In this document: in pieces, positions 1-51,350 of the stretch | Layout of the letters: each line of letters starts with the position of its first letter | How positions within the stretch are numbered: the first letter of the stretch is position 1 | Virus record (IMG/VR): IMGVR_UViG_2690315831_000003 | Source of the DNA: a virus | Taxonomy: Duplodnaviria; Heunggongvirae; Uroviricota; Caudoviricetes | Direction: 5' to 3' (one strand) | Length of the DNA stretch: 51,350 nt | Program-made: the position numbers and the translations under genes | Notes under the pieces: generated by a model | Seen by the model: only the letters and a program-made list of their open reading frames with translations | Databases searched by the model: none | What the model was told of the DNA's origin: nothing

Positions 1-1131
1 TCAAATGACCAGTTTTTTCCACTCTTTACCGCGTACATCGTTGTAAATATCGGTCATTTTTTGATTCGAATGACCCAGCAAAATTTGGGTATCAATTCCC
101 TGCTCCCTGAACAATCGCTCTGATAAAGATCTCTGCTCATGGAAAGAGGGTGGAGTGCCATTAGCGCGCCAGTTGTAATCCACAGAATCCCGGGCTTTTT
201 TAAATGCAACTGTCAACGTTGCTGGCTTAACCATCCCGCCGCGCTTAGCTGTCCCTTTAGCATGATGGTGGTGCAATAACCACGGACTAAGAACGCAATC
301 GCGACAGGATGACACTACATCATCCAGGGTGAGATTTAATTTATCGCAACGCAGAGCCAGAGGGATGGCAATCCGGGTTCCTGTTTTTTGCTGTTCGACA
401 TGAAGATAACCATCCCTGATATCCGAAAATTTCATTTTGCAAATATCTGAAAGGCGCTGGCCTGTCATCAGCGCCAGCAGCATACCACGTTGTAAAAAGT
501 AACCATCCTTTTCCGCTGCATTATAAATCATCATCCACTCATCAAAGGTCAGTCGTTGCCGTGATATCCGTACCTGTGGTTTTTTTGCCGATTCTGCAGG
601 GTTAAAGCCTGGCGAGACATCGCCCGTTTGCTGGGCCTCCCGGAAAACATCAATCAGTACTTTCCTGAAAATTTGTCCCATTCTGTTATGTCCTTTTGCC
701 TTGTAATCTTCCAGCACCGATACCACATCTTTTACGGTTATGGCATCTAATGGTCTGGTACCAAAACGTTCATCAAATACCCTGAGAGGGGATGCTTTCT
801 GTTTCAGTGTGTTGAGTTTGATCTCTCCGTTTTCATATCTTTCCTGTTGAATTTTTCGGTAACTATTCAGAAAAACAGAAACGGTTGATGAACCACCGGT
901 ATCACGAATAATTTTCTCCTGCAGAGTGAGCATTTGTTCCATTTGTTGCCTGGCAAGACGGCTGTTCGCTTCTGCTGCAATAGCTTCTGCCTGTTTCTGG
1001 TCAATACTGCCGAGCCCGTGATTTTTTCCTGTTATGGGATGCCTGTAACGCCAGTAAACTTTGTTATTTCTTTTGTCAAAATACGGAGATAATCCCGGAA
1101 CTTCAGTTTTATATTTTCGTGGGCGCGCCAT
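1..1131 (-). CDS. int: Tyrosine-type site-specific integrase
   Basis: 376-aa ORF ending exactly at window start; position next to an excisionase-like gene; typical phage integrase length and basic N-terminal arm. Confidence 0.85.
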   Translation of the reverse strand: MARPRKYKTEVPGLSPYFDKRNNKVYWRYRHPITGKNHGLGSIDQKQAEAIAAEANSRLARQQMEQMLTLQEKIIRDTGGSSTVSVFLNSYRKIQQERYENGEIKLNTLKQKASPLRVFDERFGTRPLDAITVKDVVSVLEDYKAKGHNRMGQIFRKVLIDVFREAQQTGDVSPGFNPAESAKKPQVRISRQRLTFDEWMMIYNAAEKDGYFLQRGMLLALMTGQRLSDICKMKFSDIRDGYLHVEQQKTGTRIAIPLALRCDKLNLTLDDVVSSCRDCVLSPWLLHHHHAKGTAKRGGMVKPATLTVAFKKARDSVDYNWRANGTPPSFHEQRSLSERLFREQGIDTQILLGHSNQKMTDIYNDVRGKEWKKLVI

Positions 1132-1357
1132 CTTCCAGTATCCTCTTCAAAGCAGGGTGATCTGTGGCGATCACTTCCGGCTTGTTTACCATTCCGACAA
1201 AGCGAGCTCGAGGATCCACTCGCCAGTGTCTTCCAACTTTTTTGGGGAGAGGAAATATCATTCCGGCTTTAGCGTATTTACTTAACGTGCCCGGAGTCGG
1301 GACCGGTTCACTGAATTCCTCTTTTGCCCACTCAGTGAGCAGAATAAGTCTTGCCAT
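1109..1357 (-). CDS. xis: Excisionase-like small DNA-binding protein
   Basis: 82-aa basic ORF overlapping the int start by 23 bp, as in lambda xis/int. Confidence 0.6.
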   Translation of the reverse strand: MARLILLTEWAKEEFSEPVPTPGTLSKYAKAGMIFPLPKKVGRHWRVDPRARFVGMVNKPEVIATDHPALKRILEDGAPTKI

Positions 1358-1421
1358 GAGCGTTGTTCGCTAATCATGGCCGCCGCCACTATAGCTTGCG
1401 GACGACGACCGGGGTTGAACA

Positions 1422-3893
1422 TTAAAAATCAGCCTGACTCGGGATCAGTTTTTGCCAGATGGCTGAAACGTATTTTGCCTGGTAACGCGCATCGTGCAGC
1501 GCGTTATGGCGTTCACCTTCGAATGGAATAGTCGTTCTTGCGTCGAAATCCATCACCAGTCCCAGAGCAACCATCGTTCTTACATCGCGATCATTGGTGT
1601 AACGCCACGGGCAGGGGATCCCCTGCCGTTCATATGAACGGCGTAAAATCACGTTGTCGAAAGTTGCACCGTTACCCCAGACCTGAACAAAAAATTCACC
1701 GGAGTTTTCGTCGATAAATTCCCGGAATTGCAGCAGTGCATCATCCAACGGGATTTCATCGGTCAGAATGGCGGATTGTGCTTCGCGTGACTGTTTCAGC
1801 CACCACTTAATGGTGTCCCGATCGATGACCCCGCCTGCGGTTTCCAGATCGATAGTTTTGCTGAATTCTGGCCCCATCTCTCCGGTTGCCGGATCAAAAA
1901 ACTTACCGGCTATAGCGTTTATTGGCGCATCAGGATTTTTTCCCATTGTTTCAAGGTCAATCATCAGATGGTGCCACAACCTGCTGGTGGATGTGATTTC
2001 ATGATGACCGTTCACTTTAATTAAGGGATTTGCTGTTTCGCCAGTTTTATTATCGCTGGCGTGATACCGATCGCTGACAGTGTTCTCCTTGTGCAGATGT
2101 TCAGTGCCTTCCATTTCCTCCGGATCATTTTCCTGAGCTTCAGCCTGATTCTCTTCATCGAATGTTTCCTGGTAGGTTGCGTTCCCCATCACCGCACCAC
2201 AGTCAGGACAGTTGCCGCCACCGGTCTGACCGCATGCGGTGCAAACTTTTTCCGGTTCTTGTTGCACTTCTGGTTCAGGCAGTTTCGTTTCTGGCTCGTT
2301 TTGTAACGCATTTGGGCTGTTTTGTTCCGCTTTCTGGTCGTTTTGTTCCGATTCGGGCTGGTTCTGGTTCACAGAATCGCGGGTTTCAATCCCCTTAACC
2401 CATTTCGGATCATTCGGGTCGCTAATCCCTTCAACAAACTCACCACGTGATGCACCAAGCAATTTATCGGCGTCAGGCTGGCTGATATTGGCTGCCTGCA
2501 TAATTTTGTTTACTTCGTCAGCGGTAACTTTTACCGGCTCTGGTTGTTCTGAATGTTCAGATATATCTGTATTTTGCGGTAAGCCCATGTATGTGCCGTT
2601 TTTGCGGGCAAAATATTCTTCTTTCGTGATTTCAGTAGCCCCGGCAGCCAGCGCCTTGTCCAGACCAGAAAGTTTGTTTGCGCGACCGTATTTTTCCCCG
2701 TCCTTATCGGTAAAGACGAAATAAAAAGGCCCTTCACGCTCTACAGATGGTTCAGCTTCCACCAGGATTTCATTTTTTTGAGAATTGGATTCCGCCGTCT
2801 CCACTGGATCAGTTTGTTCTGCTGACAGGAGGAGAGCATCAGCAGGGCTCTGGTCTGTTTCTTCATGTTCAAATACGCCCTTTGTAGTCAGGTATTCAGT
2901 GATGTATTTGTTCAGCGCCACGGGATCTTTATGAATGTCGATCGGACGTTCACGAACAAGGCCGAAAATAGTCTGACGGCTGTATAGAAGTGCATCAGGT
3001 TGTTTGCGCATTGATGCAGAGATACGCTTCCAGTCTTCGCGATCCTTGTCGATAACTTCATTTTTTGCCCAGCGATGGATGCTGCCGTCAATGTTTCCGG
3101 CATCAATATCACCAGGCCAGAGAGCGTAAGCCAGCTCTTCATCCAGTGTTTTCCATGTCTGCCTGTATTCGCGACGAATGGCTGTAGTGACAGGGTTGAT
3201 TTTTGCTGCTGAGTTTTCGGTGAGGTGCTGGTTAACTCTGGTGCGTGCGAGATCAACAACAGACGTATATTTTCCGGTTTCCTTGCGTTTACCTTCGCGA
3301 CGTTTTTTCCAGATGCGCATCTCTGCCTGAATTTCTGGCCATTTGGCACCAGGCTTACATTTATGCTTAACCCACCCGATGGCATGCAGTTTAATCTCCG
3401 GATACATGGCGTTAACTTCTGGCATTTTCATCAACGCTTCAACGATATGTCCGTCGAATGTTGCCATGTCTTCCTGCAACAATTCCTGTGCGCTAATCAC
3501 CATATCAACGGTGATGTTTTCACATGTGTCGAACTTAACCATGACAGCGTTCTGTACTTCAGGGGACAGCTTGTCAAAAGTGACGTTCATCGGATCTGAT
3601 TCAGTCTCAACCGGGACAAAGGAAGCAGACGCCTCATCCCAGCGGTTTTCCAGCATATATTCAGCATCCCAGGAGTCGAGGGCTGGGCGGGGTGTACCGG
3701 GTTTATCCTCACAGACAAGAAATTTATAAGCGCAGTCCTGAGCAGCCGGATAATGTTCAAGGAATTGCCAGTGAAATTTTGCGCGGGCGCGACGTTCATC
3801 ACCGGCTTCAATGGCAGTGGCCACAGCAACAGCGCCCTCGTTTTTTATTGCCTGTTCGTCAGGAATGGCGGCGCAAATAAATATTTTACTCAT
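1422..3893 (-). CDS. Large exonuclease (the type often annotated exodeoxyribonuclease VIII-like) with C-terminal DnaQ/DEDDh 3'-5' exonuclease domain
   Basis: 823 aa; C-terminal motifs IDLETMG and HNALHDARYQAK fit DEDDh Exo I and Exo III; Cys-rich CTACGQTGGGNCPDCGA segment mid-protein; RBS GAGG before ATG at 3893. Confidence 0.7.
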   Translation of the reverse strand: MSKIFICAAIPDEQAIKNEGAVAVATAIEAGDERRARAKFHWQFLEHYPAAQDCAYKFLVCEDKPGTPRPALDSWDAEYMLENRWDEASASFVPVETESDPMNVTFDKLSPEVQNAVMVKFDTCENITVDMVISAQELLQEDMATFDGHIVEALMKMPEVNAMYPEIKLHAIGWVKHKCKPGAKWPEIQAEMRIWKKRREGKRKETGKYTSVVDLARTRVNQHLTENSAAKINPVTTAIRREYRQTWKTLDEELAYALWPGDIDAGNIDGSIHRWAKNEVIDKDREDWKRISASMRKQPDALLYSRQTIFGLVRERPIDIHKDPVALNKYITEYLTTKGVFEHEETDQSPADALLLSAEQTDPVETAESNSQKNEILVEAEPSVEREGPFYFVFTDKDGEKYGRANKLSGLDKALAAGATEITKEEYFARKNGTYMGLPQNTDISEHSEQPEPVKVTADEVNKIMQAANISQPDADKLLGASRGEFVEGISDPNDPKWVKGIETRDSVNQNQPESEQNDQKAEQNSPNALQNEPETKLPEPEVQQEPEKVCTACGQTGGGNCPDCGAVMGNATYQETFDEENQAEAQENDPEEMEGTEHLHKENTVSDRYHASDNKTGETANPLIKVNGHHEITSTSRLWHHLMIDLETMGKNPDAPINAIAGKFFDPATGEMGPEFSKTIDLETAGGVIDRDTIKWWLKQSREAQSAILTDEIPLDDALLQFREFIDENSGEFFVQVWGNGATFDNVILRRSYERQGIPCPWRYTNDRDVRTMVALGLVMDFDARTTIPFEGERHNALHDARYQAKYVSAIWQKLIPSQADF

Positions 3894-4173
3894 TGTGTTT
3901 AAACCTCATTACAGATTTCAGGGTGAACGAATCCCTGCCATTGCTGGCATTTTTAATCCGTTGGTATGGCGTTAATATGGCTGGCGGGTTATCCAGCCGG
4001 TGTTTCGTTATTCAGGTACAGCGATACTTTGTTTAACGGGAGACATTCACCGGAAATTTATTGCTCGTCTCTTGCCTGATGGCAGGATTCTTTACTGGCA
4101 TAAATTCCGGTAATCACATTCTGTGGCTCACCTGTTATCAGAAAAACCGTCATCATCAGTGCAAACGCTGAAC

Positions 4174-4362
4174 TCACTGCTGCCCTCCGAAAATGCCAAG
4201 TTTAATAAGGGCAATTCTGGAGAGAATGGAATTATCATTGAGAAGATAAGGCTCATATTTTCTCATCCTGATGGCGTCCTCAGTAAACTCCCGGTTACTG
4301 AGCAGAATACCAATATTAAAACACCCTTCAGACGTATTAACGTTTGGTAGTGACGTTTCCAT
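4174..4362 (-). CDS. dicB: DicB-like cell-division inhibitor
   Basis: 62-aa ORF METSLPNVNTSEGCF... closely matches recalled Qin DicB N-terminus MKTLLPNVNTSEGCFEIG... Confidence 0.75.
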   Translation of the reverse strand: METSLPNVNTSEGCFNIGILLSNREFTEDAIRMRKYEPYLLNDNSILSRIALIKLGIFGGQQ

Positions 4363-4539
4363 TATCGCGTCCTCAACAATGAATTTTGTGATGTGGTGCC
4401 TGGTGCCTCCAGGTGACGTTAACCAGTTAACAATTAACGCCGGATTGTTAGTTGATGTCTGTTACGCCAGTAAAAGACCGCTTGTTTTAACTGTTCCGCG
4501 TGCGCTTAGCCGCATTCACCGCATCACAAAATACACTTT

Positions 4540-4578
4540 AAAAATGGCGGATATCCATTTCCGCCGAATCACCAGAAA
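4540..4578 (-). ncRNA. dicF: DicF-like small RNA immediately upstream of dicB
   Basis: Minus-strand reads UUUCUGGUGAUUCGGCGGAAAUGGAUAUCCGCCAUUUUU: DicF-like 5' seed followed by stem-loop and U-run; downstream spacer also resembles the recalled dicF-dicB spacer. Confidence 0.5.
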
Positions 4579-4890
4579 AGTGATAACAGAGGTTGTTGTG
4601 GCGGTGTTGTCACTCAGGCGTATGGTCAACCTGACAACCCGGTGCATTTTCTGGAGCAATGGAGGAAGCCCCAGCCATACTTACCGCCGCGCCATTTCGC
4701 GGATTGCCACAACCGGAAGCGCACGATCGAATTACATTTAACGACAACATATACAGAGAGACTAACTTCGCCGAGCGCTTTCGTGTTGTGTGCCTGCTTT
4801 TAACCACGTCAGGCGAGGTGGACCTGTTATTCCCCAACAACAAGGAGCTTGTTAATCTGGATATCCCCAACAACAATAAGAGTATTGAAT

Positions 4891-5406
4891 GTGATCGCTG
4901 AATTAACGGCAGCAATGACGGCTATTCGTGAAACCGCTCAGATTACAAAACTAATGAACGAGGCAAAAACTCAAGCTGAAGTAAATGCGGCTATTGGTGA
5001 ACTGAACTCAAAGCTTGCATCTATTCAGCACGAATGCGTGTCTCTCGTTGAGCTGGTGAGCACTTATCAAGAAATAAATGCTTCTCTCAAAGCTAAAATT
5101 GCAGAATTTGAAAACTTTGAGGCTCAGACGGAAGGTTATATCCTTAACCAACTTGAGTCGGGAACTTTTGTGTACTCGAAGGAGGTAACCGTGAACGGCG
5201 GCAGCATAATCATGCATCTTTGTCCAAAATGTTTTGGACAAAAGATAGTATCGATACTTCAACCATTCCCGGTTAGAGAACATGAGTTTTTTCATAAAAG
5301 CAGGTGCCTCTACTGTGAAAATCAGTTTCTTATGAATAAAAATCCGGATTATGTATCGCCTCCATCTATTGAGGAGTTGGCCAGAAAACTGAACGGCAAT
5401 CTGTAG
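4891..5406 (+). CDS. Hypothetical coiled-coil protein with C-terminal CxxC...CxxC zinc ribbon; low-GC cargo gene oriented against the leftward early operon
   Basis: Long ORF in AT-rich DNA; GTG at 4891 with AAGAG upstream (track start 4849 is TTG; ATG alternatives 4915, 4954); motifs CPKCFGQK and CLYCENQF. Confidence 0.45.
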   Translation: MIAELTAAMTAIRETAQITKLMNEAKTQAEVNAAIGELNSKLASIQHECVSLVELVSTYQEINASLKAKIAEFENFEAQTEGYILNQLESGTFVYSKEVTVNGGSIIMHLCPKCFGQKIVSILQPFPVREHEFFHKSRCLYCENQFLMNKNPDYVSPPSIEELARKLNGNL

Positions 5407-5519
5407 ATTGTTACTGTTATGGATATCCAGATTGTTAAAGAGCATGCCGGATGCTTGCTTGTGTCCGGCGCGTGTGCACCAGTTCTCCCCGTGGAGGATT
5501 CCTTAACTACCAGACTTCA

Positions 5520-5672
5520 TTAGTCAGAGTTTCTTGCTAACCAGCGACGCGCGCCAGCTTCAGTTTTAAACGTTTTGCTTCTGGTATACGTCATCGCGGT
5601 AAACGTGCCGTCCTGGTTGGGGAATACTCCGCATACCAGAGATTCGTTGTTGCCAAGATTGAGCGTATCCAT
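5520..5672 (-). CDS. Small YdfA-like early protein (50 aa)
   Basis: Minus-strand ORF MDTLNLGNNESLVCGVFPNQDGTFTAMTYTRSKTFKTEAGARRWLARNSD with GAGG RBS 6 nt upstream; below the 60-aa cutoff of the ORF track. Confidence 0.45.
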   Translation of the reverse strand: MDTLNLGNNESLVCGVFPNQDGTFTAMTYTRSKTFKTEAGARRWLARNSD

Positions 5673-5829
5673 GTTGACCTCATTTGCCCTTAACGCCGGG
5701 TCGCGGAACTAAAAACCTGCTGCGCTGTTATACAAAGTGTTCCCGCCGTCATGTTCATACGCCTCGGGCTGGCTACTTAACCCCTGACCACTGCCTGGTA
5801 ACTCGAAGTATTGCCTGGCGTTCTGTGGG

Positions 5830-5900
5830 GCGGGGTGGGTTGGTGATATAATGTACCTGCTGTTCATTAATGTAAAGTACTTTTAGTACATTTTTGTGAG
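5830..5900 (-). promoter_or_regulatory. Candidate leftward early promoter/operator region (pL-like)
   Basis: Sits between repressor stop and first leftward gene; palindrome AAAGTACTTT and a TTGTGAG motif shared with the oR region; promoter hexamers not resolved. Confidence 0.3.
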
Positions 5901-5967
5901 AGGTAAAATATCAGGAGGGGATGAGAGGAGCATAAACCCGGAGGGAAGCTACCGGATTTATGCAGAT

Positions 5968-6387
5968 TCAGGAGGCTTTTTGTTTTTTCTTTCGCGCTAA
6001 TTCTTCATAAATTGCGTTGTACTTCTGTTTTTTCTCCTCAAGAGTTTTTAAAAGTTCATCAGTTTCACTGTCAGGGAGTTCATCAAGAAGTTCAATGATG
6101 ATTTTTTGCTTCGGACTTAACTCCTGATAGAAACGCAGGCTTCCGCTTTCTTCAGTGTCCTCCCCCAGAAGGTAAGTTGGTGTTGTTCCGATAAGTGCTG
6201 CCAATTCTTTCAGTTTCTCTCGACGGGGAATTGCCTCTCCATTAAACCATTTACTAACCGCTTTGGGTGTTAGCTTCATTCGACGGGCAATTTCTGCCTG
6301 CCTTCCGTGTTGTTCAAAGCCAGCATTTTCACAGGCTAGCGCAAGCCTGCTGGCGAACTCTTTACGCGCTTCATCTTCATGAACCAT
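5968..6387 (-). CDS. Prophage repressor, DicA-like (HTH only, no S24 peptidase domain)
   Basis: 139 aa; N-terminal HTH segment; C-terminal acidic LP-rich helix resembles recalled DicA C-terminus; divergent from cro-like gene. Confidence 0.8.
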   Translation of the reverse strand: MVHEDEARKEFASRLALACENAGFEQHGRQAEIARRMKLTPKAVSKWFNGEAIPRREKLKELAALIGTTPTYLLGEDTEESGSLRFYQELSPKQKIIIELLDELPDSETDELLKTLEEKKQKYNAIYEELARKKKQKAS

Positions 6388-6466
6388 AAGTTCAATGATA
6401 TTTGCTATTGAATGTACTGTCAGTTCTGTTATATTGTGTACTCAAAGTTCACATTGTGAGGGTGAT
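6388..6466. promoter_or_regulatory. Divergent pRM/pR promoter-operator region
   Basis: Plus strand -35 TTGAAT (6408-6413), 16-17 nt spacer, -10 TATATT (6430-6435) before cro-like gene; minus strand CTGACA-17 nt-TATCAT giving a near-leaderless repressor mRNA; inverted repeats TTCAAT...ATTGAA and TCACATTGTGA. Confidence 0.5.
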
Positions 6467-6733
6467 ATGAGCCATACAACACTTGCAGATGTAATCAAAG
6501 CAGTTCGCGTTTCTGTTGTAGCCGATGTTTGCGGTGTCAGCCAAAGAGCAATCTACAAATGGATGAATAATGGAAAATTACCGCGCACAGAATATACAGG
6601 CGAAACAAATTACGCTGAAAAAATTGCTCTGGCATCAAACGGATTATTTTCTGCTGATGCGGTTTTGACTATTGGCAGGATTAAGCCTACAGCGAATGAA
6701 TCACTGGCGGTGAACAATGAAAATCACCCCTGA
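6467..6733 (+). CDS. Cro/DicC-like HTH regulator
   Basis: ATG at 6467 preceded by GAGGGTGA; HTH segment VCGVSQRAIYKWMNNGKLP; divergent from repressor. Confidence 0.7.
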   Translation: MSHTTLADVIKAVRVSVVADVCGVSQRAIYKWMNNGKLPRTEYTGETNYAEKIALASNGLFSADAVLTIGRIKPTANESLAVNNENHP

Positions 6734-7268
6734 ACAGGTTTGTGAGGCTCTGGATGCCTGGGTATGCCGACCAGGAATGACACAGGAGCAGGCGACGATA
6801 TTAATCACGGAAGCATTCTGGGCTCTGAAAGAACGCCCGAACATCGATGTTCAACGCGTCACGTTTAATGATGGCGAGGTTGATCAACGGGCGCTGGGCG
6901 TTAATCGAGTGAAGATATTCGAACGCTGGAAGGCTATCGACACCAGGGATAAGCGTGAAAAATTCACGGCGCTGATTCCGGCAATTATGGAGGCTATCCG
7001 GGTAAGTGATTTCAGGTTGTATTGTGAAATTACTGACGGAAAAAGCATTACGTACATGATCGCCGGGTTAAACAAAGAGTATGGCGATGTGGTGGAGTCC
7101 GGGCTGCTTTTTGCGGATCCAGTTGTTGTGGAACGTGAGACTGATGAGCTTATAGAAAAAGCCATTGCTTTCAAGCGTGCGTATCGTCAGCAATACCAAC
7201 ATTACTTTGCAGATAAACAAATATCTGTCTGGGGTTCGTATGAGTATCGATGCACTACGATGGGCTAA
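6717..7268 (+). CDS. Early protein in the CII/YdaT position, function uncertain
   Basis: 183-aa ORF overlapping cro-like stop; position between cro and replication genes. Confidence 0.5.
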   Translation: MKITPEQVCEALDAWVCRPGMTQEQATILITEAFWALKERPNIDVQRVTFNDGEVDQRALGVNRVKIFERWKAIDTRDKREKFTALIPAIMEAIRVSDFRLYCEITDGKSITYMIAGLNKEYGDVVESGLLFADPVVVERETDELIEKAIAFKRAYRQQYQHYFADKQISVWGSYEYRCTTMG

Positions 7269-8277
7269 AAAGGTGAAAACCGGCAGTTCATCCAGTAAGT
7301 CAGTATTGACCTGGCTTGCTGATATGTGCGGTGCCGATTTGTGCGCATACCCGTCTATATCTGCACTGGCAGAAGTAACGGAACTGAACAAAAAGACTGT
7401 GCAGGACAGTTTACGACACCTGATGGAGATTGGGTTAATTGTTGATACTGGTGAGAGAAAAGGCAGAACAAAGCAAATTGTGGTGTACCGACTTATCGGT
7501 GTAGAAGAAAGTGTTGCCGAGCCTGAATACACCCAAAAACGGGAGTCTTTAAAGGTGGGTAAAATTGGTACTGTTAATAAAAATAGTACCGAAAATGGTT
7601 ATGTTTCAGCACAAAACAGACCCAAAAACGGAACTCTTAGCTGCATGGAAAATAACCAAAGACACCCAAATTTTCCATCAAAGACACCCAAAAACGGATC
7701 ACGGAACCCAAAGGAACCCAAAGATCTAAACCCCACACATAACGCACGCGAGAGTGCTCCGACCAGTGAGCAGGAAGTTTTGTCGTTACAGGCAGCGCCC
7801 CCTGTATTCTTGGATGGCCTGAGCGAACCCATCGGGAAATTTTCGATGACTACTGTCTGGCAGCCGTCGCTGGATTTTCGACAACGGGCAGTAGTGTGGG
7901 GTATGGCTCTGCCTGAGCCGGAATTTACACCTGCTGAGCTTGCCGCATTCCGGGATTACTGGATGGCGGAGGGGAAGGTTTTCACGCAGGTTCAGTGGGA
8001 GCAGAAATTTGCCCGTCACGTGCAGCACGTCAGGGCACAGGTAAAACCAGTCAGCAAGGGGGTAAGCCATGCAGCATCAGGTGGCACGGCATCACGGGCA
8101 GTTCAGGAAATCCGGGCAGCACGCGAACAGTGGGAACGTGAAAACGGATTTATCAGCAACGGAAACGGCCTGGAAGCTGTGGGAGCTTATGGGGGAGGTG
8201 TATTCGAACCGCTGGACTCAGAAGAATGGGGCCGCACCTTCGAAGCTCTGGATTGCCCAGATTGGTGCGATGACTGA
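7240..8277 (+). CDS. Replication initiator, O-like (N-terminal winged-helix, iterons inside the gene)
   Basis: ATG at 7240 (MSIDALRWAKKV...) with GGGG upstream; iteron cluster within the coding sequence as for lambda O. Confidence 0.75.
   Translation: MSIDALRWAKKVKTGSSSSKSVLTWLADMCGADLCAYPSISALAEVTELNKKTVQDSLRHLMEIGLIVDTGERKGRTKQIVVYRLIGVEESVAEPEYTQKRESLKVGKIGTVNKNSTENGYVSAQNRPKNGTLSCMENNQRHPNFPSKTPKNGSRNPKEPKDLNPTHNARESAPTSEQEVLSLQAAPPVFLDGLSEPIGKFSMTTVWQPSLDFRQRAVVWGMALPEPEFTPAELAAFRDYWMAEGKVFTQVQWEQKFARHVQHVRAQVKPVSKGVSHAASGGTASRAVQEIRAAREQWERENGFISNGNGLEAVGAYGGGVFEPLDSEEWGRTFEALDCPDWCDD
7560..7730. repeat. Candidate replication origin: AT-rich palindrome plus ACCCAAA(AACGGA) iterons
   Basis: GGTACTgttaataaaaatAGTACC palindrome (about 7567-7590) followed by at least five ACCCAAA-containing repeats at about 7620, 7664, 7686, 7706, 7718. 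Confidence 0.55.
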
Positions 8278-8731
8278 ACAGCAAATCCGTCTGGTCTGCC
8301 GTCAGTGCATGGACCGCTGCCGGGCGGGTGAAACGTGGCCCCCGGACCTGGCTGAGTTTGTTGCGCTGATTTCGGAGAGTGGGGCAAATCCATTTGGTCT
8401 TACGGTGGATGCCGTGATGGAAGAGTACCGGCGCTGGCGCAATGAATCCTGGCGATACGACGGGAGTGATAAATACCCGTGGCCACAGCCTGTGCTGTAC
8501 CACATCTGCCTCGAAATGCGTACCAGAGGGATTGAGCGCCAGATGACGCAGGGTGAGTTAAAACGACTTGCGGAACGGCAACTGACGAAATGGGCAAAGC
8601 ATGTTGGTAACGGGATGAGTGTTCCGCCAGTGCGACGACAACTGGAAGGGGCGAAACACCCGAAAGGGCCAACGCCAATTGAACGGCTGAAACAGGAATA
8701 CGAACGCCGGAAGGCTGCTGGTTTTGTTTGA
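8069..8731 (+). CDS. Replication protein P-like (helicase loader)
   Basis: C-terminal half aligns by eye with recalled lambda P (segments around YPW and the preceding GxxTxEQ region); strong SD GGGGGT before ATG 8069; overlaps the O-like 3' end by about 200 bp in another frame, alternative start ATG 8189. Confidence 0.65.
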   Translation: MQHQVARHHGQFRKSGQHANSGNVKTDLSATETAWKLWELMGEVYSNRWTQKNGAAPSKLWIAQIGAMTEQQIRLVCRQCMDRCRAGETWPPDLAEFVALISESGANPFGLTVDAVMEEYRRWRNESWRYDGSDKYPWPQPVLYHICLEMRTRGIERQMTQGELKRLAERQLTKWAKHVGNGMSVPPVRRQLEGAKHPKGPTPIERLKQEYERRKAAGFV

Positions 8732-8764
8732 ATCTGGGAAACGATTTTGTCGGAGGAAATTTTA

Positions 8765-9481
8765 ATGGAAACCGTATTTGACGCACTGAAAGCACTGAAA
8801 AGAGCCTCTTCACAGGTAGTGGCGGCCCGCCTTGGAATCAGCCGTGAAGATGCGGTCAACGAACTGTGGAAACTGAAGCGCCGTGGTGAAGCGGATAACA
8901 AGGGGTCGATGTGGTGGCTGACTCAGGCAGGTGAAAGTGAACCAGTGTCACCGGTACCGAAAGTGACAGCGCAAATGCTGACTGAGGCGATTGAACAACA
9001 TGGCCCACAAACGGCGGATGAGCTGGCACTTATGTTCGGGATTACCTCCCGCCGGGCGAATTCATCGCTGGCCATGGCAATCAGCAAAGGGCGTCTGATT
9101 CGCGTAAATCAGGGCGGTAAATTTCGTTACTGCATACCGGGCGCTGATTTACCGGCAGAGCCGGAAGCTGCATCCGTAGCGGAAACCGATGGTAAAGCCT
9201 TTCCTCAGCCAGCAGGTGTTGCGTTACCAGTCCAGGAAACGACGACACAGGAAGAAATGAAAACAGAAATCGTGGAAGACATTGTGAAGTTACAGCCATC
9301 GGTCACCGAAACGAAAGCAGATGACCTGATTCTACCATCGCTGCATGTGGCTAACCGCGAGCTGCGCCGGGCAAAAGGTCAGGTTCAGAAGTGGGAGCGA
9401 GTCTGCGCCGCGCTGCGGGAGCTGAACAAGTGCCGGGATATTCTCCGGGATATTACCGCCACCAGAGAACAGCAGCGGTGA
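8765..9481 (+). CDS. Hypothetical protein, possibly tandem winged-helix
   Basis: ATG 8765 preceded by GGAGG; acidic central linker. Confidence 0.55.
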
Positions 9482-9795
9482 GTGGGTGGAAGACGTGGTG
9501 CCGGGCTGAAATTCTGATACTCCGGCAGTGCGCGGGAACAATGAAGGTAAAAAGCATTGGCGCACTTATCGGACGAACTGAAGCGGCAGTGAGAACGAAG
9601 GCACGGGAGTTGGGCATCAGCATGATGTTACGTGGTGATTTTCACCCGTCGGCAAAATATTCTCAGCGTGATATTGAGCTGGCGCGGCAACTGCATCAGA
9701 GAGGCATGCAAAGAAGGGAAATTGCCAGAAAATTAGGCATGCCGCTGCGCATAGTGAATAACTACGTTTATTTCGACAGGAGGGTTCAGGCGTGA
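9478..9795 (+). CDS. Small HTH DNA-binding protein
   Basis: GTG start overlapping the upstream stop (GTGA coupling); two HTH-like segments ([14 protein letters not shown] and [12 protein letters not shown]). Confidence 0.5.
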
Positions 9796-10097
9796 GGGTG
9801 AGCATTTATATCGCCGGTCCAATGACGGGATATGAAAATTTCAACCGCGAGGCGTTTCACAGGGCGGAAGAAGCACTGAAACGGGAAGGGCATACCGTTT
9901 TAAACCCGGCAGTACTTCCGGACGGGCTGACTCAGCCGCAGTACATGGATATTTGCATGGCAATGATTCGTTGTGTGGATGCGGTTTATATGCTGAAAGG
10001 CTGGCAGCGATCGGCAGGCGCTAAGGCAGAACTGGCACTGGCGGAGAAACTGGGACATGCGGTTATTTTCCAGGAGGCAACCAGTGAGCGAAATTAA
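9792..10097 (+). CDS. DUF4406-type / nucleoside 2-deoxyribosyltransferase-like protein
   Basis: N-terminal motif VSIYIAGPMTG typical of this fold; GTG start overlapping the upstream stop. Confidence 0.55.
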   Translation: MRVSIYIAGPMTGYENFNREAFHRAEEALKREGHTVLNPAVLPDGLTQPQYMDICMAMIRCVDAVYMLKGWQRSAGAKAELALAEKLGHAVIFQEATSERN

Positions 10098-10246
10098 TTA
10101 CCAGGAGCTACGGCAGGTGAAAGAGAAAGCATAATCCAGATCTGAATAATTAAAATCAGCACTGTAAATAAAATTTAATCCTTAACCGGAGGGATTTCTG
10201 CACCCTCAGAACATCAGGAGACCGCCAGAAAGGGCGGTAATGAAAA

Positions 10247-10615
10247 ATGACTGAATTAACAAAAGAGCAATTAATCAAAGAAGCCAAATTAAAAATAGCG
10301 GTTGCGAAATGTTACCCTAATTCAGAGATGGCCAGGGTAGAGGGAGAGCTATTCAAAATTGCACTGGCATCGCTGGAGGCGGTTCCGGTGGCATGGCTGC
10401 ATTCAGACAATGGCCTGGGTATTCCAGCAATAACCAGGAGTAAAAACGTTGCTGATAGTTGGTTATCAAAGGGCTGGTATGTTCAGCCGTTATATGTAGC
10501 CCAACCTGTACCGGTGGTGCCGGATGCTCGTCCATCTTTAAATAATGGCATTGTCGGATTTGATGAAGGCTGGAATGCCTGCCGGGATGCCATGCTTAAT
10601 GGAGATAAATCATGA
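10247..10615 (+). CDS. Hypothetical nin-region protein
   Basis: 122-aa ORF with ATG start, coupled to the next ORF. Confidence 0.5.
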   Translation: MTELTKEQLIKEAKLKIAVAKCYPNSEMARVEGELFKIALASLEAVPVAWLHSDNGLGIPAITRSKNVADSWLSKGWYVQPLYVAQPVPVVPDARPSLNNGIVGFDEGWNACRDAMLNGDKS

Positions 10616-11313
10616 TTAATCGTATCAAACTGGAGCACATCCTCGAATATGCCGGGCAGCAGAGGCATATTGGTCAGCATTGTAAAATTCCACCAGGAGA
10701 TATGGTTGAAATCATGGAGATTGCCATGCGCAAGGCTGGCAACCCTCCGGTAACTCCGGGGCGTTTGCCTGGCGGTTTCACCATTGAGGAGGCGAAGGAG
10801 TTACATGAAGACCTGGTGCGCAGCCACATAAGCAAGGCTTTAAGTGGCGAAAAGATGAAGAAGAAGGATCTCGATGCTGATTTGCGCTGGATCCATGGGG
10901 TTATAGTCCAGGCCGCCTGGTTTGTAAAAGCATCACTGGAGCAGAATGTGCTAACGGGTAACTCTCAGGTAATCCCTGATGACGGTCGCGAACAGTTTGA
11001 AACACTTATCAGGTTCCATGCAGATGATAAAAACCATGAAACATTATTGCTTCGTGCTAACGAAGGGATGAATTACCGGGATCCAAATGTGGATTTGGCA
11101 TGGATATTCTGGAAATCCAGTCGAGAGCACATATTGCCTGGAAAAAGCGACAATAATCCAGCATCAGGCGATCAGGTAAGTGAATTAACAATGTGGGTGA
11201 AGCGGTTATCTCATTCCTTAAAAAGCGTTAATAAATCAAGCAAACTACCGGATAAAGCGATGGACTACCTGAAGCGAAACGGACTGATAAACGAGGAGAA
11301 TATTTTACGATGA
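10612..11313 (+). CDS. Hypothetical nin-region protein
   Basis: 233-aa ORF, start overlaps the upstream stop. Confidence 0.5.
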   Translation: MINRIKLEHILEYAGQQRHIGQHCKIPPGDMVEIMEIAMRKAGNPPVTPGRLPGGFTIEEAKELHEDLVRSHISKALSGEKMKKKDLDADLRWIHGVIVQAAWFVKASLEQNVLTGNSQVIPDDGREQFETLIRFHADDKNHETLLLRANEGMNYRDPNVDLAWIFWKSSREHILPGKSDNNPASGDQVSELTMWVKRLSHSLKSVNKSSKLPDKAMDYLKRNGLINEENILR

Positions 11314-11393
11314 CCTGGCCTGAAGCGTTCATAACGGTAGGAATTGCAATGGCGGTGGCGCTGGTGGTGTATTCGATTTGCCGCTGGGGATAA
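11310..11393 (+). CDS. Possible small hydrophobic peptide (27 aa)
   Basis: ATGA overlap with the upstream stop; GAGGAG 11 nt upstream; sequence MTWPEAFITVGIAMAVALVVYSICRWG is one predicted TM helix. Confidence 0.3.
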   Translation: MTWPEAFITVGIAMAVALVVYSICRWG

Positions 11394-11603
11394 AAACGGT
11401 TTGCGGGGAAAGAAGAGTTAAGTAGAATTGCTGCGGGTGCTTGAGGCTGTCTGCCTCGGGCATGCCGCCGTAAGGCAGACAGAGAAAAGCCCCAGTTAAC
11501 ATTACGCGTCTTGCAGGACGCTTAACATTAATCTGAGGCCCAATCTATGCTTCACAAACGTAGGTTAGCCTCTTACGTGCCGAAAGGCAAGGAGAAGCAG
11601 GCT

Positions 11604-11759
11604 ATGAAGCAGCAAAAGGCGATGTTAATCGCCCTGATCGTCATCTGTATTACCGTTGTTGTGACGGCACTGGTAACGAGGAAAGACCTCTGCGAGGTAC
11701 GAATCCGAACCGGCCAGACGGAGGTCGCTGTCTTCGTAGACTACGAATCTGAGAAGTAA
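11604..11759 (+). CDS. hokD: Hok/Gef-family type I toxin (HokD/RelF-like)
   Basis: 51-aa MKQQKAMLIALIVICITVVVTALVTRKDLCEVRIRTGQTEVAVFVDYESEK nearly matches recalled HokD/RelF; structured 5' leader with 10-bp hairpin and 3' fold-back hairpin GCGAGGGAgaaaTCCCTCGC. Confidence 0.85.
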   Translation: MKQQKAMLIALIVICITVVVTALVTRKDLCEVRIRTGQTEVAVFVDYESEK

Positions 11760-11927
11760 GAGTGACCAAGCGAGGGAGAAATCCCTCGCCACCTCTGATG
11801 TGTCAGGCATCCTCAACGCACCCGCACTTACCCCGTTTCGGCAGACTTTGTTTTTTCCTGGCATTCTGGTTTACAATTCGCACGTCAGCCTGAACAACTG
11901 GCACCTGCTGCGTCACCGGAGAACCCG

Positions 11928-12200
11928 ATGGCGCAACATATAAAATCCCACAATTCTGAAGTCGATCCGGCCATTAAGCGGGGGCGGCGTTCGCACGTAT
12001 TTAAAACTGACTGGTACCAGCATCCCCCATGCACTGAAGAACAGGCCGAATGGCTGATCCAGTGTTACCGCAGGCGCGGATATGAGTTTGAGAAAGCCCT
12101 CAGCCTCGATTATCGTCACTGGATAATCTCCGTCAGGCTCCCTTATTCCGAACGCCCACCGCGTCCGTCCCGCACATTCCAGCAGCGCATCTGGAGGTAA
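11928..12200 (+). CDS. Small protein in the Rem position
   Basis: 90-aa ORF between hok and the DUF968-like gene, mirroring recalled Qin order hokD-rem-ydfU. Confidence 0.45.
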   Translation: MAQHIKSHNSEVDPAIKRGRRSHVFKTDWYQHPPCTEEQAEWLIQCYRRRGYEFEKALSLDYRHWIISVRLPYSERPPRPSRTFQQRIWR

Positions 12201-12201
12201 C

Positions 12202-13251
12202 GTGCGGGTATTACTTCGACCTGTTCTGGTACCGGAACTCGGTCTGGTTATCGTTAAGCCAGGCCGTGAATCAATGTCAGCATTCCATAACGGCAGAATA
12301 TTGGTGGAGGCGGAACCGAAAAACATGCGCGATCTGCCGTCCGGAGTCGTTCCTGCCGTTCGCCAGCCGCTGGCAGAGGATAAAACATTACTGCCATTTT
12401 TCAGCGATGAGCGGGTTATTCGTGCAGCAGGTGGTGCAGGTGCACTGTCTGACTGGTTATTACGTCACGTGAAATCCTGCCAGTGGCCACACGGCGATTA
12501 TCATCACAGCGAAACAGTCATTCACCGTTACGGTACCGGCGCGATGGTATTGTGCTGGCACTGTGACAACCAGCTGCGCGACCAGACATCAGAATCACTC
12601 GATCAACTTGCTCAGCAGAATCTGGTTGCCTGGATGATTGACGTCATCCGTCACGCAATAAGCGGTACGCAGGAGAGGGAGTTATCGCTGGCCGAATTAT
12701 CCTGGTGGGCGGCCTGCAATCAGGTGGTGGATGCACTACCTGAGGCAGTAGCGCGTCGTTCGCTGGGATTACCGGCGGAAAAAATCCGCTCCGTATACCG
12801 TGAGAGTGACATCGTACCGGGAGAACAGACAGCCATCAGCATACTGAAGCAGCGCACAAAAAATATTGCGCTGCCACTTCACGTCCACCAGCAACAAAAT
12901 CCACCACAGAAAAAAACGGTTGTCAGTATCGCCGTTGATCCGGAGTCTCCTGAATCGTTCATGAGGCGGCCTAAACGTCGCCGTTGGGTTAATGAGAAAT
13001 ACACGCGCTGGGTAAAGACACAGCCGTGTGCGTGTTGTGGTAAGCCAGCTGACGATCCGCATCACCTGATTGGTCATGGTCAGGGGGGAGTGGGAACAAA
13101 GGCCCACGATATTTTCACGCTACCGTTGTGCCGGGAGCACCACAACGAACTTCATGCAGACCCGCTGAAGTTTGAGAAAAAGTACGGCTCTCAGATTGAG
13201 TTAATTTTTCGTTTTCTTGATCACGCCTTTGCGACTGGCGTGCTCGGGTAA
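12202..13251 (+). CDS. DUF968/YdfU-like protein with C-terminal HNH-like Cys/His motif
   Basis: 349 aa; GGAGGT before GTG; C-terminal CACCGKPADDPHHLIGHG...CREHHNELH. Confidence 0.65.
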   Translation: MRVLLRPVLVPELGLVIVKPGRESMSAFHNGRILVEAEPKNMRDLPSGVVPAVRQPLAEDKTLLPFFSDERVIRAAGGAGALSDWLLRHVKSCQWPHGDYHHSETVIHRYGTGAMVLCWHCDNQLRDQTSESLDQLAQQNLVAWMIDVIRHAISGTQERELSLAELSWWAACNQVVDALPEAVARRSLGLPAEKIRSVYRESDIVPGEQTAISILKQRTKNIALPLHVHQQQNPPQKKTVVSIAVDPESPESFMRRPKRRRWVNEKYTRWVKTQPCACCGKPADDPHHLIGHGQGGVGTKAHDIFTLPLCREHHNELHADPLKFEKKYGSQIELIFRFLDHAFATGVLG

Positions 13252-13263
13252 AAGAGGTGACTG

Positions 13264-13626
13264 ATGCTCATAGATTTGGTTTTACCTTACCCGCCGACGG
13301 TGAACACTTACTGGCGACGCCGTGGCAGCACATATTTTGTATCAAAAGCCGGGGAGCGTTATCGCCGGGCAGTGGTGCTTATTGTTCGCCAGCAGCGACT
13401 GAAATTAAGCCTGTCCGGACGGCTGGCAATAAAAATTATTGCAGAGCCGCCGGATAAGCGCCGCCGTGACCTGGACAATATTCTGAAAGCACCGCTGGAT
13501 GCGCTGACGCACGCGGGGTTGTTAATGGACGATGAGCAGTTTGATGAAATCAATATTGTACGTGGCAAGCCAGTATCTGGTGGACGGCTGGAGATAAGAA
13601 TTACAGAGGTGGGTGTGCATGAATAA
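13264..13626 (+). CDS. rusA: Holliday-junction resolvase RusA
   Basis: 120 aa; motifs PDKRRRDLDNILKAPLDAL and GGRLEIRITEVG match recalled RusA. Confidence 0.85.
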   Translation: MLIDLVLPYPPTVNTYWRRRGSTYFVSKAGERYRRAVVLIVRQQRLKLSLSGRLAIKIIAEPPDKRRRDLDNILKAPLDALTHAGLLMDDEQFDEINIVRGKPVSGGRLEIRITEVGVHE

Positions 13627-14284
13627 CCAGTATTTACAGTTTGTTCGTGAGCAACTCATGATTGCCACTGCGGATCTTAGTGGGTCGACAAAAGGCCAGC
13701 TGGAAGTCTGGCAGGAAAATGCCCTGTTCGATACAGGGCGTTACAGACGCAAAAAAATTCGTTACCGCGATGAGGTAACCGGAAAAATGATCACGCGGGA
13801 TAATCCCCCGATCCCGGGTAAACAATCACTGGCGAAAGGCTCATCAATTGCCCTGGTCAGTCCGGTTGAGTTTTCGACATCATCATGGCGACGCGCCGTT
13901 CTGTCTCTTGAAGAACATCATAAAGCCTGGCTGCTGTGGTGTTACAGCGGTAGCATTTGCTGGGAGCATCAGATCGCGATAACGCAGTGGGCGTGGACTG
14001 AATTTAATGCTCAATCCGGTACCAGAAAAATTGCAGGAAAAACTCTGGTGCGCCTGAAGACGTTGATCTGGTTGGCGGCGCAGGCGGTAAAAGCTGAGCT
14101 TTTTGGTGGGGAAGGTTACGAATACCAGGAACTGGCGTTACTGGTGGGAGTAACAACCAAAAACTGGTCCAAGACATTTACTGGTCACTGGGTTGCAATG
14201 AAACACATTTTTCATCGGCTGGATAGTGAAGCTTTATTGTTGGTGGAGGGAACACGTTCAAAACAAAAGGCGGCATTTTCATAG
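13619..14284 (+). CDS. Late-gene antiterminator, Q-like
   Basis: Follows rusA and directly precedes a strong promoter plus intrinsic terminator pair (pR'/tR' architecture); Qin-like gene order. Confidence 0.6.
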   Translation: MNNQYLQFVREQLMIATADLSGSTKGQLEVWQENALFDTGRYRRKKIRYRDEVTGKMITRDNPPIPGKQSLAKGSSIALVSPVEFSTSSWRRAVLSLEEHHKAWLLWCYSGSICWEHQIAITQWAWTEFNAQSGTRKIAGKTLVRLKTLIWLAAQAVKAELFGGEGYEYQELALLVGVTTKNWSKTFTGHWVAMKHIFHRLDSEALLLVEGTRSKQKAAFS

Positions 14285-14291
14285 CAAAGTA

Positions 14292-14320
14292 TTGCAAAAG
14301 TAGATAAAAAGGCATATATT
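14292..14320 (+). promoter_or_regulatory. Late promoter pR'-like
   Basis: TTGCAA (14292-14297), 17-nt spacer, TATATT (14315-14320), immediately downstream of the Q-like gene. Confidence 0.6.
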
Positions 14321-14371
14321 TCGTGTAAATCTGATATTTTGCCGTTATTATACGTGATGGCAAAGCCACTA

Positions 14372-14397
14372 AAACCCGTGACCGAGCGGGTTTTTTA
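14372..14397 (+). terminator. Intrinsic terminator tR'-like (Q antitermination target)
   Basis: AAACCCG-tgaccgag-CGGGTTT followed by TTTTTT, about 55 nt downstream of the -10 box. Confidence 0.65.
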
Positions 14398-14537
14398 CCC
14401 CCCAAAAAATGGCATAGACATTAAACGTGATGACGATTGTGCCAATACTTTCTCCATCAATGACGCCCCTTGACTGCATGGAATCCAATTTGTTATGTAA
14501 TGTGTGTTGATATTTTTGAGTTGTTAATGGTGTTACT

Positions 14538-15251
14538 ATGGATGACAGTGCTCTGCTCAGAAACTCTTCACTTTTTGTTGCTTATATGGGCTGTCTCGGA
14601 TGGGGGAGCGCTTATTTCTATGGATGGGGTACTTCATTTTACTATGGCTTTCCATGGTGGGTTGTCGGGGCTGGTGTCGATGATGTAGCACGAAGTTTGT
14701 TTTATGCTGTGACAGTTATTGTTATATTCCTTATTGGATGGGGAGTTGGTATTGTTTTCTTTTTGGGCATAAAACAAAAGCGCAATATACAAAATTTGAG
14801 TTTTATCCGGCTTTTTCTCGCGATATTGCTGCTTTTTATTCCACCTGTTCTGGAGTTTTCTGTAATTCATCAGCATGTTGAGCCAGATGTACTGATTTTC
14901 TGCGTTCTTGCTGCCTTTGCAATCACGCTTTTTGTCAGGTCTGGAAGAAGACTTGTTTCAGTCAAATGTTTTTCGGAAATGTCTGTTATTCGCCATCACC
15001 GAATTGAGTTCATGATGGCTGGGTTTATGATTTATTTCTGGGCATTCTCTCTTATTGCCGGTTGGTACAAACCACAGTTTAAGAGGGAATATCAGGCGGT
15101 CCACTATGAGAATGTATGGTATTACATTATTGCGCGCTATGATGATCGTCTGGTGTTATCGAAATCATACAGGAGTGGGGGTAAGAAATTCGTTATATTT
15201 AATAGCGGAAATATTAATGATTTTGAAATTAATATTGTCAGAGTACGTTAA
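14538..15251 (+). CDS. Hypothetical polytopic membrane protein (late-region cargo, low GC)
   Basis: 237-aa ORF in AT-rich DNA; aromatic-rich hydrophobic segments (FYGWGTSFYYGFPWWVVGAG and others). Confidence 0.5.
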   Translation: MDDSALLRNSSLFVAYMGCLGWGSAYFYGWGTSFYYGFPWWVVGAGVDDVARSLFYAVTVIVIFLIGWGVGIVFFLGIKQKRNIQNLSFIRLFLAILLLFIPPVLEFSVIHQHVEPDVLIFCVLAAFAITLFVRSGRRLVSVKCFSEMSVIRHHRIEFMMAGFMIYFWAFSLIAGWYKPQFKREYQAVHYENVWYYIIARYDDRLVLSKSYRSGGKKFVIFNSGNINDFEINIVRVR

Positions 15252-15424
15252 AATTTCCTGAGTAATAAAGATTTTACTGCCCGGCATTGAGCGGTTTTTT
15301 TATGCCAGAAAAATGGTGCAGTACATAAAATGTGCAGGTGGTTATTAATACCGGTCTTTCAGCTTGCTGGCTTTTTTGACAAGAGTTATTGGTGTGTCAC
15401 GTTAACCGGAAAAGGGAAAAAGAC

Positions 15425-15622
15425 ATGCTGAAACAGCAGGATATGACAGAAACCGCCAGAGCAGTTTTTAATGAATTAAGTGCCACCGAACCGGCGACAG
15501 TCGGGGAGATTGCACAGAATACGTACCTTTCACGCGAACGCTGCCAGCTAATACTGACCCAGCTTGTTATGGCGGGTCTGGCAGACTATCAGTTCGGTTG
15601 TTACAGACGCCTTCAGTCCTGA
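15425..15622 (+). CDS. Small winged-helix-like DNA-binding protein
   Basis: ATG 15425 with purine-rich RBS; ATVGEIAQNTYLSRERCQLILTQL resembles a recognition helix. Confidence 0.45.
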   Translation: MLKQQDMTETARAVFNELSATEPATVGEIAQNTYLSRERCQLILTQLVMAGLADYQFGCYRRLQS

Positions 15623-15632
15623 AGGCTTTTTT
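15604..15632 (+). terminator. Intrinsic terminator
   Basis: GCCTTCA-gtcc-TGAAGGC then TTTTTTATTT, overlapping the stop of the upstream small gene. Confidence 0.55.
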
Positions 15633-15772
15633 ATTTGTGGTAAATGGGCGGCTGGTGGGGGTTAGGGGCACTCACCAGCCATCTGCTCATGCGTCCGGAT
15701 CACAAGCAAACCTCAGGCCCACTGCTTTGCGCAAAAGCAGAATGAGCCTATCAGAGACAGGCTTAATGATCC

Positions 15773-16831
15773 ATGTTTAATACTGTAAAAATATCCAGTT
15801 GTGAGTTAATCAACGCTGACTGCCTGGAATTTATCCGGTCGTTACCCGAAAATTCTGTTGACCTGATAGTCACGGACCCGCCGTACTTTAAAGTGAAGCC
15901 TGAGGGCTGGGATAACCAGTGGAAGGGCGACGATGACTACCTGAAGTGGCTGGACCTGTGTCTGGCGCAGTTCTGGCGGGTGCTGAAACCTGCCGGAAGT
16001 CTTTACCTGTTCTGTGGCCATCGCCTGGCATCTGACATTGAAATCATGATGCGTGAACGCTTCAGTGTGCTGAACCATATTATCTGGGCAAAGCCGTCCG
16101 GACGCTGGAACGGGTGCAACAAGGAAAGCCTGCGGGCGTATTTCCCCGCCACAGAGCGCATTCTGTTCGCGGAACATTATCAGGGGCCGTATCGCCCGAA
16201 AGATGCCGGGTATGAGGCGAAGGGCAGGGCACTGAAACAGCATGTGATGGCCCCGCTGATTTCTTACTTTCGTGATGCGCGTGCTGCCCTGGGGATAACG
16301 GCAAAACAGATAGTGGATGCCACAGGAAAGAAAAACATGGTGTCGCACTGGTTCAGTGCCAGTCAGTGGCAGCTACCGAACGAAAGCGATTATCTGAAAT
16401 TACAGGCGCTGTTTGCCCGGGTGGCAGAAGAGAAGCATCAGCGGGGGGAACTGGAGAAGCCCCACCACCAGCTGCTGGAGACGTATACTTCACTGAACCG
16501 GCAGTATGCGGAACTGCAGAGTGAATATAAGCATCTGCGGCGGTATTTTGGCGTGACGGCGCAGGTGCCGTACACGGATGTGTGGACGCATAAACCGGTG
16601 CAGTACTATCCCGGGAAACATCCGTGCGAAAAACCGGCAGAAATGCTGCAGCAGATAATCAGCGCGAGCAGTCGTCCGGGTGACCTGGTTGCAGATTTTT
16701 TCATGGGGTCGGGTTCGACAGTCAAAGCCGCGATGGCGCTGGGGCGGCGTGCTACAGGCGTTGAGCTGGAGACTGAACGTTTTGAGCAGACGGTCAGGGA
16801 AGTTCAGGATTTAGTCAGTCAGAACGGATGA
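15773..16831 (+). CDS. Orphan DNA methyltransferase (N6-adenine or N4-cytosine, beta-class)
   Basis: DPPY motif near N-terminus (VTDPPYF) and FxGxG motif near C-terminus (FFMGSGST); no adjacent restriction endonuclease gene. Confidence 0.85.
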   Translation: MFNTVKISSCELINADCLEFIRSLPENSVDLIVTDPPYFKVKPEGWDNQWKGDDDYLKWLDLCLAQFWRVLKPAGSLYLFCGHRLASDIEIMMRERFSVLNHIIWAKPSGRWNGCNKESLRAYFPATERILFAEHYQGPYRPKDAGYEAKGRALKQHVMAPLISYFRDARAALGITAKQIVDATGKKNMVSHWFSASQWQLPNESDYLKLQALFARVAEEKHQRGELEKPHHQLLETYTSLNRQYAELQSEYKHLRRYFGVTAQVPYTDVWTHKPVQYYPGKHPCEKPAEMLQQIISASSRPGDLVADFFMGSGSTVKAAMALGRRATGVELETERFEQTVREVQDLVSQNG

Positions 16832-16871
16832 TATTGCAGGATTAGTTACGTACCGTTATTATCCTGCGACC

Positions 16872-16947
16872 GGCCCTTTAGCTCAGTGGTGAGAGCGAGC
16901 GACTCATAATCGCCAGGTCGCTGGTTCAAATCCAGCAAGGGCCACCA
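16872..16947 (+). tRNA. tRNA with CAU anticodon (Ile2/ileX-like or Met)
   Basis: Cloverleaf folded by hand: acceptor GGCCCTT/AAGGGCC, D-arm GCTC-AGTGGTGA-GAGC, anticodon loop CTCATAA, T-loop TTCAAAT, 3' CCA. Confidence 0.85.
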
Positions 16948-16956
16948 TATCACATA

Positions 16957-17033
16957 CCGCCATTAGCTCATCGGGATAGAGCGCCAGCCTTCGAAGCTGG
17001 CTGCGCGGGGTTCGAGTCCTCGATGGCGGTCCA
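16957..17033 (+). tRNA. tRNA-Arg (UCG anticodon)
   Basis: Acceptor CCGCCAT/ATGGCGG, anticodon stem CCAGC/GCTGG with loop CTTCGAA, T-loop TTCGAGT, 3' CCA; unusual C1-G72. Confidence 0.75.
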
Positions 17034-17311
17034 TTATCTGCATTATGCGTTGTTGGTTCTGATGAGTGAATCATTGTCTTTTGAGCAACAGGCTATCATA
17101 TAAGATAGCCTCAGACTTCCTTGTTTATTCTCGCCGGATGCTTCGTAGATATTTGCAGGCATCTGTATGCAGGGGTATTATTGCGGCATATATCATCCGG
17201 AAAAATAAAAACTACATGCTGATCCGGAGATGATAGTTACAAGTCCTCCCGGATCCCGCATATTTACTATATTTTATAGATAATTGTTCTTGTTAATATG
17301 GAGATGGATAA

Positions 17312-17740
17312 ATGTATTGCCGTGCTGTACCGGTTCTTGTTTTGATATTAGCCAGTCTGACAACTGGCTGCACAAAAGATGTATCGACAAATAATTATGA
17401 TGCTTCTCTGTATCACTCAGATAAATTAATAAAGTCGCAAAATTTGAGCTCATCGGAACGTACCCCTGATGCCAGTGAAGAAATCCGGCAGTATGCCATT
17501 CAGGTCAGGAAAGCCATAGAAGAACAGTTAAAGGATGCGAGTAAGTATTCAGGAAAAGAGTGTTCACTGAGAATGTATATGGCCCCGAATGGTCTTCTGC
17601 TACAGGTTAAAAGAGAAAGCGGTGATCCCGATTTATGTCGTGAAGCGATGAATGCAGTAAAGAATGCTGATATACCATCACCACCGTCTTCAGGAGTATA
17701 TAAAGCATTTAGAAATGGCGTGCTGGATTTTAAACTCTGA
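17312..17740 (+). CDS. Lipoprotein with TolA C-terminal (domain III)-like domain
   Basis: Signal peptide plus lipobox LTTGC; C-terminal SKYSGKECSLRMYMAPNGLLLQVKRESGDPDLCREAMNAVKNADIPSPPSSGVYKAFRNGVLDFKL parallels recalled E. coli TolA III; AT-rich context. Confidence 0.7.
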   Translation: MYCRAVPVLVLILASLTTGCTKDVSTNNYDASLYHSDKLIKSQNLSSSERTPDASEEIRQYAIQVRKAIEEQLKDASKYSGKECSLRMYMAPNGLLLQVKRESGDPDLCREAMNAVKNADIPSPPSSGVYKAFRNGVLDFKL

Positions 17741-17877
17741 CAGGGGGAGAAGATTTTCTCCTGTCCTGATGATTTTGGGGCGCTGGAAAGATATTGTGCT
17801 GTGAAGTGTTAAATCCCTCACAATTCAGTAAGTTGACAGTTGCCTGTCAGACTGAGCATTTGTTAAAAAAATTTCGC

Positions 17878-18053
17878 ATGGTGAATCCCCCTGTGCGGAG
17901 GGGCGACTGGTGAACGGTATGATCTCTTTGATGATCGTAAGCGAGAATACGCGGGTTTGGTGTCACCGGGCTGAACTCACCGGGAGGCACCCGGCACCAT
18001 GCTCATGGTGATACAGAAATGCGGCTTCAGCCCCTCTCCGGAGGGGCTTTCTT
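17878..18053 (+). ncRNA. Putative sRNA, repeat unit A
   Basis: Promoter TTGCCT (17840-17845) / TAAAAA (17864-17869); terminator GCCCCTCTCCGGAGGGGC + T-run at 18030-18052; ORFs across the unit not conserved. Confidence 0.4.
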
Positions 18054-18060
18054 ATGGACA

Positions 18061-18128
18061 AAAAAAGCCCGCGCTGGGAGACGCGGGCGGCAAGGAATAA
18101 ACAATAAAACGTGAAGTAATACTTCAAC
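18061..18128 (-). ncRNA. Putative minus-strand sRNA, copy 1
   Basis: Minus strand: -35 TTGCGC, 17 nt, -10 TATTAT, then a ~70-nt transcript with hairpin GAAGTAtTACTTC and terminator GCCCGCG...CGCGGGC + T7. Confidence 0.4.
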
Positions 18129-18210
18129 TGGCGAATAATACCCTACAGTAATCACTCTGCGCAATAGCGTGGCCTTTTTCGAATTGCGGGCTGTAGTCTC
18201 CCTTCTGCCG

Positions 18211-18372
18211 GGTGTCCTGGTTGCAGATTTCTTCATGTGGTAGGGTTCGGCAGTTAAAGCAGCGATGGCGCTGGGGCGTCGTGCAACTGGCGTTGAGCTG
18301 GATACCGGGCGTTTTGAACAGACTGCGCAGGAAATCAGGGATGTATTTAGCGGGAGCGGTTTGCAGAAGTAA
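18211..18372 (+). pseudogene. Duplicated 3' fragment of the methyltransferase gene
   Basis: About 160 bp homologous to 16679-16831 (MTase C-terminus), with an in-frame stop and no start. Confidence 0.6.
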
Positions 18373-18435
18373 TCTCCCAAAATGCCATTTTTGGAATATA
18401 CTGGTATTAAGTCTTTTTGCTAAGGTTAATTCAAA

Positions 18436-19161
18436 ATGGATGTTGCCTGCTCTGTGGTCCTGATTCGCTATCCGATAGATATTTTTCTTGAAAAAGAAAA
18501 AGTTTCACTCGATGCCGGAAGTGTTATGCTTGTTGCCAGAAATATAAGAGGGCTTTTCTGTGCTTATGCCGACAGAGTGAAAATGGCAGATATAAGTAAC
18601 AGCGTCGTCAATCAGTATCTGGAAAGGGAGTGTGAACTGACGGAGTATACACCGACAAAAATGCCTCTTTATTTGATGTCTGATATTTACAATACGGAAC
18701 TGGCGGAGGCTTTAATAACCCGGCATAGTGAATCCAGTGATACTTTGAAGGATTTCTCTGTTATAACCGCATTTTCATGTATCTCCTTATTTGCAACAGA
18801 CAGACGTCTGCCATTATTTTTGTCCGGTGCTGTAAATAATATCAGCTGTAAAGTAAGGGCTATAATTCAGACCGACATATCGGCAGGCTGGATGCTTGGT
18901 GTGATTGCATTACAATTGCATATGAGCGAAAGCTTGTTGAAGCGAAAACTTAAGGATGAAGGTTATAGCTTTAGTCGGTTGTTGCTGGAGGAGCGAATGC
19001 GTGTTGCTGTTAATCTTGTATGTTTCCAGCGAGAGTGTGGACAAGCGATAGCGGAAAAATGTGGTTACTCAAGTAAGTCCTACTTCATTTCTGTATTTCA
19101 CCAGTATTATGGTGCACCACCTGAGAGCTATGCATATTTGCAGAAAGCAGACGTTATCTGA
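18436..19161 (+). CDS. AraC/XylS-family transcriptional regulator (cargo)
   Basis: 241 aa; C-terminal dual-HTH AraC signature region; AT-rich locus. Confidence 0.7.
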   Translation: MDVACSVVLIRYPIDIFLEKEKVSLDAGSVMLVARNIRGLFCAYADRVKMADISNSVVNQYLERECELTEYTPTKMPLYLMSDIYNTELAEALITRHSESSDTLKDFSVITAFSCISLFATDRRLPLFLSGAVNNISCKVRAIIQTDISAGWMLGVIALQLHMSESLLKRKLKDEGYSFSRLLLEERMRVAVNLVCFQRECGQAIAEKCGYSSKSYFISVFHQYYGAPPESYAYLQKADVI

Positions 19162-19250
19162 TGTTTTTTCATCAGGCATATATTGATTGACTGTATTAGA
19201 TATAGTCTGAATGTGTTCAGCATAAAAAGTTATAATCATTTGGTGTTTGC

Positions 19251-19529
19251 GTGAATATTGATGAGAAAATCAGATGTAGCCAACTGTTACAGCGTATTGA
19301 AGCCGTCAATGTGGAACGAACAAAGGTCTTCAGTCGTCTGACAGTTTTATTTTGTACCCCTGATCGACGTTCAGGTCAGGAGATGGTTCTTCTGGATGTA
19401 GATGCACTTCGGAACGTCTGTGAGGAGTTCACCGCGGCTAATTCGGAGTTACTGAGTCTTGTTCAGGAGTACAACAGAATTGCAGGTAGTAACGGTTTTG
19501 ATGAAATCAAAATTATATCCCGTGGATAA
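19251..19529 (+). CDS. Hypothetical protein downstream of the AraC-like regulator
   Basis: 92-aa ORF with GTG start and weak RBS. Confidence 0.35.
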   Translation: MNIDEKIRCSQLLQRIEAVNVERTKVFSRLTVLFCTPDRRSGQEMVLLDVDALRNVCEEFTAANSELLSLVQEYNRIAGSNGFDEIKIISRG

Positions 19530-19852
19530 AACATATCCTGTATATTTATGTTGTTACATACAGGCGCTTTTAGTATCTGCCGCACGGCAGTTGTACTTCA
19601 GAATAAGATGCTTTTGTGACTGGTGGTGTTGTATCTGGGGTTAGCCAGTAGGCAGGTTCAGAGAGTCCGGTGGTAATTATGTGTATGCAGTGGTTGTTGC
19701 TGTACCGTGGGCAAGTTCTGGAACTGGCTTCGTCCATTGTAGATGATTGTTAGCTGGATATCAGTTACCTCATGGAAATGTTAAATGACTCACAATTCGG
19801 TTGATGGGCTATTGTCTGATCGATGGAAGTCTTGTAAAAACGAGCCAGCATA

Positions 19853-20012
19853 GTGAATCCCCCTGTGCGGAGGGGCGTCTGACATGGTCTCCATAGCGAT
19901 GGTCACAATACGCAGATTCAGTAGTCAGGCTGAATCTACCGGGAGGCACCCGGCACTATGCTGCTTATGGTGTATACATAGCGATCGGCCCCTCTCCGGA
20001 GGGGCTTTTTTT
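19853..20012 (+). ncRNA. Putative sRNA, repeat unit B
   Basis: Same conserved 5' and 3' blocks, divergent middle; terminator 19988-20012. Confidence 0.4.
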
Positions 20013-20111
20013 GTGCGGGAAAAGGCTGTGTTGTTAAGTGTTAAATTCCTCACAGTTCAGATGGTTGATGCTTGCCTGTCTGAGGGGGAGTTGTTAAAAA
20101 AGTTCTGCATG

Positions 20112-20282
20112 GTGAATCCCCCTGTGCGGAGGGGCGACTGGTGTGATTTGCATCTTTTCTGTTGTAGGCAATGCAAACGCGGGTTCAGGGACACCAGACT
20201 GGACTCACCGGGAGGCACCCGGCACCATGTTCATGATGATACAGATACGCAGTGTCAGCCCCTCTCCTGAGGGGCTTTTTTA
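20112..20282 (+). ncRNA. Putative sRNA, repeat unit C
   Basis: Near-identical to unit A over the first ~35 nt and the 3' hairpins; terminator 20258-20282. Confidence 0.4.
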
Positions 20283-20381
20283 TGCAGGAAAAACGCTGTG
20301 TTGTGAAATGTTAAATTCCTCACAGTTCAGATGGTTGATGCTTGCCTGTCTTACGGGGAGTTGTTAAAAAAGTTCTGCATG

Positions 20382-20544
20382 GTGAATCCCCCTGAGCGGA
20401 GGGGCATATCAGCGCAGGTGTTTCTACTCTATCCTTTCTGTGCGGGTTCAGGTGCTGATACTGAACTCACCGGGAGGCACCCGGCACCATGCAGTATACA
20501 GAGATTAGGCATACATCCAGGCTCCTCATCGCAGGAGCCTTTTT
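20382..20544 (+). ncRNA. Putative sRNA, repeat unit D
   Basis: Conserved 5' box and internal hairpin; different terminator GGCTCCTcatcgcAGGAGCC + T5. Confidence 0.35.
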
Positions 20545-20550
20545 ACATGT

Positions 20551-20628
20551 AAAAAAAAACCGCTCCTGGGAAGAGCGGTTGGCAAGGAAGCAAGGAATAA
20601 ATAACAAAACGTGAAGTAATTTATTCAG
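20551..20628 (-). ncRNA. Putative minus-strand sRNA, copy 2
   Basis: Same promoter TTGCGC-17-TATTAT and conserved body UUACUUCACGUUUU..UUAUUCCUUGC; terminator AACCGCTC...GAGCGGTT + T9. Confidence 0.4.
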
Positions 20629-20777
20629 CACCCTAATAATACCTTAGAGTAATCACCTTGCGCAACTGTAAGGGCGTATTTCTTTTTTGCGGGCTGTTTT
20701 TCTGTGTGACTTTTGTGTTTCCGGAGGTCAGCCCGTGCCTTCTCTGACTCAGAACATTATCCCGGCCGGGAGGATTC

Positions 20778-22742
20778 ATGGCATTTAAACACTACGATGT
20801 GGTCAGGGCGGCATCGCCGTCAGACCTTGCTGAACGACTGACACAAAAACTGAAGGAGGGCTGGCAGCCATTTGGCAGTCCGGTGGCCATCACGCCTTAT
20901 ACCCTGATGCAGGCCATTGCGGCGGAAGGTGATGTCACCACACCAGTGGCGGTGACCGGTAATGAGGGTAAGGCGGTGGCTGTCAGTGCCACCAGCGACC
21001 CGGAGTATTACTTTGTTGTGGTTCTGGCAGGGCAGTCAAATGGCATGTCGTATGGTGAAGGTCTTCCGCTGCCGGAGACATATGACCGTCCGGACCCGCG
21101 CATTAAGCAGCTGGCGCGCCGCAGTACGGTGACACCGGGCGGTGCAGCATGCAAATATAACGACATCATTCCGGCGGACCATTGTCTGCATGATGTGCAG
21201 GACATGAGCCGCCTTAACCATCCGAAAGCGGACCTGTCAAAGGGGCAGTACGGTACCGTGGGGCAGGGGCTGCATATCGCCAAAAAACTGCTGCCGTTTA
21301 TACCGGCGAATGCGGGTATTCTGCTGGTTCCGTGCTGTCGTGGTGGTTCAGCGTTCACCACCGGAGCTGATGGCACATACAGTGACGCTGGCGGTGCCTC
21401 GGAGAATTCAGCGCGCTGGGGTGTGGACAAGCCGCTGTATAAGGACCTTATCGGTCGAACAAAAGCAGCACTGAAGAAGAACCCGAAAAATGTGCTGTTT
21501 ACCGTGGTGTGGATGCAGGGGGAATTTGATTTTGACGGCACGCCCGGAAATCACGCAGCACAGTTTGGTGCGCTGGTTGATAAATTCCGTGCAGACCTGA
21601 CGGATATGGCAGGTCAGTGCGTTGGTGGCTCTGCTGGCGGTGTTCCCTGGATATGCGGGGACACGACGTATTTCTGGAAGCAGAAGAACGAATCCACGTA
21701 CCAGACGGTGTACGGCAGCTATAAAAACAAAACGGAAAAGAATATCCATTTCGTACCGTTCATGACGGATGAGAACGGGGTGAATGTGCCGACGAACAAA
21801 CCGGAAGAAGACCCGGACATTCCGGGTATCGGGTATTACGGTTCGAAATGGCGTGACAGCTCAGCCACCTGGACGTCACAGGACAGGGCGAGCCATTTCA
21901 GCACCTGGGCACGCCGGGGGATTATTTCCGACCGTCTGGCAACGGCGATTCTGGTGCACGCCGGGAGAACCGCTGAATTCATTACCGGAAAACAGCCTGA
22001 TATGGTGAAGCCCACCGTACCTTCCGGTGAAGGTCCGGAGAGAGAGGCGGAAGCCCCGGTCAGTAACCGAACCCTGATGAGTCTGCTGGCATCCGGCGAA
22101 GACCTGGCATCACAGGGCTGGCGCTATTATCACAAACCGGCGGGCGGAGACAGTGTTAACAAAAACATTGCTGAAGCGGTGGTCAGTGATGCGGGGGCTA
22201 CGGGAGGTAAGGCCCTGCAACTGAACAAACCGGAAAACCACATCTGGTTTCTGGAGCATGATGCAGCCGGACAGGGGGCGGAGTTACTGAAGAAGGGCGG
22301 ACGTGTGAGCGTACGGTTTAAGTTGCCGGGTTCACTGGTGCCGAATCAGTTTGCCCTGGGCATTTACTGGCAGTTGTCGTCCCTGCCGGAGGGGGTGACG
22401 CTGTCAGGAGAAGGTAACGATATGCTGATGTCTTTCTTCCTGCAGACGGATACGACGAACCTGAACGCGATGCATCACAGGAAGCCGAATGCGAAGCTGG
22501 ATACATTCGGGGTCTTTGATAACGGATGGCACACGCTGGCTTTTGAGTTTGCCGGAAACAACAGCATTCAGGTGACACCAGTACTGGATGAGAAACGGGG
22601 AGCGGCGTTCACACTGGTGAAGTCACCGGCATCGGGGGCGGCGGACAAACTGCAACTGACCGATATATCAAAATCGGCGACGTATACGCTGCTGATTGAC
22701 AGCATTGCGGTGGAAGTGAACAGCACAGACACTGCGGCATGA
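20778..22742 (+). CDS. nanS: Prophage 9-O-acetyl-sialate esterase NanS-p-like (SGNH hydrolase)
   Basis: 654 aa; GQSN motif in VVLAGQSNGMSYGEG; same location relative to the stx site as the NanS-p gene of Stx phages. Confidence 0.7.
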   Translation: MAFKHYDVVRAASPSDLAERLTQKLKEGWQPFGSPVAITPYTLMQAIAAEGDVTTPVAVTGNEGKAVAVSATSDPEYYFVVVLAGQSNGMSYGEGLPLPETYDRPDPRIKQLARRSTVTPGGAACKYNDIIPADHCLHDVQDMSRLNHPKADLSKGQYGTVGQGLHIAKKLLPFIPANAGILLVPCCRGGSAFTTGADGTYSDAGGASENSARWGVDKPLYKDLIGRTKAALKKNPKNVLFTVVWMQGEFDFDGTPGNHAAQFGALVDKFRADLTDMAGQCVGGSAGGVPWICGDTTYFWKQKNESTYQTVYGSYKNKTEKNIHFVPFMTDENGVNVPTNKPEEDPDIPGIGYYGSKWRDSSATWTSQDRASHFSTWARRGIISDRLATAILVHAGRTAEFITGKQPDMVKPTVPSGEGPEREAEAPVSNRTLMSLLASGEDLASQGWRYYHKPAGGDSVNKNIAEAVVSDAGATGGKALQLNKPENHIWFLEHDAAGQGAELLKKGGRVSVRFKLPGSLVPNQFALGIYWQLSSLPEGVTLSGEGNDMLMSFFLQTDTTNLNAMHHRKPNAKLDTFGVFDNGWHTLAFEFAGNNSIQVTPVLDEKRGAAFTLVKSPASGAADKLQLTDISKSATYTLLIDSIAVEVNSTDTAA

Positions 22743-22876
22743 TAAAAAAAGCCGCCAGTTACCGGAATGGACTGGCGGTGGTAATACCCATGGAGAAATA
22801 TAAAGGAACGATACTTTCGTGCTCTGTTTTTTTAAATGAAAACAGTTCTTATTGTCAACAATAACGGTAAGAAATT

Positions 22877-23056
22877 ATGACTTTTATTCATCAGGTGATG
22901 CTGTACTTCTGTACGGCAGTCTGTGTGCTGTATCTCCTTTCGGGTGGATACCGGGCCATGCGTGACTTCTGGCGCAGACAGATTGACAAAAGGGCCGCTG
23001 AGAAAATCAGCGCCAGTCAGTCAGCCGGAAGCAAACCCGAAGAGCCGCTCATTTAG
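22877..23056 (+). CDS. Possible small membrane protein (59 aa)
   Basis: ATG 22877; hydrophobic N-terminus; below the ORF-track cutoff. Confidence 0.3.
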   Translation: MTFIHQVMLYFCTAVCVLYLLSGGYRAMRDFWRRQIDKRAAEKISASQSAGSKPEEPLI

Positions 23057-23096
23057 CGGCAACTTTCTTAATCACACCTTTCGACGAGAAAATCCC

Positions 23097-23342
23097 ATGT
23101 CAGAAATTACATCCCTGGTCACTGCTGAAGCAGTGAAGGACGTCCTGCGCTCTGAAGAAGTCCTGAGCGCACTGAAACAGAAACTTCGCCATAACCTGGA
23201 AGCGCGTCTTGATGCAGAAGTGGATGCCATTCTGGATGAACTGCTGGGCGCACCGGCAGCTCCGGAGCCGGAAGGCATCGCGGGAGAGGGGAGTGCTTCA
23301 GATAGCGGTGACCCCACACCTGACAGCGACATGATGATGTAA
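23097..23342 (+). CDS. Small acidic hypothetical protein
   Basis: ATG 23097 (MSEITSLV...); Asp/Glu-rich C-terminus. Confidence 0.4.
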
Positions 23343-23419
23343 GCATGCGTCAGGGACCATCGGTGTGTGCCGGTGGTCTTTTTTATTGTTGTGAGCTTCC
23401 GGATTGCGGGAGACGGGGT

Positions 23420-23635
23420 ATGTACCAGATGGAAAAAATCACAACAGGTGTGTCATACACCACGTCAGCGGTGGGAACGGGCTACTGGTTCCTGCAGTTG
23501 CTGGACAGGGTTTCCCCGTCTCAGTGGGCGGCAATAGGCGTGCTGGGGAGTCTGCTGTTTGGGCTGCTGACATATCTGACGAACCTGTATTTCAAGATTA
23601 AAGAAGACCGTCGTAAGGCGGCACGGGGAGAGTAG
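23420..23635 (+). CDS. S: Class II holin (phage 21 S-like pinholin), dual-start motif
   Basis: 71 aa [23 protein letters not shown]... closely matches recalled S21; two Met codons three residues apart. Confidence 0.85.
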
Positions 23636-23638
23636 GTG

Positions 23639-23968
23639 ATGAACCATGAAGAAATGAATCAGCGCTTCAGTCGTCTGGAAAATGAAATTGCTGAACTGAA
23701 TAAAAAACTGTCGGCGCTGATGCCTTCTGAAGATGCAAACAAACGCCGCGATGAGCAGTTTGCGGCGTTTTACGATGATTGCATCAAAATTGCTCGCAGG
23801 ATCTTTGCGAATATTTTGCAGGAAAAGTTTTTACCGACCGCATTGTCAGAAAAGTACTCCATTACGGTTAGAAGTGCCGGAGAGGAAGGCAATAAACGTT
23901 ATTTTATTGCGTCTGCACCGGATAAAGACCAGGAATGGGGGGGGGTAATCGGCCATCTTTTATTGTGA
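23639..23968 (+). CDS. Hypothetical protein, N-terminal part of a gene split at a G9 tract
   Basis: ORF runs into the G9 homopolymer (23937-23945) and stops 23 nt later; the next ORF starts inside the tract in the +1 frame. Confidence 0.45.
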   Translation: MNHEEMNQRFSRLENEIAELNKKLSALMPSEDANKRRDEQFAAFYDDCIKIARRIFANILQEKFLPTALSEKYSITVRSAGEEGNKRYFIASAPDKDQEWGGVIGHLLL

Positions 23969-24309
23969 CAAGCGATGACTGGAATATCACGATCAGTGAA
24001 GATGGAAAAGTAACACCAGCATCGCACCAGCACAGTGAGGCGCTCATTGAATTTGCCATTGATTACATGAAGAACAATAAAAAGCAGGGGCTGATGCAGC
24101 GCATTGGTCGCTGCATGGGATATCTGCAGCTGGCGGCAGAGATTGAAGCACTTGCCTGTGGTGCTGACAAGGATGTAGTTGTGCGGGAGGCTCTTCTTCG
24201 TGAGTTTGACAACCCGCCCTTTAAAAAAGTGCCGGCTTACTGGTTTCATCCTGGACTGACTTATCTGAAAGGGCGGTTTGGGGAGAGGTTATCTGAACTT
24301 AAGCGATAG
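23935..24309 (+). CDS. Hypothetical protein, C-terminal part of the same split gene
   Basis: Frame becomes continuous with 23639..23968 if the G-run has 10 rather than 9 G. Confidence 0.45.
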   Translation: MGGGNRPSFIVTSDDWNITISEDGKVTPASHQHSEALIEFAIDYMKNNKKQGLMQRIGRCMGYLQLAAEIEALACGADKDVVVREALLREFDNPPFKKVPAYWFHPGLTYLKGRFGERLSELKR

Positions 24310-24609
24310 TTTATTGAAGAGCCGTTTTTTTTGCAGACAGGCAAAGTTTTTATCCCATGAACAACCCGGGTGACTGAGTTCGTCATTAAACCATTTGTTA
24401 ATGTTGTGCTTCAGATGCTGAAGCATCAATGGTGTTAATGTGGTGATAATGATATCCAGAGTTTCTGTTGAAAGCATGCCGTAAGGCTCTGAGAGAATGG
24501 CCTGAGTGGCCTCGCTGTTATCCGGGATAAGCGCTTTTAATTCTGATTTAACATTTTCGTTCATTATCTGCAAAAACTCTTTGCGTAAATTGTTGTCATT
24601 ATTATTCAT
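24289..24609 (-). CDS. Hypothetical protein, convergent with the split gene
   Basis: 106-aa ORF in roughly 35% GC DNA, where long ORFs are unlikely by chance. Confidence 0.4.
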   Translation of the reverse strand: MNNNDNNLRKEFLQIMNENVKSELKALIPDNSEATQAILSEPYGMLSTETLDIIITTLTPLMLQHLKHNINKWFNDELSHPGCSWDKNFACLQKKRLFNKLSLKFR

Positions 24610-24734
24610 TTATAAAATCTCATTTGTTGTTACCGGGTGTGTCCTGGTGCCTGTTGATTATATTCATCGTGAGTACCGGATTATATATCTGACATATCCA
24701 GGAATAAGAGAGCTATAAATCCTGATAAATATCC

Positions 24735-25268
24735 ATGAACGCAAAAATCAAATACGGCCTGTCAGCTGCCGTTCTGGCGCTGATTGCCGCAGGGGCTTCT
24801 GCGCCTGAAATCCTCGACCAGTTTCTTGACGAAAAAGAAGGTAACCACACCACGGCATACCGTGATGGTGCGGGTATCTGGACCATCTGCCGTGGAGCCA
24901 CCCGGGTGGATGGTAAGCCTGTTATTCCTGGCATGAAGCTGTCGAAGGAAAAATGCGACCGGGTTAACGCTATCGAACGGGATAAGGCGCTGGCATGGGT
25001 GGAGAAAAACATCAAAGTGCCACTGACTGAACCCCAGAAAGCGGGTATTGCGTCATTCTGTCCTTACAACATTGGCCCCGGTAAGTGTTTCCCGTCGACG
25101 TTTTATAAACGAATTAATGCAGGCGATCGCAGGGGAGCGTGTGAAGCGATTCGCTGGTGGATTAAGGACGGTGGCAGAGACTGCCGTATCCGCTCAAATA
25201 ACTGTTATGGTCAGGTATCCCGTCGTGACCAGGAGAGCGCGCTGGCGTGCTGGGGTATCGACAGATAA
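24735..25268 (+). CDS. R: SAR endolysin (lysozyme-like, phage 21 R-like)
   Basis: 177 aa; N-terminal hydrophobic SAR segment YGLSAAVLALIAAGASA; lysozyme-like core; pairs with pinholin. Confidence 0.8.
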   Translation: MNAKIKYGLSAAVLALIAAGASAPEILDQFLDEKEGNHTTAYRDGAGIWTICRGATRVDGKPVIPGMKLSKEKCDRVNAIERDKALAWVEKNIKVPLTEPQKAGIASFCPYNIGPGKCFPSTFYKRINAGDRRGACEAIRWWIKDGGRDCRIRSNNCYGQVSRRDQESALACWGIDR

Positions 25269-25424
25269 GCAGAATATTTTGCTGAAAAATGACGTTGGCC
25301 AACGCGGACGGATAACACGAAATCCTGCGAACTGGCAAAACCTAAGTGAATAAAAGTAAAAACCCCGTTTGTTGGCAGCAAGCGGGGTTTTGTGTTTCTG
25401 ACCTTGGATAAGGCAAGGGAGAAC

Positions 25425-25607
25425 ATGGAAAAGTATAAACGAATTCTGTTGAGGTTGACTATGAAAAACGGCCTTGAACTGAAAGCGCCAGTAAGTGATG
25501 ACATCAGCAGAGCGCTGGCTTTTGCTATTAAGTGGGTGGCGGTCGGTATCGCTGTGTCTCCGATACTGTATGGGCTGGCAAAACTGGTCATTGCGTTGAA
25601 ATCGTGA
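25425..25607 (+). CDS. Small membrane protein between R and Rz
   Basis: 60 aa; AAGGGAGAAC before ATG; one C-terminal TM helix. Confidence 0.45.
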
Positions 25608-25621
25608 AGGGAGGATTAAGC

Positions 25622-25753
25622 ATGTCAGACAAACTCATAATGCTGGCGAAGATCCTCTGTGTAATCGTCGGCATTTCATTTTCACTAATGCTGGTTGCTC
25701 TTTTTCTTTCCATGGGCTGGATGATGTTGTCTTCGTCGGGGCTGCTGGAGTGA
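25622..25753 (+). CDS. Small membrane protein between R and Rz
   Basis: 43 aa; GGAGG before ATG; single TM helix. Confidence 0.45.
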
Positions 25754-26223
25754 GCATAAACCGAATGCTTTCCGCGTTTACCGTTATTCTGCTGGTGGTC
25801 TGTGGTGCGCTTAGTCTGGGGCTGAATCATTACCGCGATAACGCCATCACCTACAAAGCGCAGCGCGATAAAAAAGCCAGAGAGCTGGAGCAGGCAAACG
25901 CAACCATTACTGATATGCAGGTGCGCCAGCGCGATGTTGCTGCGCTCGATGCAAAATACTCGAGGGAATTAGCCGATGCGAGAGCTGAAAATGAAACTCT
26001 GCGTGCTGATGTTGCCGCTGGTCGTAAGCGCCTGCGGATCAACGCCACCTGTCCAGGCTCCGTGCGTGAAGCCCCCACCACCTCCGGCGTGGGCAATGAT
26101 GCCTCCGTCGAACTCTCTCCAGTTGCTGGACGAAACGTTCTCGGTATCAGAGACGGAATCATCAGCGATCAGGCCGCATTGAGAACGCTTCAGGAATATA
26201 TCCGCACTCAGTGCCTGAATTAA
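25750..26223 (+). CDS. Rz: Inner-membrane spanin Rz
   Basis: 157 aa; N-terminal TM then coiled coil; embedded lipoprotein ORF in the +1 frame. Confidence 0.8.
25991..26182 (+). CDS. Rz1: Outer-membrane lipoprotein spanin Rz1, embedded in Rz
   Basis: [15 protein letters not shown] lipobox followed by Pro-rich sequence, wholly inside Rz. Confidence 0.75.
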
Positions 26224-26403
26224 CAGAGCCTGCTTAATCGCTGGCTTTTTCATATCTGAATTTCACCGCGCACCGCAGCGCATGATAACCACCGAACCTG
26301 CCCCTTTGGAATGAGCCTTTGAGGATACCAGTTAGTGCTGGCGAGCCTCGGTGGGCTGGTTTCCTGTGCGGCAAAGGTTCATTTCAAAGAGCAGGTACAC
26401 GCT

Positions 26404-26949
26404 ATGAAATATTCTACCGTTGTTAACGGCATTGATTTTCGTGACATGGTTATGGTAGTGGGAGGCTCTGTCCTGACCACGAGTATTAAAGTGGCGGAAT
26501 TTTTTGGTAAGAGTCATAAGAACGTATTAAGAAAGATCAGGCAAACCATTTCTGAATGTCCTGATGATTTTGCCCGGCTCAATTTTGAGCCTACTGATTT
26601 TATTGATAAAAATGGTGATGTCCAGCCAATGTTTAACATGACGAAAGACGGTTACATGCTGGTCGTTATGGGGTTTACTGGTAAGACTGCGATGCAAATA
26701 AAGGTTACGTACATCCAGGCTTTCAACTGGATGGCAGAACTTATCATGCAGGGAAAAACACACCTGGAAGCTGAGAGAAATGCAGTCATGCTGGAATACA
26801 TGAAAGAGAAAGATGTCGCCAGTATGTCAGGTCGCTTGCTCAATCGCTGGGGCAGGGTGAAGAAGCCTCAGTTGCTGGCAAGGCTGGACAGGCTGGAGCA
26901 GCAGGGGCAGATTGCGTTACCCGGATTTGATAAAGGCATTTCAGCCTGA
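26404..26949 (+). CDS. Rha-family phage regulatory protein (antirepressor-like)
   Basis: N-terminal segment typical of Rha domain (VVNGIDFRDMV...); ATG 26404. Confidence 0.6.
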   Translation: MKYSTVVNGIDFRDMVMVVGGSVLTTSIKVAEFFGKSHKNVLRKIRQTISECPDDFARLNFEPTDFIDKNGDVQPMFNMTKDGYMLVVMGFTGKTAMQIKVTYIQAFNWMAELIMQGKTHLEAERNAVMLEYMKEKDVASMSGRLLNRWGRVKKPQLLARLDRLEQQGQIALPGFDKGISA

Positions 26950-27279
26950 CATAACTATGCGCCGTATCGTCGCCGTATTCCTGCATTAACAGAGACCGCA
27001 GCCCGACCGGGAGACTCCTCTGCGCGAGTGTGCGGGGATAATCAAAAACGATACACACCGGGGTTTACCGCGTTAACGGAGCGCGGCGTTGTCCCCTCAT
27101 GGTCGCTGGTCCGGTGCGATGGTGGAAGAAACCGGACGATGTGTTACCTCGCAAGCTCTGTTATGTCATGTGTCTGATTTGTGATTTAAGTCGGATAATT
27201 GTCGTTGCCATTAAGCAGAGGATTGATGACCGACAGGGTGGCATTGTTAGAATAAGACTTATTCTTATCTGTGCCGGGA

Positions 27280-27612
27280 ATGAAAATGAAAAGAAATCTT
27301 CCGTTAATTATTTTGTTGTCTTCTCTGGTTATGGGCTGTACGCAACATAAAACAGATATGCCCCGACAGTTGGTTAAGGCATTACCACAATATCCGGCCT
27401 ATGCAGCGGCAAATTATATAAAGGGACGGGTTGATGTGAAGTTTGATATTGGTGCTGATGGTACTGTCACCCGAATTGAGTTTATCCGTTCAGAGCCGCA
27501 CCATCTGTTTGATGAGCAGGTTGTAAAGGCGATGGCAAAATGGCGATTTGAGAAGGACAGGCCGCGTAAAGGCATGAAGAAAACGTTTATCTTTAGTCCT
27601 TCTGCACCCTGA
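27280..27612 (+). CDS. Lipoprotein with TonB C-terminal domain
   Basis: Lipobox LVMGC; PQYPAYAAANYIKGRVDVKFDIGADGTVTRIEFIRSEPHHLFDEQVVKAMAKWRFE parallels recalled E. coli TonB C-terminus; 17-bp palindrome just upstream. Confidence 0.75.
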   Translation: MKMKRNLPLIILLSSLVMGCTQHKTDMPRQLVKALPQYPAYAAANYIKGRVDVKFDIGADGTVTRIEFIRSEPHHLFDEQVVKAMAKWRFEKDRPRKGMKKTFIFSPSAP

Positions 27613-27743
27613 TTATTTCATCAGAAATTAATTATCACTCTGTTGTTATTCTGTACATCCCGGCTGGGTAAGTCTTGTTCCGCCGGGTATGAAGATGAAA
27701 TATTGTTGGAGGACAGTGGGTACCTGCTCCTGTAACCGAACGT

Positions 27744-27944
27744 TCATTTCTCGTTATTTGTCATGCTGGCCGGACGCAGATGCGTTGCATCTGTTGCCAG
27801 CCTTCTCCTGCAGGCTTCAATAACCCACGCTGAAAAGTTACCGGACCCTTTATGCTCAAGGGCGATGTTGATCTGTTCAATCATGTGATTGGGGAAACGG
27901 ATATTGCGGGTTGTGGTTCTACGGGTCCGGTTTTTCGATGACAT
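27744..27944 (-). CDS. YlcI/YnfO-like small protein
   Basis: Start MSSKNRTRRTTTRNIRFPNHMIEQINIALEHKG; 66 aa. Confidence 0.45.
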   Translation of the reverse strand: MSSKNRTRRTTTRNIRFPNHMIEQINIALEHKGSGNFSAWVIEACRRRLATDATHLRPASMTNNEK

Positions 27945-27985
27945 ATTTATTTCCTTTACTGATTGCCATATGACGGGGATTTTAC

Positions 27986-28351
27986 ATGGCTGAGCTTCGT
28001 ACACTCCAGAGCAGAATCAAAACACTGAATACCCGACGGGTGAATATTCTGAAGGGTGAACAGCGTCGTGTCAGTGGCAGTGCACGTGTTTCCCTCAAGC
28101 GTCATATCTGGCTCAGGGATGCCGGGCAGTGCTGTCTCTGTGGTCGTGTGGTTGACCTCTGTGACAGTGAACTCGATCACCGAATTGCACTTCAGTTCGG
28201 TGGTGGTAATGAGGAGACGAATCTCTGGACGCTCTGTACCGAATGCCATCGACAAAAGTCTGCTCGTGAAGCGGCGGGTGGTATGCCGGACCCGACGCTG
28301 CCGGAGGTGTCCGGAGGTAGTGACAGAGCGGACGACATCATCGGACTGTAA
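27986..28351 (+). CDS. HNH endonuclease (terminase-associated)
   Basis: Cys-rich HNH core (CCLCG...DHRIALQFGG...CTECH); immediately upstream of terminase genes. Confidence 0.8.
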   Translation: MAELRTLQSRIKTLNTRRVNILKGEQRRVSGSARVSLKRHIWLRDAGQCCLCGRVVDLCDSELDHRIALQFGGGNEETNLWTLCTECHRQKSAREAAGGMPDPTLPEVSGGSDRADDIIGL

Positions 28352-28429
28352 CCCGACCCGGGGGGGTATCATCCGGCGTAAAAAACGATCGCTTTGGACA
28401 CCGCGCCCCCTCTCACGCAGAGAAAAAAT

Positions 28430-28572
28430 TCCCGTTTCAGGGCAGTTAACATGTTAACTGGCTGTCCGGGCATTTTTTCGGTTTTTATCTTTATTATTCA
28501 GTTTGTTGCGTGGAAAAAATGTTAACAGGCTTTTTCAGCAAATGTTAACCTGGCAGCAGTTAACATTTGCGG
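28430..28572. repeat. Cluster of GTTAAC-containing repeats upstream of terS (candidate cos/terminase recognition region)
   Basis: At least five (T)GTTAAC(A) motifs within about 140 bp between HNH and terS. Confidence 0.45.
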
Positions 28573-28639
28573 CATGAGACGCCGGGAAAAATGGCTGAAC
28601 CATACCCGGCTGAGTGCGTTCTGGACCCGGGAGGAGGCT

Positions 28640-29203
28640 GTGCTGACAACGCAAAAACGAAAATTTGCGCTGGCGCTCATGTCCGGGAAAAACAAAACAG
28701 CGTCAGCCATTGCCGCCGGTTATTCGGCGAAGACAGCCAGGGTTAAAGGCTCGCAGCTGGCAAAAGATCCGGAGGTGCTTGCGTTTATAGCCCGTAAACA
28801 GTGCGAGACGGTGGAGGTGGATGAGGTTCCTGTTTACCGGCAGAAAAAATCAGAGCAGGAGGATAAACCCCGTCGCCGTGAGGCGGCTGCAATACCACAG
28901 CCGGACGAAACAAATCCGGAGATGCCACCGCCCGTGGTGATATCTCCTGGTATTGAGTATATGGAGGACGGTCTTCCCGATCCGGTGAAAGCGATGGGGC
29001 GTCTTCTGGTGGAGAACATTAATACCGACCCCAGGCTGGCGCTGGATGCGGCTTATAAGCTGGCGCAGTTCACGCACCACAAAAAAGGGGATGCCGGTAA
29101 AAAATCGGCAAAAGGTGACGCGGCGAAAAAAGCGGCTAACCGTTTTGCGGTGCCACCACCACCCCGACTGGTGGTGAATAATGATAATGAGGGCAACGGA
29201 TGA
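28640..29203 (+). CDS. Terminase small subunit
   Basis: GAGGAGG before GTG 28640 (track ATG 28574 is the alternative); N-terminal HTH; stop overlaps terL start. Confidence 0.7.
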   Translation: MLTTQKRKFALALMSGKNKTASAIAAGYSAKTARVKGSQLAKDPEVLAFIARKQCETVEVDEVPVYRQKKSEQEDKPRRREAAAIPQPDETNPEMPPPVVISPGIEYMEDGLPDPVKAMGRLLVENINTDPRLALDAAYKLAQFTHHKKGDAGKKSAKGDAAKKAANRFAVPPPPRLVVNNDNEGNG

Positions 29204-30861
29204 TACCTGTGTGGAGCACGGCCTGCCCGGACTGGGCAGAGCGCCTGAAAAAGGGGCTGTCGATTATTCCGGCCCCGATTTATCCGGATCAGGCTGCACA
29301 TGCACTGGCGATTTTTAAACAACTGCGGATTGTGGATGCACCGGGCAGCCCGACGTTCGGGGAGTCCTGCGCACAGTGGGTGTTTGACCTGGTGGCGACC
29401 CTGTTTGGCTCCTACGATGCGCAGACCGGTGTACGCCATATCAAGGAAGTTTTTATCCTTATCCCGAAAAAAAACAGCAAGTCCACGCTGGCTGCCGGGA
29501 TCATGATGACGGCGCTGTTACTGAACTGGCGGCAGGCGGCGGGCTACACCATTCTGGCCCCGACCGTGGAGGTGGCGGCTAACGCCTTTAATCCTGCGCG
29601 GGATATGGTCAGACGTGACGATGATCTGGATGACCTCTGCCAGGTACAGACACATATCCGGACCATCACCCACAGGGTGACGGACACTACCCTTAAGGTG
29701 GTGGCAGCCGATCCGAATACGGTGTCCGGTATCAAGTCCGTGGGGACACTGATTGATGAACTGTGGCTGTTTGGCAAGCAGTACAAAGCGGAAGACATGT
29801 TACGTGAAGCCATCGGCGGGCTTGCCTCCCGTCCGGAAGGATTTGTGGTGTACACAACCACCCAGTCGAATGAGCCGCCAGCCGGGGTGTTCAGACAGAA
29901 ACTGCAGTACGCCCGGGATGTCCGTGACGGCAAAATTCATGATCCGCACTTTCTGCCGGTGATATTTGAACACCCTCCTGAAATGGTGGAAAGCGGGGCT
30001 CACCTGCTGATGGAAAACCTCGCCATGGTCAATCCGAATCTCGGTTATTCGGTGGATGAGGCTTTTCTGTACCGGGAGTACCGTAAAGCCCGGGAGGCTG
30101 GTGAGGAAGCATTTCGTGGCTTCATGTCAAAACATGCCAATGTGGAAATTGGTCTTGCCCTGCGTTCTGACCGCTGGGCGGGTGCGGATTTCTGGGAGCA
30201 GCAGGGCAGGCGCGTCAGCCTGGACGATATCCTGCAGCGCGCTGATGTGGTGACGGTGGGGATTGACGGCGGGGGCCTGGATGATCTGCTGGGAATGTAC
30301 GTGATTGGCCGTGACAGGGAAACCCGCGAATGGCTGGGCTGGGGCCATGCCTGGGCGCATGAAACCGCGGTGGTCAGACGGAAGAGTGAGGCATCCCGGT
30401 TTCAGGATTTTGTGGCCTGTGGAGACATGACGATTGTCCGTCGGGTCGGGGATGACACGGCGGAAGTGGCGGAGTATGTGCGTCGTATTCATGAGGCTGA
30501 GTTACTGGAGCATATCGGTATTGACCCGTCAGGTGTGGGGCAGATTCTGGATTCACTGGCGGAAGCCGGGATCCCCGACGGAATTGTTGTGGGGATAAGC
30601 CAGGGCTGGAAGCTGGGCGGGGCCATAAAAACCACCGAGCGCAAACTGGCTGAGGGAGTGCTGGTGCATGGTGGTCAGCCACTGATGGCCTGGTGCGTTG
30701 GCAATGCCCGGGTGGAGCCGAAAGGTAACGCCATCCTTATTACCAAACAGGCCAGCGGACGGGGGAAAATTGACCCGCTGATGGCGCTCTTCAATGCGGT
30801 ATCCCTGATGTCCCTGAATCCGGAGCCGAAAAAGAAAGAATATGCGGTTTTTTTCATATAA
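29200..30861 (+). CDS. Terminase large subunit
   Basis: 553 aa, overlapping terS stop (ATGA), in the packaging module. Confidence 0.85.
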   Translation: MIPVWSTACPDWAERLKKGLSIIPAPIYPDQAAHALAIFKQLRIVDAPGSPTFGESCAQWVFDLVATLFGSYDAQTGVRHIKEVFILIPKKNSKSTLAAGIMMTALLLNWRQAAGYTILAPTVEVAANAFNPARDMVRRDDDLDDLCQVQTHIRTITHRVTDTTLKVVAADPNTVSGIKSVGTLIDELWLFGKQYKAEDMLREAIGGLASRPEGFVVYTTTQSNEPPAGVFRQKLQYARDVRDGKIHDPHFLPVIFEHPPEMVESGAHLLMENLAMVNPNLGYSVDEAFLYREYRKAREAGEEAFRGFMSKHANVEIGLALRSDRWAGADFWEQQGRRVSLDDILQRADVVTVGIDGGGLDDLLGMYVIGRDRETREWLGWGHAWAHETAVVRRKSEASRFQDFVACGDMTIVRRVGDDTAEVAEYVRRIHEAELLEHIGIDPSGVGQILDSLAEAGIPDGIVVGISQGWKLGGAIKTTERKLAEGVLVHGGQPLMAWCVGNARVEPKGNAILITKQASGRGKIDPLMALFNAVSLMSLNPEPKKKEYAVFFI

Positions 30862-30924
30862 CCCTGTTCACCCTGTAACCATCATGGACCGCTGCGGCGG
30901 TTTTTTTATTTTCAGGAGGTTGAT

Positions 30925-32862
30925 GTGACTCTTAAACGGGCCTGCTCCCTGCTGACGGTGAAATCCTTCAGTGAGGATGAGCGGGTGATCACCGGGATTG
31001 CGTCAACGCCTTCTCCGGATCGGGATGGTGACATCCTGGAGCCGGAGGGCGCGGAGTTTGGCAGTGCGATCCCGTTTCTCTGGCAGCATGACCATTCCCG
31101 CCCGGTGGGGCAGTGTACGGTGCGCCGGGTCAGCGAAGGGCTGGAAATCACGGCAACACTGGCGAAGCCCGTGCCGGATATGCCATCGCAACTGGCTGCC
31201 AGGCTGGATGAGGCCTGGGCGGCCATTAAGACCGGGCTGGTCAGGGGGCTGTCCGTGGGCTTCCGTCCTCATGAATACACCTTTCTGGACGGAGGCGGAC
31301 TGCATTTTCTGCGCTGGGAGCTGATGGAGGTGTCTGCCGTCACCGTGCCCGCGAATGCGGAATGCACCATCCGGACCATTAAATCTTACGACCGCCAGTT
31401 TTCTGCCGCGTCCGGCAACCGGAAACCGGTGGTGAAAATCGCATCTTCTGCCGGCGCTGCGGCACAGTCAACAACCGTTTTTCATAAGGAAAAGACCATA
31501 ATGAATATTGGCGAACAGATTAAAAGTTTTGAAAACAAGCGTGCAGCACTGGCAGCCTCCCTTGAGGAGGTCATGACCAAAGCCGCAGAGGAAGGGCGAA
31601 CGCTGGATGTGGAGGAGGAAGAGCATTACGACAACACCGCAGCGGAAATACGTCAGGTGGATGCGCACCTGAAGCGCCTGCGTGAACTGGAAGCCGGTAA
31701 GGCCGCCACGGCGCAGCCGGTGAAACAGGCCGGTAACGGGAATGTGGCCGCGGTGGCTTCTGCGCCGGTGATCCGTGTGGAGCAGAAACTGGATAAGGGG
31801 ATTGGTTTCGCACGTTTTGCCAAATCGCTGGCTGCGGCTAAAGGTGTCCGCTCTGAAGCCCTGGAAGTGGCCCGTCGTCAGTATCCGGATGACAGTCGTC
31901 TGCATCATGTCCTGAAATCGGCAGTGGGCGCGGGGACCACCACGGATCCGCAGTGGGCAGGCAGCCTGTCTGAATATCAGGAATACGCACAGGACTTTAT
32001 TGATTACCTGCGTCCTCAGACCATTATCGGGCGATTTGGTCAGGGCGGGATCCCTGCACTTCGTCAGGTGCCGTTCAATATCCGTGTGCACGCCCAGGTG
32101 TCGGGCGGTGCTGCCGGCTGGGTGGGGGAGGGTAAGGCAAAACCCCTGACGAAGTTTGATTTTGAATCCATCACCTTCAGTCATGCGAAGGTGTCGGCCA
32201 TTGCGGTACTGACGGAAGAATTGATCCGTTTTTCCAGTCCGGCTGCTGATGCACTGGTCCGTAATGCGCTGGCGGAAGCGGTGGTGGCGCGTCTGGATAC
32301 AGACTTTGTGGACCCGAAAAAAGCGGCGGTGGCAGATGTCTCCCCGGCGTCCATCACCCATGATGTGAAGGGCACGGCCTCAAGCGGTAACCCGGATGCG
32401 GATGCAGAGGCGGCGTTTGGACAGTTTGTTGCAGCAAACCTGCAGCCCACCGGTGCGGTCTGGCTGATGTCCAGCACCAATGCTCTGGCGCTGTCCATGC
32501 GTAAAAATGCGCTGGGTCAGAAAGAATACCCGGACATGACCCTGCTGGGTGGCTCCTTCCAGGGGCTGCCGGTGATTGTCTCCCAGTACGTGGGTGACCA
32601 GCTGGTGCTGGTGAATGCCCCGGATATTTATCTGGCGGATGACGGCGGCGTGGCAGTGGATATGTCCCGCGAGGCATCACTGGAAATGCAGTCTGAGCCG
32701 ACCGGCGACAGTACCACGCCGTCGCCGGTGGAGCTGGTTTCCATGTTCCAGACAGGCAGCGTGGCCATCCGTGCGGAGCGCTGGATCAACTGGCGTCGTC
32801 GCCGTACCGCGGCGGTGGCGGTGATCACCGGAGTGAACTATGGCAGTGCGTCCGGCGGCTGA
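30925..32862 (+). CDS. HK97-family prohead protease fused to major capsid protein
   Basis: 645 aa; N-terminal region with protease-like segments GIASTPSPDRDGDI and WQHDHSRPVG, coiled-coil linker, C-terminal capsid-like domain; AGGAGG before GTG. Confidence 0.75.
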   Translation: MTLKRACSLLTVKSFSEDERVITGIASTPSPDRDGDILEPEGAEFGSAIPFLWQHDHSRPVGQCTVRRVSEGLEITATLAKPVPDMPSQLAARLDEAWAAIKTGLVRGLSVGFRPHEYTFLDGGGLHFLRWELMEVSAVTVPANAECTIRTIKSYDRQFSAASGNRKPVVKIASSAGAAAQSTTVFHKEKTIMNIGEQIKSFENKRAALAASLEEVMTKAAEEGRTLDVEEEEHYDNTAAEIRQVDAHLKRLRELEAGKAATAQPVKQAGNGNVAAVASAPVIRVEQKLDKGIGFARFAKSLAAAKGVRSEALEVARRQYPDDSRLHHVLKSAVGAGTTTDPQWAGSLSEYQEYAQDFIDYLRPQTIIGRFGQGGIPALRQVPFNIRVHAQVSGGAAGWVGEGKAKPLTKFDFESITFSHAKVSAIAVLTEELIRFSSPAADALVRNALAEAVVARLDTDFVDPKKAAVADVSPASITHDVKGTASSGNPDADAEAAFGQFVAANLQPTGAVWLMSSTNALALSMRKNALGQKEYPDMTLLGGSFQGLPVIVSQYVGDQLVLVNAPDIYLADDGGVAVDMSREASLEMQSEPTGDSTTPSPVELVSMFQTGSVAIRAERWINWRRRRTAAVAVITGVNYGSASGG

Positions 32863-32906
32863 GTCTGATAAGGAGGACGGGAGGCGTGTGCCTCCCGTAA
32901 CAGGTT

Positions 32907-33128
32907 ATGGCAAAGATCCGATATCTGCAGGGCACGCATGATGCCCGGGCCGGGGATATCCGTGATGTGGCACAGCCGTGTGCGGAGGTGCTGGTTCGCC
33001 TGGGAAAGGCGGAGTACATCACGGTGCGACGTCCGGCAGGTCAGAAAAAGAAACGTGATGCGGAGCATGGCGAATGTGGAACCTTTTACGGCGAACCCGA
33101 AAAAACCAGAAATCAGGACGTGACGTAA
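32907..33128 (+). CDS. Possible small protein between capsid and portal genes
   Basis: 73-aa ORF preceded by AGGAGG and a hairpin; overlaps the portal start. Confidence 0.3.
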   Translation: MAKIRYLQGTHDARAGDIRDVAQPCAEVLVRLGKAEYITVRRPAGQKKKRDAEHGECGTFYGEPEKTRNQDVT

Positions 33129-35659
33129 GAGAGGCGGGCTGGACCAGCCTGTTTCAGGCGGTGGCTGAGCCCTTTTCCGGCGCCTGGCAGCAGGGCGTGA
33201 AAGCCGATCCTGAAGCCGTCCTCTCCTTTCATGCGGTGTTTGCATGTATTTCGCTGATATCCCAGGATATCGCCAAAATGCGGCTGCGTCTTATGCAGAC
33301 GGATGCGCATGGGATACGCAGGGAAACGCGCCGGGGGGATATTGCCCGCCTCTGTCGTCGCCCCAATGCGCAGCAGAACCGCATTCAGTTTTTTGAACTG
33401 TGGCTGAACGCCAAACTGCGTCACGGCAATACGGTGGTGCTGAAAATCCGTAATGCCCGGGGGCAGATCAAAGAACTGCGTATTCTGGACTGGAACCGGG
33501 TTGAACCTCTGGTGGCGGATGACGGCGAGGTGTTCTACCGCATCACGCCGGACCGGAACTGTGGGATCACTGAGGCGGTGACGGTGCCTGCCCGGGAAGT
33601 GATCCACGATCGGTTTAACTGTTTTTTTCATCCGCTTATAGGGTTGCCGCCGGTGTATGCCGCCGGGCTGGCGGCCACGCAGGGGCATCATATTCAGGAA
33701 AATTCGACGTCTTTTTTCAGAAATGGCGGCAGGCCGTCCGGGGTGATTGAGATCCCCGGCAGTATTACGGAAGAAAATGCGAAAAAACTGAAGAGCAACT
33801 GGGACAGCGGGTATACAGGCGAAAATGCGGGGAAAACGGCCATTCTGAGCAACGGGGCAAAATACAACCCCACGACGTTTTCACCGGTGGATGCGCAGAC
33901 GGTGGAACAACTGAAGATGACCGCTGAAATTGTCTGTTCGGTGTTCCGTGTCCCGGCCTACAAGATTGGCGTGGGACAACCGCCTTCCAGTGACAATGTG
34001 GAGGCGCTGGAGCAGCAGTATTATTCCCAGTGCCTGCAGACGCTGATTGAGTCCATTGAACTGTTACTGGATGAGGCGCTGGAAACGGGGGAAAACGAGA
34101 GTACGGAATTTGATGTCACCACGCTGCTGAGAATGGACAGTGAGCGGCGCATGAAAACGCTGGGGGATGCGGTGAAAAATACGCTTCTCACGCCCAATGA
34201 GGCCCGTAAACGGGAGAACCTGCCGCCCCTGGCCGGCGGTGATGCACTGTATCTTCAGCAGCAGAACTACAGTCTGGAGGCGCTGTCCCGTCGTGATGCC
34301 CGTGAAGATCCGTTCGCGTCGACCGGGAAAACGGCCTTAGCGCAACCGCCTGACGGCGCATCTGACGGTAATAAGGCAATCAGTGAAACAGAGCATGATG
34401 CGGTGAAAGCGATGTTCAGGGGGGATACTGCGAAAATGACGGAACGGGAACTGTCCATTATCCGTGCGCTGGGTGAAGAATTTTCCGCAGTGCTGGCGGA
34501 TTTACAGCGCACATTTGAGGGGAAAATAGCCGCGCAGGCACAAACGTTTGAAGAAAAACTGGCTTCCCTGTCTGTGGTATTACAGAAGTGCGTGACGGGC
34601 GATGATGTGCGTCCGATGCTTGAGCAGATGGTGAAGGAGGCGGTAAGCCATATCCCTGTTCCGCGTGACGGTCGTGACTACGATCCGGAAGTACTGCAGA
34701 AGGCGGTGAATGACGCGGTCGCAAATATTCCACAGCCAGCGGACGGTAAAAGTCTCACCCCGGATGATGTGCGTCCGATGCTTGAACAGATGGTGAAGGA
34801 GGCGGTAAGCCATATCCCTGTTCCGCGAGATGGTCGTGACTATGATCCCGATGTTCTGCAGAAGGCGGTGAATGATGCGGTCGCAAATATTCCTGTACCG
34901 GCGAACGGTAAAAGTATCACTCCCGATGATGTGCGTCCGATGCTTGAGCAGATGGTGAAGGAGGCGGTAAGCCATATTCCTGTTCCGCGCGACGGTCGTG
35001 ACTATGATCCCGATGTTCTGCAGAAGGCGGTGAATGATGCGGTCGCAAATATTCCGCTGCCGGCAGACGGTAAAAGTATCACCCCGGATGATGTGCATCC
35101 GATGCTTGAACAGATGGTGAAGGAGGCGGTAAGCCATATTCCTGTTCCGCGTGATGGTCGAGACTACGATCCGGATGTTCTGCAGAAGGCGGTTCTGGAT
35201 GCGGTGAGTGCCCTGCCGGCTCCGCAGGACGGGCGTGATGCCACGGCACTGGAAATACTCCCCGCCATTGACGATCAAAAATCCTTTCCCCGGGGCACGT
35301 ATGCCACACACCAGGGCGGACTCTGGCGGGCGTATGAAAAAACGCACGGGATGCGGGGATGGGAATGCCTGGTTGACGGGGTGGCGGATATTGACGTCAG
35401 TATGACGGGGGAACGGTTGTTCTCTGTGGTGGTCCGGCAGAGCAGCGGTCAGCGTACGGAAAAAACATTTTCCCTGCCGGTGATGCTCTACCGCGGTGTG
35501 TTCAGAGCCGGTGAAACCTACCACCCCGGCGATACAGTGACATGGGGGGGCTCGCTGTGGCACTGCAACAGTATGACCGGTGATAAACCCGGAGAAGCTC
35601 ATTCATCAGCCTGGACCCTGGCTGCAAAACGTGGGCGGGATGCAGGAGGCGGAAAATGA
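33074..35659 (+). CDS. Portal protein with C-terminal tandem-repeat extension
   Basis: 861 aa; N-terminal portal-like region (AVFACISLISQDIAKMRLRL); four ~54-aa repeats DDVRPMLEQMVKEAVSHIPVPRDGRDYDP... Confidence 0.75.
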   Translation: MWNLLRRTRKNQKSGRDVREAGWTSLFQAVAEPFSGAWQQGVKADPEAVLSFHAVFACISLISQDIAKMRLRLMQTDAHGIRRETRRGDIARLCRRPNAQQNRIQFFELWLNAKLRHGNTVVLKIRNARGQIKELRILDWNRVEPLVADDGEVFYRITPDRNCGITEAVTVPAREVIHDRFNCFFHPLIGLPPVYAAGLAATQGHHIQENSTSFFRNGGRPSGVIEIPGSITEENAKKLKSNWDSGYTGENAGKTAILSNGAKYNPTTFSPVDAQTVEQLKMTAEIVCSVFRVPAYKIGVGQPPSSDNVEALEQQYYSQCLQTLIESIELLLDEALETGENESTEFDVTTLLRMDSERRMKTLGDAVKNTLLTPNEARKRENLPPLAGGDALYLQQQNYSLEALSRRDAREDPFASTGKTALAQPPDGASDGNKAISETEHDAVKAMFRGDTAKMTERELSIIRALGEEFSAVLADLQRTFEGKIAAQAQTFEEKLASLSVVLQKCVTGDDVRPMLEQMVKEAVSHIPVPRDGRDYDPEVLQKAVNDAVANIPQPADGKSLTPDDVRPMLEQMVKEAVSHIPVPRDGRDYDPDVLQKAVNDAVANIPVPANGKSITPDDVRPMLEQMVKEAVSHIPVPRDGRDYDPDVLQKAVNDAVANIPLPADGKSITPDDVHPMLEQMVKEAVSHIPVPRDGRDYDPDVLQKAVLDAVSALPAPQDGRDATALEILPAIDDQKSFPRGTYATHQGGLWRAYEKTHGMRGWECLVDGVADIDVSMTGERLFSVVVRQSSGQRTEKTFSLPVMLYRGVFRAGETYHPGDTVTWGGSLWHCNSMTGDKPGEAHSSAWTLAAKRGRDAGGGK
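34602..35240 (+). repeat. Four in-frame ~160-bp tandem repeats inside the portal gene
   Basis: Repeat starts at 34602, 34763, 34925, 35078. Confidence 0.8.
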
Positions 35660-35982
35660 CGGCATTACTGACACTGGAAGAGATCAAGGCACATCTGCGT
35701 GTCGACCATGACGCGGATGATGACATGCTGATGGACAAGGTTCGTCAGGCTACCGCCGTGCTGCTGGCCTACATTCAGGGCAGCCGGGATAAAGTGATTC
35801 GTGAGGACGGTGAACTGATCCCGGGCGAGGCATTAACCCGGATGAAGGGGGCTGCCATGCGGCTGACCGGGATGCTGTACCGGAATCCGGATCTTGCGGA
35901 GCGGGAAGAACTGCTTCAGGGGGAGCTGCCGTTTTCTGTTTCCATGCTGATTTACGATTTGCGGTGTCCGACGGTGTTATGA
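35656..35982 (+). CDS. Head-tail connector (gp6-like)
   Basis: 108 aa, coupled to the portal stop; typical size and position. Confidence 0.6.
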   Translation: MTALLTLEEIKAHLRVDHDADDDMLMDKVRQATAVLLAYIQGSRDKVIREDGELIPGEALTRMKGAAMRLTGMLYRNPDLAEREELLQGELPFSVSMLIYDLRCPTVL

Positions 35983-35991
35983 GGAGGGGGA

Positions 35992-36342
35992 ATGGCAATA
36001 TATGCAGGTCGTCTGACACAGATGATAAGTGTTCTGAACCCGGTGTTAACCCGTAATGCTGCCGGAGAAATGACGGAAGAATGGGTGTCATGCGGGAAAA
36101 TTCATGCGGATATCCGTGGCAGGAGCAGCCGGGAGCGGATGCAGTCCGGTGCGGAAATGGCGCAGGCGGAAATCCGCATCTGGGTGCGCGGTCAGTCCGG
36201 TCGGGAAATCACGGCAGCGTCACGACTTCATGTGCTGAGTGGTCCATGGCGTGACCGGATCCTGAACGTTGTCGGGCTGCCCGTGCCGGATGCGACCGGC
36301 GGGCGTCTGGAAATTCTCTGTCGGCTGGGAGGGGAAAAATGA
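35992..36342 (+). CDS. Head closure / head-tail joining protein
   Basis: 116 aa, next in the head completion module. Confidence 0.6.
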   Translation: MAIYAGRLTQMISVLNPVLTRNAAGEMTEEWVSCGKIHADIRGRSSRERMQSGAEMAQAEIRIWVRGQSGREITAASRLHVLSGPWRDRILNVVGLPVPDATGGRLEILCRLGGEK

Positions 36343-36785
36343 TCGAAACCCTGCTGGATTTTTCGGGGCTGGAGGACATCCGCCGCGATTTGCAGCTTCT
36401 GAGTGGTGCGGAAAATAACCGGGTGCTGCGTGAGGCAACCCGTGCGGGTGCGAATGTGCTGAAAGAAGAAGTGGTGTCACGGGCACCGGTGCGCAGGGGA
36501 AAACTGCGCCGCAATGTGGTGGTCCTTTCCCGGCGCTCCCGCGATGGCGGGATGGAATCCGGTGTCCATATCCGTGGTGTTAATCCGGACACCGGTAACA
36601 GCGATAACACCATGAAGGCGGATAACCCGCGGAATGCTTTCTACTGGCGGTTTGTGGAAATGGGGACCGTGAATATGCCACCGCACCCGTTTGTGCGCCC
36701 GGCGTTTGATGTGCGCAGTGAACAGGCAGCGCAGGTGGCGATTGCGCGGATGAACCGGGCCATTGATGAGGTACTGAGACGATGA
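36339..36785 (+). CDS. HK97 gp10-like tail component
   Basis: 148 aa, coupled start. Confidence 0.6.
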   Translation: MIETLLDFSGLEDIRRDLQLLSGAENNRVLREATRAGANVLKEEVVSRAPVRRGKLRRNVVVLSRRSRDGGMESGVHIRGVNPDTGNSDNTMKADNPRNAFYWRFVEMGTVNMPPHPFVRPAFDVRSEQAAQVAIARMNRAIDEVLRR

Positions 36786-37126
36786 CGGAGGCGGATTTGT
36801 ATCCTCATCTGGCGCATCTTGCCGGCGGGCAGGTGTACCCGTATGTGGTCCCCCTGCTGGATGGCAGGCCGTCGGTGGCGCTTCCGTGGGTGGTTTTCAG
36901 CCTGATTTCATCGGTGTCTGCGGACGTGATGGGCGGGCAGGCGGAGTCCTCAGTGTCGGTGCAGATAGACGTTTATGCCGGGACTGTGACGCAGGCGCGT
37001 CAGATACGTCAGGACGCCCGTGAAGCCATAATGCTGCTGGCCCCGGGAGCCGTCAGTGAAATGCAGGACTATATTCCGGAAAACCGCTGTTACCGTGCAA
37101 CCCTGGAGTTTCAGGTCACGGTGTGA
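36782..37126 (+). CDS. Tail completion / terminator-like protein (DUF3168-like)
   Basis: 114 aa, coupled start, immediately before the major tail gene. Confidence 0.55.
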   Translation: MTEADLYPHLAHLAGGQVYPYVVPLLDGRPSVALPWVVFSLISSVSADVMGGQAESSVSVQIDVYAGTVTQARQIRQDAREAIMLLAPGAVSEMQDYIPENRCYRATLEFQVTV

Positions 37127-37155
37127 CTTTTTCTTTTTTCCCACAAAACCCATAC

Positions 37156-37176
37156 CCCGCCGCGTGCGGGTTTTTT
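37156..37176 (+). terminator. Intrinsic terminator/attenuator before the major tail gene
   Basis: CCCGC-cgcgt-GCGGG followed by TTTTTT. Confidence 0.45.
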
Positions 37177-37192
37177 ATTATCAGGAGGCAGA

Positions 37193-37909
37193 ATGTCTGC
37201 TTTGTATGAACGCTCACAGCTGACGCAGGTGATGATTTCATCTGCCCCGGCGACTGCTGAAACTATGGATAAGGCGGAATATCTGCGCCTGGACTGCACC
37301 ATCAAGGAAGTCCAGTTCACCGCCGGTCAGAAACAGGATATTGATGTGACCACGCTCTGCTCCACAGAGCAGGAGAACATCAACGGTCTGGGGGCGTCGT
37401 CCGAGATTTCCATGTCGGGTAATTTTTATCTGAATCAGGCCCAGAACGCCCTGCGTGATGCTTATGACAATGACGCGTTGTATGCGTTTAAGGTGCAGTT
37501 TCCGTCCGGTAAGGGCTTTAAATTCCTGGCGGAAGTGCGTCAGCACACCTGGTCATCCGGTACCAACGGCGTGGTGGCTGCAACGTTCTCACTGCGTCTG
37601 AAAGGCAAACCGGTGTCCTTTGTGGTACCGCTGGCGTTTGTGAAAAATCTGGATAAGACACTTACCGTGAATACCGGTGCGCTGCTGACAATGTCAGTCA
37701 GTGCCAACGGGGGAACGCCGCCGTATAAATACGCCTGGAAGAAGGATGGTCAGCCGGTTGACGGGCAGACGACAGACACCTTCAGTAAGCCAGGTGCGCA
37801 GTCCGCTGATGCGGGGAAATATACCTGCGTGGTGACCGATTCGGCAGAGAAAGCACAGAGTGTGACGTCTGTTGAATGCACCGTGACAGTGAGCGCATCC
37901 GCCGGATAA
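37193..37909 (+). CDS. Major tail protein with C-terminal Ig-like domain
   Basis: 238 aa; C-terminal segment GGTPPYKYAWKKDGQPV...GKYTCVVTD typical of Big_2/Ig-like. Confidence 0.8.
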   Translation: MSALYERSQLTQVMISSAPATAETMDKAEYLRLDCTIKEVQFTAGQKQDIDVTTLCSTEQENINGLGASSEISMSGNFYLNQAQNALRDAYDNDALYAFKVQFPSGKGFKFLAEVRQHTWSSGTNGVVAATFSLRLKGKPVSFVVPLAFVKNLDKTLTVNTGALLTMSVSANGGTPPYKYAWKKDGQPVDGQTTDTFSKPGAQSADAGKYTCVVTDSAEKAQSVTSVECTVTVSASAG

Positions 37910-37923
37910 GGGGATGGGGCATC

Positions 37924-38298
37924 ATGAAAAAGGATCTGAAAACGCTGGCGCTGGCCAGACTGTCAGGGTTTCGTCATAAAACGGTGAAGGTGCCGGAATG
38001 GGGTAATGTCAGCGTGGTGCTGCGGGAGCCTTCGGCAGAGGCCTGGTATCTGTGGCAGGAAGTGCTCAATGGTGATGGAGAGGATGACGATACCCTGTCG
38101 GTGGTGGCGAAAACCCGCCGTAACCTGGAAGCGGATGTGACGCTGTTCTGCGATGTCCTGTGTGATACAGACCTGCAACGGGTGTTCACTCCGGACGACC
38201 GTGAGCAGGTGCTGGCCGTCTATGGTCCGGTACATGCCCGCTTGCTGCGTCAGGCACTGGAACTGATCGCTGATGCAGAGTCGGCCAGAAAAAAGTAG
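37924..38298 (+). CDS. Tail assembly chaperone (G-like)
   Basis: ATG 37924; ends at an A AAA AAG slippery site before TAG. Confidence 0.7.
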   Translation: MKKDLKTLALARLSGFRHKTVKVPEWGNVSVVLREPSAEAWYLWQEVLNGDGEDDDTLSVVAKTRRNLEADVTLFCDVLCDTDLQRVFTPDDREQVLAVYGPVHARLLRQALELIADAESARKK

Positions 38299-38603
38299 CC
38301 CGCCCGGAAATTCGCTTTCTGATGCGACTTGCGCTCCGTCTGGGGCGCACCTTATCCGAACTGCGGCACAGCCTGAGTGCGAGCGAGGCGATGATGTGGA
38401 TGGAGTTCGACAGGATATCCCCGCTGGGTGATGAGCGCGGGGATATCCGTAATGCACAGATCGTGAAAGCGGTTTTCGGGGCACAGGGGATGAATGTTGC
38501 ACTGAAGGACGCCATGCTCTGCTGGGGCGAGGATGAGGATAAGCCGGAGGTGGATCCGTTTGCGGCGCTGGAAGACGCGCTGAGCTTTGCAGCACAGTCA
38601 TGA
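37924..38603 (+). CDS. Tail assembly chaperone -1 frameshift product (GT-like)
   Basis: Heptamer A AAA AAG at 38289-38295; the -1 frame stays open to 38603 (track ORF 38322..38603). Confidence 0.55.
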
Positions 38604-38650
38604 ATGATGAGAACCGCTGAGGCGGTTTTTTTACGCCCGGAGAAAGGTGA

Positions 38651-41600
38651 ATGGCGACGTTACGTGAACTGATTATAAAAATTTCGGCAAATTCACAGTC
38701 ATTCCAGTCGGAGATCCAGCGGGCGTCCCGTATGGGCAGTGAATATTACCGGACCCTGCAGAATGGCGGACGTCAGGCTGCTGCGGCAGCCAGGGAGCAG
38801 CGCCGGGCTCTGGCTGAGCTGAACAGCCAGTTGACGGAAATCCGCGCTTCAGCTGTCGGAATGACCGGTGCGTTTGCCGGTGTCTTTGCCACCGGACACC
38901 TGATTTCGCTGGCGGATGAATGGGGTTCCGTGAATGCCCGTCTGAAACAGGCGTCGCAGTCATCGGATGAATTTGCGTCATCACAGAAAGTGCTGATGGA
39001 TATCAGCCAGCGGACAGGCACCGCATTTTCGGATAATGCGGCCCTGTTTGCCCGCTCTGCCGCCTCAATGCGTGAATATGGTTACAGTGCTGATGATGTG
39101 CTGAAGGTGACGGAGGCCATTTCGACAGGGCTGAAAATTTCCGGTGCCAGTGCGGCAGAGGCGGGTTCGGTGATCACCCAGTTCAGCCAGGCGCTGGCAC
39201 AGGGGGTGTTGCGCGGCGAGGAATTTAATTCGGTCAATGAAAGTGGGGACCGGATCATTCGCGCACTGGCTGCAGGCATGGGCGTGGCCCGTAAGGATCT
39301 GAAGGCGATGGCGGACGATGGTCAACTGACGGCGGATAAAGTCGTTCCCGCGTTAATCAGCCAGCTGGGGATATTGCGTGATGAATATGCAGCCATGCCG
39401 GAAACGGTTTCCGGTAGTATCACGAAGGTGGAAAACGCCTTTATGGCCTGGGTGGGCGGCGCGAATGAGGCCAGCGGAGCGACGAAAACGCTCTCCGGCG
39501 CGCTGAACGGTGTGGCCGGAAATATTGATACCGTGGCAACAGCTGCGGGTGTGCTGGTTGCTGTCGGGGTGGCCCGGTACTTTGGTAATCTGGCTTCCGG
39601 AGCGATGTCTGCCACGGCAGGACTTGTGACCGCTGCACGTAATGAAGTGGCACTGGCTGAGGCCCAGTTAAGGGGAACGCAGATTGCCACTGCGCGGGCA
39701 AGGGCAGCCGTGTACCGGGCTCAGCAGGCTGTGGCGGCAGCCCGCGGGACTGAGATGCAGATTGCCGCAGAGGCCCGTCTGGCGGTCACACAGGAACGCC
39801 TGAACAGAAATATTGCTGCCAGAACCGCCGCCCAGAATGCGCTGAACAGTACAACGGCGGTGGGCTCACGTCTGATGAGCGGTGCGCTGGGACTGATTGG
39901 AGGCGTACCCGGACTGGTGATGCTGGGAGCTGCCGCATGGTACACGCTGTACCAGAATCAGGAACAGGCCAGGGAGTCTGCGCACCAGTATGCACTGACG
40001 ATTGATGAAATCGCGCATAAAACGCCATCAATGTCTCTGCCTGAAGCCTCAGATAATGAAGGGCGAACACGGGAGGCGCTGACAGAGCAGAACCGGCTGA
40101 TTGATGAGCAGGCCAGCCGGGTGAAATCCCTGCAGGAAAAAATCGCCGGGTATCAGTATGTGCTGGCTAATCCGGGCTGGACGACCGGTAACGGCTTCAT
40201 GATAAACCATCTGACATCGGTGAAAACTGTAACGGAAGAGCTTGCTCAGGCAACAGAGCAGTTTGCTGTTGAGCAGTCCCGTCTGGCACAGATGCAGGAA
40301 AAAGCGCAGTCCATTCAGGATGTGCTTGCCGGACTGGAAGAGCGCCGTGTTGTGTTAATTCGTCAGCAGGCGGCAGAGCAGAATAAAGCGTATCAGTCAC
40401 TGCTGATCATGAACGGTCAGCATACGGAATTCAACCGCCTGCTGGGGCTGGGTAATGAACTGCTGCAACAGCGTCAGGGACTGGCGAGTGTACCGCTGCG
40501 ACTGCCACAGGCCACTCTGGATGATAAACAGCAGGGCGCCCTGAATAACACAGAGCGTCAACTTGCCCTGTCCCGGCTGAAAGGGGAAGAAAAAGAGCGT
40601 GCCCGGCTGGGGTATGCGGCGGATGACCTTGGTCTGGTGGGGGATACGTATCAGGAGGCGAGGCAGCGTTACATCCGTAATTCGATGGAAGCCTGGCGCA
40701 ATAATGAGGCGAATAAACCCAAATCCCGGGCCGGAAAATCAGGGGCGGAAAAAGCGGAAGACAGTTTTTCCCGTCTGCTGAAGCAGCAGAAGGAACAACT
40801 GGCACTGGCCGGGAAGAATACAGAACTGGCAAAACTGAAATACCAGACCTCGCAGGGCGAGCTGAAAACCCTGACGGAGATACAGAAGCAGGAGCTGCTG
40901 CGCAATGCTGCCCTGATTGACCAGAAGAAAATCCGGGAGCAGTTACGGGCCCGGGAGGAGGCTCTGAAAAATGATAATGCAGACGAAAGGGCATCAAATG
41001 ACGCTGAGCTGCTGGGGTACGGGCAGGGTGAGCGGGTCCGTGAACGGATGCGGGAGCTGCAGCAGATTCGTGACGGCTACCGCCAGAAGGATGCGGACCT
41101 GCAGTCTCAGTATCAGACAGGGGATATCAGTGAGGATTTTTACAGACAGGCGCTGGCGCAGAATGCGCAGTATCTGAGTGAACGACTGAAAGACCAGGAG
41201 GCTTTTTATGCCGAATCGGATGCGCAGCGTGCTGACTGGCAGAAAGGGCTGCAGGAAGGGCTAAGTAACTGGGTGGACAGCGCATCAGATTACGCTTCAC
41301 AGGCAGCACAGCTTGCGACAGACGGTATCTCAGGGATGGTGAATAACATCACGGAGATGCTGAACGGAAATAAAGTGGAATGGCGCAGCTGGGCTGCATC
41401 AATCCTGCAGGAAATATCAAAAGTTCTTATGAATGCGGCCATTGTCAACGGCATTAAGATGGCGGCAAACAGTATGTCCGGTGCAGGAGGATTTTTCGGC
41501 AGTATAGGCAACTGGCTGGGTGGCGCGGTGGCAAATGCAAAAGGCGGCGTTTATACCTCGGCAAACCTGAGTGCATACAGTAACAGTATTGTGGACACGC

Positions 41601-41893
41601 CCACGTACTTTGCCTTTGCAAAAGGGGCAGGGCTGATGGGGGAGGCCGGACCTGAAGCCATCATGCCCCTGACCCGGGCAGCGGATGGTTCACTCGGCGT
41701 GCGTGCGGTGGGCCGCATGAACGGCAGTGCGGGTCTGGTGTATTCCCCGGTGTACCACATCGCCATTCAGAATGACGGCGCTAACGGGCAGATAGGGCCG
41801 GAAGCGGCGGGCACCCTTGTGCAACTGATAGACCAGAGGGTACAGGCGGTGATGTTATCCATGCGTCGTGACGGAGGAATGCTGAGTGGATGA
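38651..41893 (+). CDS. Tail tape-measure protein
   Basis: 1080 aa, Ala/Gln-rich coiled coil, position after G/GT. Confidence 0.85.
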   Translation: MATLRELIIKISANSQSFQSEIQRASRMGSEYYRTLQNGGRQAAAAAREQRRALAELNSQLTEIRASAVGMTGAFAGVFATGHLISLADEWGSVNARLKQASQSSDEFASSQKVLMDISQRTGTAFSDNAALFARSAASMREYGYSADDVLKVTEAISTGLKISGASAAEAGSVITQFSQALAQGVLRGEEFNSVNESGDRIIRALAAGMGVARKDLKAMADDGQLTADKVVPALISQLGILRDEYAAMPETVSGSITKVENAFMAWVGGANEASGATKTLSGALNGVAGNIDTVATAAGVLVAVGVARYFGNLASGAMSATAGLVTAARNEVALAEAQLRGTQIATARARAAVYRAQQAVAAARGTEMQIAAEARLAVTQERLNRNIAARTAAQNALNSTTAVGSRLMSGALGLIGGVPGLVMLGAAAWYTLYQNQEQARESAHQYALTIDEIAHKTPSMSLPEASDNEGRTREALTEQNRLIDEQASRVKSLQEKIAGYQYVLANPGWTTGNGFMINHLTSVKTVTEELAQATEQFAVEQSRLAQMQEKAQSIQDVLAGLEERRVVLIRQQAAEQNKAYQSLLIMNGQHTEFNRLLGLGNELLQQRQGLASVPLRLPQATLDDKQQGALNNTERQLALSRLKGEEKERARLGYAADDLGLVGDTYQEARQRYIRNSMEAWRNNEANKPKSRAGKSGAEKAEDSFSRLLKQQKEQLALAGKNTELAKLKYQTSQGELKTLTEIQKQELLRNAALIDQKKIREQLRAREEALKNDNADERASNDAELLGYGQGERVRERMRELQQIRDGYRQKDADLQSQYQTGDISEDFYRQALAQNAQYLSERLKDQEAFYAESDAQRADWQKGLQEGLSNWVDSASDYASQAAQLATDGISGMVNNITEMLNGNKVEWRSWAASILQEISKVLMNAAIVNGIKMAANSMSGAGGFFGSIGNWLGGAVANAKGGVYTSANLSAYSNSIVDTPTYFAFAKGAGLMGEAGPEAIMPLTRAADGSLGVRAVGRMNGSAGLVYSPVYHIAIQNDGANGQIGPEAAGTLVQLIDQRVQAVMLSMRRDGGMLSG

Positions 41894-42227
41894 GATTAAG
41901 ACCCTTCACTGGTGTCCCCGGGAAGGGATGCAGGTGACGGAGAAACCGTCGGTGGTGACGGTGAAGTTTGGCGACGGTTATCAGCAGCGTCGTCCGGCAG
42001 GACTGAATGCGCAACTGAAGACCTTTCAGGTGGTTTTTCGGGTGACAACGGATGCTGAGCGGGAGGCACTGTCCGCGTTTCTGTCATGGCATGGCGGTTA
42101 CCGGGCTTTTTTGTGGAAGCCCCCGAAACATAACCGGACGGTCAGGGTGGTGTGCCGGGAGTGGAGTATTACGGATAACGCCCGGTACAGTGATTTCAGT
42201 TGCACGATAGAGCAGGTGGTGAACTGA
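41886..42227 (+). CDS. Minor tail protein M-like
   Basis: 113 aa, coupled to the tape-measure stop. Confidence 0.75.
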   Translation: MDEIKTLHWCPREGMQVTEKPSVVTVKFGDGYQQRRPAGLNAQLKTFQVVFRVTTDAEREALSAFLSWHGGYRAFLWKPPKHNRTVRVVCREWSITDNARYSDFSCTIEQVVN

Positions 42228-42925
42228 TGCAGGATATTCACGAAGCAAGCCTGAACGAGTCGGTTAAATCAGAGCAGTCACCGCGGGTGGTGCTCTGGGA
42301 AATCGACCTGACGGTGCAGGGCGGTGAGCGGTATTTTTTCTGCAATGAGCTGAATGAAAAAGGGGAGCCGGTGACCTGGCAGGGGCGTGAATATCAGGCG
42401 TACCCGATTGAGGGGAGTAGCTTTGAGATGAACGGAAAGGGCAGCAGTGCCCGCCCGTCGCTGACAGTGTCCAATCTTTTCGGCCTTGTCACCGGGATGG
42501 CGGAGGATTTGCAGAGCCTGGTGGGGGCCACGGTGGTCCGTCGCCGGGTGTATGCGCGTTTTCTGGATGCGGTGAACTTTGTGGCGGGGAATCCGGAGGC
42601 CGACCCGGAGCAGGAGCTGACGGACCGGTGGGTGGTGGAGCAGATGTCAGCGCTGACGGCCATGACGGCCTCGTTTGTGCTGGCGACACCGACGGAGACG
42701 GACGGTGCGCTGTTTCCCGGTCGCATCATGCTGGCGAACACCTGTATGTGGGATTACCGGGGCGATGAATGCGGGTATAACGGTCCGGCAGTGGCGGATG
42801 AGTTCGACAACCCCACCACGGATATCCGGAAGGACAGATGCAGTAAATGCATGCGCGGGTGTGAGATGCGCGGCATGGTGGCTAATTTCGGCGGTTTCCT
42901 TTCCATTAATAAACTTTCGCAGTAA
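42227..42925 (+). CDS. Minor tail protein L-like
   Basis: ATG 42227 overlapping the M stop; C-terminal Cys cluster. Confidence 0.75.
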   Translation: MQDIHEASLNESVKSEQSPRVVLWEIDLTVQGGERYFFCNELNEKGEPVTWQGREYQAYPIEGSSFEMNGKGSSARPSLTVSNLFGLVTGMAEDLQSLVGATVVRRRVYARFLDAVNFVAGNPEADPEQELTDRWVVEQMSALTAMTASFVLATPTETDGALFPGRIMLANTCMWDYRGDECGYNGPAVADEFDNPTTDIRKDRCSKCMRGCEMRGMVANFGGFLSINKLSQ

Positions 42926-42935
42926 ATCCCGTTTT

Positions 42936-43679
42936 ATGACACAGACTGAATCAGCGATTCTGGCGCATGCCCGGCGGTGTGCGCCAGCGGAGTCGTGCGG
43001 CTTCGTGATAAGCACCCCGGAGGGCGAACGGTACCAGTCCTGCGTGAATATCTCCGCAGAGCCGGAGGCGTACTTTCGTATTGCGCCGGAAGACTGGCTG
43101 CAGGCACAGATGCAGGGGGAGATTGTGGCGCTGGTCCACAGTCATCCCGGTGGTCTGCCCTGGCTGAGCGAGGCGGACCGGCGGCTGCAGATAAAGAGTG
43201 CCCTGCCCTGGTGGCTGGTCTGTCGGGGTGAAATTCACCGCTTCCGCTGTGTGCCGCACCTGACCGGACGGCGCTTTGAACACGGTGTGACGGACTGTTA
43301 CACCCTGTTCCGGGATGCATACCATCTGGCGGGGATAACGCTGCCGGATTTTGTGCGTGAGGATGACTGGTGGCGCAACGGCCAGAACCTGTACCTGGAC
43401 AACCTGGCGGAAAACGGCTTTTGCCGGGTGTCTCCATCCTGTGCACAGGCAGGCGATATTCTGCTGTGCTGCTTTGGTTCATCGGTGCCGAATCATGCCG
43501 CCATTTACTGTGGCAACGGTGACCTGCTTCACCATATACCTGAACAACTGAGTAAACGGGAGAGGTATTCTGAAAAATGGCAACGACGAACGCATTCTGT
43601 CTGGCGTCACCGCCACTGGTCCGCATCTGCCTTCACGGGGATTTACAACGATTTGGTCGCCGCATCAGCCTGTATGTGA
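42936..43679 (+). CDS. Tail assembly protein K-like (JAB/MPN plus NlpC/P60-like)
   Basis: ATG 42936; HSHPGG motif consistent with JAMM/MPN; Cys/His of papain-like fold. Confidence 0.75.
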   Translation: MTQTESAILAHARRCAPAESCGFVISTPEGERYQSCVNISAEPEAYFRIAPEDWLQAQMQGEIVALVHSHPGGLPWLSEADRRLQIKSALPWWLVCRGEIHRFRCVPHLTGRRFEHGVTDCYTLFRDAYHLAGITLPDFVREDDWWRNGQNLYLDNLAENGFCRVSPSCAQAGDILLCCFGSSVPNHAAIYCGNGDLLHHIPEQLSKRERYSEKWQRRTHSVWRHRHWSASAFTGIYNDLVAASACM

Positions 43680-44257
43680 ACACGGCAGCGGAGGCCATCC
43701 GTGCCCTGTCGCAGCAGGTGCCGGGATTCCGCTGTCAGATGAACGAAGGCTGGTACCAGATACGTATTGCCGGTGAGGATACCGCGCCGGAGGCGGTGTA
43801 TGCCCGTCTTCATGAACCGCTGAGCGGGAGAGCCGTGATACATATTGTACCGAGGCTGGCAGGGGCCGGGGGAAATGGTGTTTTTCAGGTGGTGCTGGGG
43901 GCTGCAGCCATCGTGGGCTCTTTCTTCACCGCCGGTGCAACGATGGCGTTGTGGGGCGCAGCCCTGAGTGCCGGAGGGCTGACTGCCACCACGATGCTGT
44001 TCTCACTGGGTGCCAGCATGATACTGGGTGGTGTGGCCCAGATGCTGGCCCCGAAGGCAAAGACGCCGGAGTACAAAAGCACGGATAACGGCAGACAGAA
44101 CACGTATTTTTCGTCACTGGACAACATGATTGCTCAGGGGAATCCGGTGCCGGTGCCTTACGGTGAAATGCTGGTTGGTTCACGACGGATATCCCAGGAC
44201 ATCAGCACCCGTGATGAGGGCGGTGACGGGAAAGTGGTGGTTATCGGGCGGGGATGA
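43577..44257 (+). CDS. Tail assembly protein I-like
   Basis: 226 aa; N-terminus and Gly/Ala-rich hydrophobic C-half closely follow recalled lambda I; overlaps K 3' end as in lambda. Confidence 0.8.
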   Translation: MATTNAFCLASPPLVRICLHGDLQRFGRRISLYVNTAAEAIRALSQQVPGFRCQMNEGWYQIRIAGEDTAPEAVYARLHEPLSGRAVIHIVPRLAGAGGNGVFQVVLGAAAIVGSFFTAGATMALWGAALSAGGLTATTMLFSLGASMILGGVAQMLAPKAKTPEYKSTDNGRQNTYFSSLDNMIAQGNPVPVPYGEMLVGSRRISQDISTRDEGGDGKVVVIGRG

Positions 44258-44261
44258 AAAA

Positions 44262-45128
44262 TAAAAAAAATCCCGCAGTGCTCTGTAGCTGCGGGAAGAG
44301 ATACGAAGATTAACTTTAAGGAATTTTTCATTATTCTGGCAGATGAACTGTAACGCAGCGTGATTATGAGCACTACAGTCAGTGTGCGGAAATGTGAATA
44401 AACTCAGAATTTTTATTCACGGGAAGGGAGGGGCCGGATATCGGTGGCAGAGGACAGAAGGCATCATGCGGGTTCAGGGGATAAAAAAATCCCGCAGTAC
44501 TCCGTGCTGCGGGAAGAGAACGATGTTGACTAACCTGAAGGCGTTTTATTTTTATTGACCCGAAGAAACTGTAACCTGCCGGAATGCACTCTGCCACGGA
44601 GAATGACGGAAAATGTGAAGAAAATCAGAGTTTTTATTTATCCCGTACATTCGTCTCTGGCGACAGAGTGGCGTCAGTAATGTCCGTGATACTGAGGGGG
44701 GAATTAAAAAATCTCCCGTAATACACCTGGATATTGACGGGAGAAACGAATAGTCACCTTAAGGAGTAGTTTTGATTATTGCCTGTAATCAGCGGGTGAA
44801 TTGTAACGTATGGTGATTATGAGTGCCACAGGTAATTTGCAGAAATGTGAATAAATTCAGAATTTTTATTCACAGGAAGGGGCTGCGGGATATCGGTGGC
44901 AGAGGACAGAAAATATCAGGCCGGGTTTAAGGGATAAAAAAATCCCGCAGAGTCAGCGGAGCTGCGGGAGAGAACGATGAAGATTAACGTTATGGAGTTA
45001 TTTTTCAGGCATCAAAAAAGTAACGCAGCGTCATTATTGCGGCTACAGGCAATTTGCAGAAATGTGAAGAATTTCAGAAATTTTATTCCGTCATGACACA
45101 GGCACCCTCCGGGGTGCCTGTTGTTTTT
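44262..45128. repeat. About 860-bp non-coding insert between I and J with four degenerate ~215-bp tandem units
   Basis: Each unit has an A-run plus hairpin (CCCGCAG..CTGCGGG; minus-strand intrinsic terminator), a TGTAACG..GTGATTATGAG block and an inverted repeat GTGAATAAA..TTTATTCAC; no ORF. Confidence 0.7.
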
Positions 45129-45171
45129 GGGCATAAACAGATTCAGACATCAGACAGGAGAGGGGGACAGA

Positions 45172-48100
45172 GTGGGTAAAGGGGGCGGCAAGGGGCACAC
45201 ACCGCGTGAGGCGAAGGACAATCTCAAGTCAACGCAGATGATGAGCGTGATTGATGCCATCGGTGAGGGACCGGTGGAAGGTCCGGTGAAGGGACTGCAG
45301 AGTATTCTGGTGAACAAAACCCCGCTGACGGACACGGACGGTAATCCCGTGATACACGGTGTGACCGCCGTCTGGCGTGCCGGGGAGCAGGAGCAGACAC
45401 CGCCGGAAGGCTTTGAGTCCTCCGGGGCAGAAACCGCACTGGGCGTGGAGGTGACGAAGGCAAAGCCGGTGACGCGCACCATCAAGTCAGCGAACATTGA
45501 CCGTCTGCGGGTCACCTTCGGGGTGCAGTCACTGGTGGAGACCAGCTCAAAGGGTGACCGTAATCCCTCTTCTGTCCGGCTGCTGATTCAGCTTGAGCGT
45601 AACGGTAACTGGGTGACGGAGAAGGATGTCACCATTAACGGCAAGACCACCTCGCAGTACCTGACGTCGGTGATTCTGAATAATCTCCCTGAGCGCCCCT
45701 TTAACATCCGGATGGTCAGGGTGACGGCGGACAGTACCACGGACCAGCTGCAGAACAGAACGCTGTGGTCGTCATACACCGAAATCATCGATGTGAAACA
45801 GTGCTACCCGAACACGGCCATTGTGGGGCTGCAGGTGGATGCGGAGCAGTTCGGTGGCCAGCAGATGGTGGTGAACTACCATATCCGCGGCCGCATCATT
45901 CAGGTGCCGTCAAACTATGACCCGGAAAAACGCACCTACAGCGGTATCTGGGACGGGAGTCTGAAACCGGCATACAGCAATAACCCGGCCTGGTGCCTGT
46001 GGGACATGCTGACCCACCCGCGCTACGGCATGGGAAAACGCCTGGGGGCGGCGGATGTGGACAAGTGGGCGCTGTATGCCATCGGGCAGTACTGCGACCA
46101 GACGGTCCCGGATGGTTTCGGGGGCACAGAGCCGCGGATGACTTTCAATGCGTACCTGTCACAGCAGCGTAAGGTGTGGGATGTCCTGGGGGATTTTTGC
46201 TCGGCGATGCGCTGTATGCCGGTATGGAACGGCCAGACGCTGACGTTCGTTCAGGACCGTCCGTCGGATGTGGTGTGGCCGTACACCAACAGCGATGTGG
46301 TGGTGGATGATAACGGCGTGGGGTTCCGCTACAGCTTCAGTGCCCTGAAGGACCGGCACACGGCGGTGGAGGTGAATTACACTGACCCGCAGAACGGCTG
46401 GCAGACCTCCACTGAACTGGTGGAAGACCCGGACGCCATCCTGCGCTACGGGCGCAACCTGCTGAAGATGGATGCGTTCGGCTGTACCAGCCGCGGTCAG
46501 GCCCACCGTGCCGGACTGTGGGTGATAAAGACCGAACTGCTGGAAACGCAGACGGTGGATTTCACGCTCGGGTCACAGGGGCTGCGGCACACGCCCGGTG
46601 ACATCATTGAAATCTGTGATAACGACTATGCCGGGACCCTGACCGGCGGACGCATCCTGTCCATCGATGCCGCCAGCCGCACACTGACGCTGGACCGAGA
46701 GGTGACACTGCCGGAAGCAGGGGCATCGACGGTGAACCTGATTAACGGCAGCGGTAAGCCGGTGCGCGTGGACATCACTGCACACCCCGCCCCGGACCGG
46801 ATACAGGTCAGCGTCCTGCCTGATGGCGTGGAGACATACGGTGTGTGGGGACTCTCCCTGCCGTCACTGCGTCGTCGCCTGTTCCGCTGTGTTTCCATCC
46901 GGGAAAACACGGACGGCACCTTTGCCATCACGGCGGTGCAGCATGTGCCGGAAAAAGAAGCCATTGTGGATAACGGGGCCCGCTTTGAGCCGATGTCCGG
47001 CTCACTGAACAGCGTCATCCCGCCGGCAGTGCAGCACCTCACGGTGGAGGTGAGTGCCTCAGACGGCCAGTATCTGGCGCTGGCGAAATGGGACACGCCG
47101 CGGGTGGTGAAGGGGGTGCGCTTCAGTCTGCGCCTGACCAGCGGAAACGGTGAAAACAGCCGCCTGGTGACCAGCGCCATCACGGCGGACACGGAGCACC
47201 GTTTCAGTGGCCTGCCGCTCGGGGAATACACCCTGACGGTCAGGGCGATAAACAGCTACGGCCAGCAGGGCGAACCTGCCACCACCACATTCCGGATTAA
47301 TGCACCGGCGGCACCGGCCAGCATTGAACTGACGCCGGGCTATTTTCAGATAACGGTGGTCCCGCATCCTGCGGTGTATGACCCGACGGTACAGTATGAA
47401 TTCTGGTTCTCAGAAAAACGCATCACGGACACGGCACAGGTGGAAACCTCTGCCCGTTATCTGGGTACCGGCAGCCAGTGGAGCGTTTCCGGCCCGCACA
47501 TTAAGCCGGGGAAGGATTTCTGGTTTTATGTGCGCAGCGTCAACCTGGTGGGGAAATCTGCGTTTGTGGAGGCCAGCGGGCAGGCCAGCAATGATGGTGA
47601 AGGGTATCTGGAAATTTTCCGTGGGCTGATAGATGAGGCGCTGCTGGGGAAGGCACTGAAAGAGCGTATTGATGCGTCAGCCCTGCGTACTGAGGTCACG
47701 CAACTGGAAGAAGACATCCGCCAGCGACTGGAGACGGATGTTGCGGAAGTGACCCGAAAAATCGGGGAGGCGGAAAACAGCCTCACGCAGCTGGTTGCGA
47801 AAAAGAATGAGGACCAGACGCTGGCCATCGCGCAGGTGAGTCAGCAGGTGGACCGGGTGAGCAGTGAAATCACACAGACAGTCAGCCAGAGCACGGAGGA
47901 AAACGCCAGGCAGATAGCGCAGGTCCGCCAGTACGTGGATGACAAAGGGAGTGAAATCACCTCGACCACGGATAAAAAGCTGGAAGACCAGAGCGCGACC
48001 ATACAGCAGATACAGCAGGTCCAGTCAGACACGAATGATGAGCTGGCAGCGCTGTACATGCTGAAGGTGCAGAAAACGAAAAACGGCATTCCGTATGTTG

Positions 48101-48858
48101 CCGGTATTGGTGCGGGGATTGAGGATGCTGATGGCCAGACGCTGAGCAATATTCTGCTGCAGGCGGACCGTATCGCGATGATTACCCCGGAGAACGGCAA
48201 CACCACGCCGCTGTTTGTGGCACAGGGGAATCAGCTGTTCATGAACGACGTGTTCCTGAAGCGACTGTTTGCGGTGAGTATCACGTCATCCGGCAATCCC
48301 CCGACGTTCTCCCTGACGCCGGAGGGCAGGCTGACGGCCCGCAATGCTGACATCAGCGGACATATCAGTGCGAACTCGGGCACGCTGAATAATGTCGTGA
48401 TAGCGGAGAACTGCACGATAAATGGCACGCTGAAAGCGGAGAACATTATTGGTGATCTGGTGAAATGTGCCGGGGTGGCTTTTCCGGTGGATGGTAGTCA
48501 CCTTGCGAACGGTACACGAACGCTGACGGTGTATGACGATCACAGCTTTGACCGGCAGATTATAATCCCGCCGATAATCTATGTCGGGTCAAAACAGGAA
48601 TCCCGCACCAGTAATGACATCTGGACAGAGTGCTTCCTGCATGTTGATCAGAACGGACGCCGGATTTATTCAGGCAGGTCAGTGGCAGAGCCGGGAATTT
48701 TCAGCGGGATCATCGATATGCCAGCTGGCGGTGGTCATATCACCCTGAGTTTTACCGTGAGCTCACGGCGTCAGAATGACAGTTGGGGCAGTTCACGAAT
48801 CAGTAACCTTCAGGCGATAGTGGTGAAGAAAAACAGCGCGGGGATCAGTATCCGCTGA
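45172..48858 (+). CDS. J: Host specificity / central tail fibre protein J-like
   Basis: GTG 45172 after AGGAGAGGGGG; N-terminus [22 protein letters not shown] matches recalled lambda J start; about 1229 aa. Confidence 0.85.
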
Positions 48859-49056
48859 ACATCGCGCCCCGGGATTGCCGGAAGGAGACAAAAACCGTAC
48901 AGTATGCGCGGGTGCCTTTGGCTGATGGCCGGAGGGAACACCTGAAGGCCGGATGTGAAAAGGCCCCGGACAAAACATTCATGTTTAACCCGAGGCCTGA
49001 CGTTCTTCCTTCAGCAAGAAGAAGGTTAGCGCCTCTCCGTAAAAGGAGCAAGCGTT

Positions 49057-49197
49057 ATGTCGCAAAAACCGTTAAAAACCACCGTGATTTGTATCACGGT
49101 AGTGCTCATTATCTGGATCACCCACACTTCACTGTGCGAGTTCCGGTTCCGGATAGCGGGCGCGGAGATTGCGGCGTTCTTACAGTGTAAGCGGTAA
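49057..49197 (+). CDS. Hok-family type I toxin (second copy, divergent)
   Basis: 46 aa MSQKPLKTTVICITVVLIIWITHTSLCEFRFRIAGAEIAAFLQCKR: single TM plus LCEfR and E-x-AAF hallmarks; AGGAG RBS; overlapping mok-like ORF 48912..49190. Confidence 0.7.
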   Translation: MSQKPLKTTVICITVVLIIWITHTSLCEFRFRIAGAEIAAFLQCKR

Positions 49198-49295
49198 GAA
49201 ACCGTGGCGGGGGAGTGTACCTTCCCCGCCGACCGGTTGCTGAGGGTGATCAGCCGGATGGCACCTTTTTAACATCAATAAATCACAAATTTTAC

Positions 49296-49328
49296 CGCAG
49301 GCCGGGAAACCGGTCCTGCGGTTTTTTT
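49296..49328 (+). terminator. Intrinsic terminator after the hok-like locus
   Basis: CCGCAGGCCGG-gaaa-CCGGTCCTGCGG followed by TTTTTTT. Confidence 0.6.
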
Positions 49329-49341
49329 ATGGAGGAAATCC

Positions 49342-50610
49342 ATGGCAGTCAGAATATCGGGTGTGCTGAAGGACGGGGCCGGTAAGCCGGTACCGAGATG
49401 CACGATAGAGCTGAAAGCGCGACGCACAACGGAGACGGTGATTGTCACCACGGTGGCGTATGGTCAGCCGGGGGAAACCGGCAGTTACAGTATGGATGTT
49501 GAGCCGGGTCTGTACCGGGTGACGCTGAACACGGAAGGGTACGCGCCGTCATATGTGGGTGACATTCTGGTGAAGGCGGAGTCTGCACCGGGAACGCTGA
49601 ATAAATTTCTGATGGACCAGGAGGACGCACAGTATTACCCGAAAGCCCTTGCAGAGCTGGAAGCGGTGGCCGCGGAAATCCTGAAACGTGCGGAAGCGTC
49701 AGCGGCGAGTGCAGAGGAAGCGAAGAAACGGGCAGAGAATGCGCGGGGACCGAAGGGGGATAAGGGAGACACCGGGCCACAGGGTATTCCCGGGCCAAAA
49801 GGCGATACCGGCGAGCGTGGGCCAAAGGGTGAGCGTGGTGAGGCAGGCCCACAGGGGGTACAGGGGCCACGGGGTGAAACCGGACCCGTGGGACCGCAAG
49901 GAGAGGCGGGTATTCAGGGGCCTGCTGGTCCTGCGGGCCCGCGAGGTGAAACCGGAGCCAGAGGCGAAAAAGGAGAGCCGGGAGATCCCGGAGGACCTCC
50001 GGGACCAAAAGGTGACACTGGCCCCAGAGGGGAGCCGGGGCCTCAGGGCCCGGCAGGTCCGAGGGGACCCGCCGGAGAGAGAGGGCCGCAAGGATTGCAG
50101 GGTGTGGCAGGGGAGAGAGGCGATACAGGTCCGGCTGGTCCACAGGGTATACCTGGACCTCCGGGGCCAACAGGTAGCGTCGGTCCTAAGGGGGAAAAAG
50201 GCGAGCCTGGTGATCGAGGTCCACAGGGTGCTACCGGCCCCAGAGGACCACAAGGGGAAAAAGGGGATAAAGGTGACCCCGGCCCGGCAGGCCCTGCCGG
50301 TGAGCGGGGGCCGAAAGGTGATACCGGGCCGACGGGCCCCGCAGGGAAGGATGGCGCAGATTCACAGGCGAACAGAGTGCGTATCAGCGAGAAAACAGAA
50401 GTCACCTCCAGTACAGTCGTTTTCCCCTCTTTTTATGGCGGTGCGCAGGGGGAAAATGCAGCCCCTGATGGCGCTGTGATTCTGAATATCAGGACGGCTC
50501 CGGTATCACTGACGAACGGCAATTTAGGGGCAGCCTGTGTCACCGCTGTCACTTACGGCTTCCTTCAGGTTCATGATGGCAGGCAGTGGGTTACGGTGGA
50601 ACATGAATAA
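49342..50610 (+). CDS. Side tail fibre protein with collagen-like Gly-X-Y repeats
   Basis: 422 aa; N-terminal tail-fibre-like segment; about 200 aa of uninterrupted G-X-Y triplets. Confidence 0.8.
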
Positions 50611-50678
50611 CATGATTTTTCCGGGCGCGGAAAGCTTAAACGGGTACCCTGTCCTGAATATTCGTATGAGGAGAAGAA

Positions 50679-51350
50679 ATGAATCTTAAAAATCTGCAAC
50701 GTTATACTCCTGAGAAGTCGGATGTTCCGGGGGCAATGTACCTGAAGGCAGAGGATGGCCGTGACTGGTATGAAAGCCAGTCGTCATTTAAGGCGGATAC
50801 GCTGAAGCTGGTTTATGACAGCGAAGGCATAATCACGAGTATCAGTAAGGATGTGTCGATGCTGTGGCCAGTGGGACAGAGTGTGGTGGAGGTTGAGGAT
50901 ACAGAAGAAAACCGCAAAGCTGATATCTCCGGGCGCTGGAAGTTTGACGGGGAAAAAGTCGTTGATACTCTGACCGCGGAGAAAGCGCGCGGGATGAAGG
51001 GTGATGAAATAAACGCGTGGCGTAATGCGATGGAGGCGGCGAACTACACGTTTGAGCACAATGGCCGGAAATGGGACTACGGAAAGTCAACGCAGACGCG
51101 CCTTGAGCCATCGGTGGCGGCAGCGAAAGCGGGGAAACTGCCGGAGGCGTTTTTCTGGACGGATGCGGAAAACAATGATGTACAGGTGACAGCAGAAGAG
51201 CTTATTGCGCTGAGTGAAGCGGCAGAGCAGGCGATGTTCAGCAAAGGGATGGAAATCCACATTCGCCAGCGCACCATGAAGAAGGACCTGGAATCGCTGA
51301 GCAGTGCGGATGAGATCCTGGCATACAGGGTTGGCTGGGCACAGGAATAA
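50679..51350 (+). CDS. Tail fibre assembly protein (Tfa-like)
   Basis: 223 aa immediately after the tail fibre gene; stop at window end. Confidence 0.7.
   Translation: MNLKNLQRYTPEKSDVPGAMYLKAEDGRDWYESQSSFKADTLKLVYDSEGIITSISKDVSMLWPVGQSVVEVEDTEENRKADISGRWKFDGEKVVDTLTAEKARGMKGDEINAWRNAMEAANYTFEHNGRKWDYGKSTQTRLEPSVAAAKAGKLPEAFFWTDAENNDVQVTAEELIALSEAAEQAMFSKGMEIHIRQRTMKKDLESLSSADEILAYRVGWAQE

Follow-up and report, generated by a model that had tools for sequence, protein, structure and literature searches.

Four copies of the STnc100/EcOnc27/PasD small RNA family in the late region of a lambdoid prophage

A lambdoid prophage on a stretch of phage DNA of 51,350 nucleotides (the window, at its full length) contains, in its late "moron" region, four repeated units, A to D, each running from a promoter-like to a terminator-like element. 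The question raised by this locus is what these units are. A first-pass annotation had proposed a putative prophage sRNA gene family, which it could not name, and had suggested an Rfam covariance search. This search names the family as STnc100: units A–D match RF02076 with 119–172 bits over model positions 1–206 of 206, against a curated gathering score of 47 bits. The four units are copies of the already described prophage sRNA family STnc100/EcOnc27/PasD. The proposal of an sRNA gene family is upheld, since all four are full-length matches and their relatives are Hfq-bound and validated by Northern blot. The family itself is already known. The units, and a fifth, divergent core in the early region of the same prophage, are located as follows.

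17808–18054, plus strand: unit A, STnc100-family sRNA gene (RF02076, 172.4 bits, E 3e-39); 5′ box 17808–17828, −35 TTGCCT 17840–17845, −10 TAAAAA 17864–17869, predicted 5′ end ~17876, core 17876–18002, tail 18003–18028, terminator 18029–18054
19780–20012, plus strand: unit B, STnc100-family sRNA gene (RF02076, 119.5 bits); −35 TTGTCT 19812–19817, −10 19835–19840, predicted 5′ end ~19848, core 19848–19961, tail 19962–19986, terminator 19987–20012
20040–20282, plus strand: unit C, STnc100-family sRNA gene (RF02076, 140.8 bits); −35 20072–20077, −10 20095–20100, predicted 5′ end ~20107, core 20107–20230, tail 20231–20256, terminator 20257–20282
20310–20545, plus strand: unit D, STnc100-family sRNA gene (RF02076, 165.6 bits); −35 20342–20347, −10 20365–20370, predicted 5′ end ~20377, core 20377–20492, tail 20493–20518, terminator 20519–20545
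4389–4526, minus strand: STnc100-like core (our core model R1, 47.6 bits, E ~4e-10)

The four homologous units are real, with all elements present at the places first indicated and none of them attributable to chance. The 5′ box GTTAAATNNCTCACARTTCRG, noted earlier as shared, is found in all four units and occurs exactly four times in the window (17808, 19780, 20040, 20310); the composite GTGAATCCCCCTGNGCGGAGGGGC-N55-85-ACCGGGAGGCACCCGGCAC is also found four times, and shuffles contain 0 of either. R1 scores units A, B, C and D at 90, 89.8, 90.7 and 98.6 bits, respectively. The mean column identity of the four-unit alignment is 77%; the 5′ block and the 3′ hairpin, the latter already described as conserved, are near-invariant, and the middle is variable. 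The core at 4389–4526, with CCUGG-AGGCA-CCAGG as P5, scores under the RF02076 gathering score and is missing from the Rfam matches.

The promoter-like pair, TTGCCT or TTGTCT followed after 17–18 nt by TAAAAA, has the regular spacing of the first description in all four units, with a TG upstream (TG-n-TAAAAA), and TAAAAA ends 8–9 nt before GCATGG or GCATAG. A strict sigma-70 consensus scan does not include the unit promoters among its calls, as the −10 sequence TAAAAA has no T in sixth position. The 5′ end of EPEC PasD2 (NC_011601:741157; 172 nt) aligns with the G of GCATGG, and its −35 and −10 elements align with those of units A–D; the 5′ end of unit A was placed by this alignment. RpoD ChIP-exo signal has been reported over the STnc100 promoters of Salmonella LT2 (PMC10794520). 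The expected terminators were found at all four unit ends as intrinsic-terminator-like hairpins with T-runs (18029–18048, 19987–20006, 20257–20276, and 20519–20540); the T-run of unit A is weak (TTTCTTA).

The RNA structure departs in two respects from that first described. The start region had been read as a hairpin; CCCCC...GGGG does form a local hairpin, but GCAUGGUG pairs long-range with CACCAUGC, located 3′ of the 3′ hairpin. The middle varies in sequence as described, but is structured, holding a covarying helix and a pseudoknot. The MFE folds of units B, C, and D give the RF02076 consensus helices (closing helix, 5′ hairpin, central helix, 3′ hairpin), with that of unit C yielding P1, P2, P4, P5 and the terminator (z = −2.2). 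Unit B carries compensatory changes in P1 (GCAUAGUG/CACUAUGC), P4 (AGAUUCAG/CUGAAUCU), and the pseudoknot (CUGAC/GUCAG). Across 194 unique cores, P1 takes 73 distinct forms. In an unfitted MAFFT alignment, pairing reaches 90.8% for P1 and 90.3% for P4, and both partners have changed in 7 of the 8 P1 pairs and in all 8 P4 pairs; the covariation score is 0.406 compared to 0.170 in shuffles (0/500) and ~0.09–0.13 when slid. Over the whole family, each helix is 88–100% paired, and P1 and P4 show double changes. P5 is invariant in the sampled loci because these were retrieved by an exact 19-mer search, which biases the sample toward invariant P5; divergent members alter it. Conservation at the level of nucleotide and structure, as originally claimed, is borne out, with helices that covary and a reading frame that is not conserved. 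ORFs through units A–D differ in frame and stop position, and the absence of a conserved ORF is confirmed by the distance between the two invariant blocks, whose values fall evenly into the three classes modulo 3 (39/37/30), and by the would-be start codon, which is ATG or GTG in 66 of 106 diverse cores and missing in 38%.

New with respect to the literature consulted, the core carries a covarying pseudoknot, which the structure line of the Rfam STnc100 model does not contain. Counted in a fixed register, only ~56–57% of it is paired on the MAFFT and model-based alignments because the helix shifts by 1–2 nt between sequences; it was therefore measured by a per-sequence helix search with a cross-sequence control. 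The longest contiguous helix has a mean of 6.25 bp within sequences; when strands of different sequences are combined, the mean is 4.57 bp (0/5000 permutations). The 99 helices include 84 distinct ones, and the model-based alignment reproduces the difference (6.04 versus 4.34). In unit C, the pseudoknot joins 20138–20144 to 20191–20197; in unit D, all 9 nt of the P4 loop pair in it. Two other structural candidates were rejected. A switch between P1 and an alternative hairpin (P1 3′ strand with the CAUGGUG repeat in the tails of A–C) lacks conservation within the family (3.79 for both self and cross scores; 1592 of 3000 permutations reach the observed value). A tRNA-like core, suggested by several helices enclosed by a stem on which a 3′ hairpin stacks, is not indicated, as ARAGORN calls only the two genuine tRNA genes and tRNA-clan matches on the units number 0 at E ≤ 1.

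STnc100 was first reported in Salmonella Typhimurium, and E. coli O157:H7 EDL933 has 11 transcribed copies, one of them confirmed by Northern blot (PMC5331693). Units A–D resemble STnc100 in their helices, in residing in a prophage and in occurring as several copies. EcOnc27, also named sRNA103, adjoins stx2B in E. coli O157 (Sakai Sp5, EDL933) and has been described as Hfq-bound in Sp5 (PMC4104026; PMC7873438). In Sp5, it lies 75–280 nt after stx2B (207.7 bits) with a convergent AsxR. It resembles our units in having a convergent short sRNA and in where it stands with respect to the tRNAs, moron, esterase and lysis genes. It differs in being a single unit, compared with four here, and in its central segments (51–66% identical). 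PasD1 and PasD2 of EPEC E2348/69 (172–173 nt; Hfq RIL-seq, Northern blot) are the sister group of STnc100/EcOnc27, and Zhu, Shabalina and Storz (2026 preprint) give PasD and STnc100 a common ancestry. PasD matches units A–D in promoter layout, 5′ end, P1, P2, P4, length, terminator and a locus upstream of the esterase, and also has the pseudoknot (10 bp in PasD2). Judged by the mapped PasD 5′ end, positions 1 to ~29 of RF02076 lie upstream of the transcript and correspond to promoter DNA. In contrast to the units, PasD scores under the RF02076 cut-off (32 bits with R1), it aligns with them only over the promoter, the 5′ block and isolated positions of the core, and its copies are reported as dispersed, whereas units B–D are in tandem. 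The PasD seed UGUGAG is absent from the tails of units A–D; the PasD targets are therefore not transferable. O157 and EPEC members are Hfq-bound and detected by Northern blot. For STnc100-type members, the literature holds no validated target or phenotype, the effects of sRNA103 over-expression on fimZ and espA being the only ones reported.

Short terminated transcripts in the interval between Q and lysis are also known from lambdoid late-leader RNAs (lambda 6S RNA; StxS from PR′-tR′), which are made constitutively and are read through once Q acts. The Klebsiella and Pantoea prophage modules, which lie between a Q-like gene and a holin, share this likeness. Units A–D differ in lying 3.5–6 kb past Q with predicted promoters of their own and show no sequence or Rfam relationship to late leaders.

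The order of the locus is Q (13613–14284), an intact N6 DNA methyltransferase gene (methylase, 15773–16831), tRNAs, a TolA-like gene, unit A, an AraC-like block, units B–D, a nanS-p-like esterase (20778–22742), and lysis genes. This gene order is common to Sp5, EPEC prophages and phiSTEC1589-Stx1c. The window has no stx genes, the moron positions being occupied by a TolA-C-domain lipoprotein and a YdeO/GadX-like regulator. The assignment to the stx site is correct, as in Sakai Sp5 and phiSTEC1589-Stx1c the same units lie directly 3′ of stxB, before the esterase and lysis genes. A different sRNA-like gene sits between the esterase and the lysis genes; a PasA homologue was considered there and rejected, the PasA probe sequence being missing. 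Two minus-strand genes and a gene remnant complete the locus.

18060–18164, minus strand: convergent sRNA gene after unit A; −35 TTGCGC 18164–18159, −10 TATTAT 18140–18135, conserved ACUUCACGUUUU 18117–18106 and UUCCUUGC 18097–18090, terminator 18088–18067 with T-run
20552–20665, minus strand: convergent sRNA gene after unit D (repeat families D5–D7, alignment); hexamers identical to those of the unit-A-side copy (20665–20660, 20641–20636), duplicated UUCCUUGC motif 20597–20582, terminator 20580–20558
18212–18372, plus strand: 3′ remnant of an N6 DNA methyltransferase gene, the translation resembling the C-terminus of the intact methylase

The terminator stems of the two minus-strand genes covary. 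The gene on the unit A side takes the position of AsxR in Sp5 and is near-identical to the EPEC RIL-seq sRNA 'E2348C_1409.E2348C_1408.IGR', given in its source as a homologue of EHEC EcOnc08/21/42. An identification as AsxR or AgvB was rejected, with no RF02703 or RF02702 match at E ≤ 1 within 15500–24500; unlike these partners, Sp5 AsxR scores 88 bits with its Rfam model. By sequence, the minus-strand partners are of the EcOnc08/21/42-like type, as is the EPEC PP6 sRNA. Tree et al. (2014) described convergent sRNA 'dyads', with AsxR and AgvB as minus-strand anti-sRNAs, at the moron site in lambdoid prophages, and the dyad architecture has been reported for eight Sakai prophages. In the same place between moron and esterase, units A and D are each likewise opposed by a short minus-strand sRNA gene that has a promoter and terminator of its own; units B and C, in contrast, have no convergent partner.

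The array is of mosaic origin. The upstream regions of C and D are 95% identical; EcOnc27 of Sp5 is closest to the promoter region of unit A (84%) and to the tail and terminator of unit D (87%), and the tails of A and C are 85% identical. The central segments are just 51–69% identical in every pair compared. The methylase remnant, a RefSeq partial pseudogene in a near-identical genome, marks the junction at which a second late-region cassette (AraC-like gene, orf92, units B–D) was joined behind unit A. The array would have arisen by recombination between late regions of related prophages, with the conserved blocks as crossover points.

Of 5426 complete E. coli genomes, 2774 contain unit-like sequence, with a maximum of 11 places in one genome. 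Tandem runs of three complete units were found in only 89 of these 5426 genomes and in 0 sequenced phage records. Tandem arrays recur across Enterobacterales prophages, which is also new with respect to the literature consulted. Pantoea-type prophages have three to five cores in series every 120–135 nt, with 0 terminators between them and 0–1 at the array end.

The reading we consider probable is that the region comprises four separately transcribed STnc100-family sRNA genes, brought together by recombination, whose tails pair in trans and which are read through by Q-modified polymerase. Each unit would be transcribed from its own sigma-70 promoter into an RNA of ~165–180 nt (166–179), starting at the G of GCAUGG and composed of a core of ~115–125 nt, a variable single-stranded tail of ~25 nt and a Rho-independent terminator. 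Helix P1 closes the core; inside it lie hairpin P2, helix P4 and a P5 hairpin that stacks on P1. The loop of P4 forms the pseudoknot, its partner being the strand immediately 3′ of P2. In the lysogen, each RNA would be made from the promoter of its own unit and end at the terminator of that unit. As PasD and EcOnc27 do, they are predicted to bind Hfq and to pair with mRNAs in trans through the tail beside the terminator; different tails and central segments may give different target sets. In lytic growth, Q-modified RNA polymerase from the late promoter would pass all terminators and reach the esterase and lysis genes. Expression, Hfq binding, and a seed in the tail are taken from papers on homologues, and for this strain we infer expression, targets and Q read-through.

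A simple seed-pairing model leaves unexplained both the strong conservation of the pseudoknotted ~120-nt core and the terminator-free tandem cores of Pantoea phages. It is possible, if doubtful, that the core is an autonomous RNA module for protein binding or titration, processing or stability, to which the Hfq tail is accessory. The four covarying helices and the pseudoknot, the near-invariance of P2 and the junctions across many Enterobacterales genera, the GGAGG/GGA motifs of both conserved hairpins, the lack of matches to any other Rfam family, and the serial Pantoea cores are in favour of such a module. However, for the core neither a partner protein nor an activity is known, the invariance of P5 stems from the 19-mer retrieval, and the experimental target motifs of PasD pair with the tail rather than the core. 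We give the same tentative weight to the fuller form, in which a self-contained domain with its own function occurs in one to five copies per Q-to-lysis interval in phages of many Enterobacterales genera and the Hfq-dependent tail is a later add-on. An autonomous core is compatible with the seed-pairing sRNA explanation.

We regard it as unlikely that the units act mainly in cis, stacked and convergent terminators between the late promoter or moron genes and the lysis genes keeping lysis silent until Q is made and insulating moron expression, with the RNAs as by-products. The location fits such a role: the family shares its strand with the late genes and occupies the interval from Q to the lysis cassette in prophages of E. 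coli, Klebsiella, Superficieibacter, Enterobacter, Atlantibacter and Pantoea, a holin or endolysin is the first downstream ORF in six of nine sampled loci, and a Q-like gene is directly upstream in two where upstream ORFs were scanned (L143, L206). In L206, the 1.9-kb Q-to-holin stretch has no ORF ≥ 60 aa, and five modules and five terminator-like hairpins were read in it by eye. Terminator-like sites are also enriched in the region of the window (14 observed, 3.8 expected). A terminator, however, needs neither a conserved 120-nt pseudoknotted domain nor its own promoter, and the RNAs of homologues are stable, reach high levels, bind Hfq and have many trans partners. That the units encode small proteins (e.g., from a leaderless 11-codon frame AUG GUG AAU CCC ... 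in A and C) is very improbable and effectively refuted by the frame analysis: ORFs do run through the units, phage record PQ600364 calls two units hypothetical proteins, and some EDL933 copies have appreciable ribosome footprints (RCV up to 3.2; PMC5331693), but the start in unit B is ATA, stops are scattered, block spacing and start codon are not those of a kept frame, and substitutions are compensatory within RNA helices.

As four sRNA genes, the units belong to one of the most abundant families of accessory sRNAs in pathogenic E. coli. RefSeq leaves such genes unannotated, and phage records label them as hypothetical proteins. In a 2025 machine-learning study, variants in the region of the stx2-adjacent member were among the features predicting haemolytic uraemic syndrome; by our own coordinates, these variants lie on or beside the −10 element and the segment that separates it from the 5′ end. 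If the core does prove to be self-contained, the family would be better classed with structured non-coding RNAs than with ordinary seed-pairing sRNAs. Structure probing and mutagenesis have concrete handles in the pseudoknot, in the modular core and in the arrays that recur.

The 5′ box GTTAAATNNCTCACARTTCRG is located at 17808, 19780, 20040 and 20310, exactly four copies in the 51-kb window versus none in shuffles. Two conserved blocks, correctly spaced, likewise have four occurrences in the window and none in shuffles, and the four homologous units (A–D) claimed by the first-pass annotation are borne out. All units contain TTGCCT or TTGTCT, a 17–18 nt spacer and TAAAAA preceded by TG, matching the promoter-like pair described for each; the pair ends 8–9 nt upstream of GCATGG/GCATAG. 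Every unit closes with a G+C-rich hairpin and a T-run, in agreement with the proposed intrinsic terminators, and the interval 17200–20900 has 14 terminator-like sites versus 3.8 expected. In the four-way alignment (mean column identity 77%), the 5′ and 3′ blocks are near-invariant and the middle is divergent, as had been stated, and inspection of the reading frames confirmed that the ORFs crossing the units differ in frame and stop from unit to unit.

The Rfam covariance search that had been proposed as a check was run on the window with Rfam 15. It gave four full-length matches to RF02076 (STnc100), with 119.5–172.4 bits (gathering score 47); no second Rfam family matches the units, even at E ≤ 1. 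The units, with the RNA coordinates predicted from them, are as follows.

17808–18054, + strand: unit A; STnc100 match 17847–18059; predicted RNA ~17876–18054
19780–20012, + strand: unit B; STnc100 match 19819–20014; predicted RNA ~19848–20012
20040–20282, + strand: unit C; STnc100 match 20078–20287; predicted RNA ~20107–20282
20310–20545, + strand: unit D; STnc100 match 20349–20550; predicted RNA ~20377–20545

Prophages carry STnc100 as a multi-copy sRNA: the 11 copies annotated in EDL933 are all transcribed, and a Northern blot confirms one of them (PMC5331693). The copy directly 3′ of stx2B overlaps the Hfq-bound sRNA EcOnc27/sRNA103 (PMC12711010, PMC4104026, PMC7873438). In Sakai Sp5, we find a match to STnc100 (207.7 bits) 75 nt past stx2B, convergent with AsxR. 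The EPEC sRNAs PasD1 and PasD2 (172–173 nt, detected by Hfq RIL-seq and Northern blot; PMC8550237) share common ancestry with STnc100 (PMC8550237; Zhu, Shabalina and Storz, bioRxiv 2026). The 5′ end of PasD2 (NC_011601:741157) aligns with the G of GCATGG in units A–D, and the −35 and −10 elements align too. This family has been described, named and curated before, and reference EHEC genomes have annotated copies of it. The feature itself is real, and its interpretation as a prophage sRNA family at the stx site is right, given the STnc100 matches and the position in Sp5 and phage phiSTEC1589.

The core of each unit contains four helices. P1 joins the first 8 nt, GCAUGGUG, to CACCAUGC some 110 nt further 3′. 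P2, a hairpin within P1 (CCCCC-UGUGCG-GAGGG), is preceded by AAU and followed by a variable insert. P4 is exemplified by GGGUUCAG/CUGAACUC, and P5 (CCGGG-AGGCA-CCCGG) lies 1 nt past P4, immediately next to the 3′ strand of P1. The RNA ends with a variable tail of ~25 nt and the terminator. Unit B alone contains compensatory changes in both P1 (GCAUAGUG/CACUAUGC) and P4 (AGAUUCAG/CUGAAUCU). ViennaRNA folding recovers P1, P2, P4, P5 and the terminator in B, C and D (z = −2.2 to −3.2). For unit A an alternative structure has the minimum energy, because P2 and the terminator of this unit share sequence.

Retrieval by the exact P5 19-mer gave at least 240 loci, half on viral contigs and half in genomes taken one per species. 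Hosts among the matches listed span many Enterobacterales genera, including Salmonella, Klebsiella, Enterobacter, Citrobacter, Kosakonia, Raoultella, Pantoea, Erwinia and Rahnella; matches in a few G+C-rich genomes look like chance. P1 has 73 different sequences across 194 unique cores, with at least 5 contiguous pairs in 180. In an unfitted MAFFT alignment (68 diverse cores), pairing reaches 90.8% in P1, where 7 of 8 pairs show double changes, 90.3% in P4 (8 of 8) and 87.6% in P2. The covariation score is 0.406 versus 0.170 in shuffles (0/500) and ~0.1 with slid partners. The invariance of P5 in this sample is a consequence of the retrieval; in divergent members P5 is altered, once with a compensatory pair. 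No conserved frame was found in 106 cores, where the spacing of the invariant blocks modulo 3 is distributed 39/37/30 and the putative start codon is absent in 40. Conservation across relatives is at the level of RNA rather than codons, as had been argued, since no frame is kept and the helices covary. A divergent fifth STnc100-like core is located in the prophage early region at 4389–4526 (− strand; 47.6 bits with our own core model, below the Rfam cut-off), its P5 stem compensatorily changed to CCUGG...CCAGG. The STnc100-like family is therefore not restricted to the late region.

The P4 loop is complementary to 5–9 nt starting 2–4 nt 3′ of P2. The sequences pair as CUGGUGA/UCACCGG in A, CUGAC/GUCAG in B, CUGGUGU/ACACCAG in C and UAUCAGCGC/GUGCUGAUA, the whole P4 loop, in D. 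This pseudoknot helix has 84 different versions across 99 diverse cores, and the version in PasD2 is 10 bp. The longest contiguous helix averages 6.25 bp within sequences versus 4.57 bp across sequences (99 cores; 0/5000 permutations); a model-based alignment of 134 unique cores gives 6.04 versus 4.34 bp (0/5000). Pairing in a fixed register is only 56–57%, because the helix shifts by 1–2 nt between sequences. The pseudoknot is not shown in the Rfam STnc100 structure line, and the published PasD and STnc100 consensus was made with RNAalifold (Zhu, Shabalina and Storz, bioRxiv 2026), which cannot predict pseudoknots.

The window is a lambdoid prophage, and the units lie among the following genes.

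13613–14284: antiterminator Q, followed by a conserved ORF
15773–16831: N6 DNA methylase, followed by two tRNAs
17312–17740, + strand: predicted lipoprotein (142 aa, TolA C-terminal domain), preceding unit A
18060–18164, − strand: convergent sRNA gene facing unit A (TTGCGC-18 nt-TATTAT promoter, terminator)
18212–18372, + strand: 3′ remnant of a second methylase
18436–19161, + strand: YdeO/GadX-like AraC regulator (241 aa)
within 18436–19529, + strand: orf92 (92 aa), between the regulator and units B–D
20552–20665, − strand: convergent sRNA gene facing unit D (TTGCGC-18 nt-TATTAT promoter, terminator)
20778–22742: nanS-p-type esterase, followed by the lysis genes
22744–22870, − strand: sRNA-like gene of ~80 nt (TTGACA-17-TTAAAA; terminator GCCGCCAGU...ACUGGCGGC plus U7)

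Both convergent genes contain a conserved ACUUCACGUUUU...UUCCUUGC stretch before the terminator, whose stem covaries between copies; the UUCCUUGC motif is doubled in the second. The first has a near-identical counterpart in EPEC, the RIL-seq sRNA ‘E2348C_1409.E2348C_1408.IGR’, equated by its authors with EHEC EcOnc08/21/42 and given the predicted seed CUUGCG (PMC8550237). Units A and D with these genes form the convergent ‘dyad’ of Tree et al. 2014 (PMC4104026, PMC7873438); the minus-strand partners are of a different type from AsxR and AgvB. The gene at 22744–22870 lies right past the esterase stop codon, the position of PasA/PasC in EPEC; it matches Esr41 weakly (25 bits, cut-off 102), and the PasA probe sequence was not found there.

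The AraC regulator gives an end-to-end alignment with YdeO and also one with GadX, each scoring under the family cut-off. Sp5 (stx2AB) and phiSTEC1589 (stx1c) have the same ‘moron’ interval, with the toxin followed by STnc100 units and the esterase; the window has no stx gene. The TolA-domain lipoprotein holds the position of stxAB in Stx phages, and locus L198 of Shigella flexneri has a similar gene beside a unit. That two late-region cassettes were joined is shown by the methylase remnant and by the repeat of 18060–18164 at 20552–20665; the remnant, regulator and 92-aa ORF look like another moron cassette, brought in behind unit A by recombination. Upstream regions are 95% identical between C and D and 84% between A and Sp5, tails 85% between A and C and 87% between D and Sp5, and central segments 51–69% in all comparisons. 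These identities show mosaicism, with crossover points evidently at the conserved blocks. Elsewhere in the prophage, the sok antitoxin RNA model (RF01794) is matched over its full length at 11435–11609 (+ strand; 117.7 bits), which implies a hok/sok-type type I toxin–antitoxin locus.

Of 5426 complete E. coli genomes, 2774 contain unit-like sequence, with as many as 11 places in a single genome. Coverage of the B–C–D array reaches at least 80% in 89 of the 5426, and all 50,697 phage records searched lack the array; the best of these, phiSTEC1589-Stx1c (PQ600364; L245 5002–5435), has a two-unit tandem after stx1cB annotated as hypothetical proteins. RefSeq NZ_AP027217, 99.4–99.9% identical to the window, leaves units A–D unannotated. 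Arrays of 2–5 cores make up 20 of 201 groups among the loci listed and are of two kinds. Those as in the window consist of complete promoter-to-terminator units with a period of 250–270 nt. Those of Pantoea-type prophages (L197 6356–7019, − strand; L206 2063–3645, + strand; L167; L212) consist of 3–5 bare cores with a period of 120–135 nt, no terminator between cores and at most one at the array end. In other genera, the modules lie on the late-gene strand just 5′ of the lysis cassette; in 6 of 9 sampled loci the next ORF downstream encodes a holin or endolysin, and among the upstream ORFs scanned, two are Q-like genes directly 5′ of the modules. In L206, no ORF of 60 aa or more lies in the 1.9 kb that separates the Q-like gene from the holin; as we read the sequence, five modules and five terminator-like hairpins are present there, one module having P2 and P5 swapped for other sequences. 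As PasD copies are reported to be dispersed, not tandem (Zhu, Shabalina and Storz, bioRxiv 2026), the tandem arrays of the STnc100 branch are a detail that we did not find described in the literature.

The first ~29 positions of the Rfam model (17847–17875 and equivalents; 4423–4451 in the Sp5 locus, L244) cover the −10 region and so precede the mapped PasD 5′ end. An 11-nt complementarity to stxB reported for ‘positions 5–15 of STnc_100’ (PMC12370729) would thus fall in untranscribed promoter DNA. Two HUS-associated variants lie 3′ of stx2B, at +90 and +103 in Sp5 (PMC12711010). These correspond to ~4437–4451 of L244, a few bases at most from the −10 hexamer (4440–4445) and in the T-run (4448–4450) between the −10 and the predicted 5′ end of the EcOnc27/STnc100 gene. 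From this placement, they look like promoter variants rather than RNA changes.

The best-supported reading is that the units would be four stand-alone sRNA genes expressed from the prophage, because of the promoter homology to PasD, the RpoD ChIP-exo signal at Salmonella STnc100 copies (PMC10794520) and the transcription of all EDL933 copies. Hfq would bind the RNAs, which would pair with mRNAs through the terminator-adjacent tail, where the motif complementary to PasD targets lies (PMC8550237); tails that differ would select different targets. Upon induction, Q-modified polymerase would be predicted to pass through the unit terminators, as in established lambdoid biology. The 5′ box, fixed at −58 in 22 of 196 unique upstream regions, contains CUCACA (17817–17822, 19789–19794, 20049–20054 and 20319–20324), the motif of EPEC PasD1/PasD2 targets complementary to the PasD seed UGUGAG. 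For a 6-mer this may be coincidence, although the position of the box is fixed. A seed in the tail leaves the wide conservation of the ~120-nt pseudoknotted domain and the bare-core arrays without explanation. The remaining interest of the family lies in its function, its link to the stx locus, the HUS-predictive variants and the structural features found here.

Follow-up and report, generated by a model that had tools for sequence, protein, structure and literature searches.

Two minus-strand units of a lambdoid prophage are copies of a catalogued Hfq-binding small RNA gene

The stretch of viral DNA analyzed here (Caudoviricetes; IMG/VR record IMGVR_UViG_2690315831_000003; 51,350 nucleotides; hereafter, the window) carries two short minus-strand units, copy 1 at 18060-18164 and copy 2 at 20551-20665. 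The units are paralogous copies of a catalogued prophage gene for an Hfq-binding small RNA (sRNA); the element is real and already known. Taken together, the data are best explained if each copy is an EcOnc08-type Hfq-binding sRNA gene that is transcribed as an autonomous unit from its own promoter, P1, and whose product acts in trans; we put the probability of this joint reading at about 0.7. A preliminary description made from the sequence had placed two such units here, and inspection of the sequence located both.

Promoter P1 is made up of the hexamers TTGCGC (−35) and TATTAT (−10). Both had been recognized in the preliminary description, but the spacer, given there as 17 nt, is 18 nt long: the pattern TTGCGC-N17-TATTAT has no match in the window, while the N18 pattern matches at exactly these two sites, with a chance expectation of 0.28 at one mismatch or fewer. 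The −35 hexamer of copy 1 lies at 18159-18164 and the −10 hexamer, 18 nt past it, at 18135-18140. The predicted sRNA of copy 1 is ~70 nt long (18060-18129, minus strand; fold energy of −20.9 kcal/mol) if transcription starts at the sixth nucleotide past the −10 hexamer, a position chosen by analogy with AgvB and AsxR. In the predicted fold, a 5′ hairpin (UGAAGU/ACUUCA) is followed by a U-rich linker, a proposed seed, UUCCUUGCC (18089-18097), and an intrinsic terminator (18060-18088; −16.9 kcal/mol), the 5′ side of whose stem the seed directly abuts. This terminator had been called strong and was said to end in T7, as it does: the stem-loop GCCCGCGT/CTCCCA/GCGCGGGC at 18088-18067 contains eight pairs, seven of them G-C, and is followed by U7 at 18066-18060.

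Copy 2 has the same promoter and body and a different terminator, in agreement with the earlier account. Its P1 (20636-20665, minus strand) consists of TTGCGC at 20665-20660, an 18-nt spacer, and TATTAT at 20641-20636. With the start placed in the same way, the predicted sRNA is ~80 nt long (20551-20630; −22.4 kcal/mol). The seed is duplicated, UUCCUUGC preceding UUCCUUGCC at 20581-20597, which corresponds to a 9-nt insertion relative to copy 1. The intrinsic terminator (20551-20580; −13.6 kcal/mol) is built on a different stem, AACCGCUCUU/AGGAGCGGUU, ahead of a U run; the stem-loop AACCGCTCTT/CCC/AGGAGCGGTT at 20580-20558 forms 10 pairs. The conserved body CTTCACGT..TTCCTTGCC occurs at these two places only in the window (0.00 expected), and CACGUUUUGUUGUUUAUUCCUUGCC is a minus-strand segment of the RNA body. 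Overall, an alignment of the copies (174 columns) shows 81% identity.

Both predicted RNAs fold more stably than shuffled sequences, with z scores of −3.85 for copy 1 and −4.75 for copy 2. The seed is unpaired in the minimum-energy fold of copy 1; in copy 2, it is the second repeat that is unpaired. The 17000-21500 region contains 14 terminator-like sites versus 4.0 ± 1.9 expected, and at the two units, the hairpin is followed by U's on the minus strand only. Protein coding was considered, since a 54–amino acid open reading frame (ORF) with a TTG start (17963-18127, minus strand) and old GenBank annotations of the “ORF b70” type cover the element, and was rejected: no reading frame is conserved, because the variants differ by indels of many lengths. 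The element was also checked for being the leader or terminator of a known gene, and no minus-strand gene lies upstream of it.

The window represents the late-regulatory region of a lambdoid, Stx-phage–like prophage that has no stx genes. On the plus strand, copy 1 is preceded by a DNA methylase gene (15773-16831), two tRNA genes (16872-17030), an ORF with a TolA C-terminal domain (17312-17740), and an STnc100 gene (17847-18059; RF02076, 172.4 bits) that is convergent with copy 1, the 3′ ends of the two RNAs being a few nucleotides apart. Next come a C-terminal methylase pseudogene fragment (~18208-18372), an AraC-family ORF (18436-19161), a 92–amino acid ORF, and three further STnc100 copies (19819-20550), of which the one at 20349-20550 (165.6 bits) is convergent with copy 2. 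A nanS-p–type sialate O-acetylesterase gene (20778-22742; Pfam DUF1737, SASA, and DUF6645) follows. Each minus-strand unit thus immediately follows an STnc100 copy, and the two face each other with their 3′ ends; the plus-strand repeats to which the units had been described as convergent are these STnc100 genes. Tree et al. (2014; PMC4104026) reported that the region 3′ of the late promoter PR′ contains “convergent sRNA pairs” flanked by the moron and by a conserved ORF. In the window, the conserved ORF bounding the sRNA slot is nanS-p, and the layout, with the copies convergent with STnc100 and upstream of nanS-p, is that of the reference loci in Sakai and E2348/69. By this comparison, the gene occupies the “moron” slot 3′ of PR′, where it is convergent with STnc100.

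STnc100 itself and its relative PasD are the partners of the element in this convergent module, to which they are always adjacent, and not the element: STnc100 is an RNA of ~200 nt from the other strand, with a sequence unrelated to that of the element. The four STnc100 matches all lie on the plus strand, and none reaches into the element. Identity with one of the RNAs PasA to PasD was suspected since PasA and PasC adjoin holin genes. It was rejected, as the printed PasA and PasD segments are, by inspection, unrelated to the element; PasD relates to STnc100, on the other strand, and the RNA from the homologous locus of enteropathogenic Escherichia coli (EPEC) is listed apart from PasA and PasD (PMC8550237, Fig. 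S5).

Copy 1 is 94.2% identical over 121 nt to loci of E. coli O157:H7 (BLAST). Homologues in EHEC Sakai and EPEC E2348/69 (93 to 94% identity) yield Hfq-bound RNAs from the same strand. Two alignments, one of them of an 18-sequence set, concur on homology to the Sakai Sp4 and Sp15 loci and the E2348/69 PP6 locus, and this homology takes in the promoter motif, body, seed, and terminator. In Sakai, the homologues correspond to the Hfq-CRAC peaks EcOnc08 and EcOnc21 (Sp4) and EcOnc42 (Sp15, 3′ of stx1B) (Tree et al. 2014; PMC4104026); Sy et al. (2020) wrote that EcOnc42 “bookends” stx1AB. These peaks represent the same gene as the window copies, with a locus that is likewise convergent with an STnc100-type RNA (EcOnc05) and upstream of nanS-p. 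What sets the window apart is that a single prophage has both copies and that, in copy 2, the terminator is different and the seed duplicated.

The EcOnc08 peak was present in five of five datasets (1179938-1180010, minus strand; PMC4104026). Placed on NC_002695.2, it extends from the base after TATTAT to the U tail of the Sp4 homologue. EcOnc21 and EcOnc42 cover the segment just upstream of the EcOnc08-type body, and the boundary between the EcOnc21 and EcOnc08 peaks falls exactly at the −10 hexamer. Published Sakai coordinates equal those of NC_002695.2 plus 136 beyond ~1.27 Mb, as deduced from CLASH read sequences and the position of AsxR; at Sp4, the offset is 0 to 1, so the mapping of EcOnc08 stands. 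A placement of EcOnc42 antisense to the start of nanS-p was rejected, since after offset correction the peak, like EcOnc21, lies just upstream of the −35 hexamer and spacer and includes them.

In EPEC, Pearl Mizrahi et al. (2021; PMC8550237) reported an sRNA candidate from RIL-seq, E2348C_1409.E2348C_1408.IGR, in prophage PP6 (minus strand, 1444797-1444978; Table S6) and cited its homology to EcOnc08, EcOnc21, and EcOnc42. The entry derives from the homologous locus: its 3′ end is on the same U tract, at the last U of the homologous terminator, and the sRNA binding site marked by the authors, CUUGC(C)G, is the conserved seed. The candidate carries a length estimate of 182 nt, with neither a Northern blot nor a name, and its EPEC targets may not transfer to the host of the window's prophage. 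The proposal that the units encode a functional sRNA thus finds support in homologues bound by Hfq in both strains, by CRAC in Sakai and as a RIL-seq candidate with a target motif in EPEC; for the window copies, Hfq binding, the target set, and long isoforms are taken over from these published homologues. A 2021 review listed the function of EcOnc08/21/42-type RNAs as unknown. A literature search with the sequence of the element itself found nothing.

The element is widespread. Among 5,426 complete E. coli genomes, BLAST detected it in 988 to 1,110, a single genome containing as many as six or seven copies; BLAST also detected it in 58 phage records, mostly of Stx1- and Stx2-converting phages. 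In the rows inspected, no RNA annotation was present on the element, and a few phage records have a “hypothetical protein” ORF there. The copy 2 allele is rarer (at least 99% identity in 72 genomes). When genome contigs were searched for CTTCACGT-N(3-20)-TTCCTTGCC, the pattern proved too loose and matched unrelated phyla by chance; the one enterobacterial contig match inspected, from Citrobacter, was apparently unrelated sequence. The downstream gene varies among copies and may be nanS-p, a holin gene, or a methylase fragment.

The terminator is retained among relatives even though its stems differ. A hairpin of −10.4 to −19.1 kcal/mol followed by U6-9 was found in all 12 distinct variants folded, with several different stems. 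Terminators were judged from folds of the individual sequences; RNAalifold, run on a MAFFT alignment, placed the terminator out of register, since stems differ between alleles.

Both promoter hexamers are conserved across divergent copies, as had been pointed out for the two copies of the window. Among 17 distinct alleles, the −35 hexamer has a pairwise identity of 0.93 and the −10 hexamer one of 0.98. Values are lower in the spacer (0.68), the 40 nt upstream (0.54), and the 7 nt downstream (0.63). No indels occur in the spacer of the 17 variants, the 18-nt spacing being fixed, and TTGC is invariant in all of them. In copy 1 and in holin-adjacent copies (94EC, RM13745, and PhiR49_2), upstream homology is gone and both hexamers are kept. 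The same arrangement precedes other sRNAs: AsxR (Sp5), EcOnc03 (Sp9), and AgvB (Sp10) have the same upstream flank followed by TTGCGC, 18 nt, and TAAAAT, and when EcOnc08-type sequences are aligned with them, homology ends right after the −35 hexamer. AsxR, AgvB, and EcOnc03 have primary 5′ ends, as determined by RLM-RACE with TAP (Tree et al. 2014; PMC4104026).

These RNAs (RF02703 and RF02702) occupy the same slot in the same orientation and, like the element, are short, Hfq-binding, and equipped with intrinsic terminators. In contrast to the element, they have TAAAAT as the −10 hexamer, are 51 to 60 nt long, act as sponges of FnrS or GcvB, and are unrelated from the spacer on; AsxR and AgvB have a conserved 3′ domain of ~42 nt (GUAUCUCAUGC..GCCCGAACCCAYUCGGGC). 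Membership of the element in the AsxR/AgvB group was rejected, since cmscan gave no match at E ≤ 10 and similarity is lost right after the −35 hexamer. The relation is one of position and promoter homology only, and the element is not a member of that group.

A generic promoter scan of the window called neither P1 site and returned no more promoter-like sites than in shuffled sequence. The P1 sites were missed because TTGCGC matches TTGACA at three of six positions only. The P1 call therefore rests on comparative evidence and not on consensus strength: both hexamers are present at 18-nt spacing, and their conservation footprint is promoter-like. On this basis, P1 is probably functional, although we infer its use and the exact 5′ end of the transcript from the comparison.

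The main alternative concerns the length of the RNA. Tree et al. (2014) took the three EcOnc peaks as homologues of one RNA of ~271 nt and defined no short RNA, promoter, or function. In their Northern blot, the sole one available, an RNA of ~271 nt was seen with a probe directed against the “−35 to −10” segment (PMC4104026). The length estimate from EPEC RNA sequencing is 182 nt (PMC8550237), one CLASH read, ATATTATTCGCCAGCTGAAA, spans the −10 hexamer, and a CLASH fragment was mapped to start at GTAAAATGAGG. From the Northern blot, the EPEC RNA sequencing, and the CLASH read, it follows that an RNA containing the promoter motif exists. The promoter scan picked up a candidate upstream promoter, P2 (ATGCCA, 17 nt, GATAAT; 20756-20784, minus strand), which overlaps the start codon of nanS-p and has no equivalent at copy 1. 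P2 would yield an isoform of ~195 nt from copy 2, in line with the 182-nt estimate and with the CLASH start at GTAAAATGAGG.

Accordingly read, all of these observations would also suit a model in which only a long RNA (~180 to 270 nt) is made, driven by a promoter such as P2 that lies close to the 5′ end of nanS-p or within it, and the Hfq-bound 3′ ~70 nt is a processed fragment. TTGCGC..TATTAT would then be just part of the RNA, and copy 1, cut off from this upstream region by the methylase fragment, a silent relic. Processing of precursors is documented for neighboring phage sRNAs such as StxS and PasA, and the short form could indeed be a processing product. We nevertheless consider it unlikely that the long RNA is the sole product. 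Conservation of the hexamers above that of the spacer and flanks, at a fixed 18-nt spacing, is not expected of an RNA body, and the holin-adjacent copies keep both hexamers despite unrelated upstream sequence. Furthermore, the same −35 hexamer drives AsxR, AgvB, and EcOnc03, whose 5′ ends are primary, and the EcOnc21 and EcOnc08 peaks split exactly at the −10 hexamer. A short RNA would have been missed experimentally because the probe of the only Northern blot lay on the promoter itself. Production of a long RNA and transcription from P1 are not mutually exclusive. At copy 2, next to nanS-p, a longer isoform may start upstream and probably ends at the same terminator; if P1 is functional, long isoforms are probably an additional product where nanS-p adjoins the element.

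Under the preferred reading, each copy is most likely an autonomous σ70 unit (TTGCGC, 18 nt, TATTAT) with a start ~6 nt past the −10 hexamer. Its 70- to 80-nt product would comprise a small 5′ hairpin, a G/U-rich single-stranded linker, UUCCUUGCC, and a terminator with U7-9. Judged by analogy, Hfq-dependent trans-acting sRNAs are built in this way. Generic Hfq sRNAs such as GcvB and OmrA/B have in common with the product a 5′ stem-loop, a U-rich region, a seed, and a Rho-independent terminator with a long U tail, and dppA is among their targets, as it is for the EPEC homologue. They differ in being without homology to the element, whose seed directly abuts the terminator stem. No Rfam family fits the element, either at gathering thresholds or at E ≤ 10; Esr41, AsxR, AgvB, and STnc100 gave no match on the minus strand, and OmrA-B (21.3 bits), GcvB (15.4 bits), and Spot42 scored below threshold.

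The seed is the segment to which the published interactions point. UUCCUUGCC directly abuts the terminator stem in 15 of 17 distinct variants, the other two having CUUCUUGCC instead, and CCUUGCC, just 5′ of the terminator, is complementary to the target motif GGCAAGG. In EPEC, RIL-seq recovered 767 chimeras with the cfa 5′ untranslated region (5′UTR) and 197 with the dppA 5′UTR; further partners include emrA, tir, espC, pcm, and a LEE gene (PMC8550237). The motif common to the targets is GGCAAGG/GGCAGGG (MEME, E = 0.0096 for GGCAAGG), and the binding site marked on the sRNA is CUUGC(C)G (PMC8550237). The RNA thus most likely acts in trans, its CCUUGCC seed pairing with the help of Hfq to GGCAAGG-type sites in host and virulence mRNAs; the contacts behind this model are those observed in EPEC with the cfa and dppA 5′UTRs, tir, and espC.

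Target prediction, which the preliminary description had suggested as a check, did not add to this picture. Duplexes were predicted for cfa and dppA, the best cfa duplex pairing CCUUGCCG with CGGCAAGG, and for the EPEC allele, the G/U-rich linker was predicted to pair with the CA-rich dppA leader. The cfa and dppA duplexes were no more stable than those formed by shuffled sRNA (z = +0.5 to −0.6), so the predictions provide no independent support. Elsewhere in the window, the complement of the seed shows no enrichment. The literature reports no regulatory effect on any target, and we infer the regulatory outcome from the contacts.

The convergent arrangement raises the question of whether the unit works mainly in cis, against the Q-antiterminated late transcripts that pass through STnc100 and enter nanS-p and to which its RNA would be perfectly complementary. 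It could do so by transcriptional interference, through an RNase III–sensitive duplex, or as a barrier to antisense transcription, the trans contacts being incidental. Such a role would account for a fixed position, with the moron on one side, the first conserved late ORF on the other, and convergence with an RNA in the PR′ direction in every case, and for the 3′ ends of the convergent RNAs being only a few nucleotides apart; a long isoform would, in addition, approach or overlap the translation start of nanS-p. However, the downstream gene varies (nanS-p, holin, or methylase fragment), and unrelated trans-acting sRNA bodies of the AsxR/AgvB type occupy the same slot. The best-conserved RNA segment is the short seed beside the terminator rather than the whole antisense stretch, and RIL-seq chimeras with core-genome mRNAs are abundant and specific. 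A mainly cis-acting unit is therefore improbable. That the hexamers are chance promoter-like sequences beside a terminator insulating the STnc100 genes, with no distinct RNA, is scarcely credible: although the −35 hexamer is weak and promoter-like sites are no more frequent than in shuffled sequence, the whole unit recurs in ~1,100 genomes and 58 phage records as several alleles, the hairpin has its U tail on the minus strand only, and Hfq-CRAC, CLASH, and RIL-seq detected same-strand RNA from the homologues.

With EcOnc08-type action in trans from P1 as the preferred reading, the comparison with AsxR, AgvB, and EcOnc03 may also bear on how the locus evolves. The −35 hexamer and flank in common with this anti-sRNA cassette suggest allele exchange at a fixed slot. 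We tentatively propose that the sRNA slot downstream of PR′ is a swappable cassette in which EcOnc08-type RNAs and AsxR, AgvB, and EcOnc03 are alternative alleles of one locus. Recombination would break right after the common −35 hexamer, and unrelated regulators would inherit the same transcriptional input. In the prophage of the window, two EcOnc08-type alleles are stacked, and the CCUUGC seed of one is duplicated. Since EcOnc08-type RNA contacts dppA (as predicted, through the G/U-rich linker and CCUUGCC) and AgvB relieves repression of dppA by GcvB, the two kinds of RNA might push the same host pathway in opposite directions.

Relative to the published record, the present analysis is modestly new, adding the 18-nt spacing, the promoter-type conservation footprint, the −35 hexamer and flank in common with the anti-sRNA cassette, and the presence of two alleles in one prophage. 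It provides a first argument, from comparative analysis, for a ~70-nt RNA with its own promoter. About one-fifth of complete E. coli genomes encode the RNA, as do many Stx phages; it has no name, Rfam family, or annotation, so genome scans keep rediscovering the element. The −35 hexamer in common with AsxR and AgvB suggests how phages swap regulatory RNAs at a fixed site. Through its EPEC targets cfa, dppA, tir, and espC, the RNA is connected with membrane stress, peptide uptake, and virulence, and it is a reasonable candidate for functional work in lysogens of Shiga toxin phages.

The two minus-strand sRNA units of the prophage, copy 1 (18060–18164) and copy 2 (20551–20665), both of the Hfq-bound EcOnc08 type, lie among repeated plus-strand RNA elements. 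Four STnc100 copies (RF02076) are present in this one prophage, at 17847–18059, 19819–20014, 20078–20287, and 20349–20550 (all plus strand). Three of the four form a head-to-tail array with spacings of ~60 to 65 nt, and each copy has a terminator-like hairpin of its own; only the first and the last have a minus-strand sRNA partner. A plus-strand remnant of a DNA methylase gene, comprising its C-terminal portion (~18208–18372), lies immediately upstream of copy 1 and carries a pseudogene annotation in strains RM14516 and “4”; an intact DNA methylase gene (15773–16831, plus strand) is located 2.4 kb before this fragment. Two plus-strand ORFs occupy the region between the sRNA modules: an AraC-family regulator (18436–19161; HTH_18/HTH_AraC) and a 92–amino acid ORF (19251–19529) for which no Pfam match was found. 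In Sakai Sp4, an AraC-family gene (ECs1087) is likewise situated just upstream of the sRNA module. Together, STnc100, the sRNA, the methylase fragment, and the AraC-like ORF form a block that resembles a second “moron slot” (the name of the site downstream of the late promoter PR′) acquired by insertion or recombination.

In copy 2, a tandem duplication of 9 nt (20581–20597, minus strand) doubles the seed (UUCCUUGC-UUCCUUGCC), the proposed target-pairing motif directly 5′ of the terminator stem. The copy 2 allele was found at ≥99% identity in 72 genomes. The STEC434 allele has the same type of terminator as copy 2 but lacks the seed duplication.

The sRNA copy of Escherichia coli SMN152SH1 (NZ_CP024618.1; at about 340–480 of the locus) adjoins an annotated IS2-family transposase. 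Since all sequence upstream of its −10 hexamer, including the −35 element, is replaced by unrelated DNA while the body and terminator are intact, this copy is a natural promoter-truncation variant. The anti-sRNA genes AsxR (Sakai Sp5), EcOnc03 (Sp9), and AgvB (Sp10) share the arrangement TTGCGC, 18 nt, TAAAAT. These genes and the EcOnc08-type gene have homologous upstream flanks, with a breakpoint of homology right after the −35 hexamer. Within the 18-nt spacer of the EcOnc08-type unit, every allele has the same base at three positions (one T and the two bases of an AC dinucleotide), and the E. coli RM13745 allele contains a perfect inverted repeat, CCTGAT-AAC-ATCAGG. These spacer features could serve to bind a protein or belong to the structure of the long isoform.

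The Sakai coordinates of Tree 2014 and Waters 2017 agree with NC_002695.2 at 1.18 Mb; at 1.268 and 2.92 Mb, they are 136 nt lower than in this record. Such a shift can misplace sRNA peaks if positions from the old tables are transferred to the present RefSeq entry.

At 11435–11609 (plus strand), the prophage has a sok antitoxin RNA (RF01794, 117.7 bits), and strain RM14516 has an annotated hokD gene at the equivalent position; the prophage therefore has a hok/sok-type module. The genes preceding the sRNA unit encode Stx2a in strains 95-3322 and 2014C-3097, Stx1 in Sakai Sp15, and a subtilase-family AB5 toxin subunit together with an ADP-ribosyltransferase in RM13745. Because different cargo genes precede the same unit, the EcOnc08-type sRNA unit travels with several toxin morons.

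Follow-up and report, generated by a model that had tools for sequence, protein, structure and literature searches.

The locus analysed here raises the question of what an AraC-type transcriptional regulator encoded in the late region of a prophage may control, and whether the small ORF directly downstream of its gene belongs to it as a partner. Both ORFs are located in a viral sequence of 51,350 nucleotides (IMG/VR record IMGVR_UViG_2690315831_000003, Caudoviricetes), the whole of which is referred to as the window. It is already known that prophage AraC-like regulators (PsrA/B, PatE, AppY) plug into the gadE switch and that those of LEE-positive EHEC also feed into type III secretion. The initial annotation had described an AraC/XylS regulator among sRNA-like repeats in AT-rich prophage DNA, had suggested its comparison with PsrA, PsrB and PatE and had proposed the adjacent 92-aa ORF, here named orf92, as a possible co-regulated partner. 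The explanation which accounts best for the findings as a whole, and which is considered probable, is that a Psr-group regulator is carried as cargo in a late-region slot next to an independent neighbour, orf92, and is a probable activator of the acid fitness island.

Genomic setting of the regulator gene and orf92

According to the ORF list, Pfam searches and the PGAP annotation of equivalent loci, the window represents a lambdoid prophage with genes for Q, a methylase, tRNAs, a nanS-p product, lysis and structural proteins. These genes, upstream and downstream of the regulator/orf92 pair, are located on the plus strand (ORF list). The GC content is 40.9% over positions 18436-19529 and 29% in the spacer between the two ORFs, compared to 52.4% for the window, so that the initial description of two plus-strand ORFs in AT-rich DNA holds. 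The sRNA-like repeats mentioned there were identified as four Rfam STnc100 copies around the pair (17847-18059, 19819-20014, 20078-20287 and 20349-20550). The features of the region are as follows:

13613-14284, plus strand: gene for the late antiterminator Q (PGAP name 'bacteriophage antitermination protein Q'; L001 and L002, the equivalent loci, have it at 100% identity)
14292-14320: promoter-like site just after Q, at the expected position of pR' (consensus match only)
15773-16831, plus strand: full-length N6/N4 DNA methylase (Pfam N6_N4_Mtase, 3.1e-43)
16872-17033, plus strand: phage tRNA pair, one tRNA with a CAT anticodon and a tRNA-Arg(TCG) (ARAGORN, PGAP)
17312-17740, plus strand: TolA C-terminal-domain protein of 142 aa with a lipoprotein-like N-terminus (Pfam TolA, 5.7e-23; phrog_5772)
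17847-18059, plus strand: STnc100 copy 1, upstream of the regulator gene, with a terminator-like hairpin at its end (18029-18048; Rfam, 172.4 bits; terminator scan)
18212-18375, plus strand: remnant of another DNA-methylase allele (its 3′ part), immediately 5′ of the regulator gene (PGAP pseudogene in equivalent loci)
18436-19161, plus strand: gene for the Psr-like AraC/XylS-family regulator, 241 aa, ATG start, intact (ORF; Pfam; phrog_1450 at 1e-91)
18907-19131, plus strand: C-terminal double helix-turn-helix DNA-binding domain of the regulator, residues 158-232 (Pfam HTH_18)
19162-19250, plus strand: AT-rich spacer of 89 nt, sharing homology with the sequence 5′ of stand-alone orf92 genes (alignment)
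19251-19529, plus strand: orf92, 92 aa, GTG start, conserved small phage protein (ORF; phrog_2873)
19819-20550, plus strand: three STnc100 copies in tandem, 3′ of orf92, each ending with a terminator-like hairpin (Rfam, 119.5-165.6 bits)
20778-22742, plus strand: nanS-p-type sialate O-acetylesterase (DUF1737, SASA and DUF6645), the downstream edge of the cargo slot (Pfam)

The tRNA with the CAT anticodon was assigned as tRNA-Met by ARAGORN and as tRNA-Ile by PGAP. The TolA-domain protein is cargo adjoining the regulator and not part of it. In tblastn comparisons, the methylase remnant was 73-75% identical to the full methylase. In the prophage locus L011, an intact methylase 3′ end followed by a 60-nt spacer is near-identical to the methylase remnant of the window together with the 5′ end of the AraC gene. 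Because of this match and of the order methylase, AraC, orf92 in another lineage of the locus (lineage C, see below), the block of tRNAs, TolA-domain gene and STnc100 in the window looks like a later insertion or a recombination between methylase alleles.

The scan of the region for sigma-70-like promoters remained at background level, with 12 promoter-like matches vs. 11.2 expected, none of them directly upstream of the regulator gene and none passing in the spacer. Two hexamers, TATACT at 18397-18402 on the 5′ side of the regulator gene and TATAAT at 19231-19236 in the spacer, were read from the sequence only. Terminator-like hairpins were enriched, with 21 vs. 6.8 expected, and two such sites flank the pair upstream (18029-18048) and downstream (19987-20006). 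The terminators at 19987, 20257 and 20519 are the ends of the three downstream STnc100 copies; in other prophages a single STnc100 copy is located about 230 nt 3′ of orf92. Between the regulator gene and orf92 no convincing terminator was found by the terminator scan.

The regulator is a divergent member of the Psr group

AraC/XylS regulators are characterised by two helix-turn-helix motifs in a C-terminal domain of some 100 aa. This domain is present in the regulator, and the Pfam curated cut-offs were exceeded for both HTH_18 (47.3 bits vs. 33.6, E 2.6e-12) and HTH_AraC (41.4 vs. 26.6). Together with the lambdoid backbone, these matches bear out the initial view of a prophage-borne AraC/XylS regulator. 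In near-identical genomes the CDS is also called by PGAP, but only under the name 'helix-turn-helix domain-containing protein'. Sequence matches in the PDB were obtained to the DNA-binding domain of GadX (2e-18) and to Rns, and the best NCBIfam matches were YdeO, aligned end to end at 1.6e-34, and then GadX. Since the scores are far below the equivalog cut-offs of YdeO (NF007407, 119.6 bits vs. 348) and GadX (NF007432, 92.5 bits vs. 500), the regulator is an orthologue of neither.

Reference genes from the E. coli strains Sakai and K-12 were compared directly with the regulator, and PsrA was represented by the full 237-codon ORF of ECs_1087. The identity to PsrA was 58% over 239 aa, end to end, and that to a second, uncharacterised type (L008/P0002) was 63%. 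Lower values were obtained for ECs_0287 (36.9% over 233 aa), GadW (35%), YdeO and AppY (both 31%), so that over its full length the regulator is closer to PsrA than to the other clade members, as is the case for the Psr group. GadW, YdeO, GadX and AppY of E. coli K-12, which are chromosomal or carried by DLP12, display the same domain organisation as the regulator, with YdeO and GadW aligning over the full length at 31-35%. For residues 131-241 of the regulator the identity to PsrA is 71%, and for its N-terminal part it is 48%. An N-terminal xCSV motif and near-identical recognition helices are common to the regulator and the compared relatives. Lysine 169 of the regulator aligns with K170 of AppY, and DNA binding of AppY was abolished by the exchange K170E (PMC10057817).

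The gene ECs_0287 is putatively that of PatE (Z0321, OI-8), judging from its place in Sp1/OI-8. It resembles the regulator in being prophage-encoded, in belonging to the same clade and in its xCSV motif and conserved recognition helices, and it differs in its identity of 37% and in its location at the right end of a degraded prophage instead of the slot between Q and the lysis genes. The high identity to Z0321/ECs_0287 expected of a PatE orthologue was thus not found.

In an identity matrix of full-length homologues with a distance threshold of 45%, the regulator grouped with all Psr-type clusters, apart from the putative PatE and GadW. At the level of 85% identity the Psr group comprises eight sublineages, with the window type among the most divergent. 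PsrA and PsrB share 90% identity (PMC10877973); the regulator, well under this value, represents a separate Psr sublineage and is far more divergent from PsrA than PsrB is. By these comparisons, it is a divergent, uncharacterised Psr-group member within the wider GadW/YdeO/AppY/PatE clade. It may already be among the 'six additional Psr homologs' which are quoted besides PsrA and PsrB in a review (PMC10877973); a literature search by RefSeq accessions yielded no paper. The AF2 model of the regulator, built from a 13-sequence alignment, had a pLDDT of 44 and was too poor to support a claim on the N-terminal fold or a ligand.

The regulator gene occupies the cargo slot of psrA and stx

The gene order in the Sakai prophage Sp4 is Q, CAAX protease, small ORF, psrA, tRNAs and nanS-p homologue, and in a Stx2a phage it is Q, small ORF, methylase, tRNAs, stx2AB, nanS-p and holin. 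Moreover, the flanks of the cassette in the window match Stx phages on both sides of stxAB. From this synteny and the matching flanks it follows that the regulator gene occupies a late-region cargo slot which is also used by stx and psrA. In Stx-converting phages the stxAB locus, like the window, is composed of Q, small ORF, methylase, tRNAs, cargo, STnc100-like sequence, nanS-p and holin; the difference lies in the cargo, which is the toxin there and the regulator, the small ORF and the TolA-domain lipoprotein in the window.

PsrA and PsrB of E. coli O157:H7 (Z1789/ECs1087 and Z2104) are, like the regulator, prophage-borne AraC/XylS proteins (237 vs. 241 aa) encoded in the slot between Q and nanS-p, and the location in a lambdoid prophage which is typical of the Psr group applies to the regulator as well. 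The immediate neighbours differ, since in Sp4 psrA is located after the CAAX-protease gene and is followed by tRNAs, whereas in the window the regulator gene is located after the methylase remnant and is followed by orf92. The comparison with PsrA and PsrB that had been suggested initially is therefore appropriate with regard to both identity and slot, whereas PatE is a more distant relative.

The Psr group is associated with effector loci and Pch regulators (PMC10877973), and in Sp4 a distance of about 4 kb separates pchA from psrA. The annotation of L001 and L002, the loci equivalent to the window, shows no pch gene over the 6 kb downstream, so that the association with Pch regulators was not observed on that stretch.

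Conservation and distribution of the regulator gene

The regulator gene is of full length, with start and stop codons aligned to those of its relatives, and full length is kept in at least eight sublineages of Psr-type regulators. The dN/dS ratio across lineages was 0.17-0.22, with saturated synonymous divergence, and it was 0.08-0.15 for the DNA-binding half in comparison to lineage C and PsrA. Judged by its sequence, the gene is under purifying selection and is not a pseudogene, which had been named initially as a possible objection.

A stretch of 1.18 kb with the regulator gene and orf92 was found with at least 99% identity in 80 of 5,426 complete E. coli genomes, in all cases on the chromosome, and it spanned at least 80% of its own length in 79 of these 80 carriers. 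Among the carriers are EH41 (O113:H21), FWSEC0010 (O113:H21), RM7190 (O91), 94-3024/CFSAN002236 (O104:H21) and RM10809-3 (O22:H8). Serotype O113:H21 has been described as LEE-negative (PMC5734773), and strain 94-3024 is eae- and tir-negative (PMC4393859). In the literature, no earlier study of Psr-like prophage regulators in LEE-negative STEC such as O113:H21 and O104:H21 was found.

orf92 is a conserved phage gene

In the equivalent loci orf92 is not annotated by PGAP. Its homologues fall into three lineages, A (window), B (the common one) and C (L008, L102), which share 58-63% identity at the protein level and 68-71% at the DNA level, and each of which comprises exactly 92 codons with a GTG start. 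The dN/dS ratio was 0.19-0.32 at a dS of about 0.9-1.2. A non-coding element or an antisense ORF was ruled out by the lack of indels over 92 codons at such nucleotide identity, by the dN/dS ratio and by the fact that antisense ORFs are not conserved. An upstream ATG start, which is chosen by gene callers for B-type orf92 and would give a protein of 108 aa, is not available in the window due to an in-frame stop codon (19233-19235), and therefore the conserved CDS starts at the GTG. Because full-length homologues exist at about 60% identity and the dN/dS ratios are 0.17-0.32, neither the regulator gene nor orf92 is a chance ORF, and by this pattern of conservation orf92 is a genuine gene.

The orf92 protein matched phrog_2873 over its full length (E 1e-46, 158.6 bits, residues 1-92 on profile positions 17-108) and, more weakly, phrog_4827 (2.8e-07); both are phage protein families without an assigned function. 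Other lambdoid prophages have genes of the phrog_2873 type at the same place, with Q on one side and the lysis genes on the other, and the position directly 3′ of a Psr-like regulator gene, as in the window and in lineage C, is a minority arrangement for the family. No Pfam or NCBIfam match was obtained. In the AF2 model (pLDDT 84.8), orf92 is predicted to be a helical hairpin with helices at residues 3-35 and 50-81 and an invariant FSRLTV.F..PDR motif in the loop between them. Foldseek searches with this model against the PDB and BFVD gave nothing at E ≤ 0.001; a likeness to the anti-activator TraM (2q0o) was rejected as that of a generic helical hairpin (Foldseek E of about 0.9, not significant). 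An HMM search of 1.84 billion representatives retrieved 19 relatives only, none of them tied to a named family.

Relation of orf92 to the regulator

If orf92 were a dedicated operon mate, consistent co-occurrence with the regulator gene would be expected. Among 80 IMG/VR loci with orf92, however, only 8 are of the window type, one has a PsrA-type gene with tRNAs between it and orf92, and 71 are without an AraC homologue, which was scored over up to 4 kb upstream and over less in a few shorter loci. The usual order at orf92 loci is methylase, tRNAs, orf92, STnc100 and nanS-p, and a distant orf92 relative between Q and holin of another lambdoid prophage is likewise found without an AraC gene. 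L003 and L096 also carry orf92 without an AraC gene. Regulators without orf92 also occur, both of the PsrA type (Sp4, L009) and of the P0005 type (L104). Homology was found between the window's spacer and the 5′ flank which orf92 genes have where they stand alone. Accordingly, orf92 comes with its own 5′ region of about 85 nt, and on at least 24 contigs the pair is split by an IS3-family element. Direct adjacency of methylase, AraC gene and orf92 is limited to lineage A (window, L011) and lineage C (L008, L102, L103).

These observations weigh against a functional two-gene unit, in which one transcript would cover both genes and the regulator would be modulated by the helical-hairpin protein, e.g. 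as an anti-activator or a co-factor. Such a unit is considered unlikely, although it agrees with the arrangement of both genes on the same strand at a distance of 89 nt, with terminator-like sites outside the pair and no convincing one inside. It also agrees with the finding that lineages A and C have each retained the adjacency in spite of a divergence of about 40% of both proteins (about 60-63% identity between lineages) and that A-type orf92 was seen only adjoining an A-type regulator gene. Adjacency in two lineages of about 60% identity therefore leaves room for a functional link. The preferred reading is that orf92 is mostly a separate phage gene, normally alone in the slot, and a neighbour rather than a dedicated partner of the regulator; in the window, it is possibly co-transcribed with it. 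Of the initial proposal of a co-regulated partner, the real gene thus stands, and the partnership itself is weakened by the many loci with only one of the two genes and by the 5′ region of its own. A further idea, that the orf92 family constitutes phage-encoded modulators (anti-activators or adaptors) of AraC regulators of the GadW/YdeO/Psr type, would account for orf92 having stayed joined to a Psr-like gene in two long-diverged lineages and would provide temperate phages with a second handle on the acid-resistance switch of the host; it is regarded as a long shot.

Proposed expression and role of the regulator

PsrA and PsrB induce gadE and yhiF, by which type III secretion is repressed, and they enhance acid resistance; hdeA and gadE are targets of PsrB and PatE, and the P3 promoter of gadE is bound by AppY (PMC10877973, PMC10057817). 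[quoted passage not shown] In this process, the conserved double helix-turn-helix domain would bind AT-rich promoters in the acid fitness island, those of gadE and hdeA, and glutamate-dependent acid resistance would be activated. The LEE-repressing arm of the Psr circuit would be without a target in LEE-negative STEC hosts; as LEE is absent in at least some hosts, acid resistance is the likely pay-off of the regulator. Due to the identity to PsrA of 58% overall and 48% in the N-terminal domain, the signal input and part of the regulon may differ from those of PsrA.

Two modes of expression are envisaged, from the regulator's own promoter in lysogens and by Q-dependent read-through upon induction. 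Since terminators flank the pair, expression in lysogens would require a promoter of the regulator gene itself; this promoter, deduced rather than recognised by the scan, is probably weak or activator-dependent. After induction, read-through of the pair by polymerase modified by Q is to be expected, as in the case of stx, an expectation based on the biology of lambda and Stx phages. Being located in the same slot as the Shiga toxin genes, the regulator gene may thus be switched on by prophage induction in addition to its own promoter.

Two other views of the regulator have to be weighed against a role in acid resistance. The regulator might mainly control genes of the phage or of its own neighbourhood (lysis or late genes, nanS-p, the gene of the TolA-domain lipoprotein) instead of the acid-resistance regulon of the host, with which its embedding in the late region beside other cargo and the moderate identity of its N-terminal domain to PsrA would be compatible. 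However, every studied member of the clade (GadX, GadW, YdeO, AppY, PatE, PsrA and PsrB) acts on acid-fitness-island promoters of the host (PMC10877973, PMC10057817), and the neighbours differ between carriers, with L011 lacking the TolA-like gene and the tRNAs and lineage C having other downstream genes, which argues against a fixed local target. This view is therefore judged decidedly unlikely. The regulator might also be silent hitch-hiking cargo without a consequential regulon, which is intact only through a recent spread of the prophage. H-NS typically silences DNA as rich in AT as this, the promoter scan recognised no promoter upstream of the gene, and the identity of at least 99% among all 80 genomic copies fits a recent spread. 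This view is at odds with the purifying selection across lineages, which is strongest in the DNA-binding half, with the full length kept in the sublineages and with the close relative psrA, which is expressed and confers phenotypes in lysogens (PMC10877973, PMC13502914); silent cargo is accordingly considered very unlikely. The activation of host acid resistance remains the favoured role.

A circumstantial lead, which is not evidence for the regulator, comes from the carrier EH41, for which 'exclusive' expression of two glutamate decarboxylase genes, one of them gadB, was reported in comparison to another O113:H21 strain also having both genes (PMC5734773). If the regulator raises acid resistance, the carrier lineages would have in it a candidate factor for fitness or infectious dose. 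The window variant extends the theme of prophage regulators to LEE-negative STEC (O113:H21, O104:H21). The regulator itself will be unsurprising to specialists, and of mild note are its occurrence in STEC without LEE, its position in the slot of the toxin genes and the widespread orf92, which lacks annotation. The latter is a by-product of the analysis: the B lineage of this conserved 92-codon phage gene was found in 1,186 of the 5,426 complete E. coli genomes and the whole family in more than 1,200, about a quarter, and among the records listed no annotated feature is present over the gene in RefSeq.

Distribution and gene neighbourhoods of orf92

The common (B) lineage of orf92, the 92-codon small phage gene downstream of the Psr-like AraC/XylS regulator gene, was detected in 1,186 complete E. 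coli genomes (22%), and no annotated feature was present over it among the records listed for complete E. coli genomes. The gene is likewise without annotation in phage mEp460_ev081 (LR597641.1). It seems that annotation systematically misses this small, conserved gene with a GTG start.

L020:4001-4279, orf92 of the common (B) lineage
L102:5392-6524 and L096:5489-6548, genes 3′ of orf92 of the C lineage and the distant relative, respectively
L004:3762-4990 (also in L005-L007), IS3-family insertion sequence in relatives of window 19162-19250, the spacer between regulator and orf92

The same trio of genes, encoding a 141-165-aa protein with a faint TerB match, a DUF3927 protein and a Phage_holin_8 product, follows orf92 in the C lineage (L102) and in the distant relative (L096). 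This setting, which is without nanS-p, is a second conserved neighbourhood of the orf92 family. On at least 24 contigs the regulator and orf92 are split by the IS3-family element; there orf92 has lost its native 5′ flank to the insertion, and its second codon is changed from N to D.

Other elements in the window

11435-11609 (+), sok antitoxin RNA (RF01794, 117.7 bits)
17312-17740 (+), 142-aa ORF with TolA C-terminal domain (Pfam TolA, 5.7e-23; phrog_5772)
18212-18375 (+), second DNA-methylase allele, 3′ remnant (annotated by PGAP as a pseudogene in equivalent genomes)
17847-18059, 19819-20014, 20078-20287 and 20349-20550 (+), four copies of STnc100 (RF02076)

In the related locus L011 an intact version of the second methylase allele lies immediately 5′ of the regulator, whereas the window retains the remnant, which suggests that recombination between methylase alleles brought in the block of tRNA, TolA-domain ORF and STnc100. 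The TolA-domain ORF, named 'tolA' by PGAP, combines a signal-peptide- or lipobox-like N-terminus (..LILASLTTGC) with the TolA C-terminal domain and could protect against TolA-dependent colicins or filamentous phages, either as a decoy or by exclusion. Paralogues with 67% identity were located 3′ of B-type orf92 in six other prophage loci (L051, L052, L057, L080, L081 and L083).

Three of the four STnc100 copies are arranged in tandem, and each of the four ends with a GC hairpin and a T run. The copy number is variable, since related prophages carry a single copy, about 230 nt 3′ of orf92; the orf92 mRNA may have its 3′ terminus in this element. The sok RNA match indicates a hok/sok module in the prophage early region, and a Hok/Gef protein is annotated at its position in equivalent loci.

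Psr-type and PatE-like regulators

L091:28804-29391, psrA of strain Sakai (ECs_1087; RefSeq CDS, 195 aa)
OQ243220.1:16748-17455, Psr-type regulator of phage phiSTEC1575-Stx2k (H112), 59% identity to the window protein

The RefSeq start of psrA in Sakai is probably too far downstream, because upstream extension of the ORF to the start MVVVCSV... yields 237 aa with an N-terminus that aligns with those of all relatives. The sequenced Stx2k-converting phage phiSTEC1575-Stx2k gave the sole Psr-type match in 50,697 phage records. Many wild lambda-like phages carry PatE-like genes (~37% identity) at their right end.

Follow-up and report, generated by a model that had tools for sequence, protein, structure and literature searches.

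A new allele of the EcOnc08/21/42 prophage sRNA family between an STnc100 gene and a NanS-p-type esterase gene

The locus and its minus-strand element

The window analysed here is a stretch of 51,350 nucleotides of DNA from a virus of the Caudoviricetes. At 20778..22742 on the plus strand it carries a gene for a 654-aa NanS-p-type sialate O-acetylesterase (DUF1737, SASA and DUF6645, from Pfam and RefSeq), in agreement with the NanS-like gene named in a preliminary description of the sequence. On the same strand, an sRNA gene of the STnc100 family was detected at 20349..20550 (Rfam RF02076, 165.6 bits), the fourth of its kind in the window after those at 17847-18059, 19819-20014 and 20078-20287. 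The element studied here, copy 2, lies on the minus strand at 20551-20670. A second, diverged copy (copy 1) was found on the minus strand at 18060..18164 by repeat comparison and by alignment to Sakai Sp4, confirming that the small minus-strand unit is duplicated. Identity between the two copies is 94% over a core of 31 nt and 74-79% in the segments of the promoter and the terminator. Each lies tail to tail with the 3' end of an STnc100 gene, copy 1 with the gene at 17847-18059 and copy 2 with the fourth, which is its convergent partner. Three of the four STnc100 genes are arranged head to tail with gaps of ~60 nt, and a convergent minus-strand partner is present only for the first and the last of the four.

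A locus of 99.6% identity is present in E. coli RM10466, where it is annotated in RefSeq as the late region of a lambdoid prophage with genes for a methyltransferase, tRNAs, a TolA-like protein, an HTH protein, the esterase, a holin and a lysozyme. The RM10466 annotation has no feature over the copy 2 element. The two tRNA genes of the window are on the plus strand at 16872-16947 (anticodon CAT) and 16957-17033 (TCG) and form a pair of the ileZ/argN type, typical of Stx-like prophages; argO (TCT), the third gene in Sakai Sp4/Sp5, is missing here. The 3'-terminal part of the DNA methyltransferase gene occurs twice, at 16676-16827 and 18208-18359, with 80% identity between the repeats, the second of which is a pseudogene fragment in the RM10466 RefSeq annotation. 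Two modules, each consisting of a moron (an accessory-gene insertion) and a convergent sRNA pair, appear to be stacked in this region, around a TolA-like ORF (17312-17740) and an AraC-type HTH ORF (18436-19161). Elsewhere in the window, the sok antitoxin RNA was matched at 11435-11609 (+) (Rfam RF01794, 117.7 bits), which suggests a hok/sok-type module.

Read along the minus strand, copy 2 has the hexamers TTGCGC at 20665-20660 and TATTAT at 20641-20636, which together form a proximal promoter-like element (20636..20665) recognised by the position of the pattern, by alignment to the AsxR promoter and by the invariance of the hexamers. The preliminary description had given a spacer of 17 nt; the hexamers stand, but the spacer measures 18 nt. 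It had also stated that the spacing is equal in both copies, which is correct, as the hexamers of copy 1 (18164-18060) are identical and likewise 18 nt apart. The pattern TTGCGC-N18-TATTAT has exactly two matches in the 51-kb window and none in 100 shuffles. A conserved G/U-rich RNA core, AUUACUUCACGUUUUGUUAUUUAUU, follows at 20597..20620 on the same strand (repeat family D10 and IMG/VR pattern search). The alignments place a seed region at 20581..20596 (minus strand), in which CCUUGCC (20587-20581) adjoins the terminator and is preceded by CCUUGCU. This doubled seed is an 8-nt tandem duplication (TTCCTTGC twice) that yields CCUUGCU and then CCUUGCC. The duplication is evident against the single-seed type-B allele of locus L050, and it is absent from the other alleles.

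The element ends in an intrinsic terminator at 20551..20580 on the minus strand (terminator scan and RNA fold), which comprises a 10-bp hairpin with stem AACCGCUCUU/AGGAGCGGUU, a CCC loop and a U tail. The hairpin, AACCGCTCTT-CCC-AGGAGCGGTT, occupies 20580-20558, about 55 nt beyond TATTAT on the minus strand, and T residues then continue to 20551. The nine consecutive T residues described earlier are present, two of them inside the stem, and the stems of the two copies are unlike in the repeat comparison, so that the terminator is indeed built from a different hairpin in each. The proposal that the hairpin is bidirectional did not hold. On the plus strand, A9 lies before the hairpin and GGCAAGGAAG, which has no T run, lies after it, and the scan reported a minus-strand terminator only. 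The hairpin is therefore a one-way terminator. That it might also end a plus-strand unit D is unsupported; the plus-strand STnc100 gene has its own hairpin and T5 at 20519-20545. The predicted ~79-nt RNA of copy 2 folds into a 5' hairpin, an open U-rich/seed stretch and the terminator, and its fold is much more stable than those of shuffled sequences (z = -4.8). The 3' module is organised as is usual for sRNAs that bind Hfq: a single-stranded G/U-rich stretch, then the seed CCUUGCC, then a hairpin and its U tail.

Relationship to EcOnc08/21/42 and to the EPEC homologue

Convergent sRNA pairs, bordered on one side by the moron genes that follow PR' and on the other by a conserved phage ORF, have been described by Tree et al. 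(2014, PMC4104026), who found them in Sakai Sp3, 4, 5, 9, 10, 11, 15 and 17. EcOnc08, EcOnc21 and EcOnc42 are Hfq-CRAC peaks with Northern signal in O157:H7 Sakai (PMC4104026). To calibrate the old published coordinates, the positions of the Northern probes were determined in the loci retrieved here. On the calibrated scale, the 3' module falls on the Hfq-CRAC peak EcOnc08 (1179938-1180010, minus), the segment just upstream of it on EcOnc21 (1180016-1180101) and the Sp15 copy on EcOnc42. Copy 1 shares 94.6% identity with Sakai Sp4 (NC_002695.2 1,179,935-1,180,045) and 93.7% with Sp15; for copy 2, the identity with O157 and other genomes is 83.5% over 79 nt comprising the body and promoter. The order of the locus is alike in Sakai Sp4, Sp15 and Sp5, with STnc100 on the plus strand, the sRNA on the minus strand and then nanS-p. 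Copy 2 occupies this same position, on the minus strand after Q/PR', tail to tail with STnc100 and with the esterase gene downstream.

The copies in the window thus resemble EcOnc08/21/42 in strand, in convergence with STnc100, in having nanS-p downstream, in the seed CCUUGCC and in the proximal hexamers. Compared with the family body AUUACUUCACGUUUURUURUUUAUUCCUUGCC, copy 2 has the core apart from a single purine change, and its seed CCUUGCC, present twice, lies beside an intrinsic terminator with a U tail as in the family. Copy 2 differs from EcOnc08/21/42 in this one change in the G/U core, in the seed-doubling 8-nt duplication, in a diverged segment between the two promoters discussed below and in its terminator stem, which is AACCGCUCUU/AGGAGCGGUU rather than GCCCGCGU/GCGCGGGC and pairs in another register. 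We conclude that copy 2 is a new allele of the known prophage sRNA family EcOnc08/21/42, which has been experimentally detected yet is uncharacterised; a 2021 review still gave the targets of EcOnc42/21/08 as unknown. STnc100 (RF02076), EcOnc27, EcOnc05 and PasD correspond to the convergent plus-strand neighbour, which belongs to the same two-gene module but is a different RNA.

An Rfam search, at gathering thresholds and then at E<=10, returned no family for the minus-strand element, and the sub-threshold matches to OmrA-B (E 0.7-2.1), GcvB (E 3.1) and RsaOG were rejected as terminator look-alikes. Identity with PasA, PasC or PasD, sRNAs of the Storz and Margalit laboratories from near the esterase gene, was likewise rejected: the PasA sequence is absent from the window, and the E2348/69 PasD2 and PasA regions gave no blastn match to it. 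The published RIL-seq table for EPEC contains a very abundant RNA at NC_011601 1060613-1060672 (-), labelled CDS E2348C_1013. It immediately follows PasD1 (1060384-1060434, +) and converges with it, the same pair layout in another prophage.

The EPEC member of the family is 'E2348C_1409.E2348C_1408.IGR', located on the minus strand at 1444797-1444978 in prophage PP6 of E2348/69 (Pearl Mizrahi et al. 2021, PMC8550237), with the authors' note 'Homologues identified in EHEC (EcOnc08/EcOnc21/EcOnc42)' (PMC8550237). Both this note and our alignment place it in the same family as copy 2. It differs from copy 2 in that an IS element replaces the STnc100 partner and in being a type-A allele with a single seed. 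In RIL-seq, the EPEC homologue was always the second RNA in chimeras and had many trans partners (PMC8550237), among them the 5'UTRs of cfa (767 chimeras) and dppA (197), as well as pcm (118), perA, tir and espC (PMC8550237). The motif common to its targets is GGCAAGG (PMC8550237), which is the complement of the seed CCUUGCC immediately 5' of the terminator.

Most relatives, copy 1 included, have the type-A terminator stem, from which type C departs by a double change of G-C to A-U and type D by a change of U.G to C-G. Copy 2 is of type B, in which the stem is wholly different and uses another pairing register, yet still pairs. Single stem mismatches occur occasionally among the variants, including the Sakai Sp15 copy. 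The compensated changes were read directly from the alignment, which is gap-free, with types A and B pairing in different registers; a single consensus structure would therefore misreport the hairpins. The EcOnc08-type family is present in ~990 of 5,426 complete E. coli genomes (about 18%). The copy-2 allele itself was found, at >=99% identity, in 77 of these 5,426 genomes, as prophages, and in a few IMG/VR contigs. Strains that carry it include RM10466, STEC1590 and 94-3024. Among IMG/VR phage contigs, at least 120 match the core pattern. The GenBank phage collection held no copy-2 allele at >=90% identity, the best match being 78-85%. A search for the core pattern in one genome per bacterial species gave 0 matches, which says nothing about how far the family extends outside E. 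coli prophages. The slot of the Stx1 phage AU5Stx1 (KU977419.1 23794-23902) holds the copy-2 promoter and the type-B terminator around a different RNA body, ACCAUCGUUAAUUAAUUGUUCAUAUUGUUUCUUCUUGCC, and the slot is therefore mosaic. This body looks like another undescribed allele. The AU5Stx1 slot lies between stx1B and the esterase gene.

Predicted proximal and distal starts of transcription

In Sakai Sp5, the same slot holds AsxR (RF02703), which is encoded on the minus strand between STnc100, which it directly follows, and the esterase gene ECs_1207. The proximal promoter-like element of copy 2 aligns hexamer for hexamer with the AsxR promoter (TTGCGC-18-TAAAAT), with an equal 18-nt spacer; in the alignment, 5 nt separate TAAAAT from the first nucleotide of AsxR. 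RLM-RACE mapped the 5' ends of EcOnc01-03, AsxR among them, as primary (PMC4104026). Among 59 unique variants, drawn from IMG/VR and the fetched genomes, the proximal hexamers are invariant in all but one sequence, and about 8 spacer positions and the flanks vary. The homology to AsxR and the invariant hexamers make the promoter proposed in the preliminary description plausible, but not as the sole start, as it lies inside the longer RNA of the relatives. From its homology to the mapped AsxR promoter, we infer that copy 2 may use the proximal promoter, with a predicted start at ~20629-20631 and an RNA of ~78-80 nt.

On paper this promoter is weak. It matches the sigma-70 consensus at 8 of 12 positions, with only 3 of 6 in the -35 hexamer, and has an 18-nt spacer. 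It fell below the threshold of a consensus promoter scan of the window and is not among the sites reported, because only these 8 positions match. Its conservation may be as RNA rather than as promoter. The weak, unlisted match could be taken to mean that no functional RNA is made, the hairpin being an insulator against stray leftward transcription and the hexamers chance or a relic, and the region is dense in terminators (30 found by the terminator scan versus 10.6 expected). We regard this as very improbable, as hundreds of prophages preserve the entire module, with an invariant core, invariant hexamers and compensated changes in the stem, and as the relatives are abundant Hfq-bound RNAs.

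Evidence from the relatives points to a start further upstream. The Northern probe for EcOnc08/21/42, AATAATATCCGACAGTAATCACTCTGCGCAATAGC, detects an RNA of ~271 nt (PMC4104026). In the fetched loci, this probe spans precisely the -35 to -10 region of the proposed promoter, and in calibrated coordinates the CRAC peaks EcOnc21 and EcOnc42 are situated upstream of the proximal start. In EPEC, the 5' end was estimated from RNA-seq to be 182 nt from the 3' end (PMC8550237). Because of the probe position, the CRAC peaks and the RNA-seq 5' end, transcription of the relatives also starts further upstream. The strand and the terminator given earlier for the 'mini' transcription unit are right, and the element is a small non-coding unit, but its mini size probably does not hold, the RNAs of the relatives being 182 to ~271 nt long.

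A promoter scan identified a distal promoter-like element, ATGCCA-17-GATAAT, on the minus strand at 20756..20784. It matches at 9 of 12 positions, has a predicted start at ~20749 and overlaps the esterase start codon on the opposite strand. This element is probably the upstream start in the relatives; in the alignment, the EPEC RNA-seq 5' end lies 11-12 nt downstream of the start predicted from the equivalent distal promoter. The real unit of copy 2 likely extends to about 20750. The minus-strand segment 20666..20749 is the probable 5' portion of a long isoform of ~198 nt and is antisense to the esterase 5' untranslated region; it was placed by alignment to Sakai Sp4/Sp15 and EPEC PP6, for which CRAC, probe and RNA-seq data are available. 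The sizes disagree, with ~271 nt by Northern and 182 nt by RNA-seq versus the ~198 nt predicted here. As an alternative source of the short RNA, the long form might be processed to a short 3' fragment. In copy 1, the nanS-p-proximal (distal) segment has been lost and a fragment of a methyltransferase gene lies in its place, and the 3' module and proximal promoter are kept. Because the distal segment and its promoter are missing, copy 1 is a natural case in which activity of the proximal promoter could be tested. Upstream of copy 1, at 18395-18423 (-), there is another weak promoter-like site, TTAGCA-17-TATATT (9/12), from which a longer transcript through copy 1 could arise.

The antisense position of the long isoform raises another reading, in which the main product is a cis-antisense RNA, namely the long isoform with its start at the nanS-p start codon or further on, that acts on the late transcript, either by pairing with the nanS-p 5' untranslated region or by interfering with converging late transcription, and trans contacts are secondary. 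The stretch antisense to the nanS-p leader is indeed covered by the Northern signal and CRAC peaks of the relatives, the distal promoter and the start codon of nanS-p overlap, and an RNA of ~271 nt would extend into the coding sequence. However, copy 1 keeps the 3' module and proximal promoter after losing the nanS-p-proximal segment, the 3' module is the best conserved part whereas the antisense segment is strongly diverged in copy 2, and the EPEC RNA behaves as a typical sRNA, second in chimeras and with many trans partners. We therefore consider a mainly cis-antisense role unlikely.

Partners of the RNA and the slot as a possible cassette site

Copy 2 resembles AsxR, AgvB and EcOnc03 (RF02703, RF02702) in its lambdoid prophage slot, its strand, its promoter (TTGCGC, 18-nt spacer) and its nanS-p-side flank. 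Two sRNAs of the same slot are sponges (Tree et al. 2014, PMC4104026). The locus, strand and promoter shared with AsxR would fit an anti-sRNA sponge that sequesters a core-genome sRNA and does not regulate mRNAs. In contrast, the body of copy 2 is not homologous to the ~42-nt 3' region of the anti-sRNAs, GUAUCUCAUGCWAUUGCCCGAACCCAYUCGGGC: it gave no match to RF02702 or RF02703 at E<=10, and the bodies cannot be aligned. The anti-sRNAs are 51-60 nt long from a mapped primary start, whereas the RNA of copy 2 is predicted to be longer, at ~78-80 nt from the proximal or ~200 nt from the distal promoter, as are the RNAs of the relatives. The partners of AsxR and AgvB are sRNAs, and those listed for the EPEC homologue in RIL-seq are mRNAs. 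A sponge function is thus improbable for copy 2.

Collectively, these results suggest that copy 2 is quite probably a prophage gene for an Hfq-dependent, trans-acting sRNA of the EcOnc08/21/42 family, probably with two nested promoters; the cis-antisense, sponge and insulator readings are all less likely. Expression, Hfq binding and RNA partners are documented only in relatives, and we infer them, and the regulatory outcome, for the RNA of copy 2. The gene belongs to the moron region downstream of PR', on the strand opposite to the late genes. In a lysogen, it would be transcribed leftward and transcription would end at its own intrinsic terminator (20580-20551). The distal promoter would give an RNA of ~200 nt, the form documented in relatives, and the proximal TTGCGC-18-TATTAT an RNA of ~80 nt ending at the same terminator. 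By analogy with EPEC, the seed CCUUGCC would pair with mRNAs that contain GGCAAGG, in the 5' untranslated regions of cfa and dppA and in pcm and tir, and the G/U-rich core would perhaps also pair with host and virulence mRNAs during lysogeny. In duplex predictions, the seed region paired with the expected CGGCAAGG site of the cfa leader, and the G/U core with AAACAACAAA of the dppA leader. With neither leader did the seed region reach a better energy than shuffled seeds, and the pairing step therefore rests on the published RIL-seq and not on computation.

The prophage sRNAs of this slot are neighbours of the Shiga toxin genes and redirect regulation in their EHEC and EPEC hosts; AsxR affects haem use and AgvB peptide uptake. 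The EcOnc08-type family, which in EPEC contacts the virulence mRNAs tir, perA and espC, is still unnamed and has no Rfam model. To this family the window adds a diverged allele, in which the seed is doubled and the terminator exchanged, and a case of two alleles stacked in one prophage. The copy-2 allele is useful for annotation and for the design of experiments, and it leaves current understanding unchanged.

A more speculative reading, which we hold to be rather unlikely, is that the slot between STnc100 and nanS-p is a cassette site whose alleles oppose each other on one host circuit, with the EcOnc08-type RNA acting as a GcvB mimic that represses dppA. One conserved promoter and terminator would then frame interchangeable RNA bodies, namely AsxR, AgvB, EcOnc03, the EcOnc08 type, the AU5Stx1 body and the doubled-seed allele of copy 2. 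The G/U-rich core is complementary over 10 bp to a C/A-rich element of the dppA leader. This element is a classical GcvB target, and AgvB, from the same slot, sponges GcvB. GcvB mimicry by the EcOnc08-type family is suggested because the core complements the GcvB site of dppA and because AgvB acts on GcvB. The seed duplication of copy 2 could change its target range or affinity.

Follow-up and report, generated by a model that had tools for sequence, protein, structure and literature searches.

Repeat-driven contingency loci of the kind typical of Haemophilus, Neisseria and Campylobacter are usually said to be absent from Escherichia coli, and for phages such loci have, to our knowledge, been reported only in a 2025 preprint and only from lytic phages. 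Lambdoid 'morons' such as lambda bor are transcribed against the late operon. The preprint describes homopolymer contingency loci in the lytic coliphages T2 and T4 as bet-hedging against defence, the phage examples being A-runs (PMC12633550). In the slot between the P21-type holin and the lysozyme, the Qin prophage of E. coli K-12 carries ydfR (essQ-ydfR-rrrQ), the product of which has been reported to interact with RNase E's catalytic domain and possibly to bind RNA (PMC13232886).

The locus studied here lies in the same slot as ydfR, within a stretch of viral DNA of 51,350 nucleotides (the window). Like the simple sequence repeat (SSR) contingency loci of the above genera and of T2/T4, it has a homopolymer inside an open reading frame that sets the frame, and many tract lengths among near-identical genomes, including both ON and OFF states that are reversible in principle; this likeness is one between genomes. 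The tract also differs from the described loci in being a recent derivative of one allele lineage with no known phenotype, and in lying mid-gene at a domain linker, where the OFF state truncates the protein but does not abolish it. Unlike the lytic coliphage cases (PMC12633550), the window represents a temperate lambdoid prophage in a mismatch-repair-proficient E. coli host, and its repeat is a G-run.

The window covers the late region of an E. coli prophage that is lambdoid and Stx-phage-like but stx-less (Table 1). RefSeq names the homologues of the two genes bounding the slot 'class II holin family protein' and 'lysozyme'. The distance between the holin end and the lysozyme start, predicted at about 1.1 kb, is 1,099 bp. 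The whole 1.34-kb segment is present in 27 complete E. coli genomes. Over the wider region the nearest complete genome shows 97–98% identity with only about 70% of 24 kb covered, and the window is therefore not a copy of any record in the complete-genome set. An Rfam scan of positions 22700–25500 gave nothing above threshold, and the repeat search detected a single repeat, inverted and 13 nt long, close to the 3' end of the forward gene, without a T-run behind it. No paper was found on the forward gene, on inserts in the holin–endolysin slot or on varying poly-G tracts in prophages of E. coli.

Table 1. Features of the holin–endolysin slot and its surroundings, with positions in the window.
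Feature	Position	Strand	Description
tRNA genes	16872-17033
NanS-p-type SASA esterase	20778-22742		upstream of slot
DUF1378	22877-23056		upstream of slot
DUF826	23097-23342		upstream of slot
P21-type class II holin (S), 71 aa	23420..23635	+	Pfam PF04971 Phage_holin_2_1, E=7e-33; 5' slot boundary
ORF1, N-terminal fragment, 109 aa	23639..23968	+	coiled coil and variable middle region
ORF2, conserved C-terminal domain, 124 aa	23935..24309	+	-1 frame relative to ORF1
G9 homopolymer	23937..23945	+	encodes Gly linker just before conserved C-terminal domain
Convergent gene, 106 aa	24289..24609	-	antisense to late operon; PHROG 1853 (unknown function), E=2e-44
A8 run (T8 on + strand)	24325..24332	-	inside convergent gene, codes LQKKR
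Lysozyme-type endolysin (R), 177 aa	24735..25268	+	Pfam PF00959 Phage_lysozyme, E=8e-25; 3' slot boundary

The sequence read and the list of open reading frames agree with the original prediction that ORF1 runs into the G9 tract and then stops: the TGA (23966–23968) comes eight codons past the tract in the wrong frame (...EWGGVIGHLLL before the stop). Translation from the ATG at 23639 gives the 109-aa product, and an alternative GTG start at 23636 would give 110 aa. The Shine-Dalgarno sequence of ORF1 (GGAGAG) is placed 6 nt upstream and overlaps the holin stop, and because of its position and of this coupling to the holin stop the forward gene would be expressed from the late promoter. ORF2 is likewise, as had been predicted, out of frame with ORF1, the frame being -1. 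Its ATG (23935) directly adjoins the G tract, and since its sole Shine-Dalgarno-like motif, AGGA, touches the ATG, independent initiation of ORF2 is probably poor.

ORF1 aligns to residues 1–102 of an intact 222-aa protein, and comparison with homologues shows ORF1 and ORF2 to be the two halves of one gene that is intact in most relatives. The comparison retrieved single uninterrupted reading frames in S19-141 (G7, 222 aa; WP_001378945.1) and in 2014C-3338 (G13, 224 aa). That a G10 tract would fuse the two ORFs into a protein of about 223 aa was correct, the exact 223-aa protein being present on 23 public contigs, but the commonest intact form is the G7 form (WP_001378945.1) and not G10. A single amino acid change (K78R) is all that separates the window copy from the intact allele besides the frameshift, and there is no further decay. 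RefSeq already lists the gene, either as a hypothetical protein or as a frameshifted pseudogene; OkiPb01697 (G9) and strain 10 (G12) are both marked as frameshifted, and the G9 allele is there annotated as a pseudogene. The dN/dS of the forward gene is 0.25–0.35, and both this gene and the convergent gene are under purifying selection.

By its similarities the forward gene corresponds to the long 'YdfR family' prophage proteins less their DUF1327 part. This family is built of modules: DUF1327 (YdfR), which is N-terminal and optional, a coiled coil (LENEIAELNKKLS), a middle region that varies, and a C-terminal domain of about 110 aa that is conserved and has the invariant motifs GR..LQ.A, PPFK and W..PG..YL; a short variable linker, in which the G tract is located, precedes the conserved domain. 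Homologue searches with the forward protein gave 176 matches, confined to prophages of E. coli and Shigella, many of them fused to DUF1327. A profile search among 1.84 billion representatives retrieved only 43 proteins, all of the same architecture and none with an informative domain. PHROG 1085 (e.g. P0100, 296 aa) matches the forward protein over profile positions 117–296 (E=1e-98). PHROGs returned solely families of unknown function for the forward and the convergent protein, neither protein had a match below E=0.01 in Pfam, NCBIfam or PADLOC, and PDB sequence searches found nothing. The C-terminal domain models well (AlphaFold2 model of ORF2 with pLDDT 88 and pTM 0.78, comprising a three-strand beta meander and four helices), but the model matched no known fold and no functional family was found.

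The C-terminal two-thirds of the long YdfR-family proteins (287–333 aa) are 56–64% identical to the window protein over about 95% of its length. In contrast, a Pfam scan of the fused 222-aa protein found no DUF1327 (PF07041), and BLASTP gave no alignment between the window protein and YdfR of K-12. The latter consists of the DUF1327 module alone and shares 81% identity with the N-terminal end of the long form, and the reported RNase E interaction and RNA binding therefore concern a module that is absent from the window protein (PMC13232886). The DUF1327 module and the coiled-coil/C-terminal modules occur fused (287–333 aa), alone, or adjacent in reverse order (L006), and the position between holin and lysozyme was also seen in three related loci (L005, L006 and L022). 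From the domain-fusion argument we only infer that the two kinds of modules may act together and that the window-type module might have a part in an RNase E or RNA function. A 95-aa antisense ORF in L006 showed no detectable relation to the convergent gene of the window.

The low-GC gene of 106 aa that had been predicted on the opposite strand is present, and it overlaps the 3' end of ORF2 by 21 bp, with a GC content of 37–40% against about 52% in the flanks. With homologues of 47–78% identity its dN/dS is 0.14–0.29, which marks it clearly as a coding gene. The family includes 11 clusters in a collection of 5.8 billion, all from E. coli and found only in prophages, and all the homologues examined are antisense and placed between a P21-type holin and a lysozyme. 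The A8 run inside the gene is also present in the 59%-identical homologue of L014. Expression of the convergent gene together with the late lysis operon, as originally suggested, does not agree with its orientation: being antisense, it cannot be expressed by the late promoter. It would instead be an independent, AT-rich, moron-like antisense gene that habitually occupies the holin–endolysin slot. Like the lambdoid morons it is small, AT-rich, antisense to the late genes and adjoins the lysis genes, but in contrast to them no consensus sigma-70 promoter or intrinsic terminator was found in its flanks, and its product differs from that of lambda bor in that it lacks both a signal peptide and a lipobox and resembles neither bor nor any other characterised protein.

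The G9 tract is the longest G/C homopolymer in the window, followed by two G7 runs. An internal control with a G7 run elsewhere in the window (28360) gave matches so diverged that length differences could not be assigned to the run. It is the length polymorphism in related genomes, and not the occurrence of the run as such, that sets the tract beyond chance. At the tract position the sister alleles have either TGGGAGTGTAAT (W-E-C-N) or TGGGGGGATAAT (W-G-D-N). As WECN is the commonest state across the family, the uninterrupted run would be a recent derivative, two substitutions away from it. Related loci carry G7, G8, G9, G12, G13 and G11 followed by AAT, and in IMG/VR G7 was found four times and G8 once.

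For a wider sample, the product predicted for each tract length on the common haplotype was looked up as an exact match in a collection of 15 billion proteins (Table 2). Every length from G5 to G16 was found, and the counts peak locally at 7, 10 and 13, which are in-frame lengths, although the contig counts are not counts of independent isolates and clonal sampling could produce the in-frame peaks. Partial proteins at the ends of contigs can also raise the counts of G8, G11 and G14, several such entries being flagged 'partial', and some of the states differing by ±1 may be artefacts, long G runs being error-prone in both long- and short-read assemblies. About 40% of the contigs with an uninterrupted tract were out of frame. 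Among the lengths other than G7, in-frame contigs made up 46 of 106 against an expectation of one third (binomial p=0.02, with contigs that are not independent), which hints that the intact gene is selected, but this excess fits a functional switch and incidental instability equally. The C-terminal ORFs of the OFF states were also detected: MGGG... on 17 contigs, with 27 further contigs on a second haplotype, then MGGGG... on 13, MGGGGG... on four and a GTG-start form of 114 aa on 40. Contigs carrying the G10 and G13 proteins were sought with the convergent protein as a proxy. Some contigs end right at the tract (as seen in the partial proteins P0184, P0185 and P0193), which is compatible with heterogeneity but also with poor coverage of poly-G. 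A metagenome scan for the tract gave 49 matches, all of them chance 17-mers and none a family member.

Table 2. Public contigs carrying the exact product predicted for each tract length.
Tract	Contigs	Frame
G4	0	in frame
G5	2	out of frame
G6	1	out of frame
G7	106	in frame
G8	23	out of frame
G9	12 (10, and 2 with the R78 of the window)	out of frame
G10	23	in frame
G11	9	out of frame
G12	9	out of frame
G13	22	in frame
G14	5	out of frame
G15	2	out of frame
G16	1	in frame
G17-G19	0

Comparison of the flanking sequences over 2.4 kb indicates that changes of the tract outpace nucleotide substitutions and recur on several backgrounds. One haplotype includes G7 (L034), G12 (L003 and L032) and G13 (L004) at a distance of only 0–1 SNP, and another includes the window (G9), the complete genome OkiPb01697 (L002, G9) and an IMG/VR record (L012, G8) at a distance of 3–8 SNPs, five of them separating the window from OkiPb01697. 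On a third background G7 was found together with a G11 that arose by an extra T-to-G change and is in frame (223 aa), and with an interrupted GGAGGGG (L023). The interrupted sister allele TGGGGGGATAAT (GGGGGGA, G6A) is, by contrast, nearly invariant: it was intact on at least 992 contigs, a +1 variant was present on two, and product look-up found no other length variants of it. Less than 0.3% of the G6A alleles are thus variants against the roughly 40–50% of tracts other than G7 among those of G7 and longer. This jump in instability exceeds the naive prediction for one added G, and as such it counts against the explanation favoured below.

We consider it probable that the tract is hypermutable and arose by chance in the linker, and that the window carries a genuine inherited out-of-frame allele that slippage could reverse. 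In one sub-lineage the linker codons TGG GAG TGT (W-E-C) would have changed to TGG GGG GGT and thereby created a G7 run, the length of which would then change by slipped-strand mispairing in replication much faster than point mutations accumulate, the outcome being the population series from G5 to G16. The lengths 7, 10, 13 and 16 would give a full-length protein with two to five linker glycines, and other lengths would truncate the protein exactly at the domain boundary; the G9 of the window (+2) would leave the 109-aa N-terminal fragment and strand the C-terminal domain in the -1 frame. Since the tract lies in a variable linker, an in-frame expansion would only lengthen the glycine linker. 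The slippage hotspot that had been predicted from the tract thus has a counterpart among E. coli assemblies, where in-frame states occur as well as out-of-frame ones. The instability would most simply be an incidental by-product and not a selected switch. A recent pseudogene, another of the options originally named, agrees with the annotation of the G9 allele in RefSeq.

A different cause has been suggested for the G9 of the window itself, namely a homopolymer miscount in its assembly, the true tract being G10 or G7 and the gene intact. Assemblies err most often by homopolymer indels, the in-frame G10, which exists, is one base longer than G9, and the K78R copy has not decayed beyond its frameshift. 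However, OkiPb01697 is an independent complete genome with the same G9, the third record of the same haplotype has G8, the 109-aa product is present on public contigs with R78 as well as with K78, the matching ORF2 is found on 17 contigs, and the second haplotype has a G9-type ORF2 on 27. The G10 and G13 peaks, the independent assemblies agreeing at G9 and at G12 and the invariance of G6A cannot be explained by error alone. A miscount is accordingly quite improbable. Extremely improbable is programmed recoding, in which a full-length and a short form would arise by -1 ribosomal frameshifting on G_GGG_GGG or by slippage of transcription on G9, as in dnaX or in IS elements. The -1 frame of ORF2 would suit it, the tract is formally an X_XXY_YYZ heptamer, and long homopolymers can provoke slippage of the polymerase or the ribosome, but most relatives are single-frame (the G7, WECN and WGDN alleles), so that the two-frame layout is not conserved, and the RNA structure downstream is unremarkable (fold of 23930–24040 without pseudoknots: MFE -28.3 kcal/mol, z=-1.77, with 12 of 200 shuffles folding as well). 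We also know of no all-G heptamer that acts as an efficient shift site. It is very improbable, too, that the two genes, forward and convergent, were inserted together as one functional cassette of the toxin/immunity or the defence/anti-defence type; a two-gene cassette had been the original suggestion. Two diverged pairings do exist, that of the window and that of L022 and L024, where a 118-aa homologue of the convergent gene is paired with the G6A allele, and in the window lineage the 3' ends overlap. Nevertheless, each gene is also found without the other: the forward gene occurs without the convergent one in L005, the convergent one is alone in the slot in L014–L017, and in L018–L021 it persists beside a decayed forward-gene remnant of 65 aa. 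It is intact in all the frameshifted alleles with no sign of co-inactivation, the two genes lie on opposite strands under different transcriptional control, and PADLOC, Pfam and NCBIfam gave no match to a defence, toxin or antitoxin model. As far as these loci tell, the two genes often lie side by side in a slot that is permissive, without being bound to each other as an obligate cassette.

The tract may be a selected contingency locus (true phase variation or bet-hedging), in which stochastic production of full-length, N-terminal-only and possibly split forms benefits the phage or the lysogen; one possible benefit would be evasion of a host defence by which the protein is sensed, its advantage in other hosts being kept. 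We regard this as a real but rather unlikely possibility. The continuous series with its maxima at in-frame lengths, the large out-of-frame share, the recurrence of length changes on at least three haplotypes and the recent report of homopolymer contingency loci in lytic coliphages (PMC12633550) all speak for it. Against it, the tract is present in one recent sub-lineage only, the rest of the family being WECN or interrupted and stable, and interrupting substitutions occur (GGAGGGG in L023; GGGGGGA), as selection against instability would yield. The tract moreover lies mid-gene at a linker and away from the 5' end, no phenotype or function is on record for the forward gene, and OFF alleles can simply drift because a late gene is silent in the lysogen. 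A more elaborate version, in which a temperate coliphage has a multi-state switch for host-dependent hedging, is decidedly unlikely: the in-frame lengths would then give the full-length protein with a variable glycine linker, G9, G12 and G15 the coiled-coil fragment together with a C-terminal domain re-initiated from the abutting ATG, and G8, G11 and G14 the N-terminal fragment only, while the protein would be a partner module of the RNase E-binding YdfR, helping for example in the control of host RNA decay or being sensed by defence. The suggestion that the locus is phase-variable is consequently borne out in so far as an ON/OFF tract-length polymorphism was found, but adaptive switching was neither shown nor excluded.

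Under the reading preferred here, that of a hypermutable tract in a linker, what is new about the locus is the population-level evidence that a temperate E. coli prophage has a poly-G slippage hotspot, with lengths of G5 to G16, and beside it an allele that is interrupted and stable. Calls of 'frameshifted pseudogene' at this locus should not be read as loss of the gene. The newly formed unstable G7 run and its stable sister, interrupted by one base, together make a system for the homopolymer hypermutability threshold in a mismatch-repair-proficient host. The conserved domain, structurally unmatched and repeatedly fused or adjacent to DUF1327/YdfR in the holin–endolysin slot, is a lead to the function of both modules. 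The locus belongs to a widespread family of lambdoid prophages associated with bovine and STEC strains, and it permits testing of bet-hedging in accessory proteins of phage late genes. If a selected switch were true, it would bring SSR phase variation to E. coli and to a lambdoid prophage, in neither of which the mechanism is established.

The poly-G tract in the linker of the split forward gene has been reshaped by point mutations in related loci. STEC1587 carries the interrupted sequence GGAGGGG, coding for W-R-G-N, and in a second locus (L033) a T-to-G change following G10 has produced an 11-G run with the reading frame kept. Strain 10 (NZ_CP146507.1) includes two prophages with the cassette, one with a frameshifted G12 tract (L003) and the other with an intact G7 version (L025), and different tract states thus coexist in one cell line.

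Many draft-genome contigs in the public assemblies break off precisely where the tract lies. The proteins predicted from them are partial (P0184, P0185, P0193, P0209) and either end in ...APDK, ...DQE or ...QEWG or start at NRPSF. The breaks could result from poor coverage of the poly-G run, from repeat-induced assembly breaks between prophage copies, or from within-sample length heterogeneity of the tract.

The G9 tract and an A9 run are jointly the longest homopolymers of the window. The A9 run falls where a 73-aa ORF ends, and the SASA esterase gene lies downstream of it. Directly downstream of the esterase gene there is a weak Rfam match to the EHEC sRNA Esr41; its 25 bits (E=0.075) fall short of the gathering score, which is 102. 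A G7 run is located 9 bp past the stop codon of the HNH endonuclease gene, and the matches to a 98-bp query span 97 to 100 bp across E. coli genomes. Because these genomes are 4–6% diverged, the differences in length may come from the run or from elsewhere in the match.

The convergent 106-aa gene includes a T8 run, which reads as A8 in the coding direction and codes for LQKKR. The A8 run is present also in the 59%-identical homologue from L014, and it is a potential second slippage site of the slot between the holin and lysozyme genes. L014 belongs to a group of prophages (L014–L017) with a lone homologue of the convergent gene. These four also have a 263-aa Enterotoxin_a/Scabin-like ADP-ribosyltransferase gene together with a 110-aa partner ORF immediately upstream of the holin, the place occupied by stx in Stx phages.

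Coordinates of the features in the window and in related loci
Feature	Sequence	Position	Strand
73-aa ORF	window	20331-20552	
A9 run	window	20551-20559	
Esr41-like match	window	22744-22817	minus
T8 run	window	24325-24332	
HNH endonuclease gene	window	27986-28351	
G7 run	window	28360-28366	
Slot ORFs	L006	3409-3928	
ADP-ribosyltransferase site	L014	about 4913-5704	
C-terminal domain remnant	L018	3786-3983	
Interrupted tract	L023 (STEC1587)	about 1536-1556	
11-G run	L033	about 2131	reverse
essQ–ydfR–rrrQ	L086 (K-12 Qin)	6055-6586	

The holin–lysozyme slot is a mosaic hotspot in which gene decay is frequent. In L006 a DUF1327 ORF of its own (75 aa) comes after the forward gene, together with an antisense ORF of 95 aa that is unrelated, and in L018 all that the slot retains of the conserved C-terminal domain is a decayed remnant of 65 aa. 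In the classic Stx phages (933W, Sakai) S is adjacent to R. The Qin prophage of E. coli K-12 shares the slot architecture of the window, with ydfR lying between essQ (holin) and rrrQ (lysozyme), and the P21-type holin–endolysin gap is therefore a place where accessory genes, those of the YdfR family among them, recurrently sit.

Follow-up and report, generated by a model that had tools for sequence, protein, structure and literature searches.

The question raised by this locus is what a lambdoid prophage gains from a gene for a small lipoprotein that carries the C-terminal domain of TonB. The window, meaning the whole stretch of DNA that was analysed (51,350 nucleotides), is a complete lambdoid Escherichia coli prophage that extends from an integrase gene at the left end to tail-fibre genes at the right, and a prophage of strain OkiPb01697 is about 99% identical to it over most of its length. 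The TonB-like gene lies in the slot that separates the lysis cassette from the terminase genes, and its product is identical to a RefSeq entry that is named merely 'TonB family protein'. The features of the gene and of its left flank are as follows.

25750-26223: Rz, to the left of the TonB-like gene
25976-26182: Rz1, embedded in Rz, encoding a proline-rich lipoprotein
26335-26949: Rha-family regulator, between Rz/Rz1 and the TonB-like gene
27286-27612, plus strand: TonB-like coding sequence, 327 bp, 108 amino acids, identical to WP_060612389.1, stop codon at 27610-27612
27286-27339, plus strand: lipoprotein signal peptide with lipobox LVMG-C (Cys18) and Thr at position +2, from reading of the sequence
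27361-27597, plus strand: TonB C-terminal domain, residues 26-104 (equivalent to E. coli TonB 153-231), from profiles, alignment and an AF2 model

The initial annotation had located the open reading frame correctly, and the peptide segments that it quoted are exact. Three start codons are available (GTG at 27271, ATG at 27280 and ATG at 27286), of which only the last is conserved both in the sister subfamily described below and in the 13 of 80 close alleles that read ATAAAAATG; the RefSeq start is also at 27286. Comparison with the phage 21-type sister subfamily B, which is 70% identical, gave a dN/dS of 0.12 for the gene and of 0.105 inside the TonB_C domain. Among 70 alleles of its own subfamily A, taken from viral contigs, 16 synonymous and 7 nonsynonymous variants were counted, with no premature stop. 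The TonB-like open reading frame is a real, selectively maintained gene. Its region was matched in 767 of 5426 complete E. coli genomes, with 414 of these matches covering at least 80% of the query.

Residues 1-18 form a typical arrangement of MKR, a hydrophobic core and the lipobox, with the codon of Cys18 at 27337-27339. The lipobox had been pointed out in the initial annotation, and its cysteine proved to be invariant in 24 family members from about ten genera. In enterobacteria, the residue after the lipobox cysteine directs membrane sorting (the +2 rule). This residue is Thr in the window protein and Ser, Ala or Thr in its relatives, with no Asp at this position; from its Thr, the window protein is predicted to be sorted to the outer membrane. 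The tether between Cys18 and the TonB_C domain is about 7 residues long, and the tethers of the family range from 7 to about 16 residues.

The homology to the TonB C-terminal domain, initially suggested by comparison with a sequence of E. coli TonB that agrees with PDB 1u07, was established by profile searches. Both Pfam PF03544 (TonB_C; 55.3 bits against a cut-off of 24.6; 9.3e-15) and TIGR01352 (55.3 bits against a cut-off of 27.1; 6e-15) matched above their curated cut-offs. Residues 26-104 align with E. coli TonB 153-231 without gaps, with 31 of 79 positions identical (39%). Residues of the fold core or of functional importance in TonB are retained, namely Y163, P164, F180, G186, F202, W213 and F230, so that the YP motif and the aromatic core are common to both proteins. 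Three residues linked to TonB-box recognition are changed (Q160 to L, R166 to Y and V226 to K). An AF2 model built from 18 family sequences has a mean pLDDT of 87, and of 96-98 across the domain, values that may lean on homologues seen in training; it supersedes an earlier model from 8 close sequences with a pLDDT of 68. The α1-β1-β2-α2-β3 fold of the model, which has the same order of secondary structure as the E. coli TonB C-terminal domain (residues 153-239; PDB 1u07, 2gsk and 2grx) and includes a β3 strand with alternating hydrophobic residues, superposes on the solved TonB C-terminal domains at 1.0-1.4 Å. The top Foldseek match was 1u07 (1.3 Å); TonB from the BtuB complex (2gsk_B) and from the FhuA complex (2grx_C) matched at 1.0 Å and 1.2 Å, respectively, each with a TM score of 0.92.

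The likeness to TonB is confined to this domain. Profiles of full-length TonB equivalogs (NCBIfam PRK10819) scored 49-74 bits against cut-offs of 265-448 and matched only over their last 80 or so positions. The N-terminal transmembrane anchor, through which TonB couples to ExbB/ExbD, is replaced by a cleavable lipoprotein signal peptide, and the 7 residues between Cys18 and the domain leave no room for a periplasm-spanning, proline-rich spacer. With neither of these parts, and hence no link to ExbB/ExbD or the proton-motive force, the TonB-like protein is not an energy transducer. In further contrast to TonB, the prophage protein is lipid-anchored, by prediction to the opposite (outer) membrane, and its C-terminus is 4 residues shorter. 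The protein is a lipoprotein with a TonB_C domain, and not a TonB.

To the right of the gene lie a YlcI/YnfO gene (minus strand), an HNH gene, terS and terL. The DNA at 26957-27136 is 96% identical to that found directly 3' of Rz in an Stx1 phage without the TonB-like gene, and from about 27137 rightward the homology is solely to the cassette of phage 21 and Perceval. The local GC content at the gene is 40-45%, as compared to 50-57% in its flanks. The initial reading of a cargo (moron-like) gene in a lambdoid prophage is supported. A scan found no intrinsic terminator near the gene, and a search of 26000-28600 against Rfam returned no RNA family. A small upstream open reading frame (MVEETG..., 21 residues in the window and 45 in phage 21) was rejected as a gene, since its length is not conserved and its start lies in the generic DNA that follows Rz.

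Fifteen phage records carry the TonB-like gene. Subfamily A comprises Stx1a-converting phages, JLK-2012 and Lys8385Vzw, and subfamily B comprises classical phage 21 (gene 73, 'TonB C-terminal domain protein'), Perceval, ev017 and the PhiR phages; one further copy, 40% identical, belongs to a Klebsiella phage. A scan of viral sequences gave nothing beyond near-identical E. coli copies. A wider family emerged from an exhaustive profile search and from a second search for homologues, with proteins of 105-130 residues and the same design in Raoultella, Klebsiella, Serratia, Erwinia, Pantoea, Rahnella, Sodalis, Salmonella and Pseudescherichia. The family shares the motif SxPxHLFDD..V.A..KWRFEK.KP, and the most conserved family-specific part of it (SxPxHLFDD...KWRFEK) is located on helix 2, not on strand β3. 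In every phage that has it, the gene directly follows the lysis cassette and precedes the terminase genes, a slot shared by phage 21, Perceval, the Klebsiella phage and prophages of Serratia, Rahnella and Sodalis and occupied in at least 6 phage lineages at 36-70% identity. The copies outside phages are isolated single chromosomal genes with unrelated neighbourhoods and a patchy distribution, one of which adjoins an integrase fragment and a pore-forming colicin gene. No transporter or siderophore gene adjoins a family member in any of the 23 loci examined. Such a patchy, single-gene pattern with a recurrent slot is typical of accessory competition or defence genes.

The region upstream of the gene contains four features that may relate to its control.

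27137-27285, plus strand: cassette-specific upstream region of the moron, with the predicted promoter and candidate operator, delimited by the homology breakpoint at about 27137
27226-27253, plus strand: predicted sigma-70 promoter with -35 ATGACC, a 16-nt spacer and a TG-extended -10 TAGAAT, from a consensus scan
27249-27265, no strand assigned: perfect 8-1-8 palindrome AGAATAAGACTTATTCT, candidate operator, from reading of the sequence
27251-27269, no strand assigned: Fur-box-like 19-mer, 13/19 matches, reverse complement GATAAGAATAAGTCTTATT, with its centre 26 nt before the ATG

The predicted promoter matches the consensus at 9 of 12 positions, with a weak -35 at 27226 and the upstream TG of the -10 element included in TG-n-TAGAAT at 27245-27253. 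It is the sole promoter-like site that the consensus scan found on the plus strand around the gene. The 17-bp palindrome AGAATAAG-A-CTTATTCT lies exactly where the initial annotation had placed it and, as was also proposed there, overlaps the putative promoter at its extended -10. With arms of 8 bp or more and a loop of 0-4, the window contains 24 perfect palindromes (4.1 ± 2.4 expected), 4 of them with a loop of 1 (0.58 expected); as a bare pattern, the palindrome is only modestly unusual. It has no second copy within the window. The palindrome is intact at 75 of 80 subfamily-A loci despite variable flanking bases. Subfamilies A and B have the sequence ATTGT(T/C)AGAATAAGAC in common; in subfamily B (phage 21 and Perceval), the left, -10-like arm is retained and the right arm is missing through a 13-bp indel. 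The palindrome itself is not a feature of the family.

The resemblance of this site to a Fur box had been described as loose and speculative. Taken alone it is weak: the window has 15 positions with 13/19 or better against the Fur consensus, and the 14 others, which are scattered inside genes, score as well or better; no site anywhere in the window matches the consensus with 3 or fewer mismatches. The comparison with relatives makes the resemblance stronger than could be known from the window. Upstream of the gene in 14 of 23 family loci, a Fur box of 14-17/19 is centred 16-56 nt before the start codon, and it is usually the single best match across the whole 10-16-kb locus. Examples are GGTAATGAAAATCATTATC in Serratia grimesii, GTTAATGAGAATCATTATC in a Sodalis prophage and TATAATGATAATCTTTATC in the locus L109. 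Against a background of 1.26e-4 per position, or about 1.7% per upstream region, the enrichment has a binomial probability near 3e-15 when only independent contexts are counted (about 11 of 19). Given boxes of this quality at the same position in so many loci, iron control through Fur appears to be a trait of most of the family. The window site sits at the position homologous to the Fur boxes of its relatives, which suggests that the window copy is probably under Fur control as well. Two observations count against this part: the score of the window copy is only 13/19, and the symmetry centre of the palindrome is 3 nt off the best Fur register. Subfamily B has no Fur box.

Transcription in the lysogen is documented for the closest tested homologue, the Perceval copy of the Crohn's-associated strain LF82 (LF82_160/PERCE_65), which is listed as a moron (PMC9928086, Table 1 and S1). 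In LF82 lysogens grown in LB, this copy is transcribed 8-fold over the prophage background; levels are similar in DMEM and in macrophages, while the neighbouring genes for Rz and terminase stay silent (PMC9928086). For this homologue, therefore, the case that the initial annotation gave as refuting, a gene silent in the lysogen, does not apply. In the same data, the 70% identical homologue has a log2 fpkm of 5-6.6, as compared to 2.3-4.3 for Rz and terminase. Perceval also carries the iron/manganese importer sitABCD (PMC9928086). Steady expression of the Perceval copy in iron-replete LB would agree with the loss of the Fur site in subfamily B. For the window copy itself a promoter is predicted, and the lysogen transcription data are those of the Perceval homologue.

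The C-terminal domain of TonB is the part that docks onto TonB boxes, by β-strand addition. The best explanation for the locus, a tentative one that falls a little short of an even call, is that the product serves as a competitive, dominant-negative decoy that lowers TonB-dependent killing. The moron product, a 10.5-kDa lipoprotein, would be anchored through Cys18 in the inner leaflet of the outer membrane, and the short tether would hold the complete TonB_C domain against the periplasmic face of that membrane. With no ExbB/ExbD-coupled anchor and no spacer across the periplasm, it could not transmit energy. In the same way as TonB, the domain would occupy the TonB boxes of TonB-dependent transporters and those that group B colicins or phage proteins bring in, or it would compete in some other way with scarce TonB. 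Phages of the T1/phi80 type, colicins and microcins would then kill less through TonB-dependent routes, and the price would be some loss of siderophore uptake. Transcription would start from the gene's own promoter in the lysogen and come from late-operon read-through in lytic growth. A Fur-type operator would overlap the promoter in most family members, and probably in the window copy, so that the protein would be made when iron starvation raises the number of transporters and hence vulnerability.

Two precedents speak for a dominant-negative action, which is rated the most likely. Overproduced periplasmic TonB fragments inhibit import by TonB-dependent transporters (Howard et al. 2001, as cited in PMC9841981). 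In these engineered fragments (Howard, Herrmann, Stratilo & Braun 2001, as cited there), as in the prophage protein, the periplasmic domain of TonB is uncoupled from its energy source, and they provide the mechanistic precedent for such an action; they are artificial, soluble and overexpressed, whereas the prophage protein is natural, lipid-anchored, shorter, selected and phage-carried. The other precedent is provided by Llp (T5) and Cor (T1, phi80, N15 and HK022), small phage-encoded outer-membrane lipoproteins that target a TonB-dependent transporter, FhuA, and disable it from the periplasmic side (PMC9586334). Pfam, PHROG and PADLOC searches detected no sequence relation to Cor or Llp, the only matches of the window protein being TonB_C and phrog_1267. 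Llp and Cor are specific for FhuA and jam its plug rather than its TonB box, and they are encoded beside the receptor-binding genes of FhuA-using phages, whereas the TonB-like gene follows the lysis cassette. The C-terminus of the tail-tip protein J of the prophage is lambda-like and not of the phi80/FhuA type, so self-exclusion in the manner of Cor and Llp is not indicated; no cor-like open reading frame was found after J. A positional parallel is Bor (lambda and phage 21), likewise an outer-membrane lipoprotein moron that is expressed in the lysogen and encoded between the lysis cassette and cos/terminase; it differs in being of an unrelated fold and family and in being transcribed from the opposite strand.

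Several observations count against a decoy. The changed residues at positions 160, 166 and 226 are those linked to the TonB box, the strongest family-specific conservation lies on helix 2, no PADLOC entry matched the protein, and induction by iron starvation would produce an inhibitor of uptake when uptake is needed, which looks costly. The main rival, which we regard as unlikely, is an accessory factor for iron starvation, whose role would be to help or tune TonB-dependent uptake instead of blocking it. It might, for example, occupy the TonB boxes of transporters that are idle, leaving scarce TonB to the loaded ones, or free TonB after a cycle, and phages would gain through the fitness of their lysogens in iron-poor hosts. 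The Fur boxes upstream of most family members, the many chromosomal copies outside phages and the presence of the gene together with sitABCD in Perceval fit such a helper; the patchy occurrence as a lone gene, in none of the 23 loci beside one for a transporter or siderophore, does not, and no precedent for a helper of this kind was found, while the periplasmic TonB fragments, as cited in PMC9841981, inhibit uptake. A variant of the decoy explanation with the same outcome, in itself quite improbable, is titration of the Ton machinery: pairing of the β3 edge with the C-terminal domain of TonB, or binding of the periplasmic domain of ExbD, would hold TonB unproductive at the outer membrane. The fold is essentially identical to that of TonB fragments that crystallise as dimers (1u07), which speaks for titration, but so short a tether favours a partner at the outer membrane, where the C-terminal domain of TonB is present only transiently.

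It is improbable that the TonB_C fold is simply the scaffold of an outer-membrane lipoprotein whose function is unrelated to TonB boxes, such as Bor-like serum or complement resistance, adhesion or peptidoglycan binding. The gene does lie at or beside the bor position, bor being in the neighbouring slot in phage 21, and the family-specific conserved surface is on helix 2; however, a tether of 7 residues would be too short to reach the peptidoglycan layer, nothing suggests surface exposure, and the Fur association points to iron and Ton biology. A lysis accessory protein or spanin, as the label of phrog_1267 ('Rz-like spanin'; 3e-42) and the position of a lipoprotein gene 3' of the lysis cassette would have it, is very improbable. 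An o-spanin is a short, proline-rich lipoprotein that is paired with, or embedded in, an i-spanin gene and is required for lysis. The prophage has its own complete Rz and embedded Rz1, and the TonB-like protein is a globular domain rather than a short proline-rich chain; moreover, the Rha gene intervenes in the window and bor does so in phage 21, most relatives are chromosomal and far from lysis genes, and the homologue is expressed in uninduced lysogens in which Rz is silent. These observations contradict the PHROG label. Barely credible, finally, is a decaying, functionless fragment of a captured tonB gene, even though annotations from the first O157 genomes onward have called the gene a 'partial tonB-like membrane protein' and others a 'TonB fragment', and several subfamily-B copies are frameshifted near the 3' end. 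The selection analysis contradicts this reading, with its low dN/dS and its 70 alleles free of stops, as do the acquisition of a lipoprotein signal peptide that is conserved across genera and the expression of the homologue.

The initial annotation had further paired the TonB-like protein with a TolA-III-like lipoprotein about 10 kb away, the two being seen as decoys for both envelope energy-transduction systems. The second gene is real and lies 9.5 kb upstream.

17312-17740, plus strand: separate cargo lipoprotein with a TolA C-terminal domain (Pfam TolA 5.7e-23; lipobox LTTG-C)

This protein resembles the TonB-like one in joining a lipobox to the C-terminal, partner-binding domain of an envelope energy-transduction protein. 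It belongs to another family with a separate distribution and is encoded at the stx position, downstream of Q and two tRNA genes. In strain RM10466 the two genes are 10 kb apart, whereas in strain RM9387 they reside in different prophages about 300 kb apart. The only phage record with the TolA-like gene, mEp460_ev081, is outside the 15 that have the TonB-like gene, so that none has both. The idea of a pair is weakened by this independent assortment: the genes have no fixed partnership and do not form a unit, and they are parallel solutions that happen to share a prophage.

A literature search, which included prophage TolA and the combination of Fur with a TonB-like lipoprotein among its topics, found no functional study of the TonB-like prophage gene. 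A paper on iron and orf6/orf10 of the APEC phage phiv142-3 was set aside as concerning other genes, and the mention of TonB_C in a paper on T11SS refers to ordinary TonB. As far as the searchable literature shows, neither the conserved lipoprotein family nor its association with Fur boxes has been described, and the same holds for its repeated acquisition by phages at a single slot and for its mislabelling in PHROGs. By analogy with Llp and Cor, the proposed function would be of a kind already known, that of phage lipoproteins interfering with TonB-dependent uptake. The decoy explanation can be drawn out into a fuller scenario, more speculative and possible rather than probable, in which a TonB domain tethered to the outer membrane and induced by iron starvation would cap emerging TonB boxes and confer broad tolerance to TonB-dependent phages, colicins and microcins, and would be exchanged as a single gene among Enterobacterales and captured by phages at least 6 times.

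The TonB-like lipoprotein may blunt TonB-dependent phages and colicins. Llp and Cor each disable one receptor, whereas the target of a docking domain taken from TonB would be the common energising step. Its protection could then extend to many unrelated phages, as well as to the colicins and microcins that are commonest in gut E. coli. The 767 gene-positive E. coli genomes include many Shiga-toxin producers from cattle and patients. Because the gene is common and is present in classical phage 21, it could bear on the control of Shiga-toxin-producing E. coli by colicins or phages and on the uptake of siderophore antibiotics. The association with Fur boxes offers a simple regulatory model, for which subfamily B provides a natural operator-deletion variant. 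If the protein were instead an aid to iron uptake, Ton physiology would gain a new component. In both cases, a function would be assigned to a widespread gene that is now labelled 'TonB family protein' or, wrongly, 'Rz-like spanin'.

The TonB-like cargo gene was examined with its flanking DNA and its relatives, for which the relevant features are as follows.

Features of the TonB-like gene flank and of related loci
Window 26957–27136: 180-nt non-coding block left of the TonB-like gene, compared with Stx1 phage LC645428 and phage 21
Proteins P0010, P0012, P0013, P0015, P0018, P0019, P0021, P0024 and P0030: frameshifted or truncated subfamily-B copies
L099:3346–3483 (phage 21) and L102 (Perceval): TonB-like cassette of subfamily-B phages, next to bor (opposite strand)
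L109:2208–4739 (ENA ERZ27336808 NODE_6): chromosomal TonB_C-lipoprotein family member and its neighbours

The non-coding block shares 96% identity with the DNA directly 3' of Rz in LC645428, a phage without the TonB-like gene, and about 88% with phage 21; its conservation is far above that of the adjoining cargo gene. A short ORF (MVEETG...) begins at the end of the block and encodes 21 residues in the window and 45 in phage 21.

Frameshifts or truncations affect many subfamily-B copies at approximately codons 66–95, near or just N-terminal of strand β3, and one cluster of such copies contains 130 members. These lesions could mark a mutational hot spot or have arisen through repeated decay of the gene in cryptic prophages. 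Expression of bor in the Perceval lysogen LF82 rises strongly in DMEM and in macrophages (log2 about 8–11), and the TonB-like gene is flat under the same conditions (PMC9928086). Therefore, these two neighbouring lipoprotein morons are regulated differently.

The chromosomal gene has a Fur box that scores 17/19, and directly adjoins a phage-integrase fragment, a 137-residue ORF and a gene for a 360-residue protein that is glycine-rich at its N-terminus and contains a pore-forming colicin domain (PF01024).

The window as a whole contains 24 perfect palindromes (arms of at least 8 bp, loops of 0–4), compared to about 4 expected. Several of these are listed below with further cargo.

Other palindromes and cargo
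Window 1610–1642: two adjacent palindromes of 16–18 bp, near the int/xis end
Window 17312–17740: TolA-domain lipoprotein; its C-terminal domain matches Pfam TolA at 5.7e-23
Window 18029–18048 and 20257–20276: inverted repeat AGCCCCTC...GAGGGGCT, two copies 2.2 kb apart
Window 18436–19161: AraC-type regulator (HTH_18/HTH_AraC), after the TolA-domain lipoprotein gene
Window 28443–28460: perfect palindrome CAGTTAACATGTTAACTG, about 115 nt upstream of terS
L001:35118–36701 (OkiPb01697 prophage): ompC-type porin insert; the corresponding window site, 42217–42227, has no insert

The TolA-domain lipoprotein gene occupies the site of stx in Stx phages, after Q and two tRNA genes, and is followed by the AraC-type regulator gene; no described function was found for either protein. 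The OkiPb01697 prophage is near-identical to the window, with an additional 1.6-kb insert between tail genes; its porin gene is further envelope-protein cargo in the same phage lineage.

The protein encoded at 27286–27612 matches PHROGs v4 family phrog_1267 over its full length (3e-42). This family is annotated as 'Rz-like spanin' in the lysis category, a label that the analysis indicates is wrong and that will spread into phage annotations.
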